DNA of 63,992 nucleotides, the filler included, from Hyphochytrium catenoides (lineage: Eukaryota; Protista; Hyphochytriomycota): NCBI GenBank assembly GCA_900088475.1. It is 16 parts of 16 records of this genome, joined end to end, with 100 filler letters (N's around TTAATTAATTAA, not from the genome) between each part and the next. Parts side by side here need not be neighbours in the genome. Positions count along the whole stretch, not along the records: positions 25,011 to 39,489 come from FLMG01001539.1; 15 more parts are not named here. The stretch is one strand, 5' to 3'. Below, piece by piece: positions 1 to 63,992 of this stretch. The translations under genes were made by a program, and so were the position numbers. Below the pieces are notes generated by a model. It was not told the DNA's origin, searched no databases, and saw nothing but the letters and a program-made list of their open reading frames with translations. Positions within the stretch are counted from its first letter, which is position 1, and the number at the start of each line of letters is the position of its first letter.

Positions 1-1740
1 AATTTAATTGTGCTCTAAACGCCATTTTAAAGCTCCAGCTGAGCGCTATCCAGCAAGTTGTTAATATCGTAATAGTTGCAGAGAAACTTGATCGCTAGTT
101 TATTAGAACTGTATGGAAGCTTTCACGAGTGAGTCATGCCTGAACCTTTCGTCACCAAATTGATTAAAAAGGGCTTTTCATCTGCTATACCAGCTTTGGA
201 CTACATTCACAAATCTGTTCCCGTTCGTAATGTGATAAGCTGGGCAAAATGATGGTCTAGGAAATAATGGTTCTGTGACCCAACTAATAGAAGGCGGTTT
301 TAGAACCCAAAGGCAAGGATAAAGAGCCAGGACAGCTATGAGAATCCTATAGATTTATACCTTTATGAGGTGGAAGAGGTACGGAAATAGAGAATTCTTA
401 TTTTTTCAAGTTTCCTCTTCTTCTTCCGCTCCACCAGCTCTCTAAGCCTTATACCTTTCTTTCCTTCTCAAATAATGCTCCGTCTCTCTCCTACTCCTCT
501 TTCTCTTGTCTATTCTCTTGTCTACAATAAATGAGTTGACAGTTAAGGCCTTATAAGGAGGTGCTCATAACTGCGAGTACAGGTGTAGAACTAACCCTCC
601 AAGGCCGAGCAGAGCTCCTTTCCAGTACCAAAAGTATCTCTGGGTGATTGTTGGGCATAGGCTTTCAACAAGTAAAGGGACCAGCAGAAAGAGCCCATCC
701 GTGCAACAATCGGCGTTTGGGTGTAGATATCACTGTTCCTAGTAACGTTTTGGTTGGTACTGAAGTGTTACTGCCAACAATCTCTCACAGGTTTACGAGT
801 GCTGGTCGTCCTCTCTCGTCTCTCCTTGTCACACCGCCGATAGTACAGACGGATCTCTGTCCTCCTGCAACGCAGTAATGCAGAGATGGTGTTTCATAGA
901 GTGCCTCAGCCTGCACACATTGAGAATGTGGTCCTGGGAGTGTCCTGGGTCACCTTCCCGGAGCTGTTGCTGGAGGGCTTCTATAGTGTGGTCATCAGAG
1001 GCGAAGTCTTTCTTGCTTGTTATTGACCACCTTTTATAAAAAGAAGTGAAGAGTACTATTACAAATCGCTATGCTACCCTACTAGTAATAAACCTACCAA
1101 CTCTTAAGGCCTATTATACTACAACCTCTTGGACTGCGGCTCCACCTCTCCTCCGTCGTCGCATCTGCTGCAGTTGTTGCTGTTGCTTGCTGTAGAACAT
1201 GGTGACTGCGCACCATCTGTTGCATTACAGCGCTGGAAATGTGTTGATATCCTCTCACAGATGGAACTAAAGAGAGAAGAAGAAGACAAACCCCCTCTTC
1301 CGCACTTGTCGGCGCGAACTGCTCTAATCCTCCTGTGGCGGAGCGATTCGTGGACTTCCGTGGTAGCTCCACCAAATGTCTCCCACCAGACCAGCGGGAC
1401 GAAACCATATCATCCTGCTTAGGGTTATTCCTCCGCGTAACGAGCGAGCTTGGCATCATGACCTAACCTAGCAACGTAACCAGCCTCGAGCGCTGCAGCA
1501 TCATGCTGAATGTAGTATGTGTGTTGAAGCTTGTATCGTCTCATAGTAGTCCTACAGGTAGTAATGGGCCTTCTTCTTGCATTATTGCTTTTATTTATGC
1601 CGCCGTTTACCACAGTTATTACTTGCCGCCCACCACTAAATAGAGTAAAGATAATAGAGCAGAGAAGGCCAGCGCTGGTTGATGGTCCGTCAATTTGACT
1701 TGCTTGACCAAACCAAGATCAAAAGCATCAGAAGTCAAAA

Positions 1741-1910
1741 ACTATGATTCTTCTTTTACTGATGATGAGCAGTGAGCAGGTCGAGCTGAGATGATGGAAG
1801 AGCCTTTGGCTTCTTAGCTTTTCTTCTCTTCTTCTGCCTCTTCTTCTTCTTCACTTTCTTCTTCTTCTAGAATCAGTCTGTTAGTAGCGATAGTAGTTCT
1901 AGTAGTTTTT
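1741..1910 (-). repeat. Dispersed repeat; inverted copy of ~16630-16795
   Basis: The reverse complement (…gaagaaaagctaagaagc…ctcagctcgacc…ctgctcatcatcagtaaa…gaagaatcatagtt) aligns by eye to 16630-16795. Confidence 0.8.
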
Positions 1911-1969
1911 CATGCGCCCAGATGGTACGCAGTCGCCTTCCCTTGCCACGGGCAATCCGTGAGGATCAT

Positions 1970-2069
1970 NNNNNNNNNNNNNNNNNNNNNNNNNNNNNNN
2001 NNNNNNNNNNNNNTTAATTAATTAANNNNNNNNNNNNNNNNNNNNNNNNNNNNNNNNNNNNNNNNNNNN
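1970..2069. other. Artificial scaffold linker (N44-TTAATTAATTAA-N44); also starting at ~5408, 13108, 15563, 23716, 24911, 39490, 42978, 45110, 47101, 55048, 56393, 57627, 60220, 62072
   Basis: The same 100-nt spacer with stops in all six frames occurs 15 times, and genes and TEs are cut abruptly at it. Confidence 0.97.
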
Positions 2070-2314
2070 CGAACGCTCTCCAGCAGTCCGTGCCACTGGT
2101 CCAGGAAGAAGAGCAAGTCGCAACGTAAGAAGTTGGCGTCTGGGGTCCAGTGAGAGGTTCCTGGTAGGGTTGTTATAGCTTCAGATTCTTCTAATGACCC
2201 AACGGCTCATAGTTACACGCCTTTAACGACTCCCTCAGCGTCGAAGACTCTCGTTCGAATGTGCGTCTATCCCTTCTCCCATTTCTCTCGGTCCTCCCTT
2301 CTCTTTCTTTCTAC

Positions 2315-2330
2315 TTAGGGTTAGGGTTAG
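2315..2330 (+). repeat. Short interstitial telomere-like tract TTAGGGTTAGGGTTAG
   Basis: About 2.7 units of the repeat that forms the telomere at 62172. Confidence 0.55.
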
Positions 2331-3210
2331 CCGACCCTCCTTGTCTCTCCTCTCTGGCTGTGTGTGTACGTGTGGCTCTCTCCCTTGATCCCTCTCCGTG
2401 TCTGTCCGTCTATCTGTGTCTCTCTTTATCTGTCACATGCATACACATACAAACACAAATAGTAGACGAGATATCACTCCACATCTGTATAGCTAGTCTC
2501 TCTGGTCTGGCCTTGGACCAACCTCACAATCAGACGCTGCACAACCTCATCCCAGCTATAGCACACCTTTTTCCATTCTTTGTCCTACCTGTGGGTAGAC
2601 TTGGGACGGGAATCCTATCTCTTCCCGTCTTTTCTTGGTCATATCTTGCCAAGGGTTAGAGGACGAGCCCGCCCAGAACAGGATCTCCGACAGAGTGATG
2701 AAAGCTTCCGATCCCGAGAGGCCCTTGGAAACCTCGGACAAGGTTTCATTGAACGACAGACGAAAAGAGGAGTACTTATAGCGAGAGACGTCGGGAGAAG
2801 ACAATGTAGCTCTTTGCTGCGCCGCAAGGGAGCAGTTCTGCAGTGTGACGAGAAGGAATAAAGAGGGGAGTAGTATGCCCGCGGGGCTTTTAGTTTCTTT
2901 CATCCTTTTGAGGTCTTCCATGTGTCGCTCACGCCGTAGGGAATGAACAGATCACTTCTCAGTCTCTAAACGATCTTAGCCTTATCACATCACACCGTTC
3001 TACTTCACCCATTGACTCATTGCCCTGCTCTGGACCACCACATTGGAAGGCCTGAGAGAGCGAGAGGAAGAGGGAGGAGCCACTGAGTGCTACCCTGTCA
3101 CCCAGTGGTTAGAGAGTCGCCGCCGGAGATGGGCAGGGTAAAGAGTGTAGATGCCCAAGAAACTTTAGCGAGCAGCAGGTCTCCGGTACAGCGCCCGGGT
3201 CGCTGAAGAA

Positions 3211-3306
3211 GCGTGGCAAGCGGCAGTCGAGGGAGGGCGTGGCAAGCGGCAGTCGAGGGAGGGCGCGGCCAGCGGCAGTCGAGGGAGGGGGTGGCAAGCG
3301 GCAGTC
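3211..3306 (+). repeat. 26-bp GC-rich minisatellite, ~3.7 copies
   Basis: Unit gcgtggcaagcggcagtcgagggagg starts at 3211, 3237, 3263 and 3289 (partial). Confidence 0.9.
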
Positions 3307-5808
3307 TCTAGGTTCTGGTCCTTGGGGCACCGCCTGTTACCTTTCGATGGGAAAAAGACTGAGAAAAAAACCAACCTCGGATCGGTAACTGATCTGATCC
3401 TCGTGGGAAGTAGGGATTCTGGAAGGATTTTGAATCTCGAGCTCGACTCAGTTAGAGATAGAGAGAGAGAGAAAGAGAGAGAGAGAGAGGGAGAGTCAGT
3501 GGGAAAGGTAGATGGAAAGACAGAGTGTGCAGAGAGGAAGGAGACAGGAGCCGAAAAGGAAAAGAAGGGAGGACAGAAAGGCGTGAGAGACAGAGAGAGA
3601 GAGAGAGAAAGGGAAGGAAGAGAGAGCGAGTGAGTGAGGAGAGCGCTCACAGATGACGACCAAATAGCAGAGGTGATGCAGAGAGAAAGGAGGAACTGGG
3701 GATGAGAGACCAAGGTGCAAGGGAAGCCGAGGCTGATGATGATGCTGACGACTACATCCGACTAACAGATCCGAATCGCCCTCCCTAGCACTCTGCTAGC
3801 GCCAACGGCCGAGCAGCGACAGTGAGGACCCTGCGGAGAGACAGTGGCTCCAGCTGTAGAGGGAGGTGCGGTGCCAGCCTGATCGGCCCTGTCGCCAGAG
3901 GAAATTATAGAGCAGATAAGTGTAGAGAAGTCTGGGCTAGGAGAGTGGAGAAAGAGAAGCAGGAGGATGCTGCCGCGAGGCGTAGAAAAGACCATACTCT
4001 CTTAGCGTAGCCCTCACTACCTCTGACTCCCGCCCTTGCCTGCCACCTGAGGTGTGCAACCGGGGGATGCACTGAGCTCAGTGCGGGCATCGTATTGGCG
4101 ACAAGACTGAAATTAGGAGCAATATGGGGAGACGGGGTCTCTCTCTCCGCTAGGCGCTCCGGTGTTCTTTACTTGGCGCGTACTGGCGCTAGACTGTATT
4201 CGATTTGCCAGTCTTTCCTTCTCATTCCCTCGCCGGGAATACTAGCCGCTGGGCCATGCGGCCCGCTGCTCCTGTCAGCGTGGATGAGGTAGCCAGCAGC
4301 GATGATGCTCCGATCTGTCTTGATCAGCTGATTCTCTTCAGTATTGTCCACATCCGTCAAACGCGTTGGGATGCTCTTGCTGTTCTCTCTTGGCCTTTCA
4401 GTTCTGAAGCTGCACTTTCTGTCACACCACAGAAGAATCACATTTCTTCTCTGCCTCTCTTTTCCCTAGCTAATCCAAAAGAGACAGAAGGAGCTAGCCG
4501 AGATTCAAAGGCGGAAGCTGGAGTCTCCAGTTGTCCAGAGTGCTCAGCGTCATGTACTGGCCACCAGGCGAAGCCGAGTGTCCCCGCCCACATCCTTCTC
4601 TTCCTCTCACCAGATCTCAGCGCTCGGAGGGAGTGCGAGGTTTGAAGGTATTGATAACGGGAACCAAAGGTTGGAAAAAAGAGATATATTGGGGGACAGA
4701 GGGCGGCGCGCCGGGGAAAGGGACATGTAGAGATGCTTAAGCCACAGACGCAGCGGGAAAAGAAGGAGAGTAAGAAGTGTCGAGGCGATACCGTTGAGTA
4801 GATGAGGACGCAGTCTTGGTACAATGAATTAGGAGGAACAACAACAACTACACAGGGGAGAGATTGTGTTAGAAACGAGAGAATAGTGGAGACACTCATA
4901 GTCGCTCGTGCTCTGATCTATCAGCTGCAGATACCAGTTTTGGGAACCTCTCGGCGGTCACAGCTCTCCCAGACGCACAAACATCAGTAGATAGATCCTC
5001 AGACAGCCTCGACCTCTTCTCCTCAAGAACCAATCTTTCCACTTCGTCTCTCGGGAAAGAGGGGGAGAAAGATGGAGAACTAAGAAGACCGAGGGAGCCA
5101 CGGAGCAAGTATGCCAAACAGCGCCTCTTGTACGAGGTGAAAATTGAAGATGAACAGAGCTCCACTCCCGGTTCCACGCCGTCCAGGTACCTTATTCTAA
5201 TTCCTCTGCGTGTTGGATATGGCCGTTCGTCCCATGCAGTCTTCCAGCCGTGTTCGGTGGGCGTGCCCCTTACTCAGACCTACAGTGCGTCTGGAGGGCA
5301 CGTTATCTTCTATGAACCATTAGTCCCAGGCGTCTCGTTTCGGGTTGCTTCTCTCTTTTCACTTATTATGGCTCTTTTTATACAACTCTTACGAGTCTCA
5401 TACATTGNNNNNNNNNNNNNNNNNNNNNNNNNNNNNNNNNNNNNNNNNNNNTTAATTAATTAANNNNNNNNNNNNNNNNNNNNNNNNNNNNNNNNNNNNN
5501 NNNNNNNCGCGCGAGAGAGAGAGAGAGAGAGAGAGAGGAGGGTGAAATAGAGGTTGACTAGGGAGAGAGAACAGAAGAGGAGGAGAGAGAGAAAGAGAGA
5601 GTAAGAGGGAGGGGAGAGAGAGAAAGAGACGGGGTCAAAGTTATATTTATCTCTCTTTTCCCTCTCCTGTCCTCTTGGAGGCACTATTCTTTGATTATCC
5701 TACTTCTTTCCTCTCTCTGTCCCCTTTCTCGTTTAATTTTTCTATCTCTTCTCGTGGACTCTTCTTCTATTGCTTTTCTTATGGATTATCCCGTGTATTA
5801 GACTCTGC

Positions 5809-8800
5809 AATGGGCCATAGCAGAAAAGATGAAGAGAGAAGAGAAAAGGAGGCGCCTCGCAGCTCTCAAATTGCAGGTAAGCCGGCCCTTTGGTCATTTT
5901 TTTCTCTCTCTCAAGCTCTCTTTCTCTCTTCTCTTGGCCTTCAGTAGGTAGTCAACAGCAATCTCTCTCTTGAGCTCTCCTCCTCTCTCTCTCTCTTTTT
6001 TCAACTTCACCACAGCCCTATGTCCTCCATACTTTCTTGCTATATGCAAGCAGATCTAGGACATCTTTGAGTTGAATTTATTGCCTGTATGTCTCTCTCT
6101 CTCTCTCTCTTCTTTCTCTCTTTGTTGATTCATTATTTACTAAGGGGCTCTTGGGTCTTTCTGTTTCTCTCGTTCACCCTAGAAATGGCTGAGGCAATCG
6201 TTTGAGAGGTCTCGCCTCATACTCACTCTCTCTCGCCTACATCTCCGGCGGAAAGAGAAAGAGAGAAAGGCCAAGGCCACTGCTGTCATCCTCAATTTCT
6301 TCTCTACTTTCTTTCTTCTTTCTGGGTGGAACAGAAGACGAAGACGAAGAAAGAGATTGGAGAGCTTGTTAGCGAGAGGCTTAGAGAGTAGGAGAAAAGA
6401 GAGTGTACGAAAGATAGTGCGATGGAGTAAGACACTATTAGGAGAATGGAAAAGACAGAGAGAAGAAAGAAAGTCAAGAGAGAGAGAGATGATGCTGAGC
6501 CAAGAGAGAGAGAGCAGAGCTAGGGAAGAGGCAGAGGAAAAACGTAGAAAGTTGCCTCCGTCGCAGCCTTTGAGGTAGGCCTCTCTCGTCTTCTTCTCCA
6601 AAATTTGACTAGCCCATACTCGCAATCTATCTCTCTTTTCTCTCTCTCCCTTTCTTTCTTTAGTGTGTCTCCGTCTCTATGCCTCTCTAACTTCTTTATC
6701 TGCTGGCGTGTCGTGGCAAATTAGTGTTCAGGATAAGCGTGCCTCTCAGCTCATGATGTCAAGGAATGTGTTACGTCAACGGATGAGAAGGAATGGACTC
6801 ATTGTAAGTTAAACCTTTGGGCTGATTTTTGCTTTTCTCTCTCGCTCTTTCTCTCTCAATCCTTAGATCGATTATTTGCCCCTGGCGTTCTCTGCTCAAA
6901 AGCTTCCCTCTCTTCGTCTATTCCCAAGCCGTAACTCTACTCCTCTCGGGTCGCACTCTTCTAGAGTCTCTCACCTTCTCCCGGTTGTCAAAGCTTCTCT
7001 TTCTGCCCTTTGCCCTCTTGCTCACCACATGTCCACAACCCTTAAATTTGCCCTCTCCTCCTCGATACTTCCCGTTATCTGTTCCCTCTCCGCGACTTCT
7101 GTTCTACTTTTCTCTTTCCGTTTCCTCTACTTCCTCTTAGCCAGTTTCTTTTCTTCTTCCCAAACAGCTCTCTAGCACCGGAGTTCCTGTCTCTAATCCT
7201 TTTCTCGTTCTTTTGGGTCCTTCTCTCTCGCTCTCCGTCTCCACATGCGAGGTACCACAACTCCAATGCCTAAGTCTCTCTCTCTTTTGTTCTTCTGTGC
7301 TAGCTTGAGGATGATCGGACGGTCGAGCAGATCGCTGCTTTCCTCCTGCAGTTCTGGTATCGAACTCGCACAGCACACCGCGCCTTCCGTTGGGCAAGAG
7401 AGGCTGCAAGAGCCACAGAGAGAAGAGAGGCAGCAGAAACCATCCAGCGAAAGTTCAGACGATGGCACTGGGAGAGGGTACGTAAGAGAGAGCATAAGGG
7501 CTAGAAGACTGCGCCAAAAGGGCGGATGAGCACGGAAGAGAGAGAAAGACGACGACAGACAGAGAGAGATAAGCATGACAGCTCCCGACAGGCTACCACG
7601 GGTTAGTTCCTCAGAAGACCTGGTTACCTTGCTTAGGCTCTCCTCTCTGGATAGCTCTCGCTAGTCCCTCTGCTCCTAAATCTTTGTCTTCTACACTTCC
7701 AGTTCCGGGCGATCAAAAGGCAAGTACAAGCTCTTCTTCAACAGAAGCACAAAGGGGAAGAACTCCGGCAGACATTGGAGAAAGAATCAGCGGCCCTGGC
7801 GGTCGAGAAGAGCCAGCTAGAGACAAAAGTAAAGGGACAACGTGAGTCAGACTGCCGGATAACATTAATCTCTGTCATCCCTTTGTTATTGTTTCTTACT
7901 GTGCCCTGCCCCTTACATTACCCTTCTCTCTCCTAGAGGACTTCCTCTCTCGCCTAAGAGCAGAGGTGGAAGCAGCCCGAGCGCCTGGCAGTCGCGGTGT
8001 CAGTACTGGAGTGTTGACAGACGGCGTTCCTGTCTATTATCCTGTGCATGTACTCATTAGAGAAGTGGCGGGACGGGTGAAGACAGTGGAAAAGAGCCTT
8101 CGGAGTAATGTACGCGATATCGGCTCTCGTTTCTCTCTCTCTCTCCCTCGCTACTTCTCTGTGTCTCTCTCGGTCCCTCGGTACTGCTTACATAATGATG
8201 GATCAATACGCTTGCTTGGTCCATCTCTCTGTCTTACCTCTAGAGAATCCTCTCACTCTCCTATTGAAAAGTCTGACATCCTGCGATATCTTTAGGAAGA
8301 GCAACTGGCCACCGTCGATCGAAAGCTCGATCATATCGAGAAAGACAGGCTCCCATCTCTCTTCTCTACAACTCGTCGATTAGATCACAGTCTTTCCTCT
8401 CTCTCTGCAGAGAGAGGAAGACTTCTTGCTTTACATCAGGCAGTGGAGGCCAAGCAGCTGGCCAGAGAGGCAAAACTTCGTCATTTAAAGCGGCCGATGC
8501 GGCATAACGTAGAAGAGCTTCGGCGTCATCTACAGCTAGGAACCGTTGAAAGCATCCTTGACAGTTTCTTGTCTCTAAGCAATAGTCAGAACTTCATTTC
8601 TCGTAGCATGCAGCTGATAAACGAGGAGGAGGGAGAGACAGAGATAGGATGCGCTGAGAAGAGAGAGAGGAGAAAAGAGAGAGCAGATATTCTCTCATCT
8701 TCGCCAACCTTAGAGAATCTTCATCGTATTCAAACGCTAGAGCTCCTGGCGGTGATGAAACCTTTGCTCGGACTGTGGAGGCGGACTGTGGAGTACGAAA

Positions 8801-8870
8801 GCGGCCCGGAGATCATTGAGATGGAGCCGCAGAAGCAGGTGGAGCTCAAACCGGACTATCATTTGACTCT
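5809..8870 (+). CDS. Probable upstream exons (charged/coiled-coil) of a multi-exon gene, possibly the Ig-domain gene
   Basis: Open R/K/E-rich segments (e.g. ~6183-6575, 7300-7480, 8410-8860) are bounded by pyrimidine-tract AG and GT sites. The exon chain is not resolved. Confidence 0.4.
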
Positions 8871-9216
8871 ATCGGTCCCCCTCTCGTGCTCCCTCGCAGT
8901 ACCCTACTGATAATTCTCCTTCATCCATCCCAGCTGTTCCGCTCCGTTTTTTGCCTTGATGTGGGCTCTTTCCCTGTGCTGGGGCACCATCAATCTTTCT
9001 TTGTCTCGTGATCTCAGCTGGTTGTGGTGAGAACTCCTCTATGCCACATCCCACAGCAGAGTGCTTCTTTACTAGATTCCGTTCCTTTGTGTATGACTTC
9101 TTACCCCATTCTCTGCCTCTCCTGGCCTTCTCAGTTGTCCGTTGGGGTCATTGTTTGAAGTCTTGCAGGCAGATTGAGGGGCATCTTATGTGTTTCTTTC
9201 TCTACTTCGACTCTAG

Positions 9217-10210
9217 GTGATCACCTTACCTGGTGGGAGCGTACAGCTCCGCTTACTGGTGAGAGGGGCCTGGCCTCTGTCCTATCAGTGGAATAACTCT
9301 GGCTTCCCTCTTCAAGATGTGAAGGTGGTAAGTAGGAGAGAATGGCGAGAGGAAGGAGAGACGCGACTCCATGAGGAAGTTGTCTTCATGTTGGAGAATG
9401 CAAGAGTCGAAGTCCATCACGGTTGGTATCGATGCAGTGTGAGCAACAGAAGTGGCAGAGGAGAGACGGCGGCAGTGAATGTCTGTGTTTTAGAGCCGCC
9501 GCGCCTCCTGTCTGATTTACCGAGATCCATGGCAATTGAAGAAGCCGGCACTCTCAGGTTATCTGTCATCTGCACTGGCAGGTAAGGATTGAGGAACTAG
9601 ATGGAAACGGGCATCATGAGGGAGAGAAATCATGAGACATACCATAAAGTGTCAATGCTCTGAAGCGGAAGGCGGGAATAATGTTACGAGAGACTCCGGA
9701 AGGTAGAATTCAGAGGGAGAAGGTAGTCCAAAGAGTGAACAGAAGCAAAAGATGGGTGATCTGCTAGTCATTAGAGATAGGGTTGGAAGGAGGCCACCGA
9801 ATAGAAAGGGCTTCTGAGCTGGATGAGTGGAAGTGAGGCGTGGTAGAGCAGTGAAATAGGTAAAGGATGAGGCGTGGGACAAGCACTTGAGAGAAGTAGC
9901 AGCCCAGTAGGTCAAAGCATGTTTTCACATTGATTGAGAATCCTGCCCCCATTGCTTTCTTTTTCTCTCACTCTTTCTTGTGCTCTTCCCTCCGTTCAGC
10001 CCGCCCCTTCGTTATCTATGGCACAAGGACCGCGATATCCTTCCATCGGATCCTTTGAGCAGCCAACTGGTACTCGGCGTTGTAGCCTCCGAAGATAGTG
10101 GCTGCTATCACTGCGTTGTTCGTAATGAAGCGGGAGAATGCAGCTCCTCCTCTCTTCAGCTCAGCGTCTTCCGAGCTTCGGGAGAGAGAAGGAAGACGGA
10201 ATCCAGTTAA
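9217..10210 (+). CDS. Last two exons (9217-9581, 10000-10210) encoding two tandem immunoglobulin (I-set-like) domains
   Basis: Motifs PLSYQW…HGWYRCSVSNRSG and LSVICTG|SPPLRYLWHKD…EDSGCYHCVVRNEAG. A phase-2 GT-AG intron (9582-9999) joins the frames; TAA at 10210. Confidence 0.8.
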
Positions 10211-10393
10211 AGTGCTCCCACCAATCCGTGCAAGGAGTGGGCCGGGCAGACACTTCAGAAGTAGCTATTATACATTGCCCTGAACCAGGCTAATAGAGCT
10301 CCATTGCCTACTGTCAGGAGGCTAGGCAAAATGGCGGTAATAGAGATAGAGACAAGTGAGGATCAAGAGAGTTGCGAGCAGAAGATGGACTGA

Positions 10394-12271
10394 TTAGCTG
10401 ATAATGGTAATAGCGGGTCTGCTTTCGTTCTTAAAAAAGACAGCGGAGCGAAGAGACAAGTATGTATCAGGGCGAAAGCGGAGATATTGAGATGTACGAG
10501 TGAGCGATGGAGCAGTATCAGAAAGGATATACCTGTATCCTATCCAGTGGCGAGATATTAAGGCACAAAGCAGCGCTGCGATCCCCAGCATAAAGGAGAG
10601 ACAGCCCACCATGAACTGGGTCCACTCTGGGCTAGAGAAAAGTAATATGAAAGCACTGTCCAGTATAGATCCTGGCTCAGCTTTGTTGTGCTGCCCGACC
10701 GCCACGAAAATGCCACCCTACAGAGAACGAAAGGGAGGGGAGAGAGATATAGAGACAGGTAGATAGATAGATCGATAGAAGATTAAGACAGGACGAGAAT
10801 GAGAACGAGGAACCAAGCACGTTGGAATAGCTCTGAGAATGGTAATTCAAGGTATGCCCAAGGGATTGTTGTAAAGTGCATTTGCAGTTGAACTGAAGGC
10901 AGGAGAGTGAAGAGCTGGATCTCGTAGAAAGGGCTGTTCTTACATTATGTCGGACGACTGCCCCTTCTCGATACCATTTGTTTTCCTCCCATGCTTGCGG
11001 GTTCACCTGCAGCCATTCACAAATGAGCCAAAACGCAATGACAGTGGTGAGTCACAGATCCGGATTGATTAGAACAGAGATTATGCATCTCGTCGAGGGG
11101 CAGACGAGGAAGAGTAGGACACGACCAATGTAAGGTAGGGTTAGATGAGCGGATTGGGTCCAAAGGAAGGGAGGCACCAACGGCTAACCTGGGAGGTTAG
11201 AACCATTTGCCAGCCATGAAGATCCTCAGCGCGCTCTCGGAGCGCCAACCTCGCCGCCCAGGTGTAGGAGGCGAACAAGATCATGGCTACGTTAAGAAAG
11301 CATATCACGACGGAGATGATGGCATTGACGAGATCAAAGTAGACGTTGCCAAACTGTGAGAACGTCATTGTAAATTTATTGGCTCTGACAGTAACTAAAA
11401 AGGCAGTTGGGCCACACACCTGGATAGAGAGTAGAGGTAGAAGACTTGTCAGATAAGTCCCCTCCAAGCAGCGGCTGAGAGGCAAATATGCTGGATGGAA
11501 GTGCTTTGCTTCCTCCAGCCTTAGCTCTAACCAATGGAACGTTATACCCCTAGAGAGGAGAAAGACGTTTGACAGTAGAGATGTAAGAGGATGGATACCA
11601 GCATCAAGGGAGGACGAGGAGAAAGGCAAGGAAAATAGAGAGAGGAAGATGAGAGTCCTGGAGGATGAGAAAGAGCAATCAGCTCCTTGGTACAGGCATC
11701 CTCACGTACGGAATAGCAAGAAGGAACGTTATCTTTGCCCATGATGTCTCATGAAAGGCATTGTGAACTACCGCCCCAAGCAGAACGCCAGAAACAAAGA
11801 GTACAAGCACTCTGATCCGACCAGACGTTGCGCGCAGAGACAATGAGGATATAGATAGGATGCCATGTCGCTGACATAGCTCCCACACGAGTCTTCTTGC
11901 TAGTAGGGTAGCCAGCAGGATCATCAAATGAAAGTTGTATCGGTAGAAGTTCTGAAGAAGAAGGAGTTAGGACCTTCCGGCACCTAGCAATGCTTTGAAG
12001 CACGGCGAAGTGGAAGAGGTTGGGCCACTTTACCTTGCCATAGAGTATGGTTTGATGGGCGATGAGGTGAAGGATGCAGTAGCTTGTCAGCACTACCTCC
12101 AAGGCACTGCGACGGTCCTTGTGCAGCACGATGACTCCTCCATCTTTGTTGACTTGAAGGTCCCTAGTCTCTTAAGAGGCGATCAGAACAAAACCTACAA
12201 GAGGCCCTCCATTATTAGCGCCTTACCTGCCGCGCGAGCTTTACTGGGAGCGAGACGCTTCTCCTTGTGTT
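10394..12271 (-). CDS. TMEM39: TMEM39-family multi-pass membrane protein, multi-exon; 5' end runs into an N gap
   Basis: LLARRLVW motif and C-terminal HGWQ…QAWEENKWYREGAVVRHN|GGIFVAVGQHNKAEPG…FILLFSSP resemble TMEM39A/B (LARRLVW; W…WPQGVLVKH…YKAVGHYNVAIP…FFFSNP). Ends are approximate. Confidence 0.75.
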
Positions 12272-13207
12272 NNNNNNNNNNNNNNNNNNNNNNNNNNNNN
12301 NNNNNNNNNNNNNNNNNNNNNNNNNNNNNNNNNNNNNNNNNNNNNNCCGTCGTCCTTAAGAGCGAGTAAGCGGCAGTCCCAATCAGATCACTTCATTGTC
12401 CCCTCCAGGACTACCCGCTAGTTGATAATCAACAGATATATCACGGCTGATCACTCTGTGACTGGCCTCTCACCTCTCACCCATCATAAAAGACCAATGA
12501 GCTCCCTGGTCCCCTATGATAACGAGGAGCTCGGCACTGGTCGCTGGTCATGGTGTCTGGTGGAGATCGAAGATGAAGATGAAGATTTATTTTTCAAGCT
12601 TCAAGAAGCAAAATCAATGCTCACTTTACAGAGGAATCAATCTCTTAGTCATCATGATTAGACTCTGTTCGGTTATCAAATGCTTTCCCCTGTAAGGAAG
12701 AAGAAGACGCGAACCTTCTGGAAATCATCTGTGTTACAACCCTAGCGGGAATCTCCAAACGTCCATCGCCTCAATCCACCCACCCATCTTCATAAATTAC
12801 AATAGGATCCTTAAGGATCCCCATCCACCTTGATGAGGCTCTGTCTAGCACTCCCCAGAGCGTCTCCAGTAGTGGCGGCTGTGGGGTGTGTGGTGAAGCT
12901 GGCAGCCTTGGCTCGCTGGTCTGTGCGGGGATAAAGAGCTTGACCGACAAACTGTATGGCGAGTCCTTCATCACGTTTCTATGGTCTTCCAGCCAACTGT
13001 CCCTCCGCTTACACTTTCTCTCTGTCAAGCAGGAAGTCTGTCGTCCTCTCCTCCCGGCATCGTTGCCTGTTCGTCAATCAAATCTATCCCGCTTGGTAAC
13101 CACCTGCNNNNNNNNNNNNNNNNNNNNNNNNNNNNNNNNNNNNNNNNNNNNTTAATTAATTAANNNNNNNNNNNNNNNNNNNNNNNNNNNNNNNNNNNNN
13201 NNNNNNN

Positions 13208-15156
13208 TTACCAGACAGCGGTTCCCGAAGAAGGCCAGTGGACAAACTACTCAACCACTGGAGCTTGTACACACCGACGTTGGGGTTGTCAACGTGCCCA
13301 GTTTGGAAGGTTATCGCTACTGTGTTGTGTTTGTCGATGACTACTCTCGCAGAGTCTTCTTGTACTGTTTGAAGGCGAAAGGTGAAGTTATGGCAGCGCT
13401 GCGAACGTTCGTCCAGATGGCTGAAACACAGACTGGTCTACGCCTAAAAAAAGCGACTTCAAACTGGTTTACGACTGAAGAATTTTCGGAGTGACAGAGG
13501 CGGCGAGTACTGCTCCGCGGAGATGAAGACTTTCTGTGAGGAGAGGGGAGTCATTCATGAGCTTTCAGCCCCATACTCTCCGTCACAAAATGGTGTAGCA
13601 GAGCGCAGACAGCGAACTCTGGTGGAAACAGCCCGATGCATGCTCCTCGCTTCAGGACTTCCGCACAACTTGTGGGCGGCGGGCACTGAAGACGGCAGTC
13701 TACATCAGCAACAAGTCCCCTACATCTGCTTTAGATGGACTGACACCGCATGAGAAGTGGTTTTTTGGTAGCCCGCCATATTGGATATCTTCGCGTTTTT
13801 GGCTGTGTCTCGTTTGGTCTTGTCCCAAAGCGGGACCCCCGCAAGCTGGATCCGAAGGCGAAGAACTACGCTCTCGTGGGTTATGGTTCTCACTCAAGAG
13901 CATATCGGCTATACGATTTTGGGACTCAGACTGTCATCGAGCGTCGAGATGTTGGCTTTGATGAAGCAACCGCAGCGAGTGGGACGGATCACGCTGGGTC
14001 TACTGAGAGCGACTCAGTGCTGTATGATATTTTTGAGGAGCTTGGGGAGAACTCTGACAACCCCGACGCAAATGATATCCCAGGGAATCCCGTGGGGATT
14101 CAATCCCAGAAAGGAAATCCCAAAAATTCATTATTCTTTAGGAACGCAGCACCAAGCAAGTGATCAAGTCCAAGACTCCGAACGCAGTGATTATTCAAAC
14201 AGTGAACAGTACTCTGAAGACTCGGACGACAAATCCTCGGAAGCATCGGAGGCATCAGACCCTGCAACCGCAGCAGACGCAGATACAAGCTTGGAAGTCG
14301 ACGAGTACGAGGACTGTGGTGAAACACCTGACCTCAGCTCTGTACCCCACTCAGCCTTGGCACAGAGGTACTCCCAGCAGGACTCGCTCTTAATGCGACC
14401 CGGAAGTCTCATCTGTTGGATTTTCAGGAACCAGCGACCTTAGAGGACGCGTTGGCCTCTCCTCAGGCAGTGGAGTAGCAAGAGGCAATCTCCAGCGAGG
14501 TACACTCCATGGAGCAGCACGGGGTATGGGAACTGGTTCCCCGCCCTCCTGGAACTAACATCGTAGGATGCCGCTGGGTCTTTAAGGTCAAGACCCACGC
14601 TGATGGGACCGTAGAGAGGTACAAAGCAAGATTAGTGGCACAAGGTTTTCGGCAGAAGGAGGGAATCGTTTATCAAGAAGTATTTGCTCCGACCATTGGA
14701 CATGAGTCCATTCGGTGCATCTTGTCACTTTCGACATGGAGATCCATCATATGGATATCAAGACTGCTTTCTTGCACGGCGAGCTGGAAGAAACGGTGTG
14801 TATATGAAGCAGCCTCCGGGATTCGCCCGTGCTGGTTCCCAAGATTCTGTCAAGCTGAAGAGAAGCATATACGAATTAAAGCAGAGCCCACGACAGTGGA
14901 ACAAGGTGATTGACGGGTATCTGAAGAAGCGTGGATTCCATCCCAGCATATGTGAGCCTTGGGTGTACATCCGAAACCGCACAGAGACAGACTCCAAGCT
15001 GCCCGAGATCATCACTCTATCTGTAGACGGTATGACGGCTGATGTTCTGACCAAGGGTCTTCCTTGGCCTCGTTTTCGTGAGTTTCGTGTCGCATTGGGC
15101 GTTCGTGGTGTTCTAAGAACTCCAGTACTCGCTAGATTGTTGGTGCTGAGGGGGAG
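13208..15156 (+). mobile_element. Degenerate Ty1/copia pol (integrase, RT, RNase H end) with polypurine tract
   Basis: LELVHTD, FVDDYSR, SDRGGEY, PSQNGVAER, KLDPKA, VGCRWVFKVK, YKARLVAQGF, LKQSPRQW and ADVLTKGL are present, with frameshifts, stops and an RT/RH deletion. PPT gagggggag at 15148-15156. Confidence 0.95.
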
Positions 15157-15265
15157 TATTAGATGTAGGGTCCAGTAGTATGGACGGCAGTCCCTATACT
15201 GTCCAAATCTCAGCTTCTAACTCTTTCTAGTTGCTGAGATATCGCCATTACAAGATAGCATAGTT

Positions 15266-15562
15266 TGTTGAGTGCTACAATGTTCGTTGTCAGTAGTACA
15301 GTAGTCACTCTCTATACACACCTAGCTCTCAGGGACATAGACGTTACAGGTACACCTGTGTTATGGGAAAGAGGGATGTGAGAAGAATTTTCCAGAAGAA
15401 CAAAGGAACAGCAGAGGAGAGAGAGAAGATGAGGGAAGCTGGGCCGAGCAAAGATCTCAAGACCAGACTCTCAGGACTCAGCAATGATTCAGAGAAATCT
15501 CATCATAAATCAATACCCAGTCCCTTTGTTATCGTTTCATCTAGATTGTGCTCATACAGAAG
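15266..15562 (+). repeat. LTR (TGTTGAG…) of the same family as 46663-47002, truncated by the linker
   Basis: About 300 bp align with 46663-46965, and the TG start is shared. Confidence 0.8.
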
Positions 15563-15879
15563 NNNNNNNNNNNNNNNNNNNNNNNNNNNNNNNNNNNNNN
15601 NNNNNNTTAATTAATTAANNNNNNNNNNNNNNNNNNNNNNNNNNNNNNNNNNNNNNNNNNNNAAGAAAGCAACTGTGGGGCTACCAAGGAGGGGGCGAGG
15701 AGATCGTTCGTCCTCCTCTCCAATAATTCGAGAGAGGAAAAGGTCTTGATCCAGCTCACGGTCAACAACCGCCGGGAGGGCGCTGTCAGGAGCAGGAGCA
15801 GCGGCAAGAGCAAGCAGGCGAAGAAGAAGCAGCAGAAAAGAGTGGGGAAGAAGAAGAGAGGGGAGAACGAAGAAGCGTG

Positions 15880-16450
15880 GAAGGCGGCGAGAAAGGGCGC
15901 AGAAGGCGGCAGTCTCGAAACGATCATACGGGCGGCCTCCTCGTGCAAAGCCAAAGACACCTGTCTCAATAAGCGATGGCGAAAGAAGTGTACATCACGC
16001 TCCAGAGGAACGGTCCGATCAGCCTGAGCAGCACAACAAATAGTATTGACAAAGGCTGCAACGGTGGCGGAGCCCCCACCAAAAGACTCCCAAACCAGAG
16101 GAAGGAAGTCGATTTGGTGGGCATTGCAAGCAGCTAGATACTTGTGGCGCTTACGATCCTCAACCACCGCCATCATCTGATATCCTGACCGNNNNNNNNN
16201 NNNNNNNNNNNNNNNNNNNNNNNNNNNNGCGGGAGGCACCTCCACCTGTGCGGCAGACCATCGCGTGGTCGCCGAAGATATCCATGTCAGCTCTTCGACA
16301 ACTCCCGCATACCACAGAGGCCTGAAGAAAAGGAAGACCAAGAAAACGTCGAAGCATAGCCCGAAACAGAACCGAGGACCGAGCCTTGTGCAGCAGCGCC
16401 CCACAGGGAGAAGCGGTGGTGAGGAAAGCCCCAGCATGAGGGAGAGAAAC
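15880..16450 (-). mobile_element. 3' part of a CRE-type non-LTR retrotransposon (zinc knuckle plus restriction-like endonuclease)
   Basis: CGSCRRADMDIFGDHAMVC knuckle; EDRKRHKY…FLPLVWESFGG…VSLAL RLE tail; internal N gap. Confidence 0.85.
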
Positions 16451-16949
16451 AGAACGAAGACGAGCCCGAGAAGCAGGAGAAGGTAGAGAAAGAAGACGGA
16501 GGTAATTTACGTTAATTACTACTTGATACTATAATTTGAAATAAAAGATGAAGAAAGAAGAAGGAGAAGAAGAAGAAGAAGGGTCCAGCAGTTCAGGATT
16601 ATTATCCCCAACATATAAACAATAAAGTACTACTAGCACTACTTAGCAAACTAATCTACTAGAAGTAGAAAGTGAAGAAGAAGAAGAAGAAGAGAAAGAG
16701 GAGAAGAAAAGCTAAGAAGCAGTAGGCTCTTCTTCCACCACCTCAGCTCGACCCTGCTCCCTGCTCATCATCAGTAAAGGAAGAATCATAGTTGATTTCC
16801 TCAGTAATGATAATAAAGCGAAGAAGGAGGAGGAAGAAGAGTGGTGAGCCACCAGCAACCTTGTCATCACCCTCGAGCTCACCCGTCTCGAGACAAGCAA
16901 GAAGAGAAGGGTCCAGCGGCCTTGCTGTTCAGGAAGAATGCGCTTCAAG

Positions 16950-19800
16950 ATTTGAAGTGCGTTTTCTTCGTGAATGGCTGAGGTCATTCGTGTATGACGG
17001 CGTGAGCCCATAGCTAAGCGAGACCAATGACCAATATACCGAGAAGCATCAAGAGCAGAGCGGTCACATTGAAGCTTCACCAGGTCCCACACAATCAACG
17101 ATGCCTTCTTCTTGCATAGCTCCCCCAAACGACTCCCAAACTAGCGGAATAAACTGCAGTCCCTACAGCCTTACAAGGAACCTCATACTTTATGAGCTTC
17201 GCCTTCTCAGACAAACGACCGGTAGCGGCATGGACTGCTCCATAAGAAAGGGATCTAGATTACAGCGAGTCCGTGATGGACACATCGAAAGCTGTATGTT
17301 GATAAGAGTCCGAGAAGCAACGAACCAACAGGTCTCCCGGTTTCAGGTTTGACCCCAGAATGGGGTGACGGGATTTGCGAGTGATTTTGAGGCCAGAGTC
17401 CCCCCAAAAGCATGAAATAGAATGTCTTGAACACGACGATGACGCTGATTAGCACCACTCTCCTGCCACAGACGATGCCATGATCTCCATTAACATCCAA
17501 AGGGCAAGAGCAGGTATGACAAGAAAGAGAGACAGAAGACCGCACAAGAGGGATTCCTAAGAAGCGCCACAGCATGACCCGGAATACATACCAAAAAAGA
17601 CGACGAAACCCTCAACTGCAGAGAAGTTGCACGTAAGCGAGCCCTCGCGCGCAGGTTTAAGTCAGCACGAGACAACAGGGCCTTGGCAGAGGCCGACCAA
17701 ACAAAACGTGATAGATAATGCTGAAGTTTAGTCTTCTCTTCTCGAGAGATGAGACGAGAGAAGGGCACACGCCCTTCCGCGCCATGGACTTCAAGCGTTT
17801 TCCAGAAGGCGTCGAGCAACTCGTCAGCTAACCGTAGAGAGTAACCCTCGGCTTCCGGCATGCGTAGCAGGTGTTTGATCAACTGGGCCGAGGCACCCAT
17901 GGACCCACTGTAAGCAGGAATCGCCAGGCAGGCGACAGACGCAAGACCCAGGCCGCCCAGGCGGACGGGGAGGATAGCTTGCTGCCAAACTGCCTCCGGA
18001 AGAGAAGGAAGGCCCAGTAGTCGAGCGAGGAAAGCTCGTAGACGGAGGTCGAAGTTAGAGCACAGAGAGGCCACTTGAGGAGATGGACAGCCGCGAAGCA
18101 AGTGGTTAATCTTGGCAAAACCGAGACAACCGCGAAACAGACAAAGTTGGGTCTGAGGAGAGGGTACAAGGCTAAGCATCGCATCGACAGCATCCAGACG
18201 AGAGAGGACAGAAGATGCATACGAAGACACGAAGGGGTCAGAGCCAATGGGAACACCTAATAGTTCCACACCATCCACACTGACTAGGCGAGAGACCGCC
18301 GCAGGAAAAAGCGGAAGACGCGCCGGGTCCAAATTAGGCCACCATAGTTCGCACTTGCCAAGGTTAAGCTCCAAGCCAATATATGGGCTACGTTCTTCAA
18401 GAATGGCAAAGGCCGCGGCGACATCATCGACCGAGCCAAAAAGAGTTCCATCATCGAGATACCATGCGTGAAGGTCCAGAGAATGAACAGACACAGCGAT
18501 ATCAGTGACGATGGGATGGAGAGCTAATGCGAAAAGCAAAGGACCGAGAGGGTAGCCTTGCTGGACACCGCAGGAACTGGCAAGCAGATCAGAGCCGTGA
18601 AACAGATGGGACGGGGTAGAATAACAATAGGTGACCCAAGGGAGAAGAGAGGGAAAGTGCTCACTGACGCCCTCCAAGATGGCCAAACGGTGTACCGAGT
18701 TCAAGGCATCTTGAAGTCAACCTTCAACATGAGCTTATCCTCGTCGTCACCAAAATCAGTGACGACCTTGCGGACAGCATGAGTGACACTTTCTGCGCCG
18801 GCAGGGACCGCAACGCCCACCTGGAGGGGAGAGAAGAGAGACAAGGCTTGGGACTTCACGATGTCGTCACAGCAGCACTTCGACACCAATCGCCAAAGAG
18901 TTTCGCCAACGGCGATGGTGGGGCGAAGGCCGCCATCTGTCTTGGTCAAACCAAACAGTGGAGCACCAGCGAGAAAAGGAGAAGTGCAAGGCCCTGGGCC
19001 AGCAGGAGAGATGTCAATGCTGACCGAGAAAGACATAGGGCTTCGCGGACGACGGGAGAATGTGTGAAAAGACAGAGGTCTTTGAGATTCTGAGGCCGCA
19101 GCTGAGAGACGCCAGCAGCGGAGCCGCCAGGAGAGAAGGAAGCCTGGCTAGCGGTGATAGAAGAGGAGAGAAAGCATCGTCGTGAGGAGGCAGGAAAGAG
19201 GCCGGGGAGAGAGGATTAGCAGGGAAAGGAATGGCAGCACCCAAGGGGTGCTTGGCGCGGAGGATAGAGAGAATTTCCTACGAAGGAATGGCAATACCGT
19301 CAGACACTAGGGCAGCAACAGCTTTTGCAAACAAACCATCTTCGGCCAGTTTGGAAGCTCGTCGGATCTTTGCTTGGACAGAGGAGCTCCCAATGGTGGA
19401 AGGGTCGCTAGCTGCCCGGGGTAAGGGCAGTGTAGGGAGAAAATGGCAGGCAGTCATAGCTTCATTCCAAAGGGCCCAGTAAGCACCGGCTCGCCACCGA
19501 CCGAGGCGGTCTAGGACCAACTGAGATGAGCTGACGTTCTAGCGCGGCGACGTTTGGAGACCCCACGCAGGGCGGGACCACCGGAGAACTGCCTTGGGAA
19601 AGAGGAGGAGGAGAGACCATGAGCATGTGGAATTTGGAGAAACACAGGTTTTCATAAGAGAACCAAAGCTGACGGCACATTCTTCATTCAGGATGGAGGA
19701 GGGGATCTTGCGGATGGACCTGCAGGTGAGCTGGCAGATGTCCATAAGAGAAGGAAGGCGAGGCTCGGACGGCAGGGAGAGGTCAGGAAAGGAGTAAGAA
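16950..19800 (-). mobile_element. Degenerate CRE-clade non-LTR retrotransposon (RT, knuckle, RLE)
   Basis: GGLRPTIAVGETLWRLVSK, PLQVGVAVPAGAE, LKVDFK, GVQQGYPLGPLLF, WYLDDG, GLELNLGKC, LPVRLGGLGL, CHTC…DHGIVC, FIPLVWESFGG; several frameshifts. Confidence 0.92.
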
Positions 19801-19974
19801 GAAACCAGAGAGAGAAGTGCCGGAGTGGGGAGAGGGTGTAAGGAGAAACCTCCTCCTTACGCAAGCATGTTGTCCTCTAAGACTCTCTATTTTTCTAAAA
19901 AATGATTAATGCTCATTCATAGATATTCCTCGTCTCTCACACTCGAACTCCTTACATTTGGTAGCTGGGCCAAT

Positions 19975-20284
19975 AGCGGTTTGCCTCGCTGGCAGCCCTA
20001 TCCACCACCTTCAACAATTTGGTCACGCTGGTGCCGGCCATGACCGCCGAGGAGAAGCTCTCGCTCATTCTACATGCCCTACCACTGTTCGTTCGGCCCT
20101 TAGTGGAAGTGATGGAACCGACACGCGTCGCGGATGCGCAGCGTTGAGCTTTGTTGGTGGAGGCCGCAGGACGGTGGTAGGGTATGTAGAAAGAGCGAGA
20201 GCTTCTCCTCGGCGGTCATGGCCGGCACCAGCGTGACCAAATTGTTGAATGTGGTGGATAGGGCTGCCAGCGAGGCAAACCGCT
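19975..20284. repeat. Fold-back inverted repeat with ~120-bp arms (19975-20098 / 20162-20284)
   Basis: The arms are reverse complements with few mismatches, and the ORF track shows near-identical peptides on both strands. Confidence 0.93.
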
Positions 20285-21852
20285 GCAACAGCCACGTGGT
20301 GGTCCCACGGGACCACCCCGTCATCCTGCAGCCACCTTCCCTCCCGTCCCACTGAAAGGGAGGCCTCGGCCAACGAGGAAGAGTCCCGACCGCCTACCGC
20401 TAATAATAATAAAATGCGCTGCCTCGGTTGGCTCCCCTCACCCCAGCAGAACGAGAACGCATTCTTCGGACGGGAGGCTGCTTCCATTGGAGAGAAGATG
20501 GCCACCTGAGCCGGGACTGCCCGCGCTTCACCAACGAGCGGGGAGGACAAGGACCGTGCCACCGCGACCCAAATGGGTCAATCCAGAACTGAGTGGGCGA
20601 CGTTCTGGAAGTCAAATACTTTGTAAAGTACTTACAGCGCCAACTCAATGACCTTACTCGCCAAAGGGTCTATCAGGCCTTCGGCGCCCCTGTCCTTTGT
20701 ATTCGCAAGCCAGAGGTAGCCACCCAAGGTTGGACATTACAACCACGTCATTAGCTTGCTGTTCATACATGACGCTTCTTCAATTGTTAGGATTGTAAAA
20801 AGGAGGAGGATGGTTGGGGATGGTCAATCTTTGCAGATCCCATTGTGGCCAATATGGCTAGTGGAAGGCGATGGCTATGAGAATCTCCTTCTTGCCTAAG
20901 CTTTTGTAGCAAGACTTCTTTGTCGTTTCATTTGAGGTCGTGCTAATCGAAATGATAGAGTGTGGCAGCAACCTCGTTTTCCTATCCCCCTTTCCATGAA
21001 GGTTGGACATTACCCCCCATGTCAGGTTCAGAGTTGGGCTTTAGGCTGATGGTGGTGGAACTTTGGCAGATCCATTGTGGGCAATATGGCTTCTGAAGGA
21101 AGGCATTGGTCATTGGTCATGGGGATTGTTCTTCCTTTATTTACTTTCTTGCCCTCAAATCCCTAGTAGTTATACAGAAACATTAGATCTGTTGTATAAC
21201 TAGTACTGCACTAATCGTAGCGTAACCTACCCTCGCCTTTATAAGCAAGAAGTTCCTTCATTATTGGGACTCTTGTTCACCAATTATTGTCCCCTTCAGT
21301 TCTCAGGGCTTCTCCATTCCGGCGCCAACAAAGATCACTCCCAGAAATGGCGCTAGAACCACACCACCTCAGTGGCCCTCCATCACCCTGTCTCGTGCCA
21401 GGAATTGTTGAAGTTCTCATGTTCAATTCTCAGACAACCCATAGATTTGCTGGTCATAATAAAGAACGAATGGGCTATTCCTTTTTGTGAGAACTAAGGC
21501 TATAAAATTATATTAAGAAAATAATAAGGCTATGAACAAAGCTACTATGAAAAAGAGAAGAGAGACGAATCTCTAGGAGCTAATAATAAGGGAGTGCGGA
21601 AACGCGAGGTGCTGGCTCACAATAGCGTCTGAGAGGTGCTCTGGAAAAATAATGACAGATAAAAGCTTCTTGTATCCTGTAAGTATACTTAACAAGTATC
21701 ATAAGTACTTTGTTGACCTTTCCTCAACATAAGATTTGGGAGCATAATAAGTGGGATTACAACAAGAACGATGTGTGTTTAGAACGATGTGTGTTTGCTC
21801 AGACCTCCAGCTACTTTCTTTTCAGAAAAAATTCTCTTCTGGGCCTGTCCAC

Positions 21853-21872
21853 GGGCCCTTCGGGCCCTTTTT
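21853..21872 (+). other. GC hairpin plus T-tract (GGGCCC-TTC-GGGCCC-TTTTT) between two gcctgtccacg direct repeats
   Basis: Read directly from the sequence. It resembles an intrinsic terminator; function unknown. Confidence 0.4.
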
Positions 21873-22052
21873 GCCTGTCCACGCATGGGCCAGTAGCCCG
21901 TATCGTTTATGGATGTGGTTTGTACCTTCACTTTGAGTGCTGAGTTGAGGCTCAGTCCTTTTTTCTTGGAAAGTCATTATCAAATTTTCCAACTAACACG
22001 GCCACAAGAGGAGCAAGAAGGCACAACGTATGCCAACACCAACACCAACACC

Positions 22053-23369
22053 ATGCTATCAATAGAAGACACGAAGCAGATTACACATGAGTTTTTAAGT
22101 ACTGTCAATCTCACGTACCTCGGTCTTTTTGGAGTGGTATCAACCATTGTGAGGTTTATGCGAAGCTACCTCCGCATTGTAGGACTCGATTGGTGGGGTC
22201 TCTTGGGCATTCCTGTGTCTTCGAGCAACTTCGGTCTCTATCTGGCTGTGCTCTTTGAGTTTACTACTGTTTCTATGGCTATTGCTTCGGTCTTTCGCAA
22301 TGAGCGCCGCGACACTCTTGAAGCACTCCTGCTCTGCATTGACGCCTTCTCTGGTGCAATGCCATTGCTTTTCGCTGGGGTGCGAAGACTAGAAATAACA
22401 ATCGCTTGTTTGTCAGCTCTATTTCTTTTGGCTTACTATATCTCCTTGGGAGTAGCGATTATTATGGCATACGCTGATGGGCCGGATATGGAAGGGTATC
22501 AGGCGGCAAAAGGCGCATTAGTATGTTGGATCATAATCGGTCTCACCGAGTATGCAAACGGATATCACGAGGACGATTGCCTGCACAAACTCATTCAATT
22601 CATTGTTCGAGTAGGTTGTGAGTTGGTAGATATATTGGTAGATATATCGATCAGATATCTTTTTGTGTGGTATCAAACAACGGAAATCTACGTATACACC
22701 AACGTTGCTATCTACAAAGACAAGGCTTATGGAATGACTGTCGCCACACAAACGGCGGACCCTAACACCGTTCGCACTGTGGATGATGCGCGAAAGTTGA
22801 AGGAGCCCATGTTTCGTATCTCGAAACTCTATTTTATCATACTGCCGGTATGTGCCCATTGCTTACTGGTATTGTGTGTCTCGGAGCGCATCGGATATTG
22901 GGAGCTTGTTTTTGATACTACCGGGGATTACCTTGCTGTAGCATGGCACACGTTTTCAATGTTTGGCGGCATTGGATTTATTCTTGATCTCATCAGCTTC
23001 ATATATTCCCGTATCTGTTGTGGACAAGGCGTCAGTTCACGGGAAGCAGCAGCAGACATGGAAGCAGATGCGCAAGCGGCCAATGTATACGTGGATATCG
23101 CAGATTTGGATTTGGCCAATGTGGGTCTCGAAGACAGCGGCCGTAAATCGTGCTTTAAATTGTGCAGTGCCGCCTGTCGTGAGTGCGCTCGGCAAAGTAA
23201 GGCAAATAAGCCTAGGGCGGAAGCGTTCGACAATAAGGGTAAGACGATATGCATAATATACCACCTCCTCAAGAACGCAAGACCTCAGCCACAAGGAGAA
23301 CTGCTGCGAGAATTTCGCGAAACCAGAACGTTTCTGTGCTACAAGGAGATGCAGGATATACCTCATTGA
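22053..23369 (+). CDS. Intronless orphan polytopic membrane protein (~438 aa, ~7-8 hydrophobic segments, Cys-rich tail)
   Basis: Long uninterrupted ORF; ATG in caacaccATG context; no microsatellites; no family recognised. Confidence 0.7.
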   Translation: MLSIEDTKQITHEFLSTVNLTYLGLFGVVSTIVRFMRSYLRIVGLDWWGLLGIPVSSSNFGLYLAVLFEFTTVSMAIASVFRNERRDTLEALLLCIDAFSGAMPLLFAGVRRLEITIACLSALFLLAYYISLGVAIIMAYADGPDMEGYQAAKGALVCWIIIGLTEYANGYHEDDCLHKLIQFIVRVGCELVDILVDISIRYLFVWYQTTEIYVYTNVAIYKDKAYGMTVATQTADPNTVRTVDDARKLKEPMFRISKLYFIILPVCAHCLLVLCVSERIGYWELVFDTTGDYLAVAWHTFSMFGGIGFILDLISFIYSRICCGQGVSSREAAADMEADAQAANVYVDIADLDLANVGLEDSGRKSCFKLCSAACRECARQSKANKPRAEAFDNKGKTICIIYHLLKNARPQPQGELLREFRETRTFLCYKEMQDIPH

Positions 23370-23499
23370 AGTGCTTAACTGACTGTAGTAGCGCACCCCA
23401 GATGGTGAAAAGTCATAAAAATTATTAAATAAAATGGACTTTTCAAAATAACAAAACGCGGCCAATGGCAAAACTTGGAAACAATAACCCATATATTAG

Positions 23500-23715
23500 G
23501 CCTGCCTTCCCATCAACTTGCTAGCCCACCCGTGGCGGTTGAGCGCTCTCTTCGAGCCCTCTACGATGATGACATGGGGTTGCCGGAGCAGTCGGAGGAG
23601 CGCCATAACTTCCTCCACCTTGCTGGTGACAAGGACTTGCAGCATAAATTCTGCTCCCGTCTCTGGAAATAAACGCGCTTACCTCCGTCTTCTTTCTCTT
23701 CCTTCTCCTGCTTCT
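23500..23715 (+). mobile_element. Fragment of a CRE-type element (post-RT region)
   Basis: …DKDLQHKFCSRLWK parallels KTKLQHYLSRFVWS in the 17490-18704 ORF. Confidence 0.45.
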
Positions 23716-24269
23716 NNNNNNNNNNNNNNNNNNNNNNNNNNNNNNNNNNNNNNNNNNNNTTAATTAATTAANNNNNNNNNNNNNNNNNNNNNNNNNNNNN
23801 NNNNNNNNNNNNNNNAGAAGTAAAGGCGTATCCTACGTCACAGACAGGCAGAGATGAGAAATAGGAGATCAGGGAGAAGAAAGCAACGCAGATAATGTTG
23901 CAGAGCTTTGTGAAGGAAGGGTGCTAACAGAGACCCAAATGGCACCGACAAAGACAGCGGAGGACAAGAACAAGCACGAGGAGGATATGCTCCGCAAAAA
24001 AGAGCAAAGGCCCTGCTTCACGAGCTAGCCAATAAGAGAGACGAGAGTAGATCAAGTACAAGGGACATAAGATAAAGTCAAGAGCTTTGTTTGCCGCGGT
24101 GCCAAGCATTCAAAGAGAGTTTATCGGTACCGGTAGTGCCTCATTGAATAAGTAGGCGTTAAAGATCTGAGGAAGACGGGTCTCTCTGTTTGACTGTTCC
24201 TCTAAACCGTCCGGTAATGAAAGATCATAAGAACAGGTAGGAGGAGGGATGAGGTCAGTCCTTGTCTCA

Positions 24270-24910
24270 TACTTCGGAATAGCACTCCGGCCCACTACCT
24301 AGTTGTAAAGCTCTCCACACTAGAGATGAGATAGTCAGCATCTTGGAGAGCAGAAGGGAGCAGCTCGTGATGAATTGGTGCATTGGACCATGGACTCTAC
24401 TGGGGTCCACTTCCCATCTCGCAGCTCTCAACGCCTGCGATAAGCGAGGGAGCATTAGCTTACAAGAATCTAAGCCTTGGTGATTTTTTAAGTAGAGGAG
24501 GAAGACATCGAGGCAAAGCTGAAGGAAGACCTAACCTTCTGAGAGAAAGAGACGGAGGGCAGTGCGTAAGCGGAGTACCGAGAAAGTGAGAGACAGAGAG
24601 AGCAGCAGACCTTGTATTCTTCGCTGTTAGCGATTAGACCCCAGAGATTGGGTACCCCAACTCTCTGGAAACGCTGCACAAGGCGTTCGCTGAACCATTC
24701 AGCGACAACGGCCTGGAAGACGAGGGAAATAGACACGAGATGAATAGTAGCTTTTGAGATATCCATAGACCGGTAAGGAACAATGTGCAAAAGTTAGCTG
24801 ACAGGCAACAGCCGAAGAAGGGCAAGGGTAAGCTGGATCTCTGTCTCCCCGCGCTCTCTATCCCCGGGCAGAGCGCCAGCGTCGACGAGGGGATCTACCT
24901 GTAAGCCCTG
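24270..24910 (-). CDS. Exons of an unidentified intron-containing gene
   Basis: Open segments with plausible GT/AG sites (…ANSEEYK | VFLQLCLDVFLL…PECYSE); no family recognised. Confidence 0.35.
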
Positions 24911-25820
24911 NNNNNNNNNNNNNNNNNNNNNNNNNNNNNNNNNNNNNNNNNNNNTTAATTAATTAANNNNNNNNNNNNNNNNNNNNNNNNNNNNNNNNNN
25001 NNNNNNNNNNGAAGATTTGAAGAATGATAATGATAGGCGGCGACGAAGGATCATCATCATCACCACGAGGTGGTCTTGCTGTCAGCTTCCATTCACTGCG
25101 ACAAGGTTCCCTGGGGTCTTCCATGTTCGAGAAACGTTCTATTTCTATTATAGGATCAGAAGAAGACGGCCAACACAAGCGAGCACAAAGAAAACTATTC
25201 ATGTATATACGGAAGAAGAAAGAGGTAGGCAAATGTGATGAGAGCGCTATTTCTGAAAAAGGAGGAGGAGGAGGGTGCTTTACTCATCGATTACTCGCAT
25301 AACAATATCTAATCTTCTTCCACCACCGCCACGTACTCCTCAAGATATATCTCATCACGATGATTAACCTCATCATCATTTGACTTGTTGTTCTAGTGCC
25401 TCAACTATTGCCATTGCTCTGATCCTCCTGCAACAACATCATCTCTTCTGTCCTTGCTCCTCTTCTCTTCCTCTCCTCCCTGGCTGTGTTTTCTTCTTGT
25501 TATGACAGTGGTGGACAGAGCAGGTGGGTGGGAGTTCCGAGTAGTAGTACAGTGAGTATGACAAAGATTAGCACCGTCTCCCTCCCGGCCTTGGAGCTTC
25601 CCACCCACTCTCTCTTCTTGTACGTCGTAAAATTGATGAAAATTTCACAACCCAAATCCTCATTTTCTCCCTTTTGAGAATCCGCCGCCTAGGAGATTAC
25701 CACTGAGCGGTAGGAGGTAGGAGGGCAGAAAGGGCTTTTAGAGCAGAGTTGTGTCCGCTAAGGATCCATTGGATTGTCAGCAGCACTGCTGTAACGTCCA
25801 ACTAAAGGTCATCTCTCTCT

Positions 25821-25858
<38 letters not shown>

Positions 25859-27038
25859 CTCCTTCCTCTCTCTCTCTCTCTCCCTCTCTCTCTCNNNNNN
25901 NNNNNNNNNNNNNNNNNNNNNNNNNNNNNNNNNNNNNNNNNNNNNNNNNNNNNNNNNNNNNNNNNNNNNNNNNNNNNNNNNNNNNNNNNNNNNNNNNNNN
26001 NNNNNNNNNNNNNNNNNNNNNNNNNNNTCTCTCTCTCTCTCTCTTTGCTGTAGCTTTCAAGAAGGGCCCATCAAGACACATCACGTTCCACTTCTTTTTG
26101 TCGTTTCGTTGTCCGTTGCCTGCCCACCCTTCGTCACCTTACGCGCTACTAGGATGCTGTGGAGAAGGGAAACAGTGTATCATCGAAGGTCGTCTCTGGT
26201 CTCCCTCCTCCTCGTCTCTGTCCCTTCCTCTTCCCGCCTCCTCCTCTTCTTTACCTTGTCGGTGCGTTGTCAGGATCGAGGAGGAGGACCAGCGAGGAAG
26301 AGCAGAGCAACCTACTAGAAGAAGAGAAAAAGAGAGAAGATGATGGGAGAGAATAGACCAACAAGAAAGAGAAAAAAAGAAGAAGCAGAGCAGGGAAGAG
26401 ATAATGATTGAGGAGTGGAAAGGAGAGAGAGCGACAGAAAAAGAGAGAGAGAGAGAGAGAGAGAGAGGAGAAACAGAGAGACAGACAAAGAGAGAGAGAG
26501 AGAGAGAGAGAGTCAGAGAGAGAGAAAGAGAAAGAGAGGGAAAGAATGGGTCCTTCATCGGGCAGAGAGACCTGCATCTAAGAGAGAGAGAGAGAAGTGA
26601 GCTTGATAAAAGCTGAGTTCCATTCTTATCCATCCTATCTACGGATGACTAGCGGCTCTATCTTCTTCATCGACGGCCTCCTCAGCGGGAGCAGAGCGAA
26701 GGAGGAGCAAGAAATAGAGTAAACAAAAGTAAGGCAGATCCTCTTCTCTGCCGCCCCAGCGCGTTCATCCATAGCCCTTCCTCTGCACCAGTGGCAGACT
26801 GTTCCTGTCGTCGGGCAGGAGCAGCAGTGAGAGGCGGGTAGCGCAGATTGTAAGTATTCTTTACCTTACAGAACCATCGTCTCGGTCCATCAGCACGTCT
26901 CATCTATAACGTGAAGAAGTATTTGTCCAGTGGTCTCTTCTCTTCTGTCTATTTGGCACTTAGTTTTCTCTGTACGGATCGTCCACTCCTAGAAGGCTAG
27001 AGGAGAATCCACGCTGCTGACACGTCCTTCCTGACCCA

Positions 27039-29551
27039 ATGGCGGAAGATACCACCAGCAGCAGTAGCAGCAGCAGCGCCAGCGAGACTGACAGCAGCAG
27101 CAGACAGGCACTTGAGCAGTTCTGCTTCGTCTGGTTCATCTGCACTCTTATTGCCAGTGTCGCTGTGTCCACGCTCTTCTATCTTCGACGACACATCTAT
27201 CCGATATGCGCAGTGCCCGTCATCTGGCCCATTCTCACCCACCTGAGCATCCCTCTCGCTGTCTATTCGTATCTCTTTATGCTGCTCCAGAGACCTCTGG
27301 GGACCGGCTGCTATGGCTTTAACGCTTACATCTTGCCGGTGATGCAATATGTTCCCACTCTTCCTCCCTTTGAAGCCCAGCTGGTGCACCTCTGGTACAC
27401 CTACCAGACCCAGACCGCTCAGCTACTGGCGCCGTCTCTCAACTCTTCGGGTAGACGAGGATCAGTGACAGGGTCCGAGGAAGAAGGGCAACGTGGACTG
27501 CAGCAGAAGAAGGAGAAGAAGAGGCGTCCAGCCTGGTTCTACTATGCCAGCGTCTGCGCGTTCACCTGTCTGATTGTGAGTCAGACGCTCATCACGACGA
27601 TTATCGACCATGTCGCTGACAATTACGATGAGCGGACGTGTGAAGGCAACACTCCTGTCGCAGTGAGTCTTCCACCAGACCTCGCCTCCTCTGTTTTCTT
27701 CGTTCTTCTCTCTTTCGTTTGCTCTGTTCTTCTCTCCCTTCTTGGTCATACTTTGAGGTGCTGGTGTTTATAACGTCGATGCCTTTCTTTCCTCGTGGTC
27801 TCTTTCGTATGGAACCTGTTCTGTCTGACCTCTTTAGCAGACTCTAGATCTATCTTTTACCGGCTTTCCACCTAGCGGCCATAGGTCCGCTGTCATTCAG
27901 CTATTATGTTGCCGAGCCTCCTCGTTTGCAAGTGCTGCGATCCGCGGTACCCTATAGTCCTTGATCTACTTTCTCCCCGCTAGGTCGTTCCTGGCCTTAC
28001 CTTATTCAGGCTACTGACCCTGTCTCTTCTCTCTCTTGCCTGTCTGTATGTCTCTTTCTCTCTCTCTGTCTCCTTCTTTGGCGCGTCTCTCTCTCTCAGA
28101 AATATAGCCAGCTGGCTTCTGCTTCCTTTGTCATTACGCTTAGCCTCACCTTGGCCTACCAGCTTAGGGACGTGGAAGAAGAGTTCAATCTGAAGAAGCA
28201 GCTGAAGATCCTAACCTTGCTTGCCCTGACTCTAGCTGTTCCGCTGCGTGCCGTCAACCTCTTCATCGTCAATGCTCTCACTCTGGACCTAGAGAGGATC
28301 ATCCTAGCCGCCGTATACACTGGGTACACCGTCATCTGTGGCTTCTATCCTCTCTATCTCAGTTATAAGGAAGAGAAGCGACGCCGCGCTCTCCTCCAGA
28401 GACACTCGTCATCGAAGACAAGCTTCCTCGGAGTGCGGAGCGTTCATCAGCTTCGTGTGGTGATCGGAGACGTGAAGAATGAGCCTATCATCGGGCGGTT
28501 TAGGGATTATCTCGTGAAGGAGTTCTGCTGTGGGTTGCCCATCTTATCTTGAGCTTATTGACATGTTGAACCTCTACTTTTCCATCTTATCTTCCCTCTC
28601 TCTGTCCCCATCTGCTTGTCTCTCTTCTCTTTTTGGTATGCTCTCTCTCTCTCTCGCCGCTCTCTCCTATCTTCCTTTCTCCTCTCTGTCCCGCTTTATC
28701 TCTTCTTCTCTCGTTATAATGGTCTCTCCCTCTATCTCTATCTCTCTTCCCCCTGCATATCTTCCCTTCTCTCTGTCCGCTCACTCTCTTCTCTCGTTGT
28801 AATGCTCTCTCTCTTCCTCTCTCTCTCCCGTGTTCTCCTCTTCCTTCGCTTTACTTTCACCTTCGTCATTCTTACTCTTCGTATCCGGCCACGTCGCGCC
28901 GGACACCTTGTCACATCGCTGTTTCCCCCCGTTTGTATGACATTTTATCATCAGCAAATCGTCCTCTGATATCCTAACGCTTCTCTCACCATCGATTGCA
29001 TCATCTTCTCTTTTTCATCTCCATCTCTTCCTCTCTTCTCTTTCTATGTGCCTCTTTTTTTCTATGTAGGCGAGAACCTGCTGTTCGTCCTTTCTGTACT
29101 GAAGTTCCGCCAGATGGCTCCCGGCGCTGAGATGCTGAAGATGGCAAAGTCTATTGGCAGCGTCTATCTGATGCCAGAGGCGACTATGGAAATCAACATT
29201 AGCTCCTCCTTGAAGAGCAACATTCAGCGCATCATTAGAGAGCTCAAAGAAGAGACTGTGGGGAGAGACATCTACGAGAAGGTGGAGCAAGAAGTCTATC
29301 AGATGCTAGTCGATCCTTTCAACCGCTTTCTCACGCGAGCCAAGGTCCGGGCTGACGAAGTTGTTATTATAGAAGAAGGAGAGGAAGGGGTCGCCTCAGG
29401 TCCTGATGGAGGAAAAGTAGAGAAGAGTAGCGGCCCAACGTCTTCTGTTGGCTTGGGAGTCATCGGTCGGTTGGGGTCACAGGGAAAAGTTGCGTTGAAG
29501 GGGAAGACAAATAAGCAACCCGCTGTGGCGCCAATGACACAGATAGGGTGA
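27039..29551 (+). CDS. 7TM-RGS protein, copy A (exons 27039-27662, 28100-28529, 29070-29551; ~511 aa)
   Basis: Seven hydrophobic segments followed by an RGS box (FRDYLVKEFC|CENLLFVLSVLKFR…YLMPEATMEINIS…IYEKVEQEVYQMLVDPFNRF). The GT-AG introns keep the frame. Confidence 0.9.
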
Positions 29552-29648
29552 GGGCTTTCACCACAGGGAAAAGTTGCGTTGAAGGGGAAGACCAATAAGC
29601 AAACCGCCGCTGTGGCGCCAATGACACAGATAGGGTGAGGGCTTTCAC
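29478..29648 (+). repeat. ~85-bp tandem duplication spanning the stop codon of RGS copy A
   Basis: cacagggaaaagttgcg…gggctttcac occurs at 29478 and 29562; the second copy is 3 nt longer. Confidence 0.92.
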
Positions 29649-30713
29649 CACTCGTAGCGGTTCAAGAGTAGAGCCGGCTCCTCTCGTACAGCGGTAGGAG
29701 TTCCTGCTAGCTCCTAGCTGGTGGAGGCCGGCGATGAGACCAGAAAGACATAGACTAGGGCTGATAACATAAGAGCACGACCTTCAGACAGACTTTGCTC
29801 TCACGTGACAAACAGAAGACAGGCTTTGGACTGAGATAGTGTGCTCCGCTTCTTGTCTATATTTTGCCGCTGCCCGTCCTTCTGCTCCTCGGTAGGGGGG
29901 AAAGAAGGCGAATAGATTTTGTCTCTTTCTCTTCGTTGTTTCCGCTATCAGCCTATATCTGTCTGTCTTCTACCGTTATCCTTATCTCTCCTCTCCTCTG
30001 TCTCTTTATCCTTCCTCTGCCCCGCTCCTCTCTTCTTCTTCTCTCCTTCTGAACGCGCCCTTAATCCTCTCATGAGTTGTGAGAATCGGGAGCTCGCGCA
30101 GCAGCAGGAACAGGGGAATTAGCAAGCTGACTTATGACTGTTAGCGATGAGCATCATCTACATTGTCTACGAGTGGGCGGTCCTGCAGCTTTCCAGCTTC
30201 TCTTTTCGTCTCTCTTGGGACCTCATCGCTGCGTCCGATGTCCCCAATGCCTGTTGTCCTTGTCTCTTTCCCACTGTCTGAAAGAGGTCCCAGCCATCTC
30301 CCCTAACATCATACTTTCTTGCTCTTCCAGGTCATCGTCCGCTCCACTTCCTTCATCGTAGGCTGCAGGCCATACGGACTCATATACTCCTTCACAACGA
30401 GTTCCAGCCATCGGTATAGAAGATCTTGTGTCAAATGCGGGACAATAAGGATCCCCTTGGTTCACAGTTTGTAGAGTGAAGCCAGGGACAGCAGCTTCCC
30501 TGCTGAAACTAGTTCTGCAACTCGTTATCCTTCCGGATTGAATAGTCAAGCTCCGCCCATATCTGCCTGACAGGGAAAGGCGGATGGACTCTACGCTTAT
30601 GAGGACACACCTGACGCACTTTTTAAGCAAAGTGTTCTTCGGTGGTGGCGAAAGACCTTCTCGTTCCCTCTGGCTCCTCCTCGGCCTGCATAACCCAAGG
30701 ATTTCTCAAGTCG

Positions 30714-33260
30714 TCAGAAGCCTTCCATCTCCTGCTCAGAAAAATGCCAGTCTTCAGTGTCTTCCTGGTACGCAGAGGGCCAGAAGTTGCCAGAGGGTTT
30801 CTCTAACTCATCAGCAATGTGCTGCAGCCCCAAGTCTCCTAGTTCTTCGGAGACTAAGCTGTGCTGCTGCGTGATTTGCTGGTACCGTTCCGGGATGAAG
30901 TCGACGATGTGACGTGGCTCCTGGAGACCTTCATCCACACTCTTCATATCTTCTATTGAGACCTCCATCCTCCCAGCAGAGGCCATCGCCCTCCTCCGAG
31001 CCGCTAGACGTGGCACAGCATGCGAATAGAAGCACAGGTTTTCCCACCACTGTTCGCGAAGGTAGTCCGCCATATGTGGCGCGTAAAAGGGGTTCGGGGC
31101 TAACAATGGCGAGTCATGCTCTGTCGCCCTCGTCTCTGGTGTCCATGTATGGACAGTCCTCTCTAGGCCCAGCCGGGGCGCTGAGATACGGACGTAAACG
31201 GCCCTCGAGGAGCATGACAGCCGAAACAGCTTGAAGACCAGACATTCATATCCGCGGTAAGTAAGCCTGGTCTCGCCAACCACTTCCATGTCATCACAGT
31301 TGTCTGAGAAAAATGAGCGGTCAATCTTTCTGCGAGATGCGTCTGAGGCACGCACGAAGCGAGCCGTCCTCAGCAGATCTTCCAGATCCCGGTGGAACGC
31401 GTCGTCATCGTCAGAGTCAGCGTCGTCGGTTCTTAGTGCTTCCCCTTCATAATTAATCCACGCCTCTGTAGCGCCATCTCCCTCCTCCAGACCATCAGAC
31501 GGGATCGTCAAAGTGCTGTCTTTGTCCACCCTCAAGGCCGGACGCCGCATGAGGAAGTCATAGAGCAGTTGGTGTGAAGTAGCCAAAGAGATGTTTGGGG
31601 ATCGCCTGTACACGTCCAGCACCAACCTCGACGCAAGCCGACATAGATCGCTCCTATGGACCCATTTCGCGATAGTCTTGCGAGTGATACTCTCTTGACA
31701 CCAGTCGCTTATTGCTATTTTCATGTCCATTGTGCACCAGACCACGATGCAGAGTTCATCGGCAGCACTAGAGAATACCACGCGCCTATACTTCTCCAAC
31801 GTCATTCCACAGTTCAAGGATGATATCAACCCACGAGCGACAGCTGCAGAACACTCTGTCTTTATATACCTGAAGAGGTCTTTCCGCTTTGGAAAGAGTA
31901 TCGTCATGTCGTCTGCAACATTTTGGAAGAAGGTGGAGACAGTCTTCGCGTCCAATCGTGCAGTCCAGACGTCTGCTATGGAACAGACGGAACCTGGATC
32001 TCCGCCTCCCCTCTGTCTTATCCCTGGCACAGCCAATATCCCCTGATAGATCGGCATGGTCTTAGCTTTTCGCCCACAATGCAGCCACATGGCGCATTCG
32101 GCTGTATCAGAGCGTCTAATCTCTGCCACCGTACCCTCCATAGCATAGAAACATAAGCCTACGTCAGGCTCTACCAGCTCCGCCATCAGTGCTAACCCTG
32201 TTAGCCGCCAGGCGAAGAGAGTGAGATGAGGGAGCGATTGAAACAGGCGAACAAAGGAGAAGATCTCTTCATGCTCTTCGAAAGTTGCTCTACGGCATCG
32301 TCCTCCTCGTTCCAGCTCTTTGACATTGTACGCAGTCTCCTCAAAATTGACCTCCCTACATGCACTATCCAAAGCTGGGACGAGAGCAAGAGGAGATCCA
32401 GTGCTGCGTAAGAGGAGAGTAGACTTTATCGTTCGAGCGGCAGAAGCCGAAGGTTGGCCCGTGATATTTCTGGCAGCAAGGCGCTCTGGATCAGCCATAC
32501 TTCTGTGCCGCTTCCTAGCGGTTGATGGCTTGGTTGTGACTTTGAGGACATCTAGGAAGTCGGCTCTGTCGATGCCTCTCACATCCCCAAACATTTTGCT
32601 AGCCAGATGCAGACAAGGTCTCTTATCCGCGAACTTGGCCAGTATTCTAACTGTTGAAGAGGATTCATTCACAAGGTCACCCATGGGAATCTTGATGATC
32701 AAGAGAGACCGCTTCTGCCCATTGCAGGGGTCAAGATCACTGTTCCTACATCCAGAGCAATAAACCGTGACTTTGAGACACGTCATCAGATTTTCTCTCT
32801 TCTGCGTCCGGTTCACATATTCCTTCGGTAGATAGTCCCGAAGTATGGCTGAGAGCTGCGGGTCATGACCGCGCTTCACCCAGAGGTAAGGCGGTTGTGC
32901 CCTCTTCTTTTGCACCGAAATGGTGCCAGGAACCGCCCTGGAAGGAGTCCAAGGTGCCGCCCGTCGACAATACGCTGAGAGGAAATCCTTCCTGCTATAG
33001 TGGATGGTAAAGTCTCTCTTTTCATTGGAGAAGAGAAGGAGGCACTCTCCATCGCTTCTCCGTACCTGCACAGTCCTTGGAGGGGCATACTGATGGATCG
33101 CCTCACGCTGCATAAGGTTGCTATCGTCAGCATCTGCTTCGAGGTCAGATGTGGCTGGTCCAACGCCTGGGTCTTGTCCCGACCTGCGGGTCTCGTTGTC
33201 CTTGACGGTCATGACTTTACATTCAACTGAAAGATCTGTCGTCTCTAAGGAGATATCCAT
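30714..33260 (-). CDS. Intact intronless ~850-aa Mutator/NOF-FB-type transposase-like protein with substituted catalytic motifs
   Basis: Motif order: VRGIDR, NITGQPSASAARTIKS, CFYAMEGTV (cf. DATG), IKTECSAAVARGLISSLN (cf. D-x-S-xALxxA), VWCTMD (cf. C/DxxH), NPFYAP…LCFYS, SAGRMEV (cf. SA-x-VES). Recognised from memory of the family; start codon uncertain. Confidence 0.65.
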   Translation of the reverse strand: MDISLETTDLSVECKVMTVKDNETRRSGQDPGVGPATSDLEADADDSNLMQREAIHQYAPPRTVQVRRSDGECLLLFSNEKRDFTIHYSRKDFLSAYCRRAAPWTPSRAVPGTISVQKKRAQPPYLWVKRGHDPQLSAILRDYLPKEYVNRTQKRENLMTCLKVTVYCSGCRNSDLDPCNGQKRSLLIIKIPMGDLVNESSSTVRILAKFADKRPCLHLASKMFGDVRGIDRADFLDVLKVTTKPSTARKRHRSMADPERLAARNITGQPSASAARTIKSTLLLRSTGSPLALVPALDSACREVNFEETAYNVKELERGGRCRRATFEEHEEIFSFVRLFQSLPHLTLFAWRLTGLALMAELVEPDVGLCFYAMEGTVAEIRRSDTAECAMWLHCGRKAKTMPIYQGILAVPGIRQRGGGDPGSVCSIADVWTARLDAKTVSTFFQNVADDMTILFPKRKDLFRYIKTECSAAVARGLISSLNCGMTLEKYRRVVFSSAADELCIVVWCTMDMKIAISDWCQESITRKTIAKWVHRSDLCRLASRLVLDVYRRSPNISLATSHQLLYDFLMRRPALRVDKDSTLTIPSDGLEEGDGATEAWINYEGEALRTDDADSDDDDAFHRDLEDLLRTARFVRASDASRRKIDRSFFSDNCDDMEVVGETRLTYRGYECLVFKLFRLSCSSRAVYVRISAPRLGLERTVHTWTPETRATEHDSPLLAPNPFYAPHMADYLREQWWENLCFYSHAVPRLAARRRAMASAGRMEVSIEDMKSVDEGLQEPRHIVDFIPERYQQITQQHSLVSEELGDLGLQHIADELEKPSGNFWPSAYQEDTEDWHFSEQEMEGF

Positions 33261-36252
33261 CGTCAACGTAAGCAAGGAGAAGGGGAAGGGACAGAGGAAG
33301 AAGACAAAGAGGCCGGGAAAGCAGCCAAGGAGAGTGAGAAACAGCGAGAAATGAGTCTACCGAAGAAGATAGGACGAACTTGGAGCTCGAATCATTGAGA
33401 GAGACCATTTGTGACTTTGGACAGCGCAGAGAGAGAGAAGACAAGAGCGTAAACACGAATCTCACCTTTATCTAACCCTGGACAAAGGTCTTCGAAGGAC
33501 ACGACCTTTGTTCTTCTATCATCGTAGGGACCTCGGCTCGACAATGGCCGTCGCTATTGAAGGTCAGATTGCCAGGCAGTGGCAGGTGATGATGTCCCGG
33601 CAGCCTGATGATGATTAAGAAGAACCCAAAGAAGACAGACACAGAGAGAGACCGAGAGTCCTGTTCACCAAGCGAGAGCCTCTTGGACAACGAGCGCCGC
33701 GGACCGCACCGCTATGGTTGGAAGAATCTCGGGAGTCGGCTTCGATGTCGTCTCCAGAGTCGTGAGGACAACGTCAGCACCCACGGTCGCAGTTCTTCCT
33801 TTTCGCCTGCCTTCTCTCTGCTCCGCCACTGCCATCAGGCGCTCCTGCAGCTTCTTCTTCTATTGCTCGCTGGCCCAGGCTCTGTCTGAGTCGCTGCTGC
33901 TGCTGCTTCTAGCGATGATGAAGAAATAGGAAAGGAAAGCGGCTTCAGAAGACAGAGAAAATTGGCGATGAAGACAGATCGACAGTATTGGACCTTCTTT
34001 GGTAGAAAGAGGGACCAAAAGGGATTTTAGAATACTGGGCCTACCATCACAAAATGTGTCACGCCTGCAAATGGAATGTTCTGCTCTGTTATTATCTATG
34101 GCGCAACCACCCAGCTCGCCCCACAACAATGTTTCAACTCATTTCGACAGGTCGCACTCCGTACACAACTCTGTCTAGGCAAATAAGACGTTAATGGCTG
34201 TATATTTGTATCTCTACCTGTCTCTGAGGTGGATGTCATGAATATATCTGCTAGTGCCAATCAGACCTACAGGCCGCCAGCCGCCACAGGTCTGTCGGAC
34301 CATGTGATCCAAAACTCTTTCCTCGATAATAATCTATGTGGAACCAATAATATTAATCTTCTTCTGCTGCTGCATGCAGGTCAGTATCTGCTGATAGAAG
34401 ATCCGCCAACGGTGGCAGCAGCACTGAACTATCACAATCTATAGACGCCGCTGCTGCTGCGCGCTCCTCGTCGGTGCTGCTCACTGCTGCGGTCGGTGAA
34501 GAATCCTCACTCGCCGAGGGCGGCGGCGGCGGTGAAGAAGAAGAAGAAGATATACAGAAGAGCTGCTGGCTGATGAAAAAGGAAGAAGAAGAGGTTGATG
34601 ATGATCATTGATGATGATGGTGGGGGCGGTGGTGGGGGAAGAGCTGGAAGAGACGGGAAAGAATGCTCCAGAAATTTGGAGGTAGAGGGTAGTAATGAAG
34701 AAGGCGGCAAGGATTATTATTGAGATGAATTGATAATCTATAGTAGCTCCTCCTCCTCCCTCCTCTGGCTCCTCCTCCTCCCTCCTCTGGCTCCTCCTCC
34801 CTCCTCCGCCTCCTCCACCATCCTCCTCCTCTGTCCTTTTCCTCAGCGACGTCATGATGTATGGTCCTCCTCCCTCCTCCTCGCTCATCGTGTTGTTATC
34901 GCCGGTGGCGTGGCAAGCCCTAAGAAGCCCGTCGACTGTAAATATTCGGAATAGTGAACCTGTAATGCCCACCTGTAGTGGTTCTTCGTTAACTATCAGG
35001 AATCTAGGGGTTGCTAGGACCCTTAGATCAGGAATGAGAGCCCTCTATGATAGAGTACACGGGGACCACCTACAGTACACCAAAGAAGGAGGAGGAGGAG
35101 GAGGGACGAAACAGTAGTCGCATCATCACCACCACAGCAGCAGCTCCGCTCCGAGGCAGCAGCAGTAGCAGCAGCGGCAGCAGGCCGCTCGACCGACCCG
35201 GGAGCAGCATCAACGACGCGTGGAGAGTAATAAAGCAGAAGAAGAAAGGGAGCAGCTGAGACAGTCTCGGGATTAGCCAAGACTGCGCCACGGATCGAAT
35301 CTGCAGACTACTTTCTGATGCCGCGATGAGCTCCAGATACCGGCCGACAGATACCGATAACGAATCCGCAAAGAGAACTAATCTGAGCTGGCAGCGCAAC
35401 AGTCAGAAGAGCCTCAGTGCAGCTTCTAGGCAGTAGTAGTAAGTCTAACTAGCGAGCGGCCTTCTAGCAGGAAGTAGTAGCGTGTCTAGCGTTACAACGG
35501 TAGAGCCATATCCCGACTCACTGTCACTGCTTTCGTGTTCCTACTTCCTACTGCTCCTATTCATCTATCCTGGCTTCTCTTCTCTGTCTTTCTCTCTGTG
35601 CTCCCTCTGATCCCCTCGTCTCTTGCTGCTCTTGCCTACATCCCTACATCTTCGCGTACACTACTCTACTGCTTAACACACATTATCCCCCTACTACTGT
35701 TCTTCACACCCGAAGATCTCTCCCCTCTGACCATGACTCCTCGATTCCCCTACTGGCCTCTCCAACTCCTTCCTTACCTTCTGCCATCTCCCAGTCCCTG
35801 GCATGTTCTGATCTTCTGATGACGCACTGTGAAGCTCCAGCCATCTCCAAGTACCGTGAGAGAATCCCAGAACCTTCTCATCTAAATCGCAAATGGGCCA
35901 GTCAGAAGCTTCACAAGCTCCCGCAGCTGCTTGAGCTCCAGACGTCCTGTTACAGATGGAGAGAAAGACAAGATTGGAAGAAAGACGGCAGCAACAGACA
36001 AGAGAAGAGTAAATGAGGAAAGAGGATAGGAATGTTCCCAGCATCGTGCCTTATCTCTTCTTCTTCTACGACGCCACTGACCGTTCCTGCAGGACGTTCG
36101 AGAAAACTAGCGACTATGGCTTATATTATGTTTATCCACCACCACCAGCTTCTTCGTCTTCCTCTGATCCCCGCCTAGCTGCCGCCACACGGCTATTAGC
36201 CCTCTATTCTACCGACAATCAACTAATTAAAACATCAGGTCAGTTGCTACTG

Positions 36253-38383
36253 CTAGTTGGTCGGGGTTCCTCCTACTCCAACGATCTGCTCCGCCGTCGC
36301 AAGCGGTGCCACAGCTGTTTTTTTGGGCTCCGTCTTCACCGAAACTTTTCTCTGTGACCCCGCGGCGCGTCCTCTAACTAAAGCCACCGGAAGAGACGCT
36401 GATAGTCTCTTCTTGTCATCGCCTCCTCCTTTAGAGGGCGAAGTCTCCTCGTCTTCTTCCTTGATAACCACTTCGTCAGCACGGACCTTGGCTCGCGCGA
36501 GAAAGCGGTTGAAGGGATCGACTAGCATCTGATAGACTTCTTGCTCCACCCGCTCATAGAGTTCCTTCTCCACAGTTTCTTCCTTTAGCTCTTTCACCTT
36601 GCGCTGTATATCGCTCTTCAAGGTGGAGCTAATGTTGATCTCCATAGTTGCCTCTGGCATCAGATAGACACTTCCAATAGCCTTCGCCATCTTCAGCATC
36701 TCAGCGCCAGGAGCCATCTGGCGGAACTTTAGAACTGAGAGGACGAACAGGAGGTTCTCGCCTACACAGATAAGAAAAGAAAGATGCAGCGGAGGAGAGA
36801 AGAGAGGGTGTCGTAAGCCGCGCACTGCAGGGAGGGATGAGAGAAGGAGGAAGGTGATAGCATGGTGGGTCCTAGAAGGGTTAAGATCCGCTCACTGTCT
36901 TTCTTAGAACACAGAGAGAACGGAGGACAAAGGCGTCAACAAGGCGAGACACGGGAAAAAAGGAATTTACGGAGGAGAAGAGTAACAGGGACAAGCTGAG
37001 GCACGCTTGGCCAGTTCCTCGGACAGCTTTAGCACTGAGACCAGGAACTCACAGCAGAACTCCTTCACGAGATAATCCTTAAACCTCCCGATGATAGGCT
37101 CATTCTTGACGTCCCCGATCACCACACGAAGCTGGTAAACGCTCCGCACTCCGAGGAAGGTTGTGTTGGTTGAGGCCCGCCTAAACAGAACAGCGCGGCG
37201 CCTTTTCTCTTCCTTATAACTGAGAGAGAGAGGATAGAAGCCACAGATGACGGTGTACCCAGTGTATACGGCGGCTAGGATGATCCTCTCTAGGTCCAGA
37301 ATGAGAGCATTGACGATGAAAAGGTTGACAGCACGCAGCGGGACAGCAAGAGTCAGGGCAAGCAAGGTTAGGATCTTTAGCTGCTTCTTCAGATTGAACT
37401 CTTCTTCCACGTCCCTAAGCTGGTAGGCCAAGGTGAGGCTGAGCGTGATGACAAAGGACGCAGAAGCCAGCTGGCTATATTTCTGCAAGAAGCACCATCA
37501 GGTTAGGAAGGGAGAGAAAGTCAGCAATATAGAAGGAGCAGCCTTAACAACTTATAAAGGGATCAACGTTGCAGCAGGTAACGAGCCTCGCTGCAGAAGA
37601 GTCGACTGTAGAATGTCAAGCTTGTATAGAGTCGATAACGATTGGCAAGCTGAGCTATTGACGGCGAACAGAAGGAAGAGCAGATTGCTGTAGAAGAATG
37701 GAGACTAGAAGAGAGAACGACTAACTCAAACGCCAACAGCAGCCGAAGCTGACAAAAGGAGAGAAGAGAAGAAGAAAGAAACAGAGTGATAGGGGAAGGG
37801 GTAATAAGGGGAGACTCACAGCGACAGGAGTGTTGCCTTCACACGTCCGCTCATCGTAATTGTCAGCGACATGGTCGACAACCGTCGTGATGAGCGTCTG
37901 ACTCACAATTAGACAGGTGAACGCGCAGACGCTGGCATAGTAGAACCACGCTGGACGCCTCTTCTTCTCTTCCGTCTTTTGTTTCTTCTTCCCGGCTATC
38001 GCAGTGACGGAAGAATCTTTCCTCGAGCTAAGAGACGGCGCCAGTAGCTGAGCGGTCTGGGTCTGGTAGGTATACCAGAGGTGCACCAGCTGGGCTTCAA
38101 AGGGAGGAAGAGCGGGAACATATTGCATCACCGGCAAGATGTAAGCGTTAAAGCCATAGCATCCGGTCCCCAGAGGTCTCTGGAGCAGCATGAAGAGATA
38201 GGAATAGACAGCGAGCGGGACGCTCAGATGGGTGAGAATGGGCCAGATGACGGGCACGGCGCGGATCGGATAGATGTGTCGTCGGAGATAGAAGAGCGTG
38301 GACACAGCGACACTGGCAATAATGGTGCAGATGAACCAGACAAAGCAGAACTGCTCAAGTGCCTGTCTGCTGCTATCAGTCAT
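36253..38383 (-). CDS. 7TM-RGS protein, copy B (exons 38383-37820, 37482-37053, 36761-36253; ~500 aa)
   Basis: Same intron positions and phases as copy A, and the same 430-nt exon 2; TM and RGS sequences are near-identical. Confidence 0.9.
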
Positions 38384-39203
38384 TGTCCTAAAAGCCAGGC
38401 ACACAGCGGAGCCTTCGTGGGTTGACTGGCGAACTATAGCCGATTTGTACCCTCTACTGCAGCTCGGCGACTGACAGGGGAAAGAGACGAGAGGAGAAAA
38501 GGATTTCAACAGTCAACAGGCAGTCTCAGCAAACTCAACGCATGGCGGGTGATTCCAATAGAGTAGCATCGGGGCTTTTTCTGAGGTGTGGGACGATGAG
38601 AAGAGGTCCTTCTACTAGAAGAGAGGTCAGTCTCTTTCTGCTTGTAGCTGCGGCCCGGATGATTGCCGACGACGTATTTGGGCCATGACAGAAGACTCGC
38701 AAGAAAGGAACAGTGAGATAAAGAAGAGCGATAGGAGGAGATGACGAAGAGGAGGAGACAATGTGGGATGAGAGCGAGGAAGAGAGAAGAAGCTGGGTAA
38801 GCGAAAGGTGTTACGGTGATGAGATGACGAGCTAGAGGAGGATTTGCTCGTTGAGTCTCATGTCCAGCAGAGTCATTCATGCATTGTGTTACCGGTCCTT
38901 ACTCTTGTGGGAAGAGGTAGCTGAGAAGAGTGATACGTCGGCATCGGCGAAGGATAACGGTAAGGACGAGGGCTTGCAACGGAAGGGACGGCTCCCTTCT
39001 TCTTCTCTTCTTTCCTCTCCTCTCAACTCTCTTCAGGGTTCCCGCTCCATCTCCCTTCTATACAAGCTCACAATAGCTTTTTTTTCCACTTAGTCCACAG
39101 ACCTTCCGCTCTCTCTTCTTCGATAATTTTCTGTTAGGTGGCCTAAGTTTCTTTTTGCGGAAGAGAAGGACCACAGAGGGTGGTGGCAGTCCGATTGGAA
39201 GAA

Positions 39204-39283
<80 letters not shown>

Positions 39284-39445
39284 CAGAAGAGTTGTAGAAG
39301 GGTCGGGAGAAATTTGTTGGAAAGAAGAGAGAGACGGTAAAGGATGGGCATAGAGATAGACACCTTTAGCAACAAGGACCGTTCAGACAGCAGCTACATT
39401 CAAGGCTGCGGATACGAGGCTGTTAAGTGATGATGATAAAGAAAG

Positions 39446-39478
<33 letters not shown>

Positions 39479-39589
39479 GGAGAGAGAGANNNNNNNNNNN
39501 NNNNNNNNNNNNNNNNNNNNNNNNNNNNNNNNNTTAATTAATTAANNNNNNNNNNNNNNNNNNNNNNNNNNNNNNNNNNNNNNNNNNNN

Positions 39590-40006
39590 TGTCCCAGATC
39601 TGAAGCTTGATCTTCTTTCCTTCCGATTCTATTGTCTTTATCTTGAAGTCAATCCTATGAGACAGATAGAAGTGTCCGTGAGGGAGAGAAAGAGAGACAG
39701 AGAGAGGGAAGACACACAAGAGAGAAAGTGAGAGAGAGAGAGAGAGAAGACAAGATATATGGCGACGGACACAGGAAAAATATCGTTGCAGAGAGGCAGA
39801 GTGGGAGCAAGGAGGAAGAGAGAGAAAAGATAAGAAATGACGTGCAGCTGCTGCGAAAAACACAACTAGATGAAGAGAAAGGTAAGCTCACGCTCAAACC
39901 TGAAGGTCTAAGAGAAAGAGACACACCTAAAGACACCACACACAGAGAGAGAGAGAGAGAAAGAGAGAGGGGGACAGAGAGAGAGAGAGAGAGAGAGAGG
40001 GGGGAG

Positions 40007-40093
<87 letters not shown>

Positions 40094-40504
40094 GGGATAG
40101 AAAACAAAATGAGCAGGAGACGATATAAAAGAGAAGAAGCAGGGAGGCCATGATCTCCACCTACCCGATGGTGGTGATGAAGGAGGTGGTGAAAGAATCG
40201 TCCGAGTACCGGAGAAGAAGGCAACTCTTTCCGACGCCTGTAAAAAGAGAGAGAGAGAGAGTTAGGCTTGAGAGAGAACAAGAGGGAAAGAGAGAGTGAA
40301 AGAGAGAGAGACGCCGGCTGGAGTTCTGATGTAAGAACTTTGTCCAAGAGGAGTTGCACTGAAGGGTAGAGAGTGCAGTCCAGGGCAGAGGGGTGTGAGA
40401 GAGAGAGAGAGAGAGAGATCTCCACTAAGTATTTTCCACCCACCGCTGTCTCCAATGAGGAGAAGCTTGATGAGCATGTCATACTTCTGCTTGGCTTGAG
40501 ACAT
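39590..40504 (-). CDS. RAB8: Rab8/Sec4/RabE-type small GTPase, 5' exons (40504-40444, 40237-40165, 39654-39590)
   Basis: Spliced: [20 protein letters not shown]|[25 protein letters not shown]|[21 protein letters not shown]. Confidence 0.9.
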
Positions 40505-41041
40505 CCCGAGTACAGCCTTCTCTCTCTCCTACGAGAGAATGCCGACTTTTTTTCTCTCTTCTCTCCCGATTTTTTAGTTCTATTGTCTCCTCCGTCCTTG
40601 CAAACGGGAAGAGGCAAAGAGCAGGAGACGCGCAGACGAAGAGACTATGGATCTGCAGGTCTTCAAGGTGCTTGGTCTGGCAGAGAGGAAAAGAGGAATA
40701 AAGGTCTCTTCTTCCTCCTAATTATAGAAAAGCCTTCTTTCTCTCTCTCTCTCGTCTCTCTTCCTCTTGTCTCTCGGGCATTTGTGTTACCTCAGCCTCT
40801 GCTAGAAAGAGTGCATGCGGGAAGGAGCTTTGAGAAAGAGGCTGAAGGTGGATGACAAGGAAAGACAGAGCGACAAGCAAGAGCCAGAACAGACAGCGTA
40901 GGAGATGTGGGATGAGGGGAACAAGAGGCAGAGACAGTGAGGTAGAGAAAGAGAGACAGCAGGAAACCAACGACAAAGGAAGAGAGTGAGAGAGGGAACA
41001 AGAACGAAGAGAAGAGTAGGAGGAAGAGAGAGAGAGAAAGC

Positions 41042-41091
<50 letters not shown>

Positions 41092-42014
41092 NNNNNATAA
41101 CGAAAGCTTCAGTTTATATACTAAAGTAAGAAAGTTTCATCAAAGGCTGTCAGGAATCGGGATAAGCTGTTCTGTATAAACTATACATTTGTCCTACAGA
41201 TCCAATATATAGTTGGCCTGGCTCATCACTTTTGGACGATCTACGAAATAGCGCTTGTCCTCCTGGGAGGCCGGGGTTACCCCTGCACACTTGAAGCGCA
41301 TTGAGCCACTAAACACAGGGGTATAGACCCAGAATTCTGGTGAGTACCGCCGTAAAGCCTATCAGGTGGGCTTTTCTTGAAGGCAACCAGTTCGGAGCTT
41401 TTAGTCTTGAAAGCGACAGGGACGGGGAAGAGGGAAGAGAGAGAGAGAGAGAGAGAAAAAGAGAAAAGAGACAGAGAGAGAGAAACAGACAGAAGAAGAG
41501 AGAGGCAGAGAAAGAGAGAAAGAGAAAGACAGAACAGAGAGAGACGGACATACTGAGAGAGAGAGTGTGAGAAAGAGGAAAGAGAGAGAGTGTGAGACAG
41601 AGAGAAGAGAGAGAAAATGAGGGATAGGTAGAGAGATAGGTAGAGAGATAGGGAGAGAGAGACATAGACAGAGACATAGAGAGAGAGAGAGANNNNNNNN
41701 NNNNNNNNNNNNNNNNNNNNNNNNNNNNNAGAGAGAGAGAGAAAACGAGGAAGTCTGTGGCAAGAGCAAAAGACGAGGTCCTTTATAACTTGCTGCTGAC
41801 AAATCTTGGGCGGCAGGTTCTTTGATGGACAATGGCTGCGCGGCGTTCTGACGCAGCAGCGCTTAAAGAGCGCGGCGAGGAGGATTGCAAACCGAGCTCG
41901 CCAAGAATAAGAGAAGGGGGCACAGAGTGAGGAGGAAGAGGAGTGACTGGGACTGAAGTTGCATCAGCCGGATCTAGGCACAGGACGTTCTTGGCTCAGT
42001 CTCTTTCCAAGCAG

Positions 42015-42069
<55 letters not shown>

Positions 42070-42589
42070 TTCTCTCTCTCTTTCTCTCTCTCCTCTCTCT
42101 GGTTAAGCCGATCTTAGGGGTCGGCAGAGAAGCGTCGAGCCGGAAGAGCAGCTCATCCCCATGAGGGGTTGTACGCCCTCGACGGGCATCGAATCTTCTT
42201 CCTAGACTTACCTGAAGACCTCCGTCTCTCTCCCAGTCTCTCTCTCTCTTTCCGGCTCTTTCTTCGCCCTCTCTCTTCTTTCCTCTGCCATCACACTTGC
42301 TTCATCTTTCTTCCCCTGCCTGTATATCGCTCTGTGACTGCCACATTCTCACTGCTACCGTGGCCCTCACAAGTGAGAGAGATTGTGCAAAGCCAGGGGC
42401 GATCTTGTGAAAGGAAGGATGGTAAACATCTTGGCAGTATGCTACTCAGGTGAAGATGCTCTGCTTCGCTTTCTCCTCTCACGCTCTCTATCCTAACTCT
42501 CCTTCCCTGTGATTTTCCCTACTCTGCCTCCTTCTCTTTCACTATCTTCTCTCTTTTGCAACATCTGGACCAATTTTCCACAGAGTCAG

Positions 42590-42629
<40 letters not shown>

Positions 42630-42693
42630 TCGCGTTATCTATCTATCTATCTCCCTCCCTCTCTTTCTCTCTCTTTCTTTCTTTCTCTCTTAA

Positions 42694-42727
<34 letters not shown>

Positions 42728-45209
42728 CTTACAAGCGCGCACCCTTCTCTCTCTCTTTCATGGTTCTCCACTCTATCTCTTCTCCAATATAACTTACAGT
42801 ATCATCCTGTGCTTGTCTCTCTTCTCTCTCGGTTGGGCACCCAGTGTTCCCTCTCTCTCATGTCTCTCTCAACTCCCTTTCTAACGTCTCTGCTTCTTTT
42901 TCCGCGTTCCATCACAGTGGCCTTTGGCGTAGTGTCTCTGGCCTGTATGTTTGAGATCTACAAGAGCTATTTGTAAGNNNNNNNNNNNNNNNNNNNNNNN
43001 NNNNNNNNNNNNNNNNNNNNNTTAATTAATTAANNNNNNNNNNNNNNNNNNNNNNNNNNNNNNNNNNNNNNNNNNNNCCCTCTCTCCTTCCCTACTAAGC
43101 ACACCCTCGCTCTATGCCAACTATTAACAATCGTCTTGCAGATAGCCCAAAAAGCTCTCAGTCACCAATCCTGTTTGTGTGTAACAGCCTGGGCAGTCCC
43201 CATGAGTTGCAGGCCACATAAGGTGACCTTCCAGATCTATGTTTATTGCTTCTCTGCCATGGTCTTCATAACCCTCTGTTTATCATCATCATCGTTGCCT
43301 TGTTCCCTTTCCTTCCCACCATCATCGCCTTTCGCTTTACTTCTGAGAAGTGAACAAATGCCTTAGCGATCCTTCTCTTGCTGCGGGCAACTACCTGCTA
43401 TCACCCTCTTCTAGTTTTTTTGCTGTCATATGCTTTTTCTCTAACTCACCGGCTTTCCCGTCTCCTCCGCTGACTCGGGGACATAGAAACGGACCTGACT
43501 TTCAAGCGTATGGAACACAAAGCAGGCTGACTCAGGGACATCCTTTGGCCTTCGGTCACCGCAGGAGTCGTTAGACTCTGATGAGCCAACCAGTGCATGG
43601 TAACGGTGGAGAATCCTATTCCTTATTGCAGTCTTCGCCTCCTGTCTTCTGGAATGCGTTGGCGGATTATCTCTTAACTCCTCTTCTCTTCTTTCTCTCC
43701 TTCTCTTTTCTTGCTCTTCTGTCTCAGATAGTAGAGGTGCCTTGCTGATAACTGTCTTTTGCTTATGCAAACTACAGAGGTTGACGATACTACTTATGCT
43801 TCCTGTCATTGTAAATCCTGCTGAGCAGAAGAGTAGGAAGTGAAGACTCAGGCTTCTTGAACGAACAAGAGAGCTCGTTGGCATGCTGCCTTCTCATCAA
43901 GCCTTCAACGGACCAGCATATCAGATGGTCTAAGTAGGGCCTCACCGACATCTGCTAGCTTTCCTCGGAAGGTCAGAAGCTTCATTTGGTCGGGGACGAT
44001 CTGGCAAAAGTTTCTCCCTCCTCGTACCCTCGCCTACTTTCCCTCTAGTGGTCATGCTTGTTATTATATTGTCTATAGAGTTTCGAATTTGTGCCCATGA
44101 GTCCCCGTCTGTCTTCTCTGACATGACAGCTGCCGCTTCTAACGCTTCTACTGTAGAGTACAATCACGTTGCTTGCGTCTTTTTATGCTCTATCCCATTT
44201 CGTTTCTCTCCATTATCACCTCCCTCTCTCTCTTTTTAAGGTCGTTGCCCTTATGCTGTCATTATCGCTTCTCTTTCACTTCAATAATCATCTTTTCTTT
44301 CCTATGGGCATCTCCTTTCTAAGCGTTCTTGTTATCACACCGAGCGGCTGTTACAAGCTCTGCGCCTCTTTCGTGCTCTAAGTCTTTCCCTTTCTATTGG
44401 GACTACAAATCTCTTACAGCCCACTCTGCTTTTCTTGCTGCACCATTCTTTCATCTTCTCTTTTTCAATCACTGAGTCTTTCTCCTTTTCACCGTGTCCA
44501 TTGCCATACCAGCCCTGTTACTCCTCCTCCTTATTTGGTTCTAGCAGATTAGGGAGCAAAGAACTATTGAATGGATCATAAAGGCGTTCCGCTTATTATG
44601 TCCCCTTCCTGGTGGTGCCAACCTTTTCACCTGCACATTATTCACTTCCCTCGACTATCATCCTCTCTCTCTGTCTCCTCCTTACTATACAAGATGTTGG
44701 CCGTCCCGACGAAGAGCTTCAATTGTTTTCCTTTTCAGATGTAACCAGCATAAAATCAAGAGAGCATGTTATTGACAAAAGTCTTGGAAACTTTTCCTTA
44801 GACGACCTGAAGGGGAGGCGGGCCTTAATGGTTACCCGCTGTAGGTGCATAGGTCAAGAAGTAGAGAAGTTGATATACAGTGCCCAGCTGGATTTGACGT
44901 GAGCAGCCCAAGGTACTTAAGGTGGTGAGCAACGGAAGGAAGGAGAGAAATGTTAAATTTAGGGCACCAGGGTTACATAGGAGGCGAGTTGCAGTCTGAA
45001 GTGAAGGTCCCATCACCCATTATAAAACAGCAGGGTCGATCTGTCATGCCATAAATGACGAAGTAGCTAATCAGGTGGCAAGAAAGTACAGGTTATAGGC
45101 GTACGTGGGNNNNNNNNNNNNNNNNNNNNNNNNNNNNNNNNNNNNNNNNNNNNTTAATTAATTAANNNNNNNNNNNNNNNNNNNNNNNNNNNNNNNNNNN
45201 NNNNNNNNN

Positions 45210-45455
45210 CACGTTGTCTAGTTCTTCTGGAGAGTAACTGTGTCTCGTATAAACTACTAGACCCAGTTACTACTTCTTGACGTCATATGATGACTTACCG
45301 GATGATAATAACCTAGTTATAATAACTCTGAAACACTTTGTTTTGTGCCTTCTTCCTCTTGTCAGATAGAGTCTGGAACTGTGAGCCTTTTACAGCTCTT
45401 GTCAGCTTCTGCTCTCAACCTGTACTACTGACAACGAACATTGTAGCACTCAACA
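45210..45455 (-). repeat. LTR-related segment in opposite orientation
   Basis: 45421-45455 is the exact reverse complement of 15266-15300 (the LTR start); the sequences diverge beyond that. Confidence 0.65.
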
Positions 45456-45479
45456 GATGACATGCGAAGACATCTCAAC

Positions 45480-46138
45480 AGCATCACGCACCGTACCGTG
45501 GTTGAGGACATGTTGCAGCAAGACGATTTTTTCGAGAAACTGCACATCGCAGCGATCCTGAAGAGCCTCCCGACATCCTTCGAGTCCACAGTCAAGGCGA
45601 TTCACGTTCGCGGCACGGAAAGATGAAGGCTGAGGATATCAACGACATCCGCATCCAAGAAATGCGTAGGAGCCATGGGCGAAGCGGAACGTGGTGCGCC
45701 CTCAGCGGCATACACCGTACAGAAGCACGACAAGGCACCACGCACACCGTGCCAACATTGCAGACGCAAGACTCATAGGTCAGAAGACTGCTGGGAGTTG
45801 GAGGCGAATGCACATCGCCGTCCAAGCAAATGGAGATCCGTCAAGGAGGGACGAGACGCAAAGAAGTTTACCTCCTCTATCATTGCCCTCCTTGTGCACA
45901 CTCTTGATGCTGATGACAGGGCTAAACTAATTAGTACACTCCAGGATTCCAACGATGGAACTGTCTGACCGTCCACTACTATTTTCAACTGCTCACGAAC
46001 GCAACAATGGATTATCGATAGTGGCGCGTCTGATCACGTCACTGGTGAAAAGAGCTGGTTGAAGACGAAAGGTGAAGTTATGGCTGTTGTATGTTCAGCT
46101 TCGACCCTTCACAAGAGGGAGTTCGAGCTGCGGGGAGG
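45480..46138 (+). mobile_element. Internally deleted copia element: gag knuckle, protease, tiny integrase remnant, PPT
   Basis: CQHCRRKTHRSEDC; WIIDSGASDHVTG; cgaaaggtgaagttatggc shared with the integrase at ~13376; gcggggagg followed by TGTTGG at 46139. Confidence 0.85.
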
Positions 46139-46290
46139 TGTTGGAGTCTGAGGACACTAGCTATGTGGACCTACAAGCTGGCAAGCTTAACTACCAAAGT
46201 TTCAGTTCTAAATGTTAGATTTTATCATGGGGGATGGTGAGCACTTTGAACTAATATTGGGGGGTGTCTGGATATACCGGAGAAAAGTTC

Positions 46291-46371
46291 TGTACGCTCC
46301 GGGATTCGAACCCAGGACCTCTGTCTTTGATGTCGACACCCTAACCAGTATGCACCATACACCAAACGTAC
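46291..46371 (-). tRNA. tRNA-like gene or pseudogene with non-canonical anticodon arm (identity unresolved)
   Basis: Acceptor stem GTACGTT/AGCGTAC plus A; A-box TGGTGTATGG; T-arm CTGGG-TTCGAAT-CCCGG; AGGTC variable loop; TTTT 4 nt downstream; ~9 extra nt in the anticodon region. Confidence 0.65.
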
Positions 46372-46662
46372 TCTTGACTAATCTCCGTTTTTGTTTATTC
46401 AATTCCCCTCTGCGTCGTTCGCTGTACACTTTTTGGTTTCAGCGTCGATTACAGTTCAACATAAGCCAACTTAACTACCCAGGTTACAGCTCCAAACTCT
46501 CATTAGAAGCCGAGATATGAAGCAAACGAAAACTGTCCCTGTTTATATCTAAGGCCTATGGTCAGTACCCAGGAATATCTTCAAGTCTGACTGTTCTAGA
46601 CAGGGAGTTCTCTATGACTGAATATCTTAGGGTTAATTAGGAATAGTTGGCATAGTCAGAAT

Positions 46663-47018
46663 TGTTGAGTGCTACGATATTCGTCGTCAGTAGTACTACA
46701 GTAGTCACTCTCTATACACAACTAGCTCTCAGGGACATAGACGTTACGGGTACACCTGTGTTATGGGAAAGAGGGTGTGAGAAGAATTTCCAGAAGAACA
46801 CAGGAGCAGCAGAGGAGAGAGAGATGATGAGGGAAGCTGGGCCGAGCAAAGATCTCGAGTCCAGACCAGGCTCTCAGGACTGAGTGATCATTCAGAGAAT
46901 TCTCCACACCCATCAATACCAAGTCCCTTTGTTATCATTGCATCTAGATTGCGCTCATACAGAAGCTTCAGGCATTGCCACCCAGCTCTGTAAAGTTCAT
47001 CAGGTTATGTTAGGCCCA
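46663..47018 (+). mobile_element. Copia LTR (TG…CA, 46663-47002) followed by a putative PBS
   Basis: TGTTGAG…TTCATCA then GGTTATGttaGGCCCA, resembling the copia half-tRNAiMet PBS GGTTATGGGCCCA. Confidence 0.65.
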
Positions 47019-47200
47019 CACTCGCAGTTGGTCGTGACGGTTGCTTCTCCTCTTCTCAGTTGAGCTGCTAGAGTGACGATCCTGTCACATCCAACAATGA
47101 NNNNNNNNNNNNNNNNNNNNNNNNNNNNNNNNNNNNNNNNNNNNTTAATTAATTAANNNNNNNNNNNNNNNNNNNNNNNNNNNNNNNNNNNNNNNNNNNN

Positions 47201-48256
47201 CTGTGGCACCGCTATCAATGATCCACCGTGCTGCGGTGTTGTTCTCTGTGAAAGCCACTTTTGCGTGTGATTTTGGAGGTGAATTCTTTTTCGTTTTCGT
47301 CGGCAGAAGGAGAAGACTTGGTATAAGCGACAATTCCAAGAGAGTTGATCAGCTCCTCCCGCTGATCCGCGTCAAGGGCATTAATAAAGGCCGCAAATGC
47401 AGCTGCAGGCTTTCCAGCTGGCTTACTATCTTTACCCTTAGTGCGCGATTTCCACCCCGCCCGTCGACGATGCGCATTGGCCTCCAATTCCCAACAAAGT
47501 TCCGCACGATGGGTCCTTCCATTGCAATGAGGACAAGGATTGCGTCTTCCTTTTCCGGGATCTCCTTTCTGAGGATCCGGGCGTTCGGTGTGATAAGCTC
47601 CTCTCTCACCAGTAGTAGCCTCCTGCTGCGCAGCTACAGCTCTACGGCGATTAATCTCATTGATGAGAATCTCTTCCACTTCATCAGCAGTCAGGGTGCC
47701 AGTGCTGCGGACCTGAATTGCTTCTACAGTGCCCCGACATGATACTGGCAACCCCATTAGGCTAGATCCAATGAGGAGCTTGTCACTGAAGTCTTCGTTG
47801 GTCATCATCTCTTTGAGCAAATCGCATTGTCTGCGTTGTTCATCAGGTTCTTAGATCGTCTCCATCCCTATGTTTGTTGGTAAGGAAAGAAATGAGGGTT
47901 GTCACAATATTGTTGACATTGCGGCTCTCAAACTCCTCTTGCAATTTCAACCATGCCTCCCTGGCAGTTCCCTTCCTTGGTAAGAAGCGCACGAGGTTGT
48001 CGGACACGGCAAGGACAATCTTGTTGTAGGCTTTCTTGTCATCCCTGAGCCATTTTGAGTCCTGTTCACGTCTTGCGGTTTTCTTGTCCTCCTTTTTAGT
48101 GTCCGCTGTAGAGGCTCCAGAGGGTTCGGGATCCGTAATGTGGTCCAGTAGACCTAGCTCGTCCAGATAGGCTTCCATTTTGACCCTCCAGATAGGGTAG
48201 TCGTCTCGGCCTTGAAGCTTGTTGATGGATAGAGTTCCTGAGGTTTGAGAGTCCAT
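47201..48256 (-). mobile_element. Ty1/copia gag and protease start, frameshifted
   Basis: INKLQGRDDYPIWRVKMEAYL, TAREAWLKLQEEF, CPHCNGRTHRAELC and WIIDSGAT at the scaffold edge; paralogous to 45480-46065. Confidence 0.92.
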
Positions 48257-48462
48257 TTTCTCTGGAAGTAGAGGGGATACGGGAGTTTTGATTGCAGGGT
48301 CGTGATCTCCGTAAAAAACTAGGTATTCCGGTATTTGTGACAGTATAATTGACAGAATTTCAAAAATGGACAACAACTCCGACCCCTGCTTATTCCCCCC
48401 TCTAGCAACGGCTGTTGTGAACGCTGGGTGAGAACTGTCATGCAGGCGACGAGATGCCTTCT

Positions 48463-48570
48463 CACTGTAAACCCCAAATCGTGCACTTTTGGGTCATTCT
48501 GTTGAAAAACGATCACTTTTCAGTCACTTTGGCCTCAGAAATCGGTCAAAACCATCACTTTCCAGTCACT
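48463..48570 (+). repeat. Putative CACTG terminal inverted repeat with subterminal direct repeats
   Basis: CACTGTAAACCCC start; aacgatcacttttcagtcact / aaccatcactttccagtcact repeats; lies downstream of the EnSpm-type transposase. Confidence 0.55.
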
Positions 48571-49868
48571 CTTGTTCGCTGTACAGGTGGTGTTTGTGAA
48601 CGGGGCCAGTGTACACCCCCACCCATCCGAACCCACCCATCATTCTGGAAAAGCTCAATCAAGGGAAATCGCCAGGAAATAGACACCAGGTGTGGGGTGG
48701 GGCCCAACAGGTAGTAAAGCTGTATATAGGGGGAACCCCGACCCTTCTGGTAGCGTCTTCGCTGTCACCTGCTGTAACAAGTGGTCTTTACGAGCTCAGC
48801 CTTCACTTCCTTCACTTCGCTTCCCATCGCATGAAGCCCATCTTCCAAGTCAATCAGCAGAAAACGACCACAAGAAGCTTCGTGGTCGTCGGACCAGCAT
48901 CAGCAGCAGAGGAAGCTAGGACCGACCGGGCACCACCTGATGACTCGATATGCTCTCTTTGATCCAAACTGAGAGTTAAGACATGCTCTCTTCATCTGGC
49001 TTTCGTAAAGGTAGCGGTCATGAGACCAAATGAATCGAGAAAGAAGCCTGGTAGTAAGTAACCTTCAGTGTCGAGGAGAAACGACGGCAACAACAACTGA
49101 TATTGGCTTTCTTGATGCAGTGTTCCTAGTGCCAGGTTTAGCCTAGATCAGCTGCATCTCGGTGATACGAAGTCTAGTTGCTTAGATCTAGTCCTGCTTA
49201 CATCGTTGAGAAGCTCATGGAATCTTTATTACTCCTGCTGTCTGGCAGCAGAATCTGACTCCCTCAGGAACCTCGTAATATTGCTCCTTTTTACTCACTC
49301 CTTTCTTTGGGCAGGTGAAAAAGACAAGAAGAGCAGCCATGGGCAGCCTTGGGTCCAAAGGACAGGAGCAAAGTTGAGCGATCCTGAGCGTGAGGGAAGG
49401 CGGAAAAACTCATCTGAGGGATCTAAAATCAACAGAGAGATCTATATCAAGGAGCTTTGCCATCCCTGGGCGGCTTCCTATCTGCTGCAGCCCTAACTGG
49501 GTGGATTCCGAGCGATAGATCAGTTTATGGAGTCTTTCCATGTAAAGAGATTCCTCTTCATCGTCCGGGTTAGTACTGCTTCTTCTGTTTTGTGACTTTT
49601 TTCTGCTTGTGGGTTAGATATTATCACCAGCAGCATTCCTTCTTGAAAATCAGCCTCAGAGGCCAATAGCCAATGTGAACAATGGGAACTCTTCTGAGCT
49701 GCTGTGCTACTACAGCGCTAGGATTCACTACTAGGCTATATTCCTTCATCGACTAAATCGAAGCTGTTCCTTTATCTGTTGTTTAGAAAGTGTTCTCCTC
49801 ACGGTACGCCTTTCGCACAGCATCAGATGAATGTCGTATAAACCTTCTTACTCCTATTGAAGCATGGC

Positions 49869-52800
49869 CTAAAGTCGCTGCTTCTGGACAACGAAGTACC
49901 TATTGTCAATGTACGACTTTTTGTCATGACAAGGCATGAGCATAGCTACATTGTCTATTGTAGAAACTCTGACGAACGCTTTTTTGCGGCTCAGGGTTCG
50001 AGCCTCTCTTTTCATTTCAATGTACGGAAGCTTGTCATTGTCCAACATAACTTGAAACCAGCGACAGTTGGCAAGGATGAGATCTTTGCCGTCATCCTCG
50101 AAGTGTGGAAGGATTCTTCTTGCGTCCAAAAAGTAATGAACTTGCCCAATCCATGCTTCTTCCTCTCCTGTGTCAGGGTTCTCCTCCTTAACGCTTACAT
50201 AACTGCAGCTTGAAGATAGCCGCTCTTCCAGGCCAATGCAGCGCACCTGAGTATCCCCAAGATATAACGATCCATACCGAGTGCAGTCCTCTTTAAGAAG
50301 CTCTTGAAAACCTCGACAATGTATGTCTACACTCTGCCTTACTAGAGGGTCAACGGAGGCAGCCAACGCGGCCACCTCCGGGTTAGTGCGGAAGCGGTGC
50401 AGGGCTTGTACTGAGTACTCAACGTTGGAGCCTACCGCCTTGTTCCACAAATGAGAATATCCTGAGTCGTTGGCCAAACAAAAGTTATGCAACGAACACA
50501 CTTCCATCGCCCGAGCAAGGACTTCCATAGTCATCTTAGGGCTCAACCTCCGTCCTAAGACAAGGTCTCGACGAGGCCGTCCGGTCAGTGCCCAAGGGGG
50601 AAAAGAGTGTGTAAAAGTACTCTGCTTGGCACGGTGATCAGTCTCATTGTCAACGACTTCATCTTCCTCCTCATCCGTGATGGCCGGGTCCGATAGCTGA
50701 GGTCCAGTGCTAGCTGTCCTTGTTCTGTTGTCAAGATTTTGTCTACCGCACGGGAATATGAGAGCACGGCTAAGGTACTTCTCCCCTTTGTGGGTCCGTT
50801 GACAATATGCGCATCCTTGAAGGTGACGGTTGTAGACCACCAGACAGGCAGAAAGTAATAATTGGTGACCCGAGGTAAGGTCCGCCGCCGGATTTTTGCG
50901 CGAATGAATGCCTCTCCTCACCGGCGACATGTACCGCTCAAACGGAAACGCCCTACGTGGAAGCAAGGAAAGACAGATAGACCAGAAGGGCGAAGAAGAC
51001 GAAGTCTGAATGAAAAGGTTTTGCAATAATGCAAAAAAGGATATAGCCAATAGCTTACCAGATGTCGCAGACTCTGGCCCAAACCTCAATCTAGAGCAAG
51101 GTATTCAAGTCGTTAGAGGAAAGACGAGGGGATAGAGGCAGTACCTGGGTGTGCCTCCAAAATGTAGAAACATCGTGAAGAGATGAGGTCAGGATTAGGC
51201 TTCACCGCCAAAAGCTCCTTTGAAGCGGCTGCTATCTCAGGCTTGTCAAGATTGTAGGCAGCCTTTCCTCGGTGGCTGTACCGACGTTTCTTAGTGCTTC
51301 GACGGCGGTCATCCTTCGGGCCCTGTTGAAAGCAGGTTATCATACATAGAGGTGGACCAATTACAATCTATAACAATGATGTCATATGAGCACGGAGCAC
51401 TGACAATCGGCGGTACAGCCACCAACGGACCACAGAGCGGGATAAGTACTGCTTACTTTCGGGTCAGGACTCTGTCGCTCTCCCTCTGCACTACTCCCTC
51501 CTCCCTCAGTGGCATGCTCCTCTCTTCTTCTCTTTTCTACCAGCATTCAGTACACCAAAGAACGGAAGGTAAGAAGGAAGCCTAACTATTGCCTGCGGAA
51601 GCAACAAACAGATGAAGTGATGCTAACTGTGCTGACATACCTGCCGAGAGCGAACTTTTTTTCTTCCTAAGGCTCTTTCCTTTCCTAGCCTTGGTACCTC
51701 TGGAGGGTGATAACAATGGTGGTGGTGGTGGCGGCGGCGCCTGAAAGATAGCTTTTCTTTAATAGATCAGACGCATAATGACCTCGCTGCGTCTCTTTGT
51801 AATGCGTTTCTTGATGAAGAGCCTTTTCCGGTGTGCTCGTCTGATACTAGCACTATCGATCTTCCCTACCATAACGTGAACTAGTCGTGCGACGGCACCT
51901 GATATGACATGCATGGGGTCGACCCCTGAGAGTTTTGATATTAGCTTGCGGGGCGAGCTCCGAGAAAATGATGTAGGTGCCATACTGCGCCCTGTAACGT
52001 ACCTTGCATACTCCCATAATCGAAGCCTGGAATAGAAGCTATGCATGATCTGAACTTGAAAAGTGACTGATGATCGTCCTCTAGAGGTCAGGAAAAGATA
52101 ATCATGAGCTTGACAAGCTGAAGTAAGTGTCAAAGAAGAGATATCTTACCGTCTTCGTTGACAGACTCAGACTCTTTTAGGTACTGATCGTTAGAAATCT
52201 TCTCATACTTATTCTCTGGGTCCAGAAAGAACATAGCCGTCAGTCAGCAGTATGAGGCCAGTACTGGCCAGTACGTTCTCTTCATTACCTTAGCATGAGC
52301 TGGGGAATCGAGGGCCCAATAAAGCGGAATGGCGCGGGTCCTTATCTGCTCCTTTGTGTGAGCGTCATACACGAGCACGCCATTTTGGCGAAGGTCACGA
52401 AGCTCATCAATAATCGGGAGCAAGAAACTATCCAGATCTTGTCCTCTAGTACTCTTGGGTATCACGGTGAGTAAGGGCATAAAGAGCGGGTTAGTCCTCT
52501 CGTTGAACCTAAAGTTGGCTATCATTGCTATGACAGGCCAAACGGACTTGGTGCCGATCTGGAAGGGCGAAATGCCGTCCACATTAAAGAGTAGACCCAC
52601 ACTGGTCGATGAGTAGTGCTTGCCTTGAGCCTCAACGAAATGATACTTCCACCCCATTGAGTCCCAGATGTCATCGGCGTGACTTCCAAGGTCAGGCTGA
52701 GGATCGTTTCGTTCTTCCTCTTCTTTCCAGGTACGATAGCGATCGTGGTCTCTCATCATTTGCGCCGGACCCTCCAGCGCGAAGTAAAGCCTGAGATAGG

Positions 52801-52990
52801 AGGCAAGAGAAGTGTAGCTAACTCTGAGGTAGGGTGTCCTATTCGTGGTGTGTTTGTCATCCCTTGAAGTGGCAGTGTGAACATCGTATCCTTCGTTGGC
52901 TTGCCCAGTTGTGCTGTGTTCCCTACTTTCAGGTGCCTCCTTCTTCCATCGATTTTTCCCGCAAATCTTGCAGGCTGATGGAACCCATTG
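49869..52990 (-). mobile_element. CACTA/EnSpm (CMC, Tnp2-like) transposase, fragmented (introns and/or decay)
   Basis: CKICGKNRW, LLFNVDGISPF…SVWPV, DLDSFLLPIIDELRDL…GVLVYDA, LDSPAHAKV, VDPMH, PFERYMS and C-terminal WIGQVHYF…CRWF. Confidence 0.9.
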
Positions 52991-54803
52991 CGTACTACCA
53001 GACGACCTCTCCCTCCAACAACGGAGTCAACAGAAAGGAGGACAATACTCCTGCTGTTTCTCCCGATTTTACGACCGCCAGCAATGGAAACCCGTTGGCA
53101 TCCAATGCAATAAGCAGTAGCCTACTATCAAGCCCGACCACAACAACAACATCGACTCTGTCCGCTCCTCCTTCTACTGGCAATAGTACTGGAAATAGCG
53201 AAGCGACAGATGATGAGAAGAGCCTTGCCCAAAATCAAGGCGGTGAAGACTTGGAGTCATATTTGCTAAAGACACTTCACGCCTTTGTCATTGATGTGCT
53301 AACGGGGCCAGATCTAGTGTCTTTGGCTTCAAAAGACGGCGTGGTTGACCTTGTCAAAGATTTATCTATAAAGGAGAAGGTCTCTACTTTTATCAATCGG
53401 AGACTTCTTCCCGAGCTACAGTGCTTCTCTCTGACATCAGAACGTCAACAAAGGTCTCGACTCCTCAAGCCTCAAGTGAACAAGGAGGTCAATCACAAAG
53501 GCGAGACCCTGGTTACCGTGATAAGAAAGGGTGACCCGAAATTTAAGAAGATCCATGATGTAAGTAAACGTCTTCAAGCAGCACAATTTGCATCAGCGTC
53601 TTGTAACCTTGCCCTATTGACGAAGTCATCTGTCCTTCCCCTGTTTGTGCCAGGCTATATATCTTGCGCTCAGGAAAAATTTTCTCAAGTTGGGGGATGC
53701 CTGCGGTGGCAAAGTCTGCCTAAGGATGAAGCTCCCAACCTTCAATGACATCACTAAGTACCACGGCCCGAAGCTACAGGCCCTTGAAAAAGCCATTCAG
53801 ACTCTTGTTCCTGAGAGGACGATAGTCACCTTCGAGGCTATCAAAGAGCGGATCCAAAGGCTGGTCAATACACATAATCATAGAATACACTCTAAACGGT
53901 ACGTATCATTTACACAACGGGCCGAAGATGAGGCTTACGGTGATGTGATCTAGCGAGTTCTGTCAATGTCAAGGTCAGCCGACGAGCCCCGACGGTTCTG
54001 GGGAAAGCATTGCAGCCAGTACCACAGCAAAATCTAAGGAGGGCGCAACGGGTAGGATGTCTTCTGGGCAATCGAAGATGCGATGTGGCGCTTGTATTCA
54101 CGTTAGGTCATACACCACTAGAAAGTCGCAGGCAGTCAGACGTTGTGCCACCTGGTAGGGCCGGGGAACCTGCAAAAGTGCCCGCGAACGACTTAAGTGG
54201 TACATAAGCTTTGCACTGCTAAAAAATCTTCTCGTGATTAATAACTCCACCTCGCTGCGCAGGCAGAAAGATTAGGACGCTTCCAGTGAACCCTGCTAGA
54301 GTTAATACGGCACCGACGAGGAAGACTGAAGATAGTAGTGGTGAGGCACCCCAAGTCCAGTAAACCTTACAATCCAGGGCTAACTCTTCTCCTTGAAGCA
54401 TCAGAGGTGAGAGGCCAGCCCACTTCAACTGCACAACCCAAAACTGCAGAGGAGTACACAAGCACGACGAGTGATGCAAGCTCGTCTCGTGGGTCTAATA
54501 ATCAGCAGGTTATTTCAGCTTCAGCACTTCTTCCATTTTTCACATCTAAGCGCAGTGTAGCTGCCCTCCGCTGCCCCTAACCTCGCTTCTAGGCTCCTCT
54601 GCAGCGAATGCCAGATGGACGCAAGCGCAATCTCCCACAAGTGTGATGTGTGCAACGCTCCTTGCCATATCCAATGCGGACTTTCTATTGAAGAGGGATA
54701 CGGAGGAGCGAGACGCCATCATAAATGCGCCAAAAAGAAGGGCGTAAACACACAAGACGTTAACAAAGCAGGGCGCCCGCACCAACAAACACATACCGGG
54801 TAA
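52978..54803 (+). pseudogene. Divergently oriented companion ORF(s), frameshifted, ending in a PHD-like Cys/His finger
   Basis: Overlapping ORFs 52834-53748 and 53645-53953; HKCDVCNAPCHIQC…RHHKC at 54615-54803. Confidence 0.4.
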
Positions 54804-55147
54804 AGCATTCTCTCGTCATTCCCTCCTATTTCACCCATCTACATTTAAGCTAATGATCTCTATGGCTTGCTCCTGTCCTTTCCCTCTTGCGGTGATTTGA
54901 CCGCAGGCAGTCTTCAGGAAGAAGGAACGAGAGATCTGCTTCAGACACTGATACTCGGTCAGATACATTTGGACCAGCAGATGGTACGACAGAAAAAGTG
55001 GTTTCAACAGCCACAGTAACCACCAGAACTTCTAAGAGGCCCAACGCNNNNNNNNNNNNNNNNNNNNNNNNNNNNNNNNNNNNNNNNNNNNTTAATTAAT
55101 TAANNNNNNNNNNNNNNNNNNNNNNNNNNNNNNNNNNNNNNNNNNNN

Positions 55148-55369
55148 GTTGGGGACAATGAAGCTTTCATATTGTCGGGAGAGAGAGGCAAGCGCCGCCC
55201 AGTCCTCCTCACACACTGCGCAAACTCCGACCTTTTCCACTCCCGCGGCCTTGGCAGCCTCAATGACTTCATGCACTAAGCGTCTCTCTTTGTCTCTTCC
55301 TCCGTGTCCTAACCCCAGACGCAGCCGAGGCGAGGAAAGATGCGAGTGCACATCGAAGAGACGAGGCAT
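55148..55369 (-). CDS. tatD: TatD-family DNase, N-terminus
   Basis: MPRLFDVHSHL (DxHxH)…VIEAAKAAGVEKV…EEDW…IVPN; truncated by the linker. Confidence 0.88.
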
Positions 55370-57149
55370 CTCTCACTGGTTCTTTGGTGCCTCCACCATG
55401 CTACACGCAAGCCCTAGATAACGATGGGCCACAACGATGAAGAAGAAGAGTCAATCAAAGACGACCGATAATGAGTAGATATGGTGAAGAGATTGCAGTC
55501 TAGGTAGCGCCAAACAGCATGAGCAGGCCCGCGAGGGAAGCTCCGCGACTGATGCGTGATATAGAGAAAGATCTTGGTAACAGACGCAGGAAGGGCTTCT
55601 GATGACAATCAACGATGAACAGAGTCAGAGATAGCCGTTAGCGGCTATATCTATCAGTGTTCTTCGCTCTTTTTGCCCTTCCTTGCTGCACGCTTCATCC
55701 TTCTTCAACCTCTCTCACACCTTCCTCCCATCCCTGCACTTCCAGCCTGTGTGAGAACAAGCCCATCGCCAACGAAGAAGAGAGAGAGAAAGGGAGATAA
55801 GAAGGCGTTCAATCCGAGGACGTAGAGCCAGGAAGAGGAGAGAGTGCGCGATAGATAATGAGAGCTCCTCTCTATCTTTAAACCCTCAATCCCAAGCGTG
55901 GAACCAGCCAACAGGTAGCAGGGAGGCCAGGGGAGGAAGAGGAGGGGACGGAATGAAGGCTGCGCTTCTCTCCTTCCGGACGCCCACCTCTCCTCCTGCT
56001 GATACCTGGGTGGAGGGCTGGGAGGATCAGAAAGAGAGACAGCTTTTGGACGAAGAATGTGGCTGCGGAACTCTTCAGTCTCTGGATGCCGAACTTCTGA
56101 GGGATCCTGATGCGACCCCTTGTGATCGTAGCAGAAGCAAAACAGCGTCTCTCTTGCACCCTTTGTTCTTAGGTCTCTTCGCGGTCTTCCTTCTACACTT
56201 GCTGCGCGGTAGGTACTTTTCTCTCCTCTTGGTTGAGCAGTTGTGCTGGGTCGTTGGTCTCCCTTTCTCTCTCTCTCTCTCTCTCTCTCTGTTTCTGCTC
56301 CTGAAGTTTCGGTTGTACATTTCTGTCGCTACGTCTTCGCCCCACCGCATAAAGCTGACAGACCCGTCAGTCCTCTTCATCCCCGTATCGCTNNNNNNNN
56401 NNNNNNNNNNNNNNNNNNNNNNNNNNNNNNNNNNNNTTAATTAATTAANNNNNNNNNNNNNNNNNNNNNNNNNNNNNNNNNNNNNNNNNNNNAGAGAGAG
56501 AGAGAGAAATTGGCAAGAGACAAAAAGAGAAGAGGAGAAGAAGAGAGAGCAAGAGAGAACAAACCCGAGAGAGAGAGCAATCAGAGACCAACAGGGTACA
56601 AGGGATAGACAAAAGACAGCAAGAAAGAGAGACAAAGAGAGAGACACGCCAAGGAAGAGCTAGGAAAGCAAGGATAGCACAACGAGGGTAGAGAGAAGGG
56701 AGAAAGAGAGAGAGAGAAAGAGAGAAGAAGAGAGGAGAGAGGAGAGAGGACAAGCCAAGCAGAGATGAGAGAGAGAGGGAGAGAGAGAGAAAGAGAGTGA
56801 GAGGTTCAAGTAGGGGGAAAGAATGATACTTTGTGCGCGTGTCTTGGCCATCATGGATGTGAGGTGATGAGATGATGTGACCAACAGGAGCAGGATGGAG
56901 GGGAACAGGGAGAGAGACACGTATATGGTTCTAGACAGAGAGAGAGAGAGTGGGAGAAAGCGGGAGAGAGAGAGAGAAGGAAAGAAAGAGAAGGAGCGAG
57001 AGGAGAGAGAAAGGGAAAGGACATGGGGCGTCGTCTCCTAGAAGTACCACGGCTCTGAGGTGCTTCTGCTTGCTTCCTTACCACATAGCCAGCCACCACT
57101 GCATCTTAATTCCCTGCTTCTTGGTTGTCTTCCTATATTTCCTTCTCTG

Positions 57150-57183
<34 letters not shown>

Positions 57184-57432
57184 TCTCTCTCTCCCCCCCA
57201 AGCTTCTCTTTCTCTCTCCAGGACAAAAGTCCTCGCTCTGCTCCCTATAACCCAGAGAATCATTCGCCAACTTTCCTCGCTGTCGGCGCCTCTCTTCCTC
57301 CAAAAGAAGAGAGACCATCGCCAGCTTCAGAACAACAGCGCGCTCAACACCAGCGCCACAGGAATCAACATAAACAAAGAGACAAGAAGAGAAAGACAGG
57401 AGAGAGAGAAAGAAAGAAAGAGAGAGAGGAAG

Positions 57433-57592
57433 ATGGTTAAAGTGAAGCTCTCTATCGCCTATCGCACGGCCTGGGGCCAGAGCATCGTTCTCTGTGGGTC
57501 GGCTCCTGAGCTCGGGGCCTGGAACTGGGACAAAGCTGTGTATATGTACTTCTCTCAACCTGACATCTGGACTGCAGAGATAGACATTAAAG

Positions 57593-57594
<2 letters not shown>
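57433..57594 (+). CDS. First exon encoding a CBM20 starch-binding domain (DPE2/4-alpha-glucanotransferase-like)
   Basis: MVKVKLSIAYRTAWGQSIVLCGSAPELGAWN…IWTAEI followed by a GTAAG donor. Confidence 0.82.
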
Positions 57595-57626
<32 letters not shown>

Positions 57627-57726
57627 NNNNNNNNNNNNNNNNNNNNNNNNNNNNNNNNNNNNNNNNNNNNTTAATTAATTAANNNNNNNNNNNNNNNNNN
57701 NNNNNNNNNNNNNNNNNNNNNNNNNN

Positions 57727-60219
57727 AGACAGCGCTGCAGCTCGGTTGGAAGCATCATCTCTCCCTCTAGCGGCGTCCCTTCTTTCTCCGCAAGCATCTT
57801 AGCCCCTCTACGCAGAGGGGAGAGCACAGAAGAAGGAGGCTCCTGCTCTGCTGGAAGAATAAAAGGTGCCAGCAGTCTTCCAGCGAAAGAGAGCTGAGAG
57901 AGAGAGAAGCCGGGAAACGACCACGCCATAACTCTTTGCTCAGTGTCAAAGAGAGGAGGAGCCACAAAATGGATGAGAAGACGGAAATCTACCGGCTCGG
58001 CCGGGCTTTGTCTCTCTTCCTCTTCCTCCTTTTCAACTTCGTCTTTCCCGGGGGAGAGAGCCTGATGCAAGGCAGGAAAGAGAAGAGAGGGCGTATAAAG
58101 GAGCCTCTGACGGCTTCTTAAGCCTAAGACTTTGGTCCACATGCCAATGGTGGCTGGGGACGCGAGAGATGGAAATGGCCTGTCAAAGAGGACGCACTGC
58201 CAAGAAAGTGGGAGAAAGTAGGACAAGTCGAGAGAGAGGAGAGAAAAGGTTGTCACAAGGACGTGGAAGTTCGCCTCTCGCGTGTACAGCCCGCGAGAGC
58301 TCCACCAAGTCCGGAGCTGGGCTCGGTCCTTTGCATCTCCCCAGTAAGGCATCACACGCAGCTCCTAAGAGAGTAGCCAGATGAGGACAGAGAAGTCCAT
58401 TAGGGCGAGAAACGAGATGCAAGAAGGAGCAAAGTAGAGCAATGCCGTAAGAAAGCCAGAGGGGAAGAGAGAGAAACGTAAAGATAGACAGCGCATAGAA
58501 AATTATTGCAGAGAGAAACAAAAGCCGCCGCAATCCCGGCACCTACCTCCGCATATTCTCCGACAGAGTCTGCCCAAGACTCGACTGTCTCCTCGTCTGT
58601 GACGACAAGGAAGCAGCCCCAGAGGCCTACGGTGCAAAGATGGGAGAAGTAAGAGAGAATCTCCTGCTGCATGTGCTTCACATCCTTTCCTCCTAGAAGC
58701 ACAGCGTTCGCTCCTCGATCTCTCAACTTGAAGAGAGAAAGAAGTCGCTCAGCCTTCTTCTCCGGGTTTGGAAGGCCCTTCAGACTCTGCGTCAAACTCT
58801 CTTTGGAAGGCGCCATCAGAGCCACAGGTCCTCCCTCCCCTTCCTGTTTGACAGTTCCCTCTGTCAAGAAAGCGCCTGGGAAAGCGGGGACCTCGCTTGG
58901 GCTGACTCTCGCCTCTAGGGTTTCTTTCTCTCCCTCTTTCTCATCTCCTCCTTCTCCGTCATTGACTGGAGATTGCTCTGTCTTCGTCTCCTTCTGCTGC
59001 GTTGTTTCTTCTGCCCCGTCAAGGACGAGATCCAGCCAAGTCCAGGCCTCAGGAGCTACGGCTGCCTCGGGGCCGAACGGATTACTTATCTTCTTCGATA
59101 GCTGAATCACCTCATTCTCATCCACTGGTTCTCCGTCAATGATTACTTTTTGCCCATCTTGGCCTAGGGCGCGAGTCTGGAGCTGTTTGAAGTCCTGTTC
59201 CCACCGTCGAAGAGCCTTTCGTTGCCGTTCATAGCGCTCGGAGGCAGAGATGACAAAGGGAGAAGAAACAGAGTTAGGAGAGAGAGGGGTTGCATCTTCC
59301 TCCGGCACTTTGGCGCCTTCATCGGCTTCCCCGTGCTCTACCTTCACTAGAGAGGAGGACGAGGCCAGTAGCGGACGAGGAGAATTTGGAGAGAGAGAAG
59401 GCTGGGAAGTCATCTTGGGAGACTTCTCTTCCTTGATGCTCGCTTCCAACGCAGTTCCAGTCGCTTCTTCCGTCGACGTAGCGGTGTCTCCTTGTTCTGG
59501 GTCACCCCCTAAAGCCTTGGCGCCTGAGCTCTCATCCTGCTGTTTTTCGTCCTCCTCCTCCATTTTGGTGGGAGAGACACTCTCTCCTTCCGTCTGCTTC
59601 CCAATCTCCTCATTGTCTTCTTTTACTGGCTGCCGGATTCCCTGGATATAGTCTGAAAGCGCTTGGAACTCGGAGAGAAGATAGTCCCTCGTCTGATCCA
59701 GCTGCTGTCTCTCTTCCTCTCGCTTCCCAGCCAGCAGTGCCAGGGCTTCCTTTCGCTCTTCATCTCGCTGGGCCTCTGCTTCCTTTCTCCTTCTCTCCAC
59801 TTCCGCTGCTTTGGCCTGCAGAATGAGTCCTCTCACGACTCCAAACGCCTCACGCGCCATCTTTCTTCCTCTTTCTTGCGCGTCTTTAGCCAGCTTCTCT
59901 TCTTCCTCTTCCCGCCTGAGAAGTCGTTGCTGTGCCTTTTTGGCACACTCATACGCGATGTGCCTGGTGAACACTAGCCGTCCAACTCTTGCTTCTCCAT
60001 AATTTATAGCTCGGATGTAGAGCTCATTTCTCCCTTCTTCACTCAGAACTTCTGTCGACCAGTAAGAGCGGACTTTCTCTCCAATCCTCTTCTGAAGAGC
60101 GGCCTCTTCTTCTCCTTCTTCGTTCCGCTGTTTCCTACTCTGCAGAGAGAAAGAGAGAGTAGAGTCGAGAGAATGGGAGAATGCACGGTGCTCTAGTCTC
60201 TGACGAGTCATTTCCTTGG
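57727..60219 (-). CDS. INO80-like protein (DBINO-like helix plus Snf2 lobe 1) with degenerate ATPase motifs; intron 58546-58365; both ends truncated
   Basis: LWGCFLVV…W…|ELRVMPYWGDAKDRAQLRTWW…LYTREANFHVLVTTF…YF…W…RQRLL…LIHFVAPPLFD…LAPFIL is colinear with INO80. Confidence 0.88.
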
Positions 60220-61805
60220 NNNNNNNNNNNNNNNNNNNNNNNNNNNNNNNNNNNNNNNNNNNNTTAATTAATTAANNNNNNNNNNNNNNNNNNNNNNNNN
60301 NNNNNNNNNNNNNNNNNNNAACAGTCTCTCTTCAGGGCTTTCAATTCGGAAGGAGAGACAGAGAAGTGAGGTTGCCTCTCTAGGAGAGGAGGAGAAGGTC
60401 GTGGGGCAGGAGAAGAGAGAGGGACATGCTTGGCTGTCTCTTCTTCTTCTTCTTTCTTCTGCGTCAGTCGTCTTACCTGGTGACTGCTTCTCCCTGGTAA
60501 GGGACCAGGGATCTTCGTTCCACTGAGAAAAGAGAGAAAGCGAGTAGATTGGAGGAGCTGCCCTCTGACCATTGTACAGAGGGAAGGCAAAGCTGCCCTA
60601 TCTCATCGCTCTTTGTTCCTCCTCATCTTTCTCTCTCTGCTCCTCTCCTCCTCTCTTCTCTCCTCTTTCTCTGCCCCACTATCTTTCTCTCTCTCCCTCT
60701 CTCTTGTTCCTTGTCTGTCCTACTGTCTTTTCTTCCTCCCTTCCCACGCAGATCAAGTGGCCGCAACCTACTGACTCTTCTTTCCTTTTTATCTCAGGCT
60801 ATCGTTGCCACTCATTGGCTGCCTGGTCACCCAGCCCTGTCAAATGCAGAAGCATGCTGGAGTCAGAAGAAATGAAAGCGCGGTTGGGCTGGAGAGAGAG
60901 AGGGAAAGAGAGGAGCGATGCGCGCGGGCAGAGAAAGGATAGAAAGAAAGAGAGAGAGAGAGAGAGAAAGAGANNNNNNNNNNNNNNNNNNNNNNNNNNN
61001 NNNNNNNNNNNNNNNNNNNNNNNNNAGAGAGAGAGGAGAAGAGGTTGGTCATTTTGATGAGCGATAATTGTCATCTAAGAACATTTTTTTCTTGTATAGT
61101 TGACGTACGCTTGCCAAATTTACAAAGTTGTAAGGAATGAGCGGGTGTCTTTATGCACTCTTGTCAACATTATTTGACACCAAACCTCACAATTTATCAA
61201 CAAAGTTAGTTGTTGGATTGTGTGGTACGATTGTCAAATAAGAAGCATGATTCTGTTCATCTGCAGCAGCGAGAGAGAAAGAGAGGAGACTGGAAGAGAA
61301 AGTGATAAAGGAAAGAAAGAGACACTGTGAGAGCAGGACGGAAAGAAGAGAGAGGAAGAAAGAGAAAAGAATTCAGATGGTTGATGAGCGCAACGATGCT
61401 TGCGGGTGAGAGAGAGAGAGAGCGGTAGCGAGAGAATAAGGAAAGGAAGAGAGAGAGAGAGAGAACCAGGGTGTTCATCGGCCTGACTCCATCGATAGAT
61501 ACTCAAAAGAGCTAAGAGGAGGATTTGGGAGAAGGCTGCGACTTTCGGAATTCTAGTGCCTTGTCGGGTCATACGATGGAAGAAGACAGCGCCTAAGAAG
61601 GACCCAAGAGAGCCAAGCACTTTGCAATCTTCGTCCTTGTCCTGCGCGCCTTGGATGTCTCCTCCGTATCGCTTCCCCAAGCACTCTCCCTTCTTCTTCT
61701 TGATTGTCTAGCAAGACAAAGATACCAGGGAATAACGGTGAAAGGGGTAGGAGAGAGAGACTGAAGAGAGAGACTCTGCCATTGCCTCTTTCACTCTTTC
61801 CTTTG

Positions 61806-62071
61806 TCAGCTCTTCCCATCTCCGTTCTTCGTGCTCAACTTATACGTCTCCCTGGTTTCCATGTCCGCCACCAGGACGTCGCTCTCGTCACCATCCAGGA
61901 CTCCAAGGGCCGAGAGAGAGAGAAGAGAGAGAACACAGCTTCCTCCTGCAAACTTTGTACCTCTCTCCGTTCCCACTCTGTTGGAGGCTACAAAGTATAT
62001 CTCCTCTCCTTCTCTCCTCGCTTGCGCTATCAAAGGAGAGAGCCTCATACACCAGTAACGTATTGGCAAAG
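61806..62071 (-). CDS. C-terminus of a nitrilase-superfamily amidase (NTA1-like)
   Basis: YWCMRLSPL…FVASNRVGTERGTKFAGGSCV…DVLVADM. Confidence 0.72.
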
Positions 62072-62171
62072 NNNNNNNNNNNNNNNNNNNNNNNNNNNNN
62101 NNNNNNNNNNNNNNNTTAATTAATTAANNNNNNNNNNNNNNNNNNNNNNNNNNNNNNNNNNNNNNNNNNNN

Positions 62172-62206
62172 CCTAACCCTAACCCTAACCCTAACCCTAA
62201 CCCTAA
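62172..62206 (+). repeat. Telomere (CCCTAA)n at scaffold start
   Basis: About 6 perfect units at the scaffold edge, with the C-rich strand 5'. Confidence 0.93.
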
Positions 62207-63065
62207 CCTGCTGCCCTAACCTGCTGCCCTAAACTGCTGCCCTAAACTGCTGCCCTAAACTGCTGCCCTAAACTGCTGCCCTAAACTGCTGCCCTAAACT
62301 GCTGTCCTCAACTGCTGCCCTAACCCCAACCCTAACCTGCTGCCCCGATCCTAACTTGCTGCCCTAAGCCTAAACCCCCGCCCTTACCCGCTGTCCTAAC
62401 CCGCTGCCCTAGCCTGCTGCTCTTATCAGCTGCCCTAAACCGCTGCCCTACCCCGCTGCACTAATCCGCTGCCATATTTGCCGCTGCCCTAACTCTACCC
62501 GCTGCTCTATCCTGCCCGCTGCCCTAACCCTGCCCGCCGCCGTAACCCTATCCGCTGCTCTTTTTGTAGCCCTTCGCTCTTTGTTTAATCCACCAATGCT
62601 TTTTCTAGCTCGCTTTCTTTTCATGTGCGCCTACCTTTTCTCTATCCTGCTGCCTTTCCAATCCCCACTGTCTTTCTCTTATGCGCTAACGCCTTTTCTA
62701 GTTCACTTTCGTTTCTCTACACAGCTAACCTTTTATCTATTCTGTTACCCTTTCCATAACCCGCTGTCCTCTCTCTATCTCGCTCGCTTTCAGCAGCCCG
62801 CTTCCCTCTTCTTAACCCGATGACCTTTCCCTAGACCACCCTCCCTTTTCCCAGCCCCGCTTCCCTCTCTAAGCCGCTGACGCCCTAACCCACCTGCCCT
62901 TATCCCAACCCCGGTGACCTTTCCCTAACCCGCTGACCTTTCCCTAACCTACCTGCCCTTTCCCAACCCCGCTGCCCTTTCCGTAACCCGCTGAACTTTC
63001 CCTAATCTACTGTCCTTTCCCTAACCCGCTGCGCTTTCATTAACCCGGCCCTTTCCCCAACCCAT
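62201..63065 (+). repeat. Subtelomeric telomere-derived satellites: 13-mer CCCTAA(A/C)CTGCTG array (to ~62560) and ~19-20-mer (C)CCTTTCCCTAACCCGCTG array (~62745-63065)
   Basis: Read directly; the units decay with distance from the end. Confidence 0.88.
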
Positions 63066-63992
63066 TACGCCTTTATTAGCATGCTGCCTCTCTTCTTAAA
63101 AAACCGGTGTCGTAGTTCTAGCCCGCCGGCGTTTTCTTCTTCGGTTGCCCTTAGCGTAACAATTGCCCTAACCCTACCCGCTATACTCCAAAACATCCGT
63201 TCGACATTCTCTTCTTCACCCTATACCTACCACCTCTTCATAATACTTATCTTTTTGGACCTCTTTGCTAAAACCTCTGACACATCTTTGTTATCCTCCA
63301 TCTAAACAGCAATATTTTCGTTTTCCCTGTTATATATAGGGGATGATAGCTACTACTACTAATAACTAAGAAGAACTAAAAGAGGAAGAAGGAGAAGAAG
63401 AACACGAGATGAGAGCTACAAAGCCCTGGACTCTACAACGCGTTCTCCTCCACCCCCCTCACCATCAATGTTGGGAAAGGAAGAAGAATCATAGTTAGAA
63501 CTCTTCCTCCTTTTTCCTGTTGTCTCCATCTGGTAGCGCCATCATGAAGTAGTCGCTCAAGCGTCATGGGAAGCTTCACTTGACGATTAACAAAGCTCAC
63601 CATTGTCTTTGTCATTCTTCCGTCATGCGATCGACATTGCGTGCAAGCATAGTAGCAAGACGCTCATAATCATTGGCCCCTAGTTGTTCCCATTAACAGC
63701 ATAGGTAACTTTTGCGATTAGGTAATGTCAGCAGCAGATGCTGCATGATCGAGGGTTAGATAGCTTGTCTTTACTTAGATGGCGAACTCTTACTTGTGTA
63801 GACAAGTGTGCAGAGAAAGACTTCGCACGTGTGAGAAGTCAAAGACCCAGGAGGAGAGGCCAATGGAACGTTTCTGTTTTCTTTAGTACTCGCTCGCTTC
63901 TCATCGCCAGTTCCTGAGCAGAAGACGCAGCAGTGCATCATCTGTAAGGAATGGGACTGTGGTCTTAAGGGGAAAATCTATTAATGAATGTG

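Follow-up and report, generated by a model that had tools for sequence, protein, structure and literature searches.

Two inverted 7TM-RGS-like genes and an intervening transposase-like reading frame in Hyphochytrium catenoides

In the genome of Hyphochytrium catenoides (assembly GCA_900088475.1), two genes of the RGS type lie in inverted orientation around a large transposase-like open reading frame, which raises the question whether the three genes make up a foldback-like transposon or cassette, as the original prediction proposed, or are simply neighbours. The window analysed here is a stretch of 63,992 nucleotides joined from 16 parts of this genome, and one gap-free part of it (26028-39489) holds all three genes, the sole run of N's in the piece examined being at 25895-26027. 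RGS-A occupies positions 27039-29551 on the plus strand, while ORF853 (30714-33275) and RGS-B (38383-36253) are both on the minus strand, so that the claimed arrangement is confirmed in its positions, its orientations and its lack of gaps. The RGS genes converge tail-to-tail, with 6,701 bp between their stop codons (which end at 29551 and 36253), and ORF853 is placed off-centre in this spacer, its distance being 1.2 kb to RGS-A but 3.0 kb to RGS-B.

Both RGS genes consist of three exons, and their introns, all GT-AG, are at identical positions and phases in the two copies. RGS-A codes for 511 amino acids from an ATG at 27039. Its exon 1 (27039-27662, plus strand, 208 codons) ends in phase 0 at the donor GTGAGT at 27663 and encodes an N-terminal poly-Ser tail followed by the first hydrophobic segments. 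Exon 2 (28100-28529, plus strand, 143 codons and 1 nt), lying between the acceptor CAG at 28097-28099 and the donor GTGGGT at 28530, encodes three further hydrophobic segments and a basic linker, after which the RGS box begins, and exon 3 (29070-29551, plus strand), behind the acceptor TAG at 29067-29069, encodes the RGS domain together with a C-terminal tail, which is variable and ends with the stop codon at 29549-29551. An 87-bp tandem duplication on the plus strand (29478-29651; two copies, 95% matches) spans this stop codon. RGS-B codes for 500 amino acids from an ATG at 38383 (38383-38381) and is made, on the minus strand, of exon 1 (37820-38383, 188 codons), exon 2 (37053-37482, the counterpart of RGS-A exon 2, with GT-AG splice sites) and exon 3 (36253-36761), which carries the RGS domain, the tail and the stop codon at 36253-36255.

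In exon 3 of each gene, the Pfam RGS domain PF00615 is matched well above its cut-off of 23.9 bits, with 42.2 bits (E 1.3e-10) for RGS-A and 42.9 bits (E 7.2e-11) for RGS-B. The nearest solved chain to RGS-B exon 3 is human RGS10 (PDB 2dlr, E 1e-3), whose motifs ENVLF and QVNVE align with ENLLF and EINIS, found in both copies; the Glu-Asn pair and the Asn matching Asn128 of RGS4 are presumably residues through which the RGS box contacts G-alpha. Kyte-Doolittle hydropathy, computed for each exon separately, gives six segments of at least 1.2, three for each of exons 1 and 2, and inspection by eye suggests a weaker seventh segment around residues 90-112 in exon 1. The designation of these genes as 7TM-RGS thus stands as far as the C-terminal RGS domain is concerned, but is only approximate for the seven helices, of which six are clear by hydropathy and the seventh is weak. 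No Pfam family matched the membrane domain, a word-based protein search with RGS-B exon 1 returned no relatives, and nothing was found by a metagenome scan with the alignment of RGS exon 2. From their sequences, RGS-A and RGS-B are predicted to span the membrane several times and to carry a cytoplasmic RGS box at the C-terminus, the count of seven helices coming from hydropathy on separate exons; by analogy with AtRGS1 and the fungal class VI receptors, they are presumed to be anchored in the membrane and to speed up GTP hydrolysis by a G-alpha subunit.

The inverted similarity between the two arms is far above chance and is limited to the three exon pairs, namely 27096-27673 against 38374-37809 for exon 1 (90% DNA identity), 28097-28536 against 37485-37046 for exon 2 (92%), and 29030-29385 against 36807-36446 for exon 3 (85%). 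The introns differ in length between the copies (437 versus 337 nt, and 540 versus 291 nt) and show only faint similarity (z 4.6 and 2.6), while the flanks show none (z -0.9 and 0.3). Across the exons, dN/dS between RGS-A and RGS-B ranges from 0.10 to 0.28 and dS from 0.10 to 0.48, the latter being 0.10-0.23 in exons 1 and 2 and up to 0.48 in exon 3; exon 2 has a dS of 0.23 and a dN/dS of 0.18. These values point to purifying selection on both copies, which look functional, and since such selection goes together with a dS of 0.1-0.5, the pair is best read as an old gene duplication.

This pattern also bears on the claim that the locus is a foldback-like cassette. In the region 29560-36300, the longest pair of inverted repeats is a low-complexity pair of 37 nt at 70%, and no terminal inverted repeat (TIR) was detected within 3 kb on either side of ORF853. 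At the ends of the arms, the search for target site duplications (TSDs) gave no abutting direct repeat, just two 9-mers that are not adjacent to them; tblastx of the spacer and flanks revealed no hidden symmetry, and no repeat is common to the outer and inner flanks of the pair. The check for TIRs and TSDs outside the RGS pair, which the original prediction had called for, found none bounding it. The foldback-like reading is accordingly not borne out: the arms consist of nothing but exons of a host gene under selection, their introns and flanks are unshared, and neither the pair nor ORF853 is surrounded by a TIR or a TSD. That the arms arose recently from a foldback element or from TIRs is rejected on account of the exon-limited similarity, the unshared introns and flanks, and the absent TIR and TSD. 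Pack-MULEs hold captured fragments of host genes, usually decaying, between the TIRs of the element, and such a capture is rejected here, both RGS copies being complete, with intact splice sites and a dN/dS of 0.10-0.28.

The 3-kb part of the spacer between ORF853 and RGS-B (33276-36252) contains low-complexity CTC/GAG tracts and short ORFs, with no recognisable gene; none of the ORFs of at least 80 amino acids in the 6.7 kb flanked by the RGS genes has a Pfam match, tblastn with the relatives of ORF853 against 33276-36252 gave no match, and the Rfam and tRNA scans found nothing. No observation joins the three genes into a single element or functional cassette, and the locus is read here as a gene duplication of the ordinary kind accompanied by a transposon relic or recruit, rather than as a foldback transposon.

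What, then, is ORF853? The frame (30714-33275, minus strand) runs for 853 codons if counted from a TTG, and for 848 if the first ATG, at 33260, is taken as the start, without a stop, whereas each of the other five frames contains 20-49 stops. With a chance expectation of 2e-17, a chance ORF is rejected, and the frame is open through selection or recent origin. Codon usage, compared with that of the RGS-A exons (in-frame portions, leaving out the codon that intron 2 interrupts), was uninformative, as an out-of-frame control gave the same correlation. The family is very rare: phmmer against 1.8 billion representative proteins retrieved three homologues (P0001-P0003), and five further related fragments (L001-L005), akin to a Rhizophagus protein, come from low-GC metagenome contigs. 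These low-GC relatives are multi-copy and carry stops, as expected of a transposon family, and the metagenome contigs that hold these decaying copies are Glomeromycota-like. The best relative, P0001, is collinear with ORF853 over residues 140-827 (E 2e-23), and the family is thin, with two full-length members.

Three modules can be distinguished along this collinear region. The zinc-ligand module (residues 140-300; 32376-32858, minus strand), with C173, C176, C221 and H223, is 33% identical to that of P0001 (z = 21), and its C, C, C and H columns (C-x2-C...C-x-H) are invariant in ORF853, P0001 and P0003. The C-terminal module (residues 725-830; 30786-31103, minus strand), with its conserved NPF, W743/W744 and E771, is 39% identical (z = 27) and is kept in P0001-P0003 and in L001-L005. 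Between them lies a degenerate DDE-like core (residues 340-540; 31656-32258, minus strand; 25% identity to P0001, z = 11.8), for which BLASTP and global alignment agree on the register. Along P0001, the motif series reads zinc finger, D596, D695, C741xxH744, W972 and E999, an assignment of D, D, CxxH, W and E that is made by analogy, for P0001 as for ORF853, rather than by alignment to a true MULE. At the same positions, ORF853 has Y377, E474, C514xxD517, W743 and E771: Y377, E474 and D517 replace D596, D695 and H744, so that the zinc ligands, the W and the E are retained while the first D has become Y, the second D has become E and the H has become D. In addition, positions of the C-terminal motif that are invariant in all eight other members are altered in ORF853.

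Whether this family descends from a transposase depends on its more distant affinities. ORF853, P0001-P0003 and the metagenome ORFs match no Pfam family (E <= 0.1-10), including PF10551 (MULE) and PF00872 (Transposase_mut), and ORF853 and P0001-P0003 have no NCBIfam match. No annotated MULE was among the phmmer matches of ORF853 in 1.8e9 proteins, and no HMM or sequence search connects the family to any named transposase, MULE and IS256 included. Likewise, tblastn gave no match for ORF853 in phages or for P0001 in plasmids, word-based protein searches with ORF853 and with the P0001 core found no relatives, the scan of viral contigs with the family yielded nothing, and the family profile met only noise among PDB sequences. 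The evidence for an affiliation comes from ESM neighbours: those of the P0001 core are MULE, ZSWIM RNaseH-like and SWIM clusters (0.94, 171 shared features), and nine of its ten best family-bearing matches have a family or clan in common (MULE and related), a result to be read knowing that a third of shuffled proteins yield ten out of ten same-clan matches in this search. The score of ORF853 itself is 0.87, below 0.9. As for structure, AlphaFold2 gave a model of whole ORF853 too low in confidence to use (pLDDT 30) and a beta-rich model of the zinc module (pLDDT 49), for which Foldseek found no match in the PDB. Of the description of ORF853 as NOF-type and transposase-like, the second half is plausible for a transposase of the Mutator kind, in the light of the P0001 neighbours and the motif order, but the NOF assignment found no support in the sequence and HMM searches; the NOF protein is absent among the three matches from the library of 1.8e9 proteins, of which it may not be a member. 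A Mutator-like ancestry of the family, resting on these analogies, is plausible but unproven.

The reading that we favour, with a probability of about 0.5, is that of two separate parts, an inverted duplication of the RGS gene and an ORF853 recruited from a rare DDE family. A three-exon 7TM-RGS gene would have been duplicated long ago in inverted, tail-to-tail orientation, both copies having probably been retained since then under purifying selection. ORF853 would descend from a rare, deeply diverged family of DDE transposases with a Mutator-like order of motifs, and appears to have kept the zinc-ligand module, presumed to bind DNA, and the C-terminal W...E module, while having putatively lost the first Asp and the His of CxxH and exchanged the second Asp for Glu; it has no terminal repeats. 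Because the two Asp and the His are replaced and terminal repeats are lacking, ORF853 is probably unable to cut DNA; and it is the combination of an open frame with replaced catalytic residues that suggests domestication, in which selection would hold the frame open for a recruited DNA-binding protein rather than for a mobile element. Based on a single sequence, ORF853 is most likely an immobile, selectively kept gene of transposase origin.

Among the other explanations, the one that deserves most weight, while still being unlikely, holds that ORF853 does not derive from a transposase at all but belongs to a lineage-restricted zinc-binding family whose resemblance to MULEs is spurious. It would account for the lack of any Pfam or NCBIfam match for any member and of any PDB relative, for the lack of a confident structure model, for the ESM score of ORF853 below 0.9, and for the ease with which shuffled proteins obtain same-clan matches; against it speak the score and shared features of the P0001 core together with its nine MULE-related matches out of ten, the order D, D, CxxH, W and E after an N-terminal zinc module, and the likeness of the low-GC relatives to decaying multi-copy repeats. 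Conversely, ORF853 might still be, or have been until very recently, the active transposase of an unrecognised element, whose true catalytic residues differ from those assigned. The intact frame of 853 codons would be in line with this idea, as would a family whose two full-length members are too few to fix the catalytic residues, but it is made very improbable by the lack of TIRs within 3 kb on either side, by the altered C-terminal motif positions that do not vary in the eight other members, and by the replacement of three of the five positions essential in MULEs.

The favoured separation of duplication and recruitment must also be weighed against readings in which the two are connected. A transposon could have made the inverted duplication, through alternative transposition, a foldback- or Pack-MULE-like capture of the RGS gene, or repair near an element bearing ORF853 that has since decayed. 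A transposase-like gene sits exactly between the arms, the Mutator superfamily is where most foldback elements are placed (PMC4079207), and MULEs capture host genes (PMC6446971). Yet the arms are complete, intron-bearing genes under apparent purifying selection and not fragments, their similarity ends at the exon borders, the outer and inner flanks have neither a common repeat nor a TSD, and ORF853 is off-centre in a spacer without internal symmetry, all of which makes this origin rather improbable; with a dS of 0.1-0.5, such an event would moreover be too old to have left testable scars. The least credible proposal is a stable functional cassette in which homologous recombination between the inverted RGS exons would turn the 6.7-kb core around, thereby switching the neighbours of the ORF or of the 3' ends of the RGS genes. 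The arms do offer stretches of 440 nt (92% identity) and of about 345 nt (95-97%), and the contrast between the exon dS (0.10-0.23 in exons 1 and 2, 0.48 in exon 3) and the far higher divergence of the introns would fit exon-limited gene conversion, in which the arms would physically exchange sequence. Against this, a single orientation is seen in one assembled sequence with no recombinase or recombination site in evidence, crossing over within the arms would leave chimeric RGS genes instead of switching cleanly, the exon/intron contrast is also accounted for by selection on synonymous sites or a fast indel turnover of the CT-rich introns, and neither the word search with RGS-B exon 1 nor the metagenome scan with RGS exon 2 found a relative of the layout. 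A combined version, in which a dead, domesticated Mutator-like ORF853 is joined to RGS exons that still undergo gene conversion, with occasional flipping of the core, so as to form one recombining three-gene unit, is likewise highly improbable.

Compared with known systems, the locus resembles Drosophila FB-NOF and other foldback elements in that a large ORF lies between inverted repeats. It differs from them in that their long terminal inverted repeats are alike along the whole length whereas the RGS arms are alike in exons only: here the "repeats" are exons of a selected host gene, the introns, promoters and flanks are not repeated, and there are no TSDs. An undescribed foldback or invertible cassette is unsupported, and the main practical value of the analysis is to correct that reading. 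Muta1 of Aedes aegypti, like MuDR a Mutator-like transposase, depends for transposition on each of D214, D283, H307, W401 and E419 (PMC5225508), and P0001 shows D, D, CxxH, W and E in the same order behind its N-terminal zinc-ligand module, at spacings that are much longer in P0001 (D-99-D-49-H, and 304 residues from D to E) than in Muta1 (69, 24 and 136). Unlike MULE transposases, ORF853 has Y, E and D in place of the first D, the second D and the H, and unlike MULEs it has neither long TIRs nor a TSD of 8-10 bp. The domestication of MULEs is documented (PMC6446971), and ORF853 would resemble FHY3/FAR1 and MUSTANG in being derived from a transposase, devoid of TIRs and still equipped with a zinc module, presumed to bind DNA; while those are domesticated MULE genes, the domestication of ORF853 is deduced from the sequence of one gene. 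ORF853 points to a very rare transposase-like family without a Pfam model and, if confirmed, would extend the cases in which a transposase has been domesticated in organisms other than plants and animals.

Finally, as regards the RGS pair, the 7TM-RGS proteins are, to our knowledge, a receptor-like GAP class absent from animals. RGS-A and RGS-B have the same succession of parts (multi-pass domain, then basic linker, then RGS box at the C-terminus) as Arabidopsis AtRGS1, the fungal class VI proteins GprK and MoRgs7, and the 7TM-RGS proteins of Naegleria and Trichomonas, from which they differ by a membrane domain outside any Pfam family and a seventh helix that is weak by hydropathy. This architecture is widespread in non-metazoan eukaryotes (PMC3971589; PMC3386157, PMC9283941), and the H. 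catenoides locus adds a further lineage with duplicated 7TM-RGS regulators.

The locus probably combines two 7TM-RGS paralogues, which form an old inverted pair, with a rare, catalytically degenerate and probably Mutator-derived gene lying between them. Within the analysed piece (window 25011-39489; GC about 0.52), the six-frame ORF list and the translations recover RGS-A (+), the 853-codon ORF853 (30714-33275, -) and RGS-B (-) as described, and Pfam detects an RGS domain in both arms, which bears out the predicted three-gene layout. The sole N run of the piece, 25895-26027, is outside this locus; the gap begins right behind a (TC)n tract, one of several long microsatellites, (TC)n or (GA)n, that lie near both piece ends (25812-25894, 26423-26538, 39200-39283 and 39447-39489), which are the source of most "inverted repeats" listed by the repeat finder and are not element termini. 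The stop codons of RGS-A and RGS-B are separated by 6,701 bp, with ORF853 placed off-centre, 1.2 kb from the former and 3.0 kb from the latter. No recognisable gene was found in the other 3 kb of this spacer; a 163-aa ORF at 34481-34972 is spurious, of low complexity and underlain by a 22-nt CTC-rich tandem repeat (34746-34833).

RGS-A (exons 27039-27662, 28100-28529 and 29070-29551, +; 511 codons) and RGS-B (exons 38383-37820, 37482-37053 and 36761-36253, -; 500 codons) have identical intron positions and phases, and the introns of both are spliceosomal, which points to a eukaryotic source, with GT-AG borders (GTGAGT or GTGGGT at one end, CAG or TAG at the other). Searches and analyses of their proteins took one exon at a time; codons were also counted over the joined in-frame parts of the RGS-A exons, minus the codon interrupted by intron 2, for a comparison of codon usage with ORF853 that did not discriminate, since an out-of-frame control correlated equally well. 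An RGS domain is found in exon 3 of both genes, well over the curated Pfam cut-off; the nearest solved chain to this RGS box is human RGS10, and comparison with it shows the box to have its Glu-Asn pair and also the Asn further on. Hydropathy of the separate exons reveals six clear hydrophobic segments, three each in exons 1 and 2, and, when read by eye, one further, weaker segment, with a Lys/Arg-rich linker between the segments and the RGS box. This pattern is compatible with a 7TM-RGS architecture, seven helices being unproven; 7TM-RGS genes are absent from animals (PMC3971589). Besides, a CAG/AGC repeat at 27056-27094 gives rise to a serine run at the RGS-A N-terminus that is absent from RGS-B, and indels between the two proteins are also seen in the loop preceding the fourth hydrophobic segment. 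An 87-bp unit, present twice in tandem at 29478-29651 (95% matches), spans the final codons and stop of RGS-A, its second copy repeating the C-terminal coding end just 3' of the gene, and RGS-A intron 2 contains a 42-nt CT-rich tandem repeat (28678-28814).

According to the original prediction, the inverted pair bracketing a NOF-type transposase-like gene would form a foldback-like cassette. However, blastn of the piece against itself yields three inverted blocks only, one on each exon pair (identity 90%, 92% and 85%), and base-by-base alignment shows that the similarity between the arms starts and ends at splice sites. Intron 1 measures 437 nt in RGS-A but 337 nt in RGS-B, and intron 2 540 nt but 291 nt; only faint similarity is left in them (z 4.6 and 2.6 against shuffles). 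Stretches of 400 nt taken before the start codons and after the stop codons resemble each other no better than shuffled sequence does (z -0.9 and 0.3). In the same line, no match was obtained for the outer flanks by blastn and tblastx or for the spacer against itself by tblastx, no direct repeats abut the arm ends, and no terminal inverted repeats were found within the spacer. The arms are thus not a foldback structure, their clear similarity being confined to exons. Per-exon Nei-Gojobori estimates between the arms give a dS of 0.10-0.16 for exon 1 (ungapped parts), 0.23 for exon 2 and 0.48 for exon 3 (RGS part), with dN/dS of 0.10-0.28 in all exons. Judged from the sequences, these values, together with the exon-limited similarity and the unalike flanks, indicate that the RGS pair is an old whole-gene duplication, both copies of which are still constrained. 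The same observations lead to rejection of a recent transposon-made palindrome, and captured gene fragments are rejected since the whole gene was duplicated and both copies are constrained. The introns have diverged far more than the synonymous sites of the exons, whose dS climbs from exon 1 to exon 3. Gene conversion limited to the exons of the inverted copies could cause this pattern, as could synonymous-site constraint combined with fast indel turnover in CT-rich introns.

No evidence was found that the three genes belong together, and no related locus, in which the layout might prove conserved, was recovered in searches with the RGS exons. An ancient transposon-mediated origin of the RGS duplication is possible but unsupported, as is an occasional inversion of the core through recombination of exon tracts that are 92-97% identical. 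The layout itself is real, but its interpretation as a foldback cassette is not supported.

The frame of ORF853 holds a single stop, its own, compared to 20-49 in each of the other five frames, and at this composition a frame as open as this would arise by chance with a probability of 2e-17. Searches with ORF853 returned no Pfam or NCBIfam family and no word-based protein match. Among 1.84 billion cluster representatives, exhaustive phmmer identified three relatives, namely P0001 (1239 aa, Logan assembly; E 1e-20), P0002 (391 aa, Logan assembly) and P0003 (581 aa, partial; Rhizophagus irregularis CAG8742914.1), none with a Pfam domain, and scanning metagenomes with the family alignment brought in relatives on another five sequences, the short contigs L001-L005. 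These soil-metagenome contigs have a GC of 0.25-0.27 and products 37-83% identical to CAG8742914.1, with in-frame stops in several; they look like an unclassified, decaying multi-copy element of Glomeromycota-like genomes without a Pfam model. Residues 140-827 of ORF853 are collinear with P0001, through an N-terminal module in which C-x2-C...C-x-H is invariant (33% identity, z 21), a central core (25%, z 11.8), an unalignable linker and a C-terminal module marked by NPF and by a Trp and a Glu that are conserved (39%, z 27), the last being common to all nine family sequences.

The conserved positions of P0001 are, in order, the zinc ligands, D596 (FFDVTG), D695 (IQTDCS), C741-x2-H744, W972 and E999 (TVESKFN). 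At its putative catalytic columns, ORF853 has Tyr (Y377) in place of the first Asp, Glu (E474) in place of the second and Asp (D517) in place of the His, the same register being given by two independent alignments; W743/W744, E771 and all four zinc ligands are preserved. ORF853 also deviates in the C-terminal motif at positions invariant in the other eight sequences. Neutral decay that lasted long enough to replace three of the five essential residues should also have brought many stops. As the 853 codons contain none, retention of the frame by selection is preferred over such decay. ORF853 would then be kept for a non-catalytic role, the simplest being DNA binding by the zinc module, a reading that comes from one sequence and depends on the catalytic-residue assignment.

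Regarding ancestry, the "NOF-type" label is without support, the HMM and sequence searches with the family having given no match to NOF or any named protein. The "transposase-like" description is plausible: HMM, sequence and PDB searches gave no link between the ORF853 family and MULE (Mutator-like) transposases, and both structure predictions for ORF853 were too poor for use, whereas a protein-language-model search gives MULE, ZSWIM1-3 RNaseH-like and SWIM clusters as neighbours of the P0001 core (0.94, 171 shared features). ORF853 itself reaches the same families at 0.87, a lead only. A Mutator-like transposase ancestry of ORF853 is probable, not demonstrated. The MULE transposase Muta1 depends on every one of the residues D214, D283, H307, W401 and E419 (PMC5225508). 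The motif order of P0001 is the same as in MULE transposases, whereas the spacings between the motif residues are much longer in P0001 than in Muta1.

Follow-up and report, generated by a model that had tools for sequence, protein, structure and literature searches.

On the minus strand of the piece at positions 57727-60219 (FLMG01003196.1) of the Hyphochytrium catenoides DNA analysed here (the window, 63,992 nucleotides of joined parts, filler included), we identified an INO80-like gene that does not carry the motifs of an ATPase. We read it, with a probability of about 0.72, as a spliced protein-coding gene derived from INO80 that has a dead motor lobe 1, belongs to a conserved family and likely encodes an ATP-independent chromatin adaptor. 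The Walker A lysine and threonine, the Walker B glutamate and motif III are gone, and residues of the structural core are retained. The family would descend from the INO80 subfamily of the Snf2 ATPases and would have kept the N-terminal helical region and the lobe 1 fold of INO80 while losing the residues needed for ATP binding and hydrolysis.

Gene structure

The features of the gene are collected in Table 1. Exon A codes for the region N-terminal of the motor and the first half of the degenerate lobe 1, and exon B for the second half, from PYWG to PFILPA, plus ~40 residues beyond; the two exons were searched and folded as separate sequences. The first-pass annotation had described ~770 uninterrupted codons with a clean phase-0 intron, and the two exons together indeed make 769 codons, separated by a GT..AG intron. 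The other two frames hold 26 and 22 stops over exon A and 7 and 6 over exon B. The longest open run on the minus strand spans 605 codons; 2000 shuffles averaged 116 and reached at most 263. If the intron were left unspliced, readthrough would meet a stop at 58400. The exon junction is exact, as the family alignment crosses it without a gap (...YCPDLRVLPYWG vs ...YAE/ELRVMPYWG, the slash marking the junction). Since the frame remains open to the piece edge, we can only infer an upstream intron, whose 3' end probably lies just upstream of exon A with its acceptor at 60140; the family alignments contain no homology upstream of this position. Searches of the piece with Rfam and for tandem repeats returned nothing relevant.

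Table 1. Features of the INO80-like gene, in positions of the window.
Feature	Position	Strand	Description
Upstream intron, putative 3' end	60140..60219	-	Pyrimidine tract ending CTGCAG (...CTCTCTTTCTCTCTGCAG followed by AGT); candidate acceptor AG 60141-60140
Exon A	58547-60217 open, assigned 58547..60139	-	557 codons, 0 stops in frame
DBINO/HSA-like charged helical region	59642..60073	-	VRSYW.. via IAYECAKKA to DYLLSEFQALSDYIQ
Acidic Ser/Glu-rich low-complexity linker	59303..59641	-	From the translation; relatives do not align
Family-conserved blocks upstream of the motor	58865..59254	-	..ERYERQRKALRRWEQDF (FDxxW block), ISNPF..W.WLD, PAFPGAFL
Degenerate motif I	58670..58717	-	G.N.VLL retained (canonical GINGILADEMGLGKT); P-loop replaced by LGGKDVKHM (58670-58696), without GKT
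Intron	58365-58546	-	182 nt, GTAGGT...TCTCTTAG, GT..AG, phase 0, T-rich
Exon B	57727-58364, open as far as the piece edge	-	212 codons, 0 stops
Motif II position	58173..58184	-	DRPF where the canonical sequence is DEAQ; family signature D-x-P
Motif III region	58083..58118	-	RSRQRLLYTPSL vs canonical CRNRLLLTGTP; motif III lost, family RQR kept
Glu-rich insertion after motif III	57993..58082	-	30 residues, in frame; alignment gap in most relatives
Lobe 1 end	57849..57992	-	VDFRLLIHFVAPPLFD, RVMAWS, family-specific 10-residue deletion, PFILPA for PFMLRR

An INO80 lobe 1 without catalytic motifs

Motif I aligns gaplessly both to canonical INO80 and to the dead-motif family; GxGKT is lost from the H. 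catenoides protein, but G.N.(I/V)L and WG..L(I/V)V, on either side of it, are kept as in the family. TPSL (58083-58094), read as YTPSL, stands where TGTP is expected, and PFILPA lies at 57849-57866. All four degenerate motifs originally reported (LGGKDVKHM, DRPF, TPSL and PFILPA) were borne out in the alignment, and neither the alignment to INO80 nor a six-frame scan uncovered an intact GKT or DExx motif: G.GK[ST], DE[AGSC][QH] and [ST]GTP are absent from all six frames of the piece 57727-60219. To compare catalytic with other positions, the two exon rows were scored column by column against 82 canonical INO80s, in which 110 columns are at least 90% conserved. The H. catenoides protein keeps 2 of the 16 columns in DEMGLGKT, DEAQ and TGTP and 40 of the 94 elsewhere, a modestly significant difference (Fisher p 0.026). 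The Glu-rich insertion has a pLDDT of 53-58 in the AlphaFold model and is probably a disordered loop.

The likeness to INO80 claimed from the first reading held. Against the PDB, the matches of exon B to INO80 chains had E-values of 1.7e-16 to 1e-12, with CHD4 as the next Snf2 subfamily at 0.09. The AlphaFold model of exon B reaches a pLDDT of 81-91 over residues 1-95, and the best Foldseek matches were INO80 chains. The predicted lobe 1 of the relative P0001 has a pLDDT of 85-95; its superposition on INO80 gives an rmsd of 3.5-4.3 A over ~230 residues. INO80 is the best match of lobe 1 in both sequence and fold, and the two proteins share the order of putative DBINO-like helices, post-DBINO segment, G.N.(I/V)L, WG.FLV, PYWG..DR..LR..W, FHV, WQ, R.R, LLHF..P.LF and PF.L. 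The H. catenoides protein differs from INO80 in having no GxGKT, DEAQ or TGTP and in carrying the family-specific substitutions and the 10-residue deletion. SWR1, SRCAP and EP400, which make up the split-ATPase sister subfamily within Snf2, are active ATPases having both lobes; they share the lobe 1 fold and are the second-best matches, but with far weaker scores (for the relative P0006, SRCAP 9e-19 and SWR1 5e-16 vs INO80 4e-34).

A family of dead-motif proteins

In a search of 1.84 billion protein representatives, a set of dead-motif INO80-like proteins ranked above all canonical INO80s (top matches P0001-P0007, P0012, P0014, P0019, P0023, P0059, P0060, P0122 and P0146). They include proteins of oomycetes (Saprolegnia, Thraustotheca, Aphanomyces and Phytophthora) and of environmental eukaryotes. 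No protein among these representatives was more than 49% identical to the H. catenoides sequence, and most were ~40% identical. Of the 100 listed matches with a located motif II region, 91 keep DEAQ or DEAH, and across the dead-motif family the motif II aspartate is almost invariant.

The family signature set consists of D-x-P, (C/S)RQR, VDxRLLxHF and (E/Q)(K/R)V.AW followed by a 10-residue deletion; of these, D-x-P for DEAQ, CRQR for CRNR, VDxRLLxHF and the deletion are shared derived characters. The H. catenoides protein has the full set, as DRP, RSRQR, VDFRLLIHF and QRVMAW plus the deletion. The dead lobe 1, D-x-P, CRQR, VDxRLLxHF, the deletion and the upstream NPF..W.WL block are likewise found in five oomycete proteins, from Saprolegnia parasitica (XP_012201893.1), Thraustotheca clavata (OQR99517.1), Aphanomyces invadans (RHY30852.1), A. 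euteiches (CAK4723920.1) and Phytophthora ramorum (KAL4151985.1). These are 30-44% identical to the H. catenoides protein, full length and on one tree branch with it; the H. catenoides protein has its own Glu-rich insertion.

In the tree, the H. catenoides protein and 14 family rows are split off from canonical INO80 by a single branch with an SH-aLRT of 99, a value that long-branch attraction could inflate, as the tree comes from a quick search and has long branches. Because the losses and replacements (D-x-P, CRQR, VDxRLLxHF) are common to one multi-taxon branch, the dead state is old and has been maintained. The presence of the same motif losses and replacement residues in several oomycete genera and in environmental eukaryotes also supports the proposal that this is a selected, catalytically inactive protein.

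Other searches added little. A word-index search with residues 770-1125 of P0003 found, among the matches listed, only P0003 itself and P0007; the matches listed for the family profile A4 were P0001, P0002 and a single canonical INO80. Scanning metagenome loci with exon B found no relative, and with the alignment A2 it gave three loci, of which L004 and L005 are longer and L003 is a 28-residue match. L005 was rejected as a family member, as it reads as a canonical INO80. In the ESM Atlas, the matches were all to generic SNF2 clusters.

The region N-terminal of the motor

The first-pass annotation had listed a DBINO-like helix among the INO80-specific signatures. In an hhalign comparison with a profile built from the N-termini of 54 canonical INO80s, residues 73-230 of exon A matched the DBINO part, in the right order, with a P of 5.6e-5 and a probability of 66%, which gives this claim at most moderate support; the Pfam DBINO model, on the other hand, had no match to the N-terminal region at E<=1. 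A search of exon A with the canonical N-terminal profile by hmmsearch was not significant because of low-complexity bias. The similarity to DBINO/HSA is weak and lies in charged, coiled-coil-like sequence. The sole PDB match of exon A was a coiled coil matching by chance, and a word-index protein search with this exon found no relative among the matches listed.

The C-terminal half of exon A is colinear with family members. Aligned by MAFFT with P0001, P0003, P0006, P0007 and P0122, it contains the upstream family blocks FDxxW, NPF..W.WL and GAFL, as RWEQDF, ISNPF..AWTWLD and PGAFL, with P0003 as the closest match. The family profile matches the canonical post-DBINO region with a P of 7.5e-5.

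Full-length relatives end after lobe 1

Full-length relatives combine a partial SNF2-rel_dom with one or two zf-CXXC fingers, and FHA in some, and have no Helicase_C. They thus differ from INO80 in having zf-CXXC in place of lobe 2 and its long insertion. The fingers lie downstream of lobe 1 in P0002, P0003, P0005-7, P0019, L001 and L007, all without Helicase_C; P0122 did not show this arrangement, and neither did the fragments P0059 and P0060. The CXXC fingers match those of the CpG readers KDM2A/B, FBXL19, CFP1, MLL and DNMT1 with E-values of 1e-12 to 1e-6, a match that concerns the relatives only, as no CXXC lies within the piece 57727-60219. We know of no CXXC CpG reader fused to an Snf2 lobe. 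The piece ends ~40 residues past lobe 1, before the part that holds CXXC in the relatives, and because its own C-terminus is outside the piece, the presence of CXXC and the absence of lobe 2 in the H. catenoides protein are extrapolated from relatives of ~40% identity. C2H2-like fingers were read by eye in the sequences of oomycete relatives, and an AP2-like motif suspected in the C-terminus of P0060 was not confirmed by Pfam.

The architecture of the relatives bears on the suggestion that the protein serves as a decoy for Rvb modules. The Rvb1/2-binding insertion of INO80 sits in lobe 2, as seen in published INO80 structures. Because every full-length relative ends after lobe 1, without Helicase_C and hence without the site of this insertion, a decoy function for Rvb is unsupported.

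Alternative origins of the dead lobe

The H. catenoides gene may plausibly be a paralogue of a canonical INO80. The best-surviving alternative, which we nevertheless consider unlikely, is that it is the degenerated sole INO80 orthologue of its lineage, with no working INO80 beside it. It is consistent with this that no canonical INO80 of the family-bearing oomycetes was found among the matches looked up: the ten canonical ones included insects and a sanchytrid, and none was identified as oomycete. Yet the H. catenoides protein does not stand alone on a long branch but falls together with dead-motif proteins from distant organisms, and the shared derived residues argue for a single old origin. 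Moreover, INO80 is inferred in the last eukaryotic common ancestor and widely kept (10.1101/2021.11.30.470311), so a paralogue is more likely than a wholesale replacement of INO80 in several lineages.

We give very little credence to a decaying, neutrally evolving INO80 pseudogene whose open frame is a leftover, although every catalytic motif is destroyed, a low-complexity insertion interrupts lobe 1 and neither exon is recognised by Pfam at E<=1. The frame runs without a stop or frameshift over a length well beyond the shuffle maximum, its splice sites are preserved, and the exons join exactly. In addition, the losses cluster in catalytic columns while core and family-specific residues are kept, the same dead state is conserved across many taxa, and exon B is predicted to fold confidently over its first 95 residues.

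It is just as improbable that nucleotide is bound or hydrolysed by non-canonical residues (for instance the lysine in GGKD or VKH and the motif II aspartate) together with an unseen lobe 2. The near invariance of that aspartate, the lysines near the former P-loop of the H. catenoides protein and a C-terminal part beyond the piece edge would fit such a site; however, the P-loop segment of the family varies in length and sequence and has no conserved Gly-Lys-Ser/Thr, and the full-length relatives have no Helicase_C and therefore no motif VI arginines. Finally, a canonical INO80 with motifs masked by unrecognised introns, frameshifts or sequencing errors has a negligible probability: more small introns are conceivable in a spliced gene, but no gap interrupts the alignment to canonical INO80 across motifs I and II, the differences are substitutions and not shifts, no motif occurs in any frame, and the replacement residues equal those of independent relatives.

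Proposed role

For the adaptor that we favour, the loss of the catalytic residues would make motor action impossible in the H. catenoides protein, and its most likely role would be that of a chromatin adaptor independent of ATP. The dead lobe 1 and the DBINO/HSA-like helices may form a platform that binds protein or DNA, and possibly actin/Arp-type partners. A role as an Arp/actin scaffold, through N-terminal helices only weakly similar to DBINO/HSA, is possible. CXXC fingers of the full-length protein would anchor the platform to unmethylated CpG DNA.

More tentatively, and with rather low confidence, these proteins might constitute an old, undescribed protist family of INO80 half-motor pseudo-ATPases, in which an INO80-type DBINO/HSA helix and a dead lobe 1 are joined to CXXC. 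At CpG-rich DNA, such a protein would work without ATP, either targeting the actin/Arp module or other partners from the INO80 complex or competing with them. The half-motor reading takes in oomycetes, several other eukaryotes and H. catenoides.

To our knowledge, all textbook members of the Snf2 family are active translocases, and we know of no case of a Snf2-family motor turned into a conserved pseudoenzyme. In this family, lobe 1 is all that survives of the INO80 motor, in a non-catalytic state and repeatedly beside CXXC, and therefore this lobe and the N-terminal helices would have a second, ATP-independent job. Such a job, for instance as a binding platform, could illuminate how they work in the INO80 complex.

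The first-pass annotation had stated that no equivalent was described. We found no paper describing the dead-motif INO80-like family, but its members are present in databases under generic or automatic names, either 'hypothetical protein' or 'Chromatin-remodeling ATPase INO80'. The latter name, given by annotation pipelines, is misleading where oomycete pathogens are concerned and when remodeller repertoires are surveyed.

Gene structure

The piece at 57727-60219 (G+C 51-57%) has a single long coding structure, which lies on the minus strand and comprises two exons and a T-rich intron. The coding frame is free of stops in the exon A stretch, against 26 and 22 in the other two frames, and in the exon B stretch, against 7 and 6. 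The longest open run was 605 codons, while 2000 shuffles gave a mean of 116 and a maximum of 263. Retention of the intron would shift the frame and lead to a stop at 58400, and the exon junction is confirmed by the relatives, which align across the splice point without a gap. Both the long uninterrupted frame and the clean phase-0 intron of the first-pass annotation were confirmed.

Near the upstream edge, a CTGCAG terminates a pyrimidine tract and resembles a 3' splice site. This arrangement suggests a true start of exon A at 60139, the final 80 bases of the piece then belonging to the end of a further intron. Rfam and tandem-repeat scans of the piece showed nothing else notable.

Features of the INO80-like gene and of its replaced motifs
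Feature	Position	Strand	Description
Upstream end	60140-60219	-	first 26 open codons, may be intronic
CTGCAG	60140-60145	-	3' splice site-like
Exon A	58547-60217	-	557 codons open
Intron	58365-58546	-	182 nt, GTAGGT...TCTCTTAG, phase 0
Exon B	57727-58364	-	212 codons open, reaching piece edge
Motif I (position of P-loop part)	58670-58696		canonical GINGILADEMGLGKT, window GANAVLLGGKDVKHM
Motif II	58173-58184		canonical DEAQ, window DRPF
Motif III	58083-58118		canonical CRNRLLLTGTP, window RSRQRLLYTPSL
Lobe 1 end	57849-57866		canonical PFMLRR, window PFILPA
Glu-rich insertion	57993-58082	-	30 residues

Loss of the catalytic motifs in an INO80-type lobe

The motifs of the window were read from a gapless alignment with canonical INO80, which bore out all four proposed replacements (Walker A, DEAQ, TGTP and PFMLRR) and showed them to be substitutions, not frame shifts. 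A check for hidden GKT or DExx sequences revealed no intact motif, as none of the patterns G.GK[ST], DE[AGSC][QH] and [ST]GTP occurs in the six frames of the piece. Across 110 alignment columns conserved in at least 90% of 82 canonical INO80s, the window kept 2 of the 16 in the three catalytic motifs and 40 of the 94 elsewhere (Fisher p 0.026); thus the loss is concentrated at catalytic positions and the core is retained (WG.FL, W, PYWG, R..W, FH, T, D, W, R.R, LHF, P.F, PF). The Glu-rich insertion, which interrupts lobe 1 after the motif III position and before the following helix, is predicted to be disordered and is shorter or missing in most relatives; one of them, P0004, has an unrelated insertion there.

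The affinity of the lobe is with INO80. Exon B matched INO80 chains in the PDB over residues 2-93 (E 1.7e-16 to 1e-12), the next Snf2 subfamily being CHD4 (E 0.09). Its model, built from alignment A1, has a pLDDT of 81-91 over residues 1-95, with alternating strands and helices, and INO80 ATPase chains as best fold matches. Pfam searches with exon A and exon B separately returned no model at E<=1, which reflects domain degeneracy. The Thraustotheca relative P0006 scored higher against INO80 (4e-34) than against SRCAP (9e-19) and SWR1 (5e-16), which places the origin of the lobe in the INO80 subfamily. In the model of the relative P0001, from the family alignment, lobe 1 reached a pLDDT of 85-95, and about 230 residues superposed on INO80 (rmsd 3.5-4.3 A, 34% identity), so that a folded lobe of RecA-like type is predicted for the dead domain.

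A family of dead-motif proteins

A HMMER search of exon B against 1.84 billion cluster representatives gave 324 matches at E<=1e-3, the nearest sharing at most about 40-49% identity with the window. Canonical INO80s are absent from the best seven (P0001-P0007, E 1e-25 to 7e-18), and P0012, P0014, P0019, P0023, P0059, P0060, P0122 and P0146 are likewise non-canonical. All 15 are missing GxGKT. At the DEAQ position most have D-x-P (DRP, DSP, DHP, DVP, DTP or DLP); P0060 reads DEP, and P0019, P0059 and P0146 are without the proline. They further share CRQR for CRNR, VDxRLLxHF for QELWALLHF, (E/Q)KV.AW and then a 10-residue deletion, and the window carries every one of these characters, including D-x-P and the RQR signature. 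Among the 100 listed matches whose motif II region was located, 91 retain DEAQ or DEAH.

A maximum-likelihood tree of 93 rows, starting at PYWG, set the window together with 14 family rows apart from the rest by a branch of SH-aLRT 99, although long branches and a quick search make long-branch attraction conceivable. Independently of the tree, a single origin is favoured by the deletion and the replacement residues that the members have in common. At the level of sequence, the dead-motif set is a family and not an accident, with an apparently inactive state conserved across distant organisms.

The named members are all oomycete: Saprolegnia parasitica (P0007), Thraustotheca clavata (P0006), Aphanomyces invadans (P0019), A. 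euteiches (P0005) and Phytophthora ramorum (P0122). The sources of the remainder are metagenomes, assemblies from read archives and a single NCBI assembly without annotation. UniProt automatically names P0007, P0006 and P0019 'Chromatin-remodeling ATPase INO80', though they are without GKT, DEAQ and Helicase_C; P0005 is an 'unnamed protein product', and the label 'hypothetical' also occurs among the oomycete members.

P0003 and P0012 are the nearest neighbours of the window in the tree. P0003, its nearest full-length relative, is an intronless ORF of 1239 codons on a 7-kb, G+C-rich and Ala-rich contig (L002, JADMIO011096175.1) of a very fragmented unannotated assembly (NCBI GCA_016307145.1). 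P0014 is a 101-residue fragment (L006, ENA ERZ19033097 scaffold_234805, 789 bp) whose Lys/Ile/Asn-rich composition suggests an A+T-rich organism. It has the most detailed motif matches to the window (RQRIMYLPSLF, PIDFKLIIHF, SWSLPG), and may mark the nearest sampled lineage.

Domain architecture of the relatives

In comparison with canonical INO80, the relatives lack lobe 2 and have CXXC fingers in its place. Their SNF2-rel_dom match covers only positions ~34-218 of 290, which is lobe 1, and Pfam found neither Helicase_C nor DBINO in them. One or two zf-CXXC domains are present, as in P0005, P0006, P0007 and P0019; the P0006 fingers match KDM2A/B, FBXL19, MLL, DNMT1 and CFP1 in the PDB. The Saprolegnia and Thraustotheca proteins end in an FHA domain (Pfam), which presumably is similar to the one in MCRS1, a subunit of INO80/NSL. 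A eukaryotic contig of 66 kb from a metagenome (L001:6001-12093, ENA ERZ23491423 scaffold_389) carries the P0001 ORF and, after it on the same strand, ORFs with CXXC (two), RING and FHA domains; a gene caller of the prokaryote type has probably split one or two genes with introns. Likewise, a CXXC ORF follows that of P0012 on L007. Pfam detected no CXXC in P0122 and no FHA at E<=0.01; a likeness of its C-terminus to the FHA region in the Saprolegnia and Thraustotheca members is visible by eye only.

Ahead of the motor, exon A is colinear with the family over its C-terminal half, the common blocks being ..RWEQDF (FDxxW in relatives), ISNPF..AWTWLD, PGAFL and G.N.VLL. The family profile matched the canonical segment from after DBINO to GINGIL (P 7.5e-5). 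As for the DBINO-like helix proposed earlier, a profile built from the N-termini of 54 canonical INO80s aligned, in its DBINO part, with residues 73-230 of exon A (P 5.6e-5, probability 66%), with IAYECAKKA at the conserved A..C.(K/R)E and DYLLSEFQALSDYIQ at LNFLITQTELYSHF, but a plain hmmsearch was not significant; the DBINO/HSA likeness of exon A is thus only probable.

Proposed function and novelty

The lobe 1 encoded in the window is of INO80 type but has lost the Walker A lysine and threonine, the Walker B glutamate and motif III. The conservation of these losses across distant organisms favours a selected, catalytically inactive protein, as in the first-pass annotation, for which a paralogue is plausible. 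Such a protein would be unable to translocate DNA and would most likely work as an ATP-independent adaptor, its dead lobe and N-terminal helices forming a binding platform, possibly for Arp/actin. The CXXC fingers and the absence of lobe 2 are established only for the relatives, which, having no lobe 2, are also without the motif VI arginines. The C-terminus of the protein encoded here falls beyond the edge of the piece; its fingers, if present, would put it on unmethylated CpG DNA. The insertion of INO80 that holds Rvb1/2 sits in lobe 2 and is therefore absent from the relatives, an architecture that the proposed Rvb decoy does not fit.

A full-text literature search found no description of such INO80-like pseudo-ATPase/CXXC proteins, and a broad survey of chromatin proteins finds Helicase_C together with SNF2_N in nearly all remodellers and places INO80 in the ancestral set (10.1101/2021.11.30.470311). 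The INO80-derived half-motor pseudo-ATPase family is thus apparently undescribed, its members being already in databases but mislabelled.

Two JGI metagenome contigs gave the same match in a degenerate pattern scan. L005:5747-9427 was rejected as a family member since it reads as an intron-containing canonical INO80 gene (DBINO, CRNRLLLTGTPIQN, KPFMLRRVKKDV), and L004 was also placed outside the family. Finally, the first-ranked ESM Atlas hit for P0001 lobe 1, by language-model features, is a cluster of 91 eukaryotic proteins, most commonly Chlorophyta, labelled with the SNF2 N-terminal domain only and with no ResIII or DEAD matches, which might comprise further dead-motif relatives.
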